Shown: positions 1 through 63,514, counted from the whole stretch's first letter. The stretch is 63,514 nt of DNA, filler included, from Octopus bimaculoides (GCF_001194135.2; 7 parts of 7 records of this genome joined end to end with filler, not necessarily neighbours in it); one strand, 5' to 3'. Translations and numbers: made by a program. Notes: generated by a model not told the origin, from the sequence alone.

Positions 1-11908: not shown

Positions 11909-12815
11909 TGAGATGGTATCAAAAAGTTCCAGGACTAGTTACGTTTAATAAAAAACAACTTATTTACCTTAAATCTTAACATCATATCCTTCGAAATAGT
12001 CACCTTGCACAGAAATACACCAGTTCCAGCATTCCTGCCATTGTTGGGATCTGGCATGGAAATCGCTTTCCAAAATTGCGACCTTCTGCAATTCACTCTG
12101 GATCTCGACAGCAGTGTTAAGACGGCCACCTTTGAGCTGCATTTTCCTTTTGGGGAAGAGATAGAAGTCCGCATGTGCTAAATCTGGGGAATGCGTCGGG
12201 TGTGGAAATGATACCTTGTTGTTTTTGGTGAGAAACTCACAAACGAGGAGAGCTCACTGATAAAGAAGTACCTTGTCGTTGTGAAGAATCCAATTATTTG
12301 CACTGCACAGATCCCGTTGCTTTCTCCGAATGTCCTCCTTCAAACACTTCAAAACATCACAGGAGAACTTTCAATTGATGGTTTGGCCCTGGGGGATGAA
12401 TTCTCAATACACAATACCACATTTCCAGGGCTGACACTCATGGGAGGTCTTCCAGATTGCTCATCGTCTTCCAGGGACATTCTTCCACTTTTGAAGAACC
12501 CATGCCACTTGAAACATTACATATGACCCATTGCCTCATTGTCATAAGTTTACTGAAGCATGTTCAATGTCTCTGTAGCAGAATTCCCAAGTTTAACTTT
12601 GGCTTTTTGTTCCTGTCCACGACAAAATCACAGACGACAGCATACATGTGATCACAAAAATTATAAATTTCACAACTTGCAAACTAAACACAGTGATATC
12701 ACTCAGCACACTGTCTCATAAGGGTCACTGCTAGCTCTCACTATGCACGCAACCATGTGCTGCCATCTGTTGGCATGCTACAGAACTAGTCTGGGAACTT
12801 TTTGATACCACCTCG
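11909..12815 (-). mobile_element. Internally deleted mariner element with transposase pseudogene
   Basis: ~30-bp TIRs (GAGATGGTATCAAAAAGTTCCAGGACTAGT; right rev-comp CGAGGTGGTATCAAAAAGTTCCCAGACTAGT, TA flank); fragments KLGNSATETLNML...FKSGRMSLEDDEQSGRP and HPTHSPDLAHADFYLFPK...GDYFEG. Confidence 0.92.
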
Positions 12816-13505
12816 TATATACACACATGCAAATACAACATATATATATATATACACACATGCAAATACAACATATATATATATATATATATACACACAT
12901 GCAAATACAACATATATATACATATATATATACACACACATGAGCACTAAGACATGATGTATGCTAACATAAATTTTTGCCTGATCCTTATTTGGTGCAC
13001 CTCACACTTTTTTGATCAAAACTGCATGTTTTAAACTTGATTATTGCTGATGATGGTCAAAATAGCTTTGATACTTTCAAATCACTCACCTACCACCAAC
13101 CACACTTACCACTTCACCTTACTTCATAATGCTTTCTTTTCTTAATTACTAATGATTTATTCCACCTTCTCACACACCTTCTGCCCCCAATCTTAATTTT
13201 TAAAATATTTTTATTCTTTCCATCTTTGTGAGATAAAATCTAATATATATTTTTTATATTTTATTCAAACTAAATATTTTGATTGTTTTAAAATTGTATT
13301 TTACTCCGCCACCACTTGTTTCCAATTTATCTTTCATTTAATTATAATATAATTCTCTGATATTTCTATTTCTGAGTTTTCAAATTAAAATTTTGCTCTC
13401 TTGCATATTATGTTTCCAGTTATAATATTTGTTGCGCTTTTTGGAATTACAATACATACATACATGTTATATATATATATATATGTGTGTATATATATAT
13501 ATATA

Positions 13506-13725
13506 AGGTTGGTGCATAATTATTGCGTTTTTTTTTCAACAAATTTTATTCAACAAAAACAATAACATTTAACAGAAACATCTTTAAATGGCGGTCTGAT
13601 CATCTGCCAAGCAAATGGGAAGCAGTAATTGAAGTAGATGGTGAATATGCTCCGGAATAATCATTTAAAGATGTTTTTGTTGAATAAAATTTGTTGAAAA
13701 AATGCTGCAATAATTATGCACCAAC

Positions 13726-13729
<4 letters not shown>
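13506..13729 (+). mobile_element. Mariner-derived MITE with long TIRs, inserted in (TA)n
   Basis: ~80-bp inverted arms starting GGTTGGTGCATAATTATTGC; core encodes a mariner C-terminal remnant DHLPSKWEAVIEVDGEYAPE*. Confidence 0.88.
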
Positions 13730-13777
<48 letters not shown>

Positions 13778-14622
13778 ATCTGGTGTGAACAATTGATATT
13801 TAAATTAAAACAGTCCTCTATGTATCATATTTAATGTATTCACAGAGTGCCAATAGACCAGTTATTGTGGTATTTGTCTTATGATAACATCTCTCATGGA
13901 TTTGCCATGTTAAAAACATATCAGATGGAGACAATAATTTCGATACCACGTTCATAGCAACTGGCCTATCTACCGACACTATGTATAAAGTGTGATACAT
14001 AGAGGGATATATATATGTATATTGTAATATGTAATATATATATATTTTAATATAATGTATATATGTATATATCATATACACATATTTCAGCCAGCTAAAT
14101 AATTCTCACATATTTATACGATTTCTAGTTTTGTTTACTATTTTTTCCTTCAGCTATTCTTGTTGCCCCCCCCCAACTTTTTCTTTTTAAATTCCTCCAA
14201 ATTCTGAAGAAGAGAAGGCCCTTTAAAATTTACTTCAAGAAATCCTTATGCATTTATTATCAAAACTAGTTCACTGCAGTTACCAGTAATAATATTCCTT
14301 TTAATGGCATTACTATTCTATAGAATTCTCCTAAACAGCCCAACACCCAATAGTTTTTGTGATATAATTTGTCTACTACCATCCTTATTTTCACATACAA
14401 CACACATCCCCAAGACTTATGGCTGGAATCAAAACTCTTAGAGAATGCTACCAGGCAATGCATTACTGTTATTGGAAATTTCCTTGAGGTGTTAATTGAA
14501 ATTAGTAGAGGCCATTTCTAAATGAAGGTTTCAGATTATGGTTTTAATTAAATTTTTTAAATACATGCAGTAGTTTGAAGTAATTATTAAGATGGGAAAA
14601 GTCAGATCTAATTGTTGTGTAA

Positions 14623-15012
14623 CTCTTTAGCATTCAGATTATGTTTGTGATGTGGAATGCTTATTTATTCATTCATGCATTATCCTGTTGCCTCAAGATT
14701 TCAATGATGTAATTATTTTTAGAACGGCATTGTAGCATAAGTGTAAGAGGCCAGATCTGGCCTGTTTGAACATAAAGCAAGTAGGATACTCTTTTACTTG
14801 TTTCAGTCATTTTACTGCACCCATGCTGGAGCGCCGCCTTTAGTTGAGCAAATCGACCCCAGGACTTGTTCTTTGTAAGCCTAGTACTTATTCTATCGAT
14901 CTCTTTTGCTGAACCGCTAAGTTACGGGGACGTAAACACACCAGCATCGGTTGTCAAGTGACGTTGGGGACACACACACAGACACAAACCTATACACACA
15001 CATACATACATA

Positions 15013-15069
<57 letters not shown>

Positions 15070-15261
15070 TATATACGATGGGCTTCTTTTAGTTTCCGTC
15101 TACCAAATCCACTCACAAGGCTTTGGTTGGCCTGAGGCTATAGTAGAAGACACTTGCCCAAGGTGCCACGCAGTGGGACTGAACCCAGAACCATGTGGTT
15201 CGTAAGCAAGCTACTTACCACACAGCTACTCCTGCGCTTGGCTTATTTAAATGCTAAAGGG
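14623..15261 (-). mobile_element. piggyBac-like MITE interrupted by a family A SINE
   Basis: Left piece CTCTTTAGCATTCAGATT...GTAGGATA (14623-14788), right piece ...TTTAAATGCTAAAGGG (15239-15261). Confidence 0.8.
14788..15238 (-). mobile_element. SINE family A, full-length
   Basis: Complete reverse-complement copy from tail CTCTTTTACTTGTTTCAGTC to head ACCACACAGCTACTCCTGCGC. Confidence 0.95.
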
Positions 15262-15900
15262 TAAACATCACTACTGGAATAACCATGAAATTTAATTTTG
15301 TAGTTAAAGGGTTAATTTCAACTTCGAACTTCTAATCCCACCAAATATTACCAAGAAATGACTATCTCCCTTGTATCGTCTGCTAGAGGACTCTATTGGT
15401 GCACTGTCACTCATCCCTCTTGACTTACTGACCACATTAACCACACACACACACACATCCCAGCCTAAATCTAGCCCTTATATTCATTTACCTCACTTTC
15501 TTTCCATGACCACCACTACATTTTGACCACTTGCTCCCCCAAATATCTACTATAAAATAGAATTGGTATTTTCTGCAAGTCCTGTTGTTTCAATAAACTT
15601 GACATATCTCAGTAAAAAAATAATTTCCAACACGACATTTCTCGACAAAAGATAGATTCATATATAAAACTACTTTTTGTGGTTTAGGTTGATGCAATTT
15701 TGAATGGATAAATCTGATTTCCACAGTAAAGGGGTGAAGGAAGAAGGTGCATAGAATTTACGTATCTGTTTTGAAGATTTCTAATCTTAGGTAGCAAATA
15801 CTCGTGCCTGTTTGTAGCCCCTTTTTACCAATTTCTTCAATGGCACAATCCTGTGTTAATGTATCACTCAGTATATAAGCCATCTTAATTGTTATTGAAA

Positions 15901-16116
15901 CCTTTAGCATTGAAACTGGCTGCAACCAGCCCAAATATTTTACCTGTTTTATCTTCAAACTGGCCAAATCTGGCCTTTCATACCTACCCTACAGTGTCAT
16001 TTTAAAAGTATTCAATCACATCATTGAAATCTCAAAGCTATGAGGTAATGCATAATTAATTCAAAACAGGAATTAATAAGCTTTACATTTGACTAAATAA
16101 TCTAATCGTTAAAGGG
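15901..16116 (+). mobile_element. piggyBac-like MITE, near-complete
   Basis: CCTTTAGCATT...GTTAAAGGG termini. Confidence 0.82.
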
Positions 16117-16384
16117 TTTGATCCTGCTCTAATTTTACGTTCCGTGTAATGGTATTTTTTTCTTTTTTGTTTTTGCATTTTCTCTTCAAAGTTACTTCCT
16201 CATTTCTGTGTAATTTTTTTTAAAAAATGGACCACCTTTTTTTTTTTTTTTTTTTTTTGTCAGACAAAGACAAAACCATCTGAATTTTCCTTAAGACTCC
16301 CCTCAATTCAAGTTGTTTTTTTTTTTTTAATGCCCTCATTAAATAAGGATAAGAAACTGTAATATTAATTATTAATGTGTGTCA

Positions 16385-16600
16385 GAAAGTGGTGAGCTGG
16401 CAGAATCGTTAACACACTGGACGAAATGCTTCGTGGTATTTCTCCCGTTGCTACATTCTGAGTTCAAATTCCACCAAGGTCGACTTTGCCTTTCATCCCT
16501 TCGGGGGGTCAATAAAATAAGTACCAGTTGAACACTGGAGTCGATGTAATCTACACATCCCCACCTTCCCCCAAGCTGCCTTTGTGGCAAAAATTTGAAA
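16385..16600 (+). mobile_element. tRNA-derived SINE family I
   Basis: GGTGAGCTGGCAGAATCGTTA...GAGTTCAAATTCC...GTCGACTTTGCCTTTCATCC...ATAAGTACCAG; tail GTGGCAAAAATTTGAAA. Confidence 0.88.
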
Positions 16601-16786
16601 TAATTGTGTGTCTGAAGAAATATTACAGTCAAGGATGAAATATGAAAGTTAGATTTTTTTTGCTCAATCTTAATTTCCACATTGTTTTCGTTGTTTATTA
16701 TTGTTATCATTTATTTGTATCTATTTTATTTGTTTCTTTTCAAATATATTAATGCAGATTATCTATATGTTTGTGTAAGCATATCA

Positions 16787-16837
<51 letters not shown>

Positions 16838-17049
16838 CAGAGTTAGAGGTTGGAATAAGAATATCTGTTCTTACTACTAGTATCATTTACCTATGTTAAC
16901 CCTGGGTCTGGGAATGCAAGCACACTATGCTCATAGGGTACAGGTAATAACTGAATAAACGAAAGTTTATCTGGAATCAAAATAATTAACCGATGTTGGT
17001 CAATTTCTTTGTTGATCAATAGTTTTCTCCATTTTCTGCTTATTTAAAT

Positions 17050-17094
<45 letters not shown>

Positions 17095-17346
17095 ACATAT
17101 ACAAATACCTATATTCACATGTTCATGTACACATGCATACCTGTACATATGCTCAGATGTATATCTGTCCATATATATTTCATGTGCTTACAAGTGATGC
17201 AAGTTACAAGAATTTACAACCCAGGTCAAACAGAACAAACCAGTCTTAATAGTATCTGTACAGATGGAATCTTAATAGTATCTGTAAGTTTTAGTAGTAT
17301 CTGTACAGATGGAGTTAGTATTGTCTAGCTTGTACAGTCATAGAGT

Positions 17347-18124
17347 TGCATAGTGGAGTCAAACCAAGTAATGATATTTTGAATGCATTTAATATGCACA
17401 TTTCAGATCATTCTGCAATAGATAAAAGGGACTTTCATCTCTTACACAATATCTTCCTCAGATAAGATGTTTCAAAATATGAACCAGTCGATGGAATTTG
17501 CCCTTCACATATGATCAGGGCAGTTTAAGTCACCTACTAGATGAGAGGATGCGATCAGAAGGGGTGGTATATCTAAAGAGAGGGAAATGGAATAGTGAGA
17601 GAAAGGAGAGGAAAAGAGATTGTTTGTGGAAGCAGGGTTGTTGGTGGAGATAGAAGGAACCTGAGTAGACAACATTGAAAGTAGGGAATCCTGGTGGTAT
17701 ATACAGGATAGGTTGATGGGGGGAGGGGGTAGAAAGAAAAGTAGAAACGTAAAATGATAAGAAAACTGGGGAAGGCAAACCAGTGACAGAGTGTAGTATT
17801 CAATCACCTTTTCATTGGCACATTTATTTATTTATTTATTCATTTGGTTGACCCTTTCCTCTTCCCTCCCCCTCTTCCTTTTCCCTCTCTTTAGGCATTC
17901 TACCCTTTCTGGTTATGTCCTCTCCTCATCTTGAAGGCAACTTAAACTGCCCCGAATATATATAAAGGGTGAATTCCATCAATTCATTCATATTTTGAAG
18001 CATCTTAACTGAGGAAAACCTTGTGTAAGAGATGAATCTCTCTTATCTATTGCACAATGTTCTGAAACATGCATATTAAATGCATTCAAAATATCATTAC
18101 TTGGTTTGACTTCATTACTATGCA
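17347..18124. repeat. Long inverted repeat, ~240-bp arms (17347-17587 and 17881-18124), ~295-bp spacer
   Basis: GTCAAACCAAGTAATGATATTTTGAATGCATTTAATATGCA...TAAAGAGAGGGAA recurs as its reverse complement. Confidence 0.92.
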
Positions 18125-18433
18125 CATATATGCACACACACACACAGATACACACATTCATATGTACATGCATACATACACACGCACACATATATACATG
18201 CATACAATATATATATACATACATATGCTTGCATTTATTTATTGCATATTACTGTTATATAGAACAGAATCAAAATAGTTAAAAATAATTCTCTCAGAAA
18301 ACAGAATTATCTTATTTCCATTTTCAAATTTCAATTTAATTTTTATTGTGTTGCTGTGTTTTTTTTATTATTATTATTATTATTGTTGTTGTTATTTCTT
18401 TTGTTTTACTGTTTTCTTATTTTTGTCTGTTCA

Positions 18434-18722
18434 GAATTTTATTTGAAAGATTAGAAAAAAAAAAAAGAAAGAAACAAATCCTAAATAAATAAATGAAACG
18501 TTTTTAATCTCTTTTCTTTCCCTGAAAAAACAAAAAAAACAAAACAAACCAACCATTCCTAAAACCCTCTTGGACCCCTTCCTTTGTTTTTGGAACAAAA
18601 CGAAAAATATTCGGTGCTTTTCCTTGAAGAATTGATTGAGACCAACAGGTGGAGGTACCGAACTCCGCAGCAAAGTTACGTTATTAAGGACCGAAGTTTA
18701 ATGAGAGGAAAAAGTGTGAAAT
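18434..18722 (+). other. Candidate exon: A-rich 5' UTR plus MRGKSVK from ATG 18701, phase 1
   Basis: Strong acceptor TTTTCTTATTTTTGTCTGTTCAG (ends 18433), donor GTGAGT at 18723, T-rich flanks; no homology recognised. Confidence 0.35.
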
Positions 18723-19769
18723 GTGAGTGAATTGTTAATTTGTGTGTTTGTTGCTTGATCTTCATTGATTGATTGATTGGTTTGGATTGTTTTTCTGTTT
18801 TGTTTTTATTGTTATATCTGCTCTTGAGCTGAGAATCTATCAAAGATCAATTATTTGATTGCTAATTTAGCAATTTTGTTGTTTTTGGGAATGCATTTAA
18901 CTAATTGCTAACTCATTAATCACTTCTGCAACTGTGTGTGTTTGCTGAATCTGTATGACTATGTAATTTTTGGGTGCATTAAAGAAAATGAACTTGTTTT
19001 CAAGTTGGTTGTTTAGGATGAGGAAAGCCAAAGAATTCTTTGCCAAAGCATATTGTATTTTCCTCTATAGCAGAGGAGGTTGTTGAGCTATTAAACTTCT
19101 GTACAATCCAGTGCTGTGTAGATCTGTATCAGCCAGGCAGTCCTAAAACACAGGATATAACAAGAATTGGACTAACCTTGTTTACATTCATTTTTGTTAT
19201 GTTCATTAGAGGACAGGGTTTTTGTCATCGCAACAATCATACTAACATTGTTTGCATTCATTTTATAGATAGGTGAGGCATTCTAAAGTGAGGGGAAAAT
19301 CTCTAGTACCTTCCTTTATCATTCACTTTTATTCTGTAATAAAATTTTCAACGGGAGGATGTTAAGAGTTAGATGTGTGCAAATATATTGCAAAATGGCT
19401 TTGCGCTAATTTACAAACCTCTTTTGTAAGCTACAAGGGCTGGTCATATCACTCTGTGATTCAATTTTCCCTAACATTAAATAAACGACAAGCAAATACC
19501 CTCCCACCTCATTAAATCTGACATATTGGAAATCTTCAAGAAACCCATGGAACTGGTGCTTGTTCCCTGTTTTAAAACATTGCATCCCCTAGTTGAATTT
19601 TTCCCTTTAGGAGTTTGATGAGAGTTAAGTAAATGTCTTCAAAAAATCCCTGGAATTGGTACTTTAGAATATTGTACCTCTCAGTTAAATCTGCTATATT
19701 GGGAGTTAACTAAATGTCTCCCAGAAACATGTAGGAATAGTACATGTTCCCCTTTTTTTTAAAATAGTG

Positions 19770-19910
19770 TAGATGTTAGGGAGGGCATCCAGCTATAGAC
19801 ACCATGCCAAAACAGACAAATGGAGTCTGGTGCAGCTCCCCAGCCTGCCAGATTCCATCAAAACCATTCAACTCCTGCCAGTATGGGAAACGGACATTAA
19901 ATGGTGATGA
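19770..19910 (+). mobile_element. Family B retroposon tail
   Basis: GGGCATCCAGCTATAGACACCATGCCAAA...CCAGTATGGGAAACGGACATTAAATGGTGATGA. Confidence 0.75.
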
Positions 19911-20173
19911 GAACTAAATCACCTTTACATCAACAGTAACATTTTCCTTGGAGGATCTGGCACCCGTTTCTCCCTCAGCTTGGATGAAGTGTGGCACTCA
20001 GAATAAACCATTTTTGTCCAAGAAACACAAAGAACAGTGTGCAGCATGACACAAACTTGTTTCACTTCTCATGTGTTAAAGGAAGGAGTCATTACATTGG
20101 TTTTAACATGAATTGGAATCTTCTGGAAATATGTGTGTATTGCATGTCTTGCAACTAAAGTGTTTCTTCATAG

Positions 20174-20212
20174 CTGGCTCGTGTTTTAGTTTACTGTGTG
20201 TGGGTTTGCTAG
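20174..20212 (+). CDS. Candidate 39-nt phase 1-1 exon (GSCFSLLCVGLL)
   Basis: TTTCTTCATAG acceptor, G|GTGAGC donor, in frame with the 18701-18722 exon. Confidence 0.28.
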   Translation: MARVLVYCVWVC

Positions 20213-20624
20213 GTGAGCAAATATTGATATTTGTATGAATTGTTTCAGTTTGAAGTGTCATATCCACATGGCTATTTTATCAGCTGTTGTTTTGTTTTAA
20301 CCCTTATTTCTAACCCTTTTTAACCTACTTTTTCATGCATTTTGTCTGCTGGGGACATTGGAATGAGTTGCTTATTTAGTTCTTGCTCAGTTCAACTGAG
20401 ATGTGTTGTTGTTGTTGAATTCTTCAGTCTCTTTGTGGTTTCAAAGTATATAGAGACAGCCAAAGGAATTTATAGAAAGCGAACTTTTTAGTCTAGCTCT
20501 CTCAGACAACCTTTGTTTTCAAAGCATTAAGCATGTCGCTTTGTGTTGATATTTGCCTTTCAATTGGTGTTTTGCTCATGGCTGTTTTGATTTCAATCTG
20601 GTTGCGATATTATCCAACTTAATT

Positions 20625-20800
20625 TTAAGGCACTGAACTGGCGGAACCATTTGTATGTTGGGTGCAATGCTTAGCAGTATCTTGTGCATCCATATGTTCT
20701 GAGTTCAAATTCCAATGAGGTCAGCTTTGCCTTTCATTCTTTCAGGGTCGATAAGTACCAGTTGAGCACTGGGTTGATATAATCGATTTAACTATTCCTG
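20625..20800 (+). mobile_element. SINE family I, diverged
   Basis: GAGTTCAAATTCC...CTTTGCCTTTCATTC...GATAAGTACCAGTTGAGCACTGG. Confidence 0.8.
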
Positions 20801-21267
20801 GGTATGAATATAAAAAACAAAAAAAATTTGCACCTCTCTGCCAAACCATGTTGAACCAGTGTGGCAGAGTTGGCTCATCACACCAGTAGGATCTCAAGCT
20901 CAAATTCATGGCCTCCACATCAGACTGTGGTTGGTGGAGAGAGCATGCTGAGGTCTTTGTCCTGCATGGGCAATCCAATCCAATCTTAAGGACATGAAAC
21001 ATGCGGTCTCCATTTTAAAATAGCCATAGAGAGGTTATGAATTATCTCTAAGATATAAAATGTCTTCTTTTCTTATATTTGAGATCCTCTACCCTCAACT
21101 CTTATTTCACTCATCACAGGCCCTTAATTATGAGAAACTGTCAGCTAGTGGTTGGTGTTGTTGCTTAGCTCTAGATCATCCCTAATTAAGACATTCCAAC
21201 TATGACAATTCCATTGTTTCCTAAACCTGTCACAACTTTGTCCAATGATGTGTCATTCCTGGTTTAA

Positions 21268-21453
21268 CCTTTTAGCATTTAACCTGGTCACATCCAGCCC
21301 CATCTGGCCCAGATATTCTACCAGGTTTATGTTAATACTGACCAGATCCAACTTCTCACACCTACCCTACAATGTCATTCTAAAAATATACAATCACATC
21401 TTTGATAATCCAGATCGAAGAGAATAAGCAAACATTACATTTGACAGAGTAAT
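21268..21453 (+). mobile_element. piggyBac-like MITE
   Basis: TTAA|CCTTTTAGCATT start and family core. Confidence 0.78.
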
Positions 21454-21468
21454 TGGAGTGATTTTCAG

Positions 21469-21530
21469 CTGCTGTTTTTAGCAGAGCTAGTGACTGCTTA
21501 GACTCTCATTCAGTATTTTTGTTGTGCACA
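21469..21530 (+). CDS. Candidate exon (AAVFSRASDCLDSHSVFLLCT)
   Basis: TTTTCAG acceptor (weak tract), GTGAGT donor at 21531, continues the same frame. Confidence 0.2.
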
Positions 21531-22639
21531 GTGAGTGTGGTTGTATCAGTGTGTGTATGCTGTCTCTGTTGCATATTGATCTGTGTGTGTGTGTGTAAGA
21601 AAAATTATTTTTATAAAGAACAAGATGAAAAGAATTCTTCAGATGGAACCAGCGAAGCATAACTTACAGAGCCTCAGATCATGCCCTGCCCTTCCATCTA
21701 TGACCAAAGCATATAACAAACTTGATAAAAACTTTACTTTAATGTATTTTAGTGTATTTTTTGTTTTGTTTTTATTCATTTTCAGTTATTTTCTTTCTTT
21801 CCTTCTGTATGTTTTTTTTTGTGTGTGTGTGTGTATATAGACATTACACTGTATTATTATGTTGGCTAAAACCTATAGATATAAGAATAATAATAATAAG
21901 AATAATATATGCTAATATTGAACAGTGAGAATGAGAGCTCAATACTGCATTGGTAGATAAATATTCTTTCTACGTCTGCATCTTGGAGACAAGTACCAAT
22001 GTTCACATGTAGCGGGCTTGAAAATTGATAAGAGATTCCTCTTTACATGAAACCATTTGTAGCCTTTAATAACCCACAAATAAAATATATATATATATTT
22101 CAAAAATTTAACAAAAAACACGATAAACGGAAAATTTTCCAAAACATAACAAACAGAAAATTCATGGATAATTCCCCATCAATCAACATCCGAAAGATCA
22201 TTACAATTCACACCTTTAATATATATATATATATATATAAATAAATAACCTTTACAAGAAGAGGTATAACGATGATATTGAAGTTTTGGCCAGTCTGATG
22301 AAAGTGAGCATGCCAAAACTTCGAAGTTACTGTTGACTCCTCTTGAAAAAGAAGAATAGATATGTACCCTATAAAAAGAATTGAGTAATTCTTCAGTTTT
22401 ATGCTTTTATTATAACTCAATATAAAAATGAGCATTTTTATATGTACACACACAAAAATTTTAGATACACGAGTGAGTGTGTGTGTGTGTGTGTGTGTTC
22501 CTATGTTTATGTAGAAAATAGCAAACCTTCACTGGTCACCCCTGCCATTTCCCAAAGGCCCTTGTCTTGTTGATATCCTGTTTTGTTAAAGATATACCAG
22601 TAAATCATCTTGAAAATAACAAGGAACAATTCCTGCAGC

Positions 22640-23130
22640 TTGTCTTATTTCACTCAAATGTATGACATCATAATTTCAACCAAGTGTGCCCTTGTGCCTC
22701 TCATAACATGAACCTTGTGCTTTTATAATATAACATGGGTCCTGTAGTTTTACAGTATAATAATATGGGCCTTGTCCTTTAATTATAGTGTGGGCTTTTG
22801 GCTCTTACTCAACCGTGTGCCTTTTGTGTTCACTCAGGGGTTGGCTCAATGTTTTCCCTTAATTATGACCCTAATGCTTTCACTCAAGTACAGTCTTATA
22901 CCTTATCCTATGGGTGGATCTTAGTTCATTACCAAAACATAGGCCTTATGTCTTCTCTCAAGTATGCGCCATCATATTCCTTTTCTGAAATGTAAGCCTT
23001 ATTTATGCATTCACTCCAGTGTGGGTCTTCGGTCTTTGAGCAAATTGTTTTTATTTGTTTATTGAATTATTTCACTCAAGCATGACTTGAGCTTGAATTA
23101 GTCCTTCACTTAAACAGGACCTCTACTCAA
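22640..23130. repeat. Old degenerate minisatellite (unit about 25-30 bp, TTCACTCAAGTGTGGGCCTTGT-like)
   Basis: Recurrent TTCACTCAA and GGGCCTTGT-like words through the interval. Confidence 0.55.
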
Positions 23131-23405
23131 AATATATTTATACTTTATTATCAAAATTGCAAAAACATTACACAATATCACAAAACCTGCTACTCAGAGT
23201 TTCACGTTCCTGTTCGTCAGACAGTTATTTCCAATCGACGAATGGGATATCCACCAACGAATCGGAACATGAAGCTCTGAGTAGCAGGTTTTGTGATATT
23301 TCGTGATGTTTTTGCAGCTTTAATAAATAATAAAGTATATTACTCTACCTCTGGTATTTGAGTACTATTTTTCCCCACCTTGTTTCACATTTATGTGCTT
23401 ACTCT

Positions 23406-23408
<3 letters not shown>
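23130..23408. mobile_element. Family G repeat with ~85-bp inverted arms, abutting (TA)n
   Basis: ATATCACAAAACCTGCTACTCAGAG versus CTCTGAGTAGCAGGTTTTGTGATAT; 23335-23400 matches the reverse complement of 39895-39965. Confidence 0.8.
23187..23224 (-). ncRNA. Minimal type-I hammerhead-ribozyme-like motif with canonical core
   Basis: CUGU-CUGACGA-ACA-GGAA-CGU-GAA-ACUCUGAGU-A-GCAG: canonical CUGANGA/GAAA/UH, 4-bp stem I, palindromic stem III, one stem II mismatch. Confidence 0.68.
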
Positions 23409-23469
<61 letters not shown>

Positions 23470-24202
23470 GGTTTTGGATCTGACTTGGATGTTAAAAAAA
23501 GGTTGAGAATCACTACCTAGTTACACTTCATCACATTTTGAGCTCAAATCCTACCAGAGCCACCTTGGCTCTCTGTGGGTTAACAAAATGAATAAACTGG
23601 GGGAGAGGGGCTTGATTTGATCATAAGAGCTGCTGTGTACTCTAACACATGGGTCACTCTTCAAAAACACTGCACCCCTCTTCATAACTTGACATTGTTT
23701 CGATCTGCTGGGTGTCAGCACCTTTCTGTATCACTTCACTTCATGCAGTAAAGAGGATTACACTCCACACTACATCCTATACTGCAACAACAGCAGATCA
23801 GACTTTGTTGTACCCCATACACTGCTACACATCAGTTGCACTCTAACTCCACACTCCACTCTTCTCCATACTGCACTCAACACTCCCTCATTCCATCACA
23901 ACAGACCAAGCCTCACTCCAGCACACACTGCTATATTTTTTGCACTACATTCCCACTCCATACCACATCATAACACACCACGTTTCACTCTACCCATACT
24001 ATGCTATTGACCAGTGATCTTATATGGAGCTGTAAGGTCCATATAAGATTTTGTTATTAAAGCTTATCTAGAATAAATTGGCTGTGCTTCTACAAGACAC
24101 ATAAATATTTTATCAATATCTTTTTTATTCAATTCCAAATATTTACGGAGATGTACTCNNNNNNNNNNNNNNNNNNNNNNNNNNNNNNNNNNNNNNNNNN
24201 NN

Positions 24203-24214
24203 TTAATTAATTAA
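24203..24214. other. Artificial scaffold linker TTAATTAATTAA; also at 41536, 46161, 50845, 55008 and 59940
   Basis: Identical palindromic 12-mer with stops in all six frames, centred in 100-bp N gaps. Confidence 0.95.
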
Positions 24215-24283
24215 NNNNNNNNNNNNNNNNNNNNNNNNNNNNNNNNNNNNNNNNNNNNAGAGAGAGAGAGAGAGAGAGAGACC

Positions 24284-24363
<80 letters not shown>

Positions 24364-25268
24364 GATAGATAGATAGATGAGAAATAGAAGATGCCAGGCT
24401 CTGCGAGGGCCTTGTACTAAAGAAAGCCTAGAGCAATGACTTAACTAACGATCAAGAATCGTAAATCTCTTTCTTCTGTTCCCTCCTCTTTACCGCTGAT
24501 GCATTGTAAAAGGAAAAAAAGAAGAAAAATACCAAAAAAAAAACATAGCCAAGTACGTTGACTTTCTATTTCTGAGTAATCTATTAATTAAGATGTCTTG
24601 ATGTCTTTAAAATTGAGGTTATTGCGTTTTCCTGAACGGTTATTATGATACGAGAAATCGATATTGCTTAATCACAACTGCTACCAGTACTGCAAGCTAA
24701 GTATAGCAGCAGCAACCGTTGCTGCTGCAGGAATTGCAACAGGTATTAACATCAGCATCAGAAGCAGCTAAGCTGCAACAGGTGCACTCTGTATCAGGTG
24801 CACACAACTTCCTTCGTAGTTAGGGTGGAAAAGTACTGCTTTGGACATCAATGTTTTCCATTGCCTATATATATATATATATATATATGTTGGCATATAA
24901 ACATCAGTATTCGGTACTGTTACTGTATTTCTCTCACTCAGATATTTAAAACGTGTTGTTTTTCTCGATTCGAGATCAGCGACTGTGTGTCGATTAAAGA
25001 ATATATAGTATTTGCGAGTGGAGATAGGTTTCGTCACTTACTAGTGATTGTCTCACACTGAGGACGGATAACATCTAGAAAATTAAGTCTCTTAGTATCA
25101 CGTTAGGCTAGAGAGGGGAGTGATGACCGTCCTTGTAAATGCTATATACGGATGCAAACTGCGCGCAATAGAGAGCTAGCTGGAAAAATGTTTTCCTGGG
25201 GCTAAAACAACAGTGATATCGTCCTTTATAGGACTGCCACATTCTGTTGGCAAATAAACATGACTATA

Positions 25269-25309
<41 letters not shown>

Positions 25310-25310
<1 letters not shown>

Positions 25311-25510
25311 GGGAGAATTCACAAAAAAAAAACAAAAGATGAAGACAGGTGGGGTAGAAGACAAACAGACGTACTAGTATAACGTTCGAGAATTCAAAAA
25401 GTCTTTAACGTTTCGAGCCTACGCTCTTCCACAGAAAGGAACACAGAAAGAAACAAGGAGAGACACAAGCTGAGAACAAAAATGTGAGTAGTGATCTATC
25501 ATGGCGAAAT
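25310..25510 (-). mobile_element. Family F repeat with hammerhead-like motif (25403-25438), flanked by (TA)n
   Basis: CUUU-CUGUGGA-A-GAGC-GUAG-GCUC-GAAA-CG-U-U-AAAG on the minus strand. Confidence 0.75.
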
Positions 25511-25526
25511 GTATATACATATATAA

Positions 25527-25601
<75 letters not shown>

Positions 25602-26162
25602 CACACATATATATATATATATATATATTCATATTATATAATATAATATAAATAATATATATGCATATATACGTACGTATATGTACATACTTACATCTAA
25701 ATGTATATATATATATATCTATGATCTCATTTTCAATGACCCGAGATCATTAAAGGAAGAGCCTTTCAATTATTCGTGTTCATATAATCAACTACTCGAA
25801 GTGCCTGTCGCGCGGAGATCCACATTTAGTAAAAGTAATGCTTTTGTTTCGAGATTGATGAGATGAGTACCACTTGAAGTATTGCAATAAGTAATGACTA
25901 TTCCAAATATACTTAATAACCTTGTAGGCCAGTATCTTGAATAGATCTATTATAAATGTAAAATCTAAACTAGCGAAACGGAGGAAACAGAGGCTACTAG
26001 AAATAGTTGTTAAATCTCTTTAAAATTTGTATATATCCTAGCGGCAAAATGGGCAGGTGTTCACCGCTATTGACCCGGGCCTATCGAGGCTATGTCAATG
26101 CGTTTCGTAGACAGAAACTAATACAGGCCCGGTGTATAAACCTACATACAATCATTCATATA

Positions 26163-26590
<428 letters not shown>

Positions 26591-27352
26591 GCACATACAC
26601 AAGGAGGGACTGTAAAATCATTATAGCCAAAAAAACAAAACAAAAAAAAAACACACACAGAGTAACAGAGTGTATGAGAGAGAAAAGAGATAGATTAACA
26701 GAACATGAAATGCAGCGAGAAGAAAATAGCTCTCTGAACAATAAGTATAAGATAAAGATAATAGAGAGATTTTAGTAGCAACAGACGCTATGTAAAGAGA
26801 GTTTCGGCCATCAACGACATTTACGTTTTCTTCTTCTCGTCATCAGTCTATTCGTTATATCAACATTCAGGCAAACGTAAGGAGACACAAAATAGATGCG
26901 ATTAGCATATAGTACAGAGAAGTAATCGATAATTTCTATATTTAAAGATTTCCTTCCAGTATATCCGAGATACTGGCAATGCTACTTAGCGGTCCATAAA
27001 CTGACTAATGAAATATGATAAGAGAACTTGACCGTCTAGTGTATGTATTAGATTGTGTTGTGTGTATCGCAAATGTATGAATGTGTGAATTATAAGAATG
27101 CATGAATGAAAGAATGACTGTTCGTTGGAGTGATTTTAGACGTTGGTTTTAAAATAGTGAGAGATTAGATTGTATAATAATACTCATAAATGTATGTCTG
27201 AGGACTTGCTTAAGTAAATATTGTGGTTGCTAGCTGTTGAGAAATGATGAACGCGCTACTCTGGATAAATGCCTCAGTAAGAGGCTGTCACGTCCGGCCA
27301 CATGGCTGATGTTGCCAGGAAGTTCGTGTCTGTTTATATTATACACAAAAAA

Positions 27353-27384
<32 letters not shown>

Positions 27385-29576
27385 NNNNNNNNNNNNNNNN
27401 NNNNNNNNNNNNNNNNNNNNNNNNNNNNNNNNNNNNNNNNNNNNNNNNNNNNNNNNNNNNNNNNNNNNNNNNNNNNNNNNNNNNNNNNNNNNNNNNNNNN
27501 NNNNNNNNNNNNNNNNNNNNNNNNNNNNNNNNNNNNNNNNNNNNNNNNNNNNNNNNNNNNNNNNNNNNNNNNNNNNNNNNNNNNNNNNNNNNNNNNNNNN
27601 NNNNNNNNNNNNNNNNNNNNNNNNNNNNNNNNNNNNNNNNNNNNNNNNNNNNNNNNNNNNNNNNNNNNNNNNNNNNNNNNNNNNNNNNNNNNNNNNNNNN
27701 NNNNNNNNNNNNNNNNNNNNNNNNNNNNNNNNNNNNNNNNNNNNNNNNNNNNNNTATATATATATATATATATATATATATGTAATGGATAACGATATAA
27801 ATATAAAGATAAGGATAAATATAGATACATAAAGATATATATAATATATTTACATATGAATTTATGCATGTGTATATATATAAAGACGCACGCTTATATA
27901 CATGCATACCTGTATGTATATGTGTGTGCATGTGTGTGTGTATGTGTGTGTGTGTGTATTGTGTGCGTGCGTGTGTATCGCCAATAGCTTCAGTATATTC
28001 CATTCACACGATTATAAATTATTTTATAAAAACGAATTTTTGCTCCAGTCACGTGATCAAATAGTGACCCATTTTTAAACATTTGATGTCGAAGTGGCCA
28101 TGTTGATAAACTACAGTCATTGCTGAGGGTCAGCTTACTCTAGTACAGTTCAAGGTTCTATACATCTAAATATATAGGACTATCTCACATCTTCATAGAT
28201 TTCAATAGAGTGAGATTAGCTATTAGTTTGGTAACGGAACGTCTCTATAAGGGCGTTGTAATCCACAAGCAAGTGATATTACTGATAGTAATAGTTGATC
28301 GAAATAAATCATTTATAAAAACAAAATGCAATTAAAATTTGAAGGGTGTGTCGTCTCTGAAAACAGATTTTCCCCGGAAACAACTTTTCCCCGTTATATT
28401 AGACCTTCTCAGCGAGAATTATCATCCAACATATATGGTAAGTATGGAGAGTGAATGTGAGCGTTTGTGTATATANNNNNNNNNNNNNNNNNNNNNNNNN
28501 NNNNNNNNNNNNNNNNNNNNNNNNNNNNNNNNNNNNNNNNNNNNNNNNNNNNNNNNNNNNNNNNNNNNNNNNNNNNNNNNNNNNNNNNNNNNNNNNNNNN
28601 NNNNNNNNNNNNNNNNNNNNNNNNNNNNNNNNNNNNNNNNNNNNNNNNNNNNNNNNNNNNNNNNNNNNNNNNNNNNNNNNNNNNNNNNNNNNNNNNNNNN
28701 NNNNNNNNNNNNNNNNNNNNNNNNNNNNNNNNNNNNNNNNNNNNNNNNNNNNNNNNNNNNNNNNNNNNNNNNNNNNNNNNNNNNNNNNNNNNNNNNNNNN
28801 NNNNNNNNNNNNNNNNNNNNNNNNNNNNNNNNNNNNNNNNNNNNNNNNNNNNNNNNNNNNNNNNNNNNNNNNNNNNNNNNNNNNNNNNNNNNNNNNNNNN
28901 NNNNNNNNNNNNNNNNNNNNNNNNNNNNNNNNNNNNNNNNNNNNNNNNNNNNNNNNNNNNNNNNNNNNNNNNNNNNNNNNNNNNNNNNNNNNNNNNNNNN
29001 NNNNNNNNNNNNNNNNNNNNNNNNNNNNNNNNNNNNNNNNNNNNNNNNNNNNNNNNNNNNNNNNNNNNNNNNNNNNNNNNNNNNNNNNNNNNNNNNNNNN
29101 NNNNNNNNNNNNNNNNNNNNNNNNNNNNNNNNNNNNNNNNNNNNNNNNNNNNNNNNNNNNNNNNNNNNNNNNNNNNNNNNNNNNNNNNNNNNNNNNNNNN
29201 NNNNNNNNNNNNNNNNNNNNNNNNNNNNNNNNNNNNNNNNNNNNNNNNNNNNNNNNNNNNNNNNNNNNNNNNNNNNNNNNNNNNNNNNNNNNNNNNNNNN
29301 NNNNNNNNNNNNNNNNNNNNNNNNNNNNNNNNNNNNNNNNNNNNNNNNNNNNNNNNNNNNNNNNNNNNNNNNNNNNNNNNNNNNNNNNNNNNNNNNNNNN
29401 NNNNNNNNNNNNNNNNNNNNNNNNNNNNNNNNNNTCAGTTGACAGAGTATTAAAGGTGATCAAAATATATATAGAAATAAACTGCTAATTATCAAAATAG
29501 GATACTTTGTAAATAATATAGGAGACTGCCCCTTCTATTGTACCAGATAGAGAGATTGTTGATTCCCATATATATA

Positions 29577-29780
29577 CAGGGTGTCCACAAAGTCTGGGTA
29601 CATTGAGTAAATAAAATCATAACATAGACAATTAAATATAAGAAATAATAATTTTCATTTTTTACTTTATTAAAAAAAAAAAAAAGATACTTTACTTTTC
29701 TAAATTTGTTTATGTTATTTATGTTAGAGATTAGCGTAATGAAACTTTTCCGCACTGGATTGGAAGGAGGGGTCATGTTG
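29577..29780. mobile_element. Single Tc1/mariner-like end
   Basis: TA|CAGGGTGTCCACAAAGTCTGG start; no partner TIR found. Confidence 0.45.
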
Positions 29781-29909
29781 AATGATCCCTCCTCCCTTCA
29801 CGTTCCTGCTATCTACAATTCTCTACACGCTATATAAATCTCTTTCTGATTATCCTTACCATCTCTCTTTCTTTCAATCTTTCTCTTACACACACACACA
29901 CACACTCTC

Positions 29910-29949
<40 letters not shown>

Positions 29950-30097
29950 TCGTTCCTGTTCATTCACTCTTATACACATAGATCACTAACAAATTCCCTT
30001 TCATCAGTCAATCTTTTCAACAACCAAGTCGTTTTATGAATTTTCATTTACTTTCCCCACCTCGTGTCTTACTTTTTATCGATTCGGTAGTATACTG

Positions 30098-30153
<56 letters not shown>

Positions 30154-30433
30154 CCTACCTACCTACCTATCTATCTATCTATCTATCTATCTATCTGCTT
30201 GTTTGTCTTTGTATCTATCAACCTATCTACCTATCTATCTCCCTTTCTCACTCTCTTTATCTCTATCTCTCTCTATATATATGTTTCTATGTATCTATTT
30301 ATGTATCAATATATATCTACTCATCTATATCTACCTACCTACCTACCTACCTACCTACCTACCTATTTACCTACCTACCTACCTACCTACCTACCTGCCT
30401 ATCTACCTACCTACCTACCTGCCTACCTACCTA
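30098..30433. repeat. (TCTA)n/(CCTA)n tetranucleotide tracts
   Basis: Direct inspection. Confidence 0.95.
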
Positions 30434-31047
30434 ACAAACTACTTATATATGTATTTCCGTGTATGTTAACGTGTGGAAGTGTATGAGCGTGTGTATCAAG
30501 TAATCAATTTATCGACAATCAGTAACTTTTGATATGTGTGTGTGTTTGTGTGCGTGTGTATACACATATATAACTATTTACACACATACATACATACATA
30601 CATACATACATACAGACATACATACATATAAACACTTGCTGCAGTTTTGATCCGCATTTGGTACATTCTATCAGTGCGACAGAAACGTGATTTACACCTA
30701 TTGAAATGCTTATGAGCCGGAAATCACCTCTCTTTGCTGGCGTCAAAAACGCAAAATATTGAATCTAAATTGTTTGTGCATTCAAAACACTAATTTTAAT
30801 ATAAAATATAACCAGTTTAACGACAAAGAATCTTTGATAGAATTTGAAACATATTTACAATTTTGCTTCTATTTTCAAGTTACAGAAAAATAAAATTTAT
30901 TTGTTCCTAACTGGATAAATTATTGACAATTAGGTTGTAATACGTTTAATAAATAATTGTTTAATATTGTTTAACTAAAAGCGTTTGTTTTTCAAATATT
31001 TTATTTTCTATTCCGCAAACACAGCATATACTCTTTGCTGTTTACTC

Positions 31048-31240
31048 TTTTACTTGTTTCAGTCATTTGACTGTGGCCATGCTGGAGCACCACCTTTAGT
31101 CGAGCAAATCGACCGCAGGACTTATTCTTTGTAAAGCCTAGTACTTATTCTATCGGTCTCTTTTGCCGAACTGCTAAGTTACGGGGACGTAAACACACCA
31201 GCCTCGGTTGTCAAGCGATGTTGGGGGGACAAACAAACAC
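31048..31240 (-). mobile_element. SINE family A, 3' half
   Basis: CTTTTACTTGTTTCAGTCATTTGACTGTGGCCATGCTGGAGCACC...GGTTGTCAAGCGATGTTGG. Confidence 0.9.
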
Positions 31241-31384
31241 AGACACACAAAACGAAAGCAGGTCTAATAGTAAATCGCATATATTTATAGCGAATGATAA
31301 CTAGCTGTGAAACGGCTGCTGAGAAATCACGCGAATCATATGTATTTCTCCAGCTTCAACCCCGTTGATTTTGCTGTCAGTCAG

Positions 31385-32750
31385 TAAATTGTCTGTAGTA
31401 CGGAGAAGCCGTGTATCGTGTACAATTGCAGAGGTCGTTTCCGAAGTCTAAGTTTTTGAGAAGCATTACGGGAGCTAGCTTAACATGACTATAGCAGTTT
31501 CATAGAGATCTTCGTCATTACCAGTTATCCTTACAGCAATCTCATTGCATGCAAGTAAGTTGTGACTTCTGGATTCTTAGCCACCTGGTTTTCTTGTTAA
31601 CATGTAATCAAACAGAAACAGTTTTTTGCATTGTGCTGCCATCGATTTGTTTTTGAACAGACAAGTATTATTGTGAATAACTGTTGAAACTACAGAGGAA
31701 TGAAGCGTACGGAAAACAACAGTATCAAGGTCCTCTCTTGAATTACCCCTGCAGCTGGTTTCTGTATTTACTGTCAAATTTATTCTTCTGAATGATAAAA
31801 GTAAAATGGACAGACAGGTTAGCGCGTAAATCTACAGACATCTTGACAGCATTTCTTCGAGCGCCAAAAAATTTATAAACATCTCAGCTGATTCAAAATG
31901 TGGAAAAGTCACATGCGAGTGTAGCATCGTTTGCTTTCATGCTACACATAGCCATAATGTTGAAACACCGAATGCTTCTTTTGTAATATTTTGCTTCTGG
32001 TAAATCACGTATGAACAATTGTTGTAATTCATTAAGTAAATCTGGTGTATTTGAAGAGTACGAACTGAATAAGGCTTACCGTAAATGCCAAAATAAGGAC
32101 AGGCCGATGTTTCTGCAATGTGGTTTTCTATCAACAGTAATGTGATACAATGACTGCATCTTATGCCCATTAACCCATAACTATAACAGATTAAATTGAC
32201 AGCTACTTCTAGGTCTGACGTCACGACGTCTTACCTCATTCAGCCTTCTTCGTTTTGACGATTTCTTCTATTCGAAGCTATTAGTCGCTCACTTGAAAAA
32301 AAATCCCTGGTCTGCTTGATGATAATACACAATAACTTGTTTTAAAATCTGTTTCCGTTTTTCTTCAGAAATTTGTCGCACTGTTTAGGCTTTTGTGTCG
32401 GAATAGTCCTCGTTGGTCTTGAAAAAAAAAACTGTTGCCATGTTTCCCCATGCGGCCCAGCATTTTTATCAACATAACGTCCTCGCTACTCTTCAGCAAT
32501 CTGTTTTTGTGCTTATCTTTGTTACGCAATATTTTGTTTTAAATTACACCCAAGCAGCTCACGACAAAAGTATTTTGGGCCATACAACATTTTGAGCCAA
32601 ATGCGTTCTCGATGTTCTTTAGAATGGTGCTCTAAAAGCATATCATTTTCAACCTGTATTTGCTTGTATTAAATTTTCTTTCTGTTTCAGCCATTCTCTG
32701 TACCCTTGTTCCTTTCTGCGTTCTTACCGCTTCTATGCGAAGCATTTAGC
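31385..32750 (-). pseudogene. Decayed Helitron RepHel N-terminal region
   Basis: Minus-strand fragments in the expected order: GLMGIRCSHC (Zn-finger-like), PDLLNELQQLFIRDLPEAKYYKRSIRCFNIMAMCSMKAN, LDTVVFRTLH, RSHNLLACNEIAVRITG; many stops and frameshifts; boundaries approximate. Confidence 0.68.
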
Positions 32751-32959
32751 CTTGTTCCACCACATTTGGTTATTTGCTGAGTAAAAAAAAAATGTTTGAA
32801 CCAACAGGAATTGCAATACATACGGAATCCAGTAGATGCGATAGAGCTAAATGGCTATGAAGTTCGTTTAACAACCACTAAGTCCGGGTTCGATACCACT
32901 GCGTGGCCTCCTGCAAAAGTTTCACTTTCTCCTGTGGAGGTGCTTAATTTAGTGATTAG

Positions 32960-33140
32960 AGTGTTAGAATCATGATCGTAATATTGTGGTTTCGGTTGCT
33001 GGACCGGGCGAAGCGTTGTGTTCTTGAGCAACACACTTCATTTCACATAGCACCAGTCCATTCTGCTGGCAACAATGAATAATCCAGCGACGGATCGGCG
33101 TCCCGTCGAGTGAGCCATGCGAATTGGGAAACTGGCCCTT
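32960..33140 (+). mobile_element. SINE family D
   Basis: GTTGTGTTCTTGAGCAACACACTTCATTTCAC...CCAGTCCA...GGCGTCCCGTC. Confidence 0.7.
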
Positions 33141-34063
33141 ATGAATCAATATGACTCGATAACGCAAATTTACCTTACGTTAATTACAATAGAAAGGAAG
33201 AGAGAAAATTATGAAACTTACGTAAACCAATTGCCTTACATGTACTGCCATACTTAACATTAATATGGTTTGTTATTTATAAATTCATTTCATAAATACC
33301 ATATTATTTTTATAACCAATAAAATTCTTCTACAAACATAATTTAACAAACTAAGTATTGAATATTATCTGATCTCATTATGCTAAAATCTGAAATATTT
33401 CAACTAAAATAAATAAATATTATATTCAGAATAAATGATTTTATGCTATCAACCATATGACAAAAATTACTTCTTCGGGTATTTTATTGCCTTATTCCAA
33501 TAAATGTATACATATTTAATGTAAAATATTCATAATTCTTTATAAAATTGTTCTTTATGTGGTTAAGCTTCTGTTTTCATAATTACGATGTGTCTTTCTG
33601 GCAGATATGAAAAAACGTAGCTGCTGATTCTGGCAGAGTTGAAGAAAACTTAGCTGTTGATTCTCGCTGGTTGAGTAACCAAAAGCATATCTGCGGCAAC
33701 AGTTGGTGGTGTTACGAGCATTGTCTTCAATTCTGATAAAAATAAAAAAAATAAAAAAATTATTTGAAAATAATCTTAGTTTGAACGTCGAACGGATGGG
33801 TAGACAAACATGGTTGCTAGTATAATATAGATGGTCTTCGGAAAAAAGATGAAGGGCAAACATGAGGGAAATTCGAACTTTGAATTACGGAAACGAAATC
33901 AAATAATGCAAGTTCTATCTCATGCTCTGACAACTCTTTTATGCATATGAAATGACTCCTAAATTTATAGCTTTCTCTGCTTCTAAATCTATCCATACAT
34001 ACACAGGCATACACAAATATATGCATAGTAATGTGTGCGTACAGTTATAATATACAAAACTGT

Positions 34064-34096
<33 letters not shown>

Positions 34097-34109
34097 CACA
34101 CACACACAC

Positions 34110-34152
<43 letters not shown>

Positions 34153-34642
34153 TTACTTACTTAGATATGCACATACAGATTTTTAGTTAGGACATGAGTG
34201 CACTTCAGAATAAAAGACAACTATGGCGGCCAATACAAGTTCTTTCTACATTAGAGATGAGATATGAGAAGTCTCTGAAAATATATATGTATGCTCATAT
34301 AAAATAATACATCAGTATGCACATGCATAAATATATAACACAATGTGTATGTACAAACAAGCATACACATACAGATTTATATGTACATATTTACGTTAAG
34401 TATGTATGTATGTATGTATGTATTATGTATGTATGTATGTAGGTAGGTATGTATGTATTTATGTATGCATGTATCAATAACGGAGAATTCGTTTTAACAA
34501 TTTATTCAGTTACGTTTCATATCTCCTCTGTAAAGATAAAGTTGAAAGAACATGTATTCGGCGCATTTGATTCGCCTTTTACTTCTCCACAATAGTTATT
34601 TCTACTCTAACCACCCCTCCTTTTGTATTTTATTTTTACTGT

Positions 34643-34753
<111 letters not shown>

Positions 34754-36646
34754 ATCATGGATCGTAAACTGATTATTCAGATATGAAATATTGCATGCTG
34801 AATAGTTTACGCCGCTAGTCGTAGACTTAGCTCTTTCATAGATATAATACAACATGTTGGTTAAAATAATCTGTCTACGTATTTGCTTTACAAATCTATT
34901 TTTGATTTGACAATACAACATAAGATATTGTTTGAATGAGTCCTTGTTCGTACTCCCTTTAGCTACAGAAAACACTCTATTTTAACGACTTACGTTGCCG
35001 TATCATTCATAAATGTAAATAGAGATGTTGTAATTCATTGTTTCATCTTGCAGAAGAATATTGTCTGACAGCAAAGTATTCAAGATTACGAATGTATAAT
35101 TCTACCCGTCGGCTCCAAGTTGCATCTAGAATAGTGTATAGACATTTATTTACGGCTTGAACTTACATTTACATTTGCATGGCTTGAGCTCCGAGAGAAG
35201 CTAATAATTACTGGTAGGATCAACCAAATATCATTGTCATCGTTGGTGCGGGAACGAGCGATGCCTGGGTGTCTATCTGCTTTTTCTAGCGTTGCGCTAT
35301 AGCGGATTGCGCGCAAGAGGCGACTAACTTCTTAAGAGGAGGTACCAGCAAGCAAACGCTTTTGTTATGTCGACGGCTGCCAGTACATATCCGCAGACCT
35401 GCTGCCTCGCTTATGTTCTAACCTCAAGCTGGAATAGCAGTAGGCGGAAATGGGTGTGTGCCAAACAAAACAGTACAAAGAAAGCGATATAATCAAGAAG
35501 ATTCAATTAGACATATATGCTTGAATTTTTGGTCCCACTGTGCGTCACCTTGGACTTGTACCCTCTACCACAATGTTGGCTCGACCAAAGTTTTTTGTAT
35601 CAAATTTGCTAGAAACTGTGTTGAAGCATGGAAGAAGCTTGTTTCTGATTTGGAGTCTTAAACTTCACTTGTAGCTCGATTCGGCACATTAACTTGACGT
35701 TTAGGTTGCTTTAAGGACATAAACTCTAGTGTGAACATTCGAACCAGGTCTCATTGTAGGAGATAAGTCCCCTTCTTTCGTTTTGGAGAGTCTGAAAACA
35801 TGCCTTCAGCTCTGATTTTCTACTATATGTATATACGTATGTATATATGTATATATGTAATTCTTTAAATATATAAATATGTGTATGTATATATGTATAT
35901 ATGTAATTCTTTAANNNNNNNNNNNNNNNNNNNNNNNNNNNNNNNNNNNNNNNNNNNNNNNNNNNNNNNNNNNNNNNNNNNNNNNNNNNNNNNNNNNNNN
36001 NNNNNNNNNNNNNNNNNNNNNNNNNNNNNNNNNNNNNNNNNNNNNNNNNNNNNNNNNNNNNNNNNNNNNNNNNNNNNNNNNNNNNNNNNNNNNNNNNNNN
36101 NNNNNNNNNNNNNNNNNNNNNNNNNNNNNNNNNNNNNNNNNNNNNNNNNNNNNNNNNNNNNNNNNNNNNNNNNNNNNNNNNNNNNNNNNNNNNNNNNNNN
36201 NNNNNNNNNNNNNNNNNNNNNNNNNNNNNNNNNNNNNNNNNNNNNNNNNNNNNNNNNNNNNNNNNNNNNNNNNNNNNNNNNNNNNNNNNNNNNNNNNNNN
36301 NNNNNNNNNNNNNNNNNNNNNNNNNNNNNNNNNNNNNNNNNNNNNNNNNNNNNNNNNNNNNNNNNNNNNNNNNNNNNNNNNNNNNNNNNNNNNNNNNNNN
36401 NNNNNNNNNNNNNNNNNNNNNNNNNNNNNNNNNNNNNNNNNNNNNNNNNNNNNNNNNNNNNNNNNNNNNNNNNNNNNNNNNNNNNNNNNNNNNNNNNNNN
36501 GAATATTGTTTATCTCAAAATATCGCAATATAATGTCTGAGTATATAGGTGTAGAAATCTTAAACGAATACTTTTATATAATTTTCATAATACACGCGTA
36601 GAAAAACACTCAAACACCGCACATATATATGTTCGTGTTATACGTG

Positions 36647-36715
<69 letters not shown>

Positions 36716-37794
36716 CAAAAATGGGACAAGAACGCAAAACATCCAGACAGTTAAGCGATACAAAAAAGCAGTTTCACTTCCTGGACCGAGCAGCGCACTT
36801 TTACCGGAAGCAAAACACTCCATCTCTTATTTCTTTGTTGCGACTACCAATCATGTCGTGTAGTACCTTTTGATTTTACTGACGAGAAAACATTCAAAAA
36901 TAGACAATATATTCTTAAAAATTAATTTAATCGAACCAGATTCATAAATTTCATTTTTATCCCATTTCTTTTTATTTATTTTCTTTGTACGCTTCAACGT
37001 GTGGCAGCATAGAGCCGTAGCTAGTTGGTCCAATTTCATCAGCATTCCATTTTTCGTAAGATATTAGGGTTAATATTCGTTATTAACTGCTCGAACTTTC
37101 CTCATTCACGAAACAGCGTAGCAAAATCTCTTGCGTTCATTTCTTTCTTTGCTGTTAATATTCATCGACTTTTTCATTGTCCTACTTCTTTTTATGCACG
37201 CTATTAATTCAAATTAAGAAGGTCGCTTTAGGTTAATTCTTCTCATACGATTCAAGTAACCACTAATATCTTACCGTAATAATATTTCTTCTAGTTGGAG
37301 AAGGTCAATGAAATCGTTAGCACAGTGCGGGAAAAATATGTCTTCAAATGGCTTTCATGATTCATGAATATTTTAAAGATAAATTGTTTCAAAAATTCTA
37401 GCAATATAATTGCATTTTCTCCCGTTCTTTTAAAGCAATCCATGGAAGCAACATTTACTATATGAACTATATTCTCTAATGGGGGAAGTTTTTTTTTTCC
37501 TTTCTTTATCGAATCTCATTGAAAGGATGAAAGATAAATTTGACCTAAATGCGATTTAAATTCTGAGTGCATAATGTCACAATAAATATCTGCGAGGCAT
37601 TCATTCCAACACACCTTGTAATATATTTCCATAGCAGCAATTTTACGCTAAAGAAATATCTTGGTATATCAGAGGTCATCAGAATATTGCAGAGGAAATC
37701 GTCTTACTTTAATCATCTTATTTTAATCATTTAACAAGAATTTTTATATAAAGAAAAGACTTTTTAGGATTAGTATAATTTTAATAATTACAAA

Positions 37795-38015
37795 ATGGCG
37801 CAGGAGTGGCTCTGTGGTAAGAAGCTTGCTTCCAAACCACATGGTTCCCGGTTCAGTCCCACTGCGTGGCACTTTGGACACGTGTCTTCTTATATAGCCT
37901 CGGCCGACCAGAGCCTTGTGAGTGGATTTACTAGACGGAATATGAAAGAAACTCGTCGACTAAAAGCGGTGCTCCAGCATGGCCGTAGTCAAATAACTGA
38001 AACAAATAGAGTATA
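37795..38015 (+). mobile_element. SINE family A with central deletion
   Basis: Head and body join directly to the tail CGACTAAAAGCGGTGCTCCAGCATGGCC, skipping the microsatellite region. Confidence 0.88.
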
Positions 38016-51338: not shown

Positions 51339-52199
51339 CATTTTCTAGTGACTTGTCAGGACTACCAGACCGACTGGTTTCGGGCTAATTTTGTACATCC
51401 AGAATGGTGGATGCCTGTCCGCTAAAGTTAACAGTAGTTATATAGTTTTTAAAAGGTAAGTGACAACTAGTCACTGATCTTGCAACAAGCAAAGTAGCTC
51501 GTTAGAAAATCTTTATAAGAGATGAAAGTAGTAACTATACTGGAAAGTAATGTTTGTCACCACTTCAACATGGCTGTTCTAAACGAACCGTCGTTACTAC
51601 CATTTTTAACCCCAAGAAGACGCCTCCTCTAGCTGGTTATCGATACAGTCTGCATCCGATATATATTGCAAGTGTGCGTTTGATGAATATGCATATATTG
51701 ATATGCATCTTTATACATATATACTGTGTAAATATAAATGCATATAAATATACATTTGTATATGCATATATACACCTATACATATACATGTACATCTAAT
51801 ATAGGATAAAATTTTCAAAAAATTTTATCAGTGGCCAACAAATCAAAAAATACCTTTTAAGGTGAAAATTACAAACAAATTATAAATAAGGGCAAAGGGA
51901 TTTTTTTTTTTTGCCCTTATTTATAAGCATATATACATATATGTAACAGTTATCATAAGGTGCTGTGCCCAGTGCTATATTCAACCTCGCAAAACACCCT
52001 GTCCGACTGTACTCATTTTATAATGAGTGCGACTTTATTTTCACCATTGAGTATTTTTGTTAGGAAATGATTTTTTTTTTTAGTTAGCTAGGTATAAATT
52101 TATAACATTAAATTAAAATTTGCATTCATACGTCAGTACGTGTATTACGTATATACCTATATATATTTTATACGAATTTATATATCCATATATGAATTG

Positions 52200-52312
52200 C
52201 TAATTTAACCACTTCATACAACTGAAGATATTAATATGAATTCTTCCTGAGATTTCAGATGATCCATTTTGCATGCGGGTTGCTTTTTTCTCTTCCGATA
52301 GTTTACATACAC
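52200..52312 (-). CDS. Candidate terminal exon of the EGF-repeat gene (CVCKLSEEKK...CMKWLN*)
   Basis: CTAAC branch point plus CCATTTCACCAG acceptor; open in phase 1 to TAG; minus-strand AATAAA at 52034-52039. Confidence 0.35.
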
Positions 52313-52678
52313 CTGGTGAAATGGCAGTTAGTGTAGCACATATAATAATGATATGATACATTAGGTATCAAAAAATTGGTTTACTACCGAAACAGTTGTA
52401 GCATAAATTAGACTATCTATTCATCTTCATACACACACACAAACATATATATATATATATATATATANNNNNNNNNNNNNNNNNNNNNNNNNNNNNNNNN
52501 NNNNNNNNNNNNNNNNNNNNNNNNNNNNNNNNNNNNNNNNNNNNNNNNNNNNNNNNNNNNNNNNNNNNNNNNNNNNNNNNNNNNNNNNNNNNNNNNNNNN
52601 NNNNNNNNNNNNNNNNNNNNNNNNNNNNNNNNNNTACGCACATACATTTATAAACAACTTCATCGATATGCACATAAG

Positions 52679-52710
<32 letters not shown>

Positions 52711-52916
52711 GTGACAGATACACACAAACATACACACATCAGAATAAAACATATACCATCTCCAAAGTCTGTCCAAGACATCTTTTATTTACCGAACAAT
52801 TCATCCATTCATTTTATTTGTAATTAACGATTTTGAATATTGGCAAGATGCGCTTGTAATAAGTCTGTGAAAAACATGTATAACAATAAATTGATTATTT
52901 TAAGTGTTGTACTTAC

Positions 52917-53030
52917 AGACGTTACAGTAACGTCCAATATAACCAGGTCGGCATTTACACGAGAATCGATGTCCCCTCCTACGACATACACCACCGTTCT
53001 TACAAGGCCTACGGAGGCATGGATTCATCA
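52917..53030 (-). CDS. EGF-domain exon, copy 2: (L)MNPCLRRPCKNGGVCRRRGHRFSCKCRPGYIGRYCNV
   Basis: TTTTTGTTATACAG acceptor, GTAAGT donor, 114 nt phase 1-1, six cysteines in EGF spacing with the GY.G..C motif. Confidence 0.92.
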
Positions 53031-53486
53031 CTGTATAACAAAAAGCCATATTTTCCAGTTATTTTTATATTTGCAATGGAATTTTGGTGATAAAAAAACA
53101 CATGCTGACACGTAGATATATACACATTTTCACATACTCAACACACACATAATATATATATGTATTTGTGTGTATATACATATGTGTGTGTGTGTGTGTG
53201 TGTATAAATATACATATTCATATGCATAAATATACATGCATATATGTATGTGTGCGTATGTGTGTATAAAGATATATACGCGCGTATGAGTGTATCACAT
53301 ATGTGAGTGTATATACATATAAATGTAGACAGTATATCTATATCTACCAACGGTTATGTGTAATAATGTTTTTGCTTTATTGTATATTTGTTTCTTTTTA
53401 AATCGCCTCTTTGTTATTAATCTTCTATAAGAATGAAGCAGTATCCGTCATTTTGTCATTTCTATCTTCGAAGCCAAGAAGTAAAC

Positions 53487-53657
53487 AAAAGATGGAGACG
53501 GGTGTGTAAACATCAAACAGATGTATTAGTTTAACGCCCGGGAAGTGTGAAAATCTTTTACGTTTCGAGTCTACGCTCTTCGACAGAAAAGAACACAGAA
53601 ATAAACAGGGAGAGAAAATAGAAGAAGGTTTAGTGGCTAACGATCTATCATGGCGAT
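53487..53657 (-). mobile_element. Family F repeat between the duplicated units, hammerhead-like motif at 53555-53591
   Basis: UUUU-CUGUCGA-A-GAGC-GUAG-ACUC-GAAA-CG-U-A-AAAG. Confidence 0.75.
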
Positions 53658-53706
53658 ATTCGGACATACACGTATAAATGTGTCCATAGATTTGTACGTA
53701 GATAAG

Positions 53707-53760
<54 letters not shown>

Positions 53761-54081
53761 CATACATAAATACATACATACATACATACATACACACATA
53801 CATACATACATACATACATACATACATACACACACATACATACATACATACATACATACATACATACATACATAGACAAACTGACAGACACACACATACA
53901 CACATCAGAATAAAACATATACCATCCCCAAAGCCTGTCCAAGACATTTATTATTTACCGAACAATTCATCCATTCATTTTATTTGTAAATAGCGACTTT
54001 GAATATTGGCAAGATGCTTTGTAATAAGTCTGTGATAAATATATATAACAATAAATTGATTAGTTTAAGCGTTGTACTTAC

Positions 54082-54195
54082 AGACGTTACAGTAACGTCC
54101 AATATAACCAGGTCGGCATTTACACGAGAATCGATATCCCCTCCTACGACATACACCACCGTTCTTACAAGGGCTACGGAGGCATGGATTAATCA
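54082..54195 (-). CDS. EGF-domain exon, copy 1: INPCLRSPCKNGGVCRRRGYRFSCKCRPGYIGRYCNV
   Basis: Same splice signals and phase; three nucleotide differences from copy 2. Confidence 0.92.
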
Positions 54196-57100
54196 CTGTA
54201 TAACAAAAAGCCATATTTTCCGGTTATTTTATATTTGCAATGGAATTTTGGTGATAAAAAAGACAGTGCAGCCACATCTACCAACGTTTGTATGTAATAA
54301 TTTTTTTCGCTTTATTGTGTATTTGTTTCTTTTTGCATTTGCCCTCTGTTATTGATCTTCTATAAGAATGAAACAGTATCCGTCATTTTGCCATTTCTAT
54401 CTTCAAACCCCAAGAAGTAAACATGCAATAATAAGTTGTGCGAAACAAAGTCTATTTTAGCGAGATACACCTTATAACATCACCCGAGGAGACACATCTA
54501 CACCGAGAGATACACCTCAACAAGTTGTTCAGTGTCCCACCCGTGAGGAATCGATGCTAGATTGGTCGAAACGATTGTAGTGATCAATAAAGATTCTCGT
54601 ATATTCCATCTCCTGTCTATCTCGAAGGGATAAACACCTCTCTGCGAATGATCTAATAATGTAGTATCGCCTGAAGAAATGAATCCATAATGATGATCAA
54701 CCGGATGAACACGGATAATATGGACTGTACTGTACTAATCCCAAGGATACCGACTCTGATGTCAAAATCATGTAATTTGTGGAAAAGTACGTAGCGATGT
54801 ATTAAATATTTTTTTAATTCCATCCCAGAATTATTATTCTTATATTTATCCGACATTATATCGGTATAACCATGACGCAACCTCGAAACACTGACTTACT
54901 AGTCTGAGTCGTTAGACAGTAGCCGGTATAATGAAATAGGAGTTTTTTTTTTTGCATACCCCTNNNNNNNNNNNNNNNNNNNNNNNNNNNNNNNNNNNNN
55001 NNNNNNNTTAATTAATTAANNNNNNNNNNNNNNNNNNNNNNNNNNNNNNNNNNNNNNNNNNNNCCAGAATTTGGTAGGATAAAAACCAAAAACAAAATCA
55101 AGAGATTTGGTGGGGAGTACATATATTTTTTTCTGGTACTTAATTTTCAACAAAATGGATAAGGTTAACATGGAATTCTCACAGAAGGACATCCCCTTAC
55201 ACAGCAAAGAAATGTACTCTTGTTTTTTGCAAACATCCTCAAAATGACTTTCTAAAAAAGTTGATTGCAGACTACGAACCTGTTTCAAATAGCGTTGGCT
55301 ACACAGTCATTAGATTGTGGCCATGCTGGGGTACCACCTTGAAAATTTTTAGTTGAACGTATCGACCCCAGAATTTGTTTCCTTTTTACTTGTTGCCGTA
55401 ATTAGACTGCGACCATGCTGGGGCACCACCTTGAAGAATTTTTAGACGACTGTAAGGGACCTGGAATCTTTTTAAAGTCAAGTCAAAACAACGTCTGTGA
55501 TNNNNNNNNNNNNNNNNNNNNNNNNNNNNNNNNNNNNNNNNNNNNNNNNNNNNNNNNNNNNNNNNNNNNNNNNNNNNNNNNNNNNNNNNNNNNNNNNNNN
55601 NNNNNNNNNNNNNNNNNNNNNNNNNNNNNNNNNNNNNNNNNNNNNNNNNNNNNNNNNNNNNNNNNNNNNNNNNNNNNNNNNNNNNNNNNNNNNNNNNNNN
55701 NNNNNNNNNNNNNNNNNNNNNNNNNNNNNNNNNNNNNNNNNNNNNNNNNNNNNNNNNNNNNNNNNNNNNNNNNNNNNNNNNNNNNNNNNNNNNNNNNNNN
55801 NNNNNNNNNNNNNNNNNNNNNNNNNNNNNNNNNNNNNNNNNNNNNNNNNNNNNNNNNNNNNNNNNNNNNNNNNNNNNNNNNNNNNNNNNNNNNNNNNNNN
55901 NNNNNNNNNNNNNNNNNNNNNNNNNNNNNNNNNNNNNNNNNNNNNNNNNNNNNNNNNNNNNNNNNNNNNNNNNNNNNNNNNNNNNNNNNNNNNNNNNNNN
56001 NNNNNNNNNNNNNNNNNNNNNNNNNNNNNNNNNNNNNNNNNNNNNNNNNNNNNNNNNNNNNNNNNNNNNNNNNNNNNNNNNNNNNNNNNNNNNNNNNNNN
56101 NNNNNNNNNAAAAACTAACTTGATTATCTCGATTTATACTGTTTTATTTTCTTCCAGTGATGCCGTTGAAAAATTATATATAAAAAAAGAAATCTATAAG
56201 ATCCTACATCTTTACATTAACCTATTCATTTTGGTCATTCAGGGTGGTCAGGTGATTTTTTTTGCTATTCCCCATTATTGTTGGTTTCATTTTCATTGAT
56301 ATTTTACCTAATATGGCTGTAAAATAAAAGACCGCCTTAAGTTTTTGAAAATAATTTATGAATTTGTTTTCTATTAATATGTTTCGATTTAAAAAAAAAA
56401 ATATTTTTAAATGTTTGTCTTTAATCTTTTGATGTACTACAGTTTGTTATTACTTTTATTTTTGTATTGTTTTTTTTAAAGGAAGTCATTTTATCTGATG
56501 TTGCTTACCATATCATTTCCACTTTTGCAAAAATTTCACAGATGACAGTGGTTTAGAACCTATTACTGTTGCTGGTGCTGTCCTGTGACTTTTCCTTCTA
56601 GTTTTGCTAATTGTTCTTTCAGATTGTCTATATCCACCAATTTTTAAGTATCTCTGCCAAATATTAGTTATTTTAGCAGCTGTCTACTACCATAAGTACC
56701 TGACCATAAATAGGTGGATGTATAAAAAAATGTTTAAAAGTTGAAACAAACAAATAAATAAGCTCAAGGATCATAACTAATAACAATACATCTTAATTGC
56801 AATCCAAAATACCCTCTTCTTTCACAAAATGATTAGGGCCATTGCATCTGCAGGCGTAACTATAGTAAAAGTAAAGTTGTATGCTCAAAAATTGCTATCA
56901 GATAGTTTAAAGTTTAGAGAGATCAATGAAATACAAAATTTCTTCTCAAATTATGTCTTTTGAAGTGATTCTGGCACCTTTTCATTCCAATTCAAGTGAA
57001 ATATAATTTTGAAGAAAAGAAATTTTATGGAAACCAAATCCTTAATCTGTAATCCTTGATTTGCTATTTCACTCAAACTCTCAATTAAACTTTGATTAAC

Positions 57101-57288
57101 TTTGGCAGCAGGGCTACTTATTTGCCAAACACATAAGAGTAACAGGTATTCATAAAGTGCCTGTCTTAATATAACTGTAGCAGGATTAAATGAAGTGATT
57201 CTACATTGCTGTTATCAGTTCCAGCTGCCTTTTATTTTTGGAACTATTTTCATTTGCTTCGATTCAGATTTTATGTTATATTCTCAGA

Positions 57289-59768
57289 GTGTCTAAGAAT
57301 CCAAGGAAAATTCAACTATCTGGAGCTCAGAAGAGAAAAATTTCTTAAGAAAAAAGTGAAAAAAATACTGCTGTATTAGCAAAGACATGCCTTACAGAAT
57401 TTTTCTTTGCTTTGAAAAAAGAAAACTCAAGAATGAGTACCAGATGTCCATTTTGAGGAACCAGTCATACTCCTAAGTACATCTACAGAAAACAAGAAGA
57501 ATGTATTACCTCAAAATATTGAAGATGATGAACCATCATCTCCTACTGTCATGGATAGTAAAACGGCATAATGGGATCCAGACCCAGCCATGTGGTTTTC
57601 TGCCAGAGAAAAGTATTTATCCATGTTCTTTCAAACAAAATCAGCCATACGTCAAAATAAAAATGACTCCAGCTCCTATCCAGAATCTCGATGCCATTAT
57701 CAATCAGGGGAAGATAAACTGGTTGGGCACGACTGTTATTTTAAAAATTCATGAAAATGGTGAATAGCTTTTAAAAAAATGGTTCCCATACACCTCATCA
57801 AAGGGTGCAGTTTATTGCTTTTAGGGAAGCTTTTGTTAAGCCAACATGACAAGTTTTCCAACAAGGAAGGCTTTAACGATTGGAAAAAAGCAGAGGAGAA
57901 AATGAAAACACATGAATAAAGTCAAGGCCCCAGAGATTCTGTGTTGTAGTTCAACCCTTTGAGTAGGGGATCTTCTCATGTTAACAAGGAGTTGGAAAAA
58001 CAAGTCTAAGAAAAGAAGAAATACTGGACTGAAGTACTGCACTAAGCTGTGGCTCTGACAATATTTCTAGTTGAGAGAGGTCTGGCATTTAGAGGTAGTG
58101 AAGAGATTATAGGCTCTAAACACAATGGGAATTTTCCAGGAATTATGGAACTTATAGCACAATTTGATCCATTTCTAATGGGCTACTTGAAAAAATTTGG
58201 CAGTCTTGGAAGTGGCAAGCAGTCATACTTGTCACCTACCATCTACGAAGAAATTCTTCTCTTGATGGCAAAATATGTCAAGAATTATATTGTTGCAGAA
58301 CTTAAATCTGCCAAGTATTTCTCTGTTTCTGTAGATTCAACACCAGACCAGGCTCATGTTGACCAGCTAACAGTTATTGTGCATTATGTTATTCCTGGCA
58401 AGTCAATAGAAAGGTTTTTAACTTTCCTGCAAGCTGGTTCCCACAAAGCAGAAGTACTGGTTGCATCTCTCTTAGAATTCCTAAAAAAAGAGGGTATACA
58501 TTTTGAAGATTGTAGGGGACAGTCCTATGACAATGCCAGTAAAATGTCCAGTCATTATACAGGAATGCAAGCCAGATTCAAATAAAAGAATCCAGCTGCA
58601 GTTTTCATTCTCTGTGCTGCTCATTCATTGAATCTTGTTGGATAAGTTGCTGCCTCTTGCTGTGTTGAAGCTGTTAGTTTTTTTGGTTTCATACAAAGGT
58701 TATACACCATTTTTTCTGTGTCAATGCACAGATGGACAAATTTAATGAAATTGTTGAAAGGCAATAAAAAGCACTAACTTTGAAGTCCCTGTCAGAAACA
58801 TGTTGGTCACCAAGAGCTGATGCTACTGAAGACCTCGTTGATGGATACAGTTGCATCCAAAATGCCCTCAGAGATATTGAAGGCGATCTAGAACAAGCAC
58901 CTGAAGCAAGATATGAAGCTCAGACATAGGCAGACAAAATGGATTGTCTTGAAACTGCTCTGATAGCTAAGATCTGGCATGTAATTCTTGTATGGTTTAA
59001 TAGTACAAATAAAGTTTTTCAAGGAGTTGAAGTTAATTTGAATAAAGGGATTAATCTTATTGATTGTTTGGAAAGCTTTCTGAAATCGCTTAAAGATAGG
59101 TATGAAGAATTAGTGCTGGATGCCAGGAACATGTGTGGAAACACAGAGTATAAAGCAACAATAGGTAGACCAAGGAAGAGAAATAAACATGATGTAAATC
59201 CAGCATCAGCCTCTGAAGAAGTTGTCCTTTCTGCAAGAGAAAAATTCAGATACAGAACATTCAATGTCATTTTAGTTCAGTTGTCTGTTGCCTTACAAAA
59301 AAGCAATCAGTGCATGACAAATTTAAAGTCATAGCAGAATTATGTAGTTTACCTGATTCAGAAATAAGATCTGAAGCTGTGACACTCATCACTGCTTTCC
59401 CTTGTGATCTTAATGAGGTGTTCAAAGAAAAAATTGTACAGTTTGCAGTTTTTTGTAAGCTCCGGTCATGTTTTACCCCATCTCAGCAGGCACTTTTAAT
59501 CCTTAAGGAAGGGCTTGCTGAAACCTTTCCTTATGCTGATGTAGCTCTTAGAATATTTTTGAACATAATGGTCACAAATTGTTCAGGAGAGAGGTCATTC
59601 AGTAAATTGGGTCTGATAAAGAATTACCTGAGGACCACGATGACCCATGAAAGATTAAGTGAACTGTGCCTGTTGGATGTAGAGAGCAGTGTCCTAAAGA
59701 CAATACAGTTTGAAGAATTCATTAAAGATTTTTTAAATGTCAAATGCAGAAAGAAAGACTTTTTGTAG
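57289..59768 (+). pseudogene. hAT transposase pseudogene, ZMYM1/DUF4371-like
   Basis: LSGAQKRK; TTF-finger-like WFPYTSSKGAVYCF; GFNDWKK...HE; FLVERGLAFRG; FSVSVDSTPD; DCRGQSYDNAS; CAAHSLNLV; dimerisation tail TNCSGERSFSKLGLIKNYLRTTM..ERL; multiple stops and frameshifts; TIRs not found. Confidence 0.93.
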
Positions 59769-60454
59769 ATATTGAAGTAGTACATAGCAGTAAGTTGGTA
59801 AAACTTGCCGTAATTAGTTAGATGACAAAATTTTGCATGAATAGATGCGTTTAAACTTCCTCTGCTAACTTGTCAAATTCAATTACAGGCAATATNNNNN
59901 NNNNNNNNNNNNNNNNNNNNNNNNNNNNNNNNNNNNNNNTTAATTAATTAANNNNNNNNNNNNNNNNNNNNNNNNNNNNNNNNNNNNNNNNNNNNGTTGA
60001 GCCAACAAAGACCAATGGAATAAGAACTAGACTTTAAACAACACAAGTCCTGGGGTCGATCCATTCATCTAAATCCCTTTCAAGGTGGTGGCCACAGTCA
60101 AATGACTGAAACAAATAAAAGATGACAGACAGAAGATAAAAACGAGGGGAGGGGCAATAAGGAACCGAGGGCAATGTTTATTCTCCCATCCCAATATTCT
60201 CTGTGAACTGGAATTCCTGACGAACCTTCAAAGCTGGTGTCCTTTAAACGAAATAAACATCAATATTTTCCTGAAATATACAAAAAAAAAAAAGGGCCAA
60301 CCCTTTCTTTTCACATCAGAAAGATTTATTCTCCTTTCATGTCTGTTATAGAACTATTAATATTTATGGAACCAGAATTTTTCAACAATTCGGTCTTTTT
60401 CTCCGATAGATTTACTGTTGATCTCTTTAAATTCGGTATTAGTATCTATATATA

Positions 60455-60647
60455 GATGCAGGTATGGCAGTGTGGGAAGAAGTTTGTTTCCCAACCACAT
60501 GGTTCTGGGCTCAATTCCACTGCTCGGCACCTTGAGCAAGTACCTCCTACTATAGCCTCGGATCAACTACAGCATGGTGAGTGGATTTGGTTGATGGAAA
60601 CTGAAAGAAGCCCATCATATGTGTGCATATGTATGTATGTGTGTGTG

Positions 60648-60682
<35 letters not shown>

Positions 60683-60690
60683 GTATACAG
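60455..60690 (+). mobile_element. SINE family A, 5' half
   Basis: CCCAACCACATGGTTCTGGGCTCAATTCCACTGC...GGAAACTGAAAGAAGCCC(TG)n. Confidence 0.85.
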
Positions 60691-60931
60691 GGTGCGATGG
60701 ATAGATTGTTGTCATTTTATATTTTTAATTTCGTGCATGTGCATTGTTTGTTTATGACTTTGTCGACTAAAATGTATAGTAGGGTCAGTTGGGCACCATC
60801 TGTGAGATAAACAGCACCATGTTATAAAACACTCAGCCAGAAATTTGGAACTGACATGCTGTACTGTTTGGTATTCATGATGATGATGATGATGATAATA
60901 ATAATAATGATAATAATAATAATAATAATTG

Positions 60932-60983
<52 letters not shown>

Positions 60984-61246
60984 CAGTCCTTTGTACTAAA
61001 GGCACAAGGCCTGAAATTTGGTGGGAGGGGATTAGTCGATTACATCGACCCCAGTTTTTCACTGGTGCTTAATTTATCGACCCTGAAAGGATGAAAGGCA
61101 AACTTGACCTCAGCGGAATTTGAACTCAGAACGTAGCAACGGGCGCTAAGCATTCCATTCAGCATGCTAATGATTCTGCCAAGTTACCACTTTTGTAATT
61201 ACAAGACTACTGTATAATAATAATAATAATAACAATAATAATAATG

Positions 61247-61390
61247 GCATTACTTGGAACTGCACGCATATTGCGTAAAGTACTGTCTGTCTGAGGTCCT
61301 TGTTGTGACTTGACAAACAGTTCAATACCTGCGGAAGACACAATATCATCAATCAACAACCTCATGATATTGTATACTGTGTGAGGTCTA
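61247..61390 (+). mobile_element. 5'-truncated R4/Dong-like non-LTR retrotransposon end
   Basis: ALLGTARILRKVLSV* (stop 61292-61294) plus 3' UTR, with (TAA)n on both sides. Confidence 0.78.
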
Positions 61391-61406
61391 CAATAATAAC
61401 AACAAC

Positions 61407-61441
<35 letters not shown>

Positions 61442-61917
61442 TATTTCTTATTTCTTTATTGCCCATAAGTGGCTAAACATAGAGGGGACAAACAAGAACA
61501 CACAAAGGGATTGAGTCAATTACATCGATCCCAGTGCATAACTGGTATTTAATTTATCGACCCTGAAAGGATGAAAGGCAAAGTTGACCGCGGCGGAATT
61601 TGAATTCGGAATGTGAAGATGGATGAAATGCCGCCAAGCATTTTGTCTGGTGTGTTAACGATTCTGCCAGTCACCTTAATGATAATGATAATGATGGTTT
61701 CAAATTTTTCCACAAGGGCACCCATTTTGGGGGAGGGGATGAATTGATTGTATTGACCCCAGTATATCACTGGTACTTAATCTATCGACCCCCAAAAGGA
61801 TGAAAGGCAAAGTCGACCTCGGCAGAATGTAATAGAAGATGAAATACCGCCAAGCATTTCGGCCGATATGCTAACAATTCTACCAGCTCACTGCCTTAAT
61901 GAAAATGATAATAATAA

Positions 61918-62154
61918 GGTGCCTTAGGTATAGTAAAAAAAATATTCAGACAAATACATAACAAAAACACCAGGACTTACAAATATATGTAACATAGAGA
62001 AAATTGCACTACTGGGCACTGCACACATCCTATGCAAAACACTTTCAATACAGTAACCATAAGAGCATCACAGCAAACCACAGTACATACCCAAGGCACA
62101 CAGAGCTGTGCTCGGTAGTGAAGTGAAAGCATGTAAAAAAAAATAAAACTACTG
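61918..62154 (+). mobile_element. Second 5'-truncated R4/Dong-like end, different subfamily
   Basis: GALGIVKK/YSDKYITKTPGLTNICNIEKIALLGTAHILCKTLSIQ* (one frameshift in an A-run; stop 62054-62056), TAA repeats on both sides. Confidence 0.82.
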
Positions 62155-62373
62155 AATAATAATAATAATTATAATTACTTCTTTATTGCCCACAAGGGGC
62201 TAAACATAGAGGGGACAAACAAGGACAGATAAACGGATTAAGTCGATTACATCAACCCAGTGCATAGCTGGTACTTATTTAATCAACCCCAAAAGGATGA
62301 AAGGCAAAATAATAATAATAATAATAATGATGATGATGATGATGATAATGATAAAGTTGTTAAGAACACATAA

Positions 62374-62405
<32 letters not shown>

Positions 62406-62418
62406 TTTCATTCAGACA

Positions 62419-62782
62419 TAGGCGCAGGAGTGGCTGTGTGGTAAGTAGCTTGCTTACCAACCACATGGCTCCGGGTTCAGTCCCACTGCGTGGCACCTTG
62501 GGCAAGTGTCTTTTACTATAGCCTCATGCTGAACAAAGCCCTGTGAGTGGATTTGGTAGACGGAAACTGAAAGAAGCCTATCATCGTCGTCATCATCATC
62601 ACCATCATTTAACATCCGTTTTCCATGCTGGCATGGATTGGATGGTTTGACTGGGGTTTGGGAAGCCAGGAGGCTGCACCAGGCTCCAATCTGATATGGC
62701 AATGTTTCTACGGCTGGCTGCCCTTCCTAATGCCAACCACTCCAAGAGTGTAGTGGGTGCTTTTTACGAGCCACCGGCATGG

Positions 62783-62819
<37 letters not shown>

Positions 62820-63125
62820 GTATGTGTGTATATATATATATATATAAATGTATATATATATATATATAAATGTATATATATATATATAAACATATATATA
62901 TATGTATGTATGTATGTATCTGTGTGTCTGTATTTGTCCCTGTTCCTTGCTTGACAACCGATGTTGGTGTGTTTACATCCTTATAACTTAGCACTGCGAC
63001 AAAAGAGGCTGATGAAATAAGTACCAGGCTTACAAAGAATGAGTCCTGGGAGTCGATTTGTTCGACTGAAGGCGGTGCTCCAGCATGGCCGCAACCAAAC
63101 GACTGAAACGAGTAAAAGGAAGGAT
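62419..63125 (+). mobile_element. SINE family A interrupted by an antisense family B fragment (62580-62780)
   Basis: Head 62419-62580, inserted (CAT)n...CCATGCTGGCATGG...CCCTTCCTAATGCCAACC, then (TA)n and the family A tail. Confidence 0.9.
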
Positions 63126-63514
63126 GAATGAATAAAAGAATATACTCTTAGATACATTGTGACACACACCCACACACACACCCACATAATTATGCCGTTG
63201 CATACTTATCTCCCTTTTGCCATCTCCCATCTTGCTGTTAATCTAGGTCATTCCACAACATCACTTCATGGCCACAACTGAAGAAACAACAGCAATTTTA
63301 CTCTCTCTTCCTCACTTTTATTTCTTTAGTTTTCTTCACCTTCTAAACAATCAAAGGGGATTCTATGCAACTCTTTGTTTGTTTTTTTCTTATTTATTCT
63401 TCTTCTTCTTCTTCTTCTTATTATTATTATTATTATTATTATTATTTCTTTTTGGTTTATTTTTCCTTTCATTTTCTTGTTTTTAGAGAAATTATTCTTC
63501 TCCATTTTATTCTC

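Follow-up and report, generated by a model that had tools for sequence, protein, structure and literature searches.

What kind of gene do two nearly identical, strongly basic EGF exons of Octopus bimaculoides belong to? The exons lie on the minus strand in one piece of the window, by which we mean the whole 63,514-nucleotide stretch of DNA analysed (seven parts of the genome GCF_001194135.2, joined end to end with filler), and an earlier note had read them as belonging to an unannotated gene for a secreted protein of tandem EGF domains. The piece is 100% identical, its 167-N gap included, to positions 11160-15212 of locus L001 on CM046603.1 of GCA_001194135.2. As set out below, the two units, EGF3 and EGF4, are very probably cassette exons that follow one another in the interior of an EGF/VWA/VWD gene that RefSeq already contains, and in which tandem duplication gave rise to EGF2, EGF3 and EGF4. 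The positions of the features discussed are collected in Table 1.

Table 1. Features of the EGF3/EGF4 piece, in coordinates of the window.
Feature	Position	Strand	Remarks
EGF3 exon	54082..54195	-	114 nt, phase 1-1; translation (L)INPCLRSPCKNGGVCRRRGYRFSCKCRPGYIGRYCNV; residues 104-141 of XP_014776970.1 / XP_052822702.1; L001 11928-12041
EGF4 exon	52917..53030	-	114 nt, phase 1-1; translation (L)MNPCLRRPCKNGGVCRRRGHRFSCKCRPGYIGRYCNV; residues 142-179 of XP_014776970.1 / XP_052822702.1; L001 13093-13206
Duplication unit with EGF3	53700..54423	-	upstream intron flank, exon, downstream flank, terminal (TATG)n/(TATC)n microsatellite
Intron spacer between units	53491..53699	-	part 53626-53479 orthologous to O. 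sinensis L004 24240-24389
Duplication unit with EGF4	52635..53490	-	truncated by the gap, within its microsatellite or immediately beyond it
Assembly gap, 167 N	52468..52634		in the intron downstream of EGF4; unchanged in GCA_001194135.2
Intronic segment	51339..52261	-	88-95% identity to O. sinensis L004 22538-24014; overlapped at its start by the last exon proposed earlier
49-nt internal EGF-exon fragment	51290..51338	-	KNGGVCRRRGHRFSC core; 98-100% identical to EGF4; no splice sites

Two polycationic EGF exons

Both EGF exons were found at their positions with canonical borders, the acceptors reading TTATACAG/TG and the donors TCT/GTAAGT (in longer context, TATGGCTTTTTGTTATACAG/TG and ...GTCT/GTAAGTACAAC). 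In each of them the EGF frame alone is open, stops being present in the other two frames. Pfam assigns one EGF domain to each exon (PF00008, E 3e-7 and 31 bits for a single domain, 4.7e-12 and 46.4 bits for both, against a cut-off of 21.5 bits), and the cysteine spacing C-x4-C-x5-C-x8-C-x-C-x8-C is present in both. The domains had also been described as devoid of a calcium-binding consensus. Indeed, EGF_CA (PF07645) gave no Pfam match in either exon at E <= 1, the domains opening with (L)I/M-N-P-C and containing no acidic residue at all.

Our recomputed composition agrees with the one first reported, namely 7-8 Arg, 2 Lys and no Asp or Glu per domain, and gives a net charge of +9/+10 and a pI of 10.0-10.5. 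This charge is extreme among the EGF domains of the top HMMER hits: the 2887 domains in that background have a mean charge of -1.1 (sd 2.1), and 0.3% of them are at +7 or above. The two exons differ from each other at 3 of 114 nt, and as all three differences are nonsynonymous (I/M, S/R, Y/H), this recent pair alone gives no sign of purifying selection. Across the 16 cationic EGF exons of the gene the median dN/dS is 0.30, and the six Cys and the basic positions K9, K24, R26 and R/K17 are conserved. An Rfam scan of the piece found no RNA family. The two 49-aa genomic ORFs, looked up by exact sequence, gave no record, as expected of exon-plus-intron read-through.

The annotated gene and its protein

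When spliced, the EGF3-EGF4 peptide is 100% identical, without interruption, to residues 104-179 of XP_014776970.1 (927 aa, the earlier RefSeq product) and is likewise exact in XP_052822702.1 (1545 aa, the current one). Both are computational (Gnomon) predictions for O. bimaculoides, and both carry the automatic RefSeq name 'neurogenic locus notch homolog' (protein 1 / 2-like). The exons were thus annotated after all and, being internal to a large annotated gene, do not constitute a new small gene. The junction 54082 to 53030 postulated in the earlier note (codon T/TG, Leu) is exact in the two predicted models. The RefSeq match came from a HMMER search with a contiguous 37-aa exon translation; searching the 75-aa spliced peptide by indexed words gave three weak matches and missed the proteins that contain the peptide at 100%.

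The gene, in the region 46.18-46.27 Mb of CM046603.1, spans ~80 kb, and nearly every EGF domain is encoded by its own 111-114-nt phase 1-1 exon; in the exon map, 21 EGF and 2 VWA exons are bordered by AG/GT. The product is no small tandem-EGF protein: Pfam finds 21 EGF, 2 VWA and 1 VWD domains in XP_052822702.1, in the order signal peptide, five Arg/Lys-rich EGFs, VWA, one EGF, eleven cationic EGFs, VWA, four near-neutral EGFs, VWD and a Cys-rich tail. EGF_CA scores at most 17 bits in the whole protein (cut-off 27), and this in a neutral EGF only. The two VWA domains together score 317 bits with PF00092, and their MIDAS (DxSxS...T...D) is intact, with D-E-S-G-S, GATNT/GMTNT and ITDGRS read from the sequence. 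The VWD domain (PF00094, 76 bits; cut-off 22.9) is followed by a Cys-rich stretch in which C8 and TIL have no Pfam match at E <= 0.1 in XP_052822702.1; the paralogue P0186 has PF08742 and PF01826. The mature protein has a net charge of +184 and a pI of ~9.7. The true N-terminus of the gene, MKTLCFLTLIVIAVVLTRTSG, lies 6 kb upstream of the piece and reads as a signal peptide, so that the protein is predicted to be secreted, as the earlier note had supposed. Paralogues located nearby on the chromosome have been named zonadhesin-like and matrilin-2-like.

Tandem duplication of EGF2 to EGF4

The repeated element is a tandem DNA duplication of ~0.93-1.17 kb that includes the intron flanks and has a (TATC/TATG)n microsatellite at its end. 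For the EGF2/EGF3 pair, homology reaches ~60 nt further upstream, to about 54483, and in the EGF4 unit the exon is preceded by a low-complexity AT/AC-rich insertion of 229 nt (about 53327-53099). The EGF3 and EGF4 units have diverged less in the exon, at 2.6%, than in the flanks, at 9.8% (Fisher p = 0.012). The coding neighbours of the pair, EGF2 (L001 9723-9836) and EGF5 (L001 20245-20355), both lie outside the piece. In the gapless O. sinensis locus L004, equivalents of EGF1 and EGF5 are present, with one deleted EGF remnant (26903-27046) between them, and the first EGF block numbers two domains there versus five in O. bimaculoides. This comparison of genomic sequences supports a probable lineage-specific tandem triplication, in units of ~1.1 kb with exon and intron flanks together, of EGF2, EGF3 and EGF4 in the O. 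bimaculoides lineage. The earlier suggestion of growth by exon duplication is thereby borne out, and copy number indeed varies among Octopus species.

Orthologues were found in O. sinensis (LOC115209189 together with 'matrilin-2' P0269), in O. vulgaris (CAI9719088.1) and in Argonauta hians (Ahia01_000930800), and the cationic-EGF / VWA / EGF / VWD architecture is common to them. The O. sinensis and O. vulgaris loci hold at least 14-15 cationic EGF exons at a spacing of 0.8-1.5 kb, and the array comprises 5+11 EGFs in O. bimaculoides versus 2 + at least 15 in O. sinensis. The gene models of O. sinensis and O. vulgaris are in the wrong frame over some of the EGF array and are without the true 5' module, which in O. 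sinensis is P0269 and surfaced in a search with residues 1-247; these models need correction, both for the frame errors and for the split from the 5' module.

Could EGF3 and EGF4, along with EGF2, be recent duplicate pseudo-exons that rarely or never enter mature mRNA and were included in RefSeq by ab initio or homology extension? O. sinensis has none of EGF2-4 and only the decayed remnant at their position, all three EGF3/EGF4 differences change the protein, and there is partial exon debris nearby, both at 51338-51290 and as several decayed copies in L001. However, all three copies keep a perfect acceptor, a GTAAGT donor, an open frame for EGF only and six Cys, and the exon has diverged less than the flanks. 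The exons were also included in two independent RefSeq annotation rounds, and in O. sinensis the isoforms X1-X3 are multiples of 37 aa apart in length, a sign that EGF exons may be used as cassettes. On this evidence we regard pseudo-exons as distinctly improbable and retain the reading of EGF3 and EGF4 as cassette exons of the annotated gene. We also rejected a high-copy dispersed repeat or transposon, since all that the unit matches within the 90-kb locus is other EGF exons of this gene plus a few decayed copies.

Assembly gap and proposed gene ends

The assembly gap falls within an intron: EGF4 ends 282 nt earlier, and no exon or reading frame crosses it. Continuity across the gap is doubtful, because the same run of N stands in the assembly, the gap flanks show low-complexity similarity only, and in O. 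sinensis, whose ortholog has no gap, the two sides lie apart and with their order reversed; the contig beyond the gap, at 52467-50911, may be misplaced. The O. sinensis ortholog of the intronic segment lies upstream of the spacer ortholog, so that the two species differ in the order of this segment and the EGF3/EGF4 units. The 49-nt EGF-exon fragment is the mark of either a breakpoint of rearrangement or a chimeric join. We also considered whether a coding exon might be hidden beyond the gap, and rejected this, since tblastn of the full protein on the piece returned the two exons and the 49-nt fragment only. Two other gaps, at L001 10092-11159 and 15213-17291, border the piece. With 20% N and rearrangement debris at the O. 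bimaculoides locus, EGF copy number and exon order are uncertain.

The earlier note had given the pair gene ends of its own, which would make a small stand-alone gene: a 58-nt exon at 54957-54900 (MQKKK...) would come first, and one at 52312-52200, reached through a junction 52917 to 52312, would come last. The first-exon candidate does have a compatible phase and a GTAAGT donor, and the terminal one a compatible phase and CTAAC...TTTCACCAG signals. Yet neither is an exon in either RefSeq model; both are intronic there, and the flanking coding exons are EGF2 and EGF5. The peptide MQKKKLLFHYTGYCLTTQT is not a signal peptide and directly adjoins a contig edge that follows a gap of 1068 N, whereas the real N-terminus upstream of the piece is a good one. 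As for the terminal exon, the O. sinensis ortholog lacks both its acceptor and its 5' half; the 3' half is conserved just as the surrounding intron is, with conservation unchanged ~900 nt beyond the stop codon, and the exon's tail matches nothing by Pfam. A stand-alone gene is therefore highly unlikely.

That the gene is a Notch receptor homologue acting in cell-cell signalling is scarcely credible: although RefSeq names it so and the EGF pair finds its best PDB sequence matches in EGF repeats of Delta-like 1 and Notch1, Pfam finds no LNR, NOD or ANK in XP_014776970.1 or XP_052822702.1 (none of PF00066, PF06816, PF07684 or PF12796, which true Notch entries in the same search carry), the EGFs are followed by no transmembrane region, VWA and VWD being present instead, and they are without the calcium-binding consensus typical of Notch ligand-binding repeats. 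The 'Notch homolog' label is misleading for what is predicted to be a secreted protein of EGF/VWA/VWD type with an unusually basic EGF array.

Comparison with known proteins

Among mussel foot proteins, Mfp-2 (Inoue et al., 1995, via PMC9314366) and Pvfp-5beta (PDB 7QAB; PMC9314366) are EGF-repeat proteins, and Mfp-2 is described as the cohesive component of the plaque (PMC6244088). The mussel proteins and the octopus protein are alike in having tandem disulfide-stabilised EGFs that are basic with one positive face, and in being secreted, which for the octopus protein is a prediction. The octopus EGF pair gives a significant sequence match to PVFP-5 (E 1.2e-10). However, Notch and Delta EGFs match far better, so the likeness to mussel proteins, including the resemblance to Mfp-2 raised in the earlier note, is generic to EGF domains. 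The mussel proteins consist of EGFs only, whereas the octopus EGF blocks are interrupted by two VWA domains and then followed by VWD, and they are rich in Lys and Tyr (DOPA), whereas the octopus cationic EGFs are basic through Arg, with ~5% Tyr.

With matrilins the octopus protein shares the combination of VWA and EGF. Its C-terminus, in contrast, is a VWD with a Cys-rich region and no coiled-coil, the matrilin C-terminal coiled-coil (Matrilin_ccoil) having no Pfam match in the protein. This VWD with a Cys-rich region is shared with VWF, zonadhesin and gel-forming mucins. The array of 16 polycationic EGFs is the octopus feature, foreign both to matrilins and to the VWF/zonadhesin/mucin families. 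Only one other strongly cationic EGF array was present among the top 150 HMMER hits, in XP_046863735.1 of the soft coral Xenia sp. ('neurogenic locus Notch protein-like isoform X8'), where seven tandem non-calcium-binding EGFs have a mean net charge of +7.7. As the Xenia array belongs to an unrelated lineage, is Lys-rich where the octopus array is Arg-rich, and has different flanking domains, the resemblance is presumably convergent.

Proposed function and significance

No mention of the gene's accessions was found in the literature, and the protein is unmentioned in the literature on octopus skin mucus, ink, oviducal gland, sucker and argonaut eggcase. Neither the accessions nor the names of the orthologues occur in the supplements to two proteome papers on O. 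vulgaris skin mucus. Among transcript-derived (Logan) fragments there were none for residues 1-247, and none of the protein in protein searches.

Multimerisation through VWD and binding through VWA are established roles in VWF, mucins, zonadhesin and matrilins. From the domain content we infer that the octopus product would be a secreted polycationic glycoprotein of the extracellular matrix, mucus or adhesive type. In such a protein, rigid disulfide-bonded rods of basic EGFs could bind polyanions or surfaces, the VWA domains could bind ligands through a metal ion, and the VWD/Cys-rich C-terminus could form multimers through disulfides, while the number of EGF repeats might change fast by unequal crossing-over.

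It is possible, though on balance improbable, that the Arg-rich EGF array is an Octopus-specific polycationic module, akin to the mussel EGF adhesive/cohesive proteins or to a cationic antimicrobial mucus scaffold, which would bind polyanionic surfaces or glycans and whose repeat number would evolve rapidly by unequal crossing-over of 1-kb exon units. If true, a cephalopod would have come convergently and independently to use basic EGF rods in adhesion or cohesion. The locus illustrates clearly how a domain array grows through tandem duplication of phase 1-1 exons, and if the protein is a component of adhesive, mucus or egg attachment, its Arg-rich EGF module would be of interest to the bioadhesion field.

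Identity and domain architecture of the gene

Searched exhaustively with HMMER, the 37-aa exon translation hit thousands of EGF proteins. One of them, XP_014776970.1 (927 aa), a RefSeq protein of O. bimaculoides, stood apart with 64% identity across ten stretches. It contains both exon peptides at 100% identity, adjacent and in the order of the window, joined via a Leu codon (split as T and TG), as expected from the junction 54082->53030. XP_052822702.1 (1545 aa), now the RefSeq product of this gene, includes the same stretch as its third and fourth EGF domains from the N-terminus (EGF3 and EGF4). Moreover, the whole piece of the window that holds the two exons (50911-54963) is identical (100%, 167-N gap included) to positions 11160-15212 of the genomic locus of this protein (L001, GCA_001194135.2 CM046603.1:46175635-46266211), where N runs of 1068 and 2079 bases bound it. 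Since exon peptides and piece match RefSeq proteins and their locus at 100%, the gene, which an earlier note had taken to be unannotated, is already annotated. N's make up 18.3 kb of the 90.6-kb locus. We also noticed that two database proteins escaped a word-indexed protein search although they hold its 75-aa spliced query at 100% identity, and we therefore do not trust negatives from that search for short Cys-rich queries.

The exon order, obtained by exact matching of XP_052822702.1 against L001, is that of a large, multi-domain gene in which nearly every EGF exon is 111-114 nt long and phase 1-1. In the protein, Pfam found 21 EGF, 2 VWA and 1 VWD domains and none of the LNR, NOD or ankyrin type, so "Notch" in its RefSeq name is a misnomer from automatic naming. 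The N-terminal sequence MKTLCFLTLIVIAVVLTRTSG looks like a signal peptide, and by sequence reading the MIDAS residues DxSxS/T/D are kept in both VWA domains. Paralogous EGF/VWA/VWD genes with near-consecutive accessions (XP_052822698, XP_052822699, XP_052822702, XP_014774721.2), carrying the names matrilin-2-like, zonadhesin-like and zonadhesin, occur in the CM046603.1 neighbourhood; the shared chromosome and the numbering suggest a local gene cluster.

Features of the gene and of the piece of the window that lies within it
Feature	Window	L001	Strand	Remarks
Signal-peptide exons (2)		5001, 6798		
EGF1 exon		7885		
EGF2 exon		9723-9836		
EGF3 exon (unit 1)	54195-54082	11928-12041	minus	114 nt, phase 1
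EGF4 exon (unit 2)	53030-52917	13093-13206	minus	114 nt, phase 1
Assembly gap	52468-52634			167 N, EGF4-EGF5 intron
Internal EGF-exon piece, 49 nt	51290-51338	14785-14833	minus	encodes KNGGVCRRRGHRFSC
EGF5 exon		20245		
VWA		21823-22386		single exon
EGF6 exon		24857		
Cationic EGF exons (11)		25075-47559		
Second VWA		49013		single exon
Near-neutral EGF exons (4), then VWD and Cys-rich tail		from 52947		

The EGF exons and their duplication

Both 114-nt units are preceded by TATGGCTTTTTGTTATACAG and followed by GTAAGTACAAC, and in phase 1 they encode INPCLRSPCKNGGVCRRRGYRFSCKCRPGYIGRYCNV (unit 1) and MNPCLRRPCKNGGVCRRRGHRFSCKCRPGYIGRYCNV (unit 2), each a single EGF domain with the cysteine spacing C-x4-C-x5-C-x8-C-x-C-x8-C; stop codons interrupt both non-EGF frames in each exon. 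With Pfam EGF (PF00008), a single domain gives E 3e-7 and the pair 4.7e-12, and no Ca-binding EGF match was found by Pfam in either. Per domain there are 7-8 Arg and 2 Lys, while acidic residues are absent (net +9/+10, pI 10.0-10.5). Sequence and Pfam matches thus bear out the proposed pair of cationic phase-1 EGF exons lacking a Ca-binding consensus.

The tandem DNA duplication that holds the EGF3 and EGF4 exons takes in their intron flanks as well. Its units start at 54423 and 53490, both run out in a (TATG/TATC)n microsatellite, and the second carries a 229-nt low-complexity insertion. Over exon and flanks, identity among the EGF2, EGF3 and EGF4 units is 88-94%, in agreement with the proposed growth by exon duplication. 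Because the O. sinensis 5' module (the "matrilin-2" model P0269, on the gapless contig L004) has only EGF1 and an EGF5 equivalent, with a decayed, internally deleted EGF-like remnant between them (L004 26903-27046), the EGF2-4 triplication is specific to the lineage of O. bimaculoides. The flanks of its units diverge by 7-12%, about as much as orthologous introns of O. bimaculoides and O. sinensis (5-12%). In the orthologous loci of O. sinensis and O. vulgaris we found at least 14-15 cationic EGF exons at a spacing of 0.8-1.5 kb, in an array that exceeds the flank examined.

The EGF3 and EGF4 exons show three differences, all nonsynonymous (3/3), too few changes for a dN/dS test on this pair alone. 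Exon divergence (2.6%) is lower than that of the flanks (9.8%, Fisher p = 0.012); against the near flanks only (6.8%), p = 0.14. In the full set of 16 cationic EGF exons that the gene carries, a median dN/dS of 0.30, a pooled pN/pS of 0.41 and the invariance of the six Cys, a Gly/Pro/Tyr/Phe scaffold and several basic positions place the cationic EGF type as a whole under purifying selection. Decayed EGF-exon-like sequences with 68-78% identity to the unit (L001 26136-26234, 43278-43391, 89036-89184) lie outside the RefSeq model; dead exon copies are scattered throughout the array.

In related species, the N-terminal parts of XP_036356792-94 (O. sinensis, CM016861.1) and CAI9719088.1 (O. vulgaris, OX597816.1) translate cationic EGF exons in the wrong frame, giving MHLIHAIADLARTVAYVLEEDGASAVNADLDIADDTV repeats instead of the VNPCHSRPCKNGGVCIGRGRSFSCKCRPGYSGRHCHA of the correct frame. 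In O. sinensis the gene's true 5' module is modelled separately, as the 'matrilin-2' on L004, an unplaced 47-kb contig, and the isoforms vary in steps of 37 aa, i.e., by whole EGF exons.

Gene ends and the assembly gap

Both RefSeq models lack the two terminal exons proposed in the earlier note. The candidate for the first exon, 54957-54900 (L001 11166-11223), lies at the very edge of a contig, right after the 1068-N gap, and the peptide it encodes is no signal peptide; according to the exon map of XP_052822702.1, the exon spliced upstream to EGF3 is EGF2, outside the piece. The candidate last exon, 52312-52200 (L001 13811-13923), lies inside the EGF4-EGF5 intron, and tblastn of the full protein gave no match there, nor any match in the piece beyond the EGF3 and EGF4 exons and the 49-nt fragment. 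The orthologous O. sinensis intron aligns with the 3' half of this candidate only, its acceptor and 5' half being missing. Because the same 90-95% identity to O. sinensis runs on for ~900 nt past the candidate's stop codon, the conservation here is intronic rather than coding. The exons are real and growth by exon duplication was read correctly; the proposed gene ends are wrong.

The EGF4 donor lies 282 nt ahead of the 167-N gap, which is still N in assembly version 2 (GCA_001194135.2) and starts directly after the unit 2 microsatellite, the end of a microsatellite being a typical breaking place for assemblies. No exon or reading frame was found across the gap, and similarity between its two flanks is low-complexity only. 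In the gapless O. sinensis contig the order is EGF1, segment A (orthologue of window 52261-51339), spacer B (orthologue of 53626-53479), EGF remnant and EGF5 equivalent, with A and B at L004 22538-24389. As segment A follows both B and EGF4 in the O. bimaculoides scaffold, the opposite order, the sequence past the gap is either misplaced by scaffolding or rearranged, and continuity cannot be assumed. The 1.56-kb contig after the gap may be misplaced, and the gaps may conceal additional EGF units. The 49-nt fragment, 98-100% identical to EGF4, stands alone in the intron without splice sites, is joined to an intron segment by a GTA microhomology and runs into a tail very rich in AT (16% GC); the O. 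sinensis orthologue of that segment turns to unrelated sequence exactly at the junction. The fragment is either a rearrangement breakpoint or a sign of a chimeric contig.

Charge and proposed function

The mature octopus protein has a net charge of +184 (pI ~9.7), concentrated in two cationic EGF blocks with ~+21 per 100 residues. By comparison, 2887 EGF domains from other top HMMER hits have a mean net charge of -1.1 (sd 2.1), with only 0.3% reaching +7 and 0.035% reaching +9. The sole comparable cationic array among the top HMMER hits is Lys-rich and comes from the soft coral Xenia; it is presumably independent of the octopus array. In this protein (XP_046863735.1), also auto-named 'Notch-like', Trp/Cys-rich domains flank seven Lys-rich EGFs that are almost identical to one another and have a mean net charge of +7.7.

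We did not find the accessions of the gene in the literature, nor in supplements of O. vulgaris skin-mucus proteome papers; O. vulgaris skin mucus is enriched in VWD and VWA proteins (PMC10138644). From the architecture we infer a secreted, multimerising, polycationic protein of extracellular matrix, mucus or adhesive type. The closest functional analogy would be with basic tandem-EGF mussel proteins such as Mfp-2, reported to be the cohesive component of the plaque (PMC6244088), and Pvfp-5beta, a protein of two EGF modules with a single positively charged face (PMC9314366), whose structure (PDB 7QAB) matches the octopus EGF pair at E 1.2e-10. The octopus protein falls outside the mussel family by architecture and resembles it only partially by composition, because its EGFs draw their charge from Arg and not from Lys/DOPA; in sequence, Notch and Delta EGFs are closer to it than Pvfp-5beta. 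What remains of interest is an uncharacterised, extremely basic EGF array, together with annotation errors in related species.
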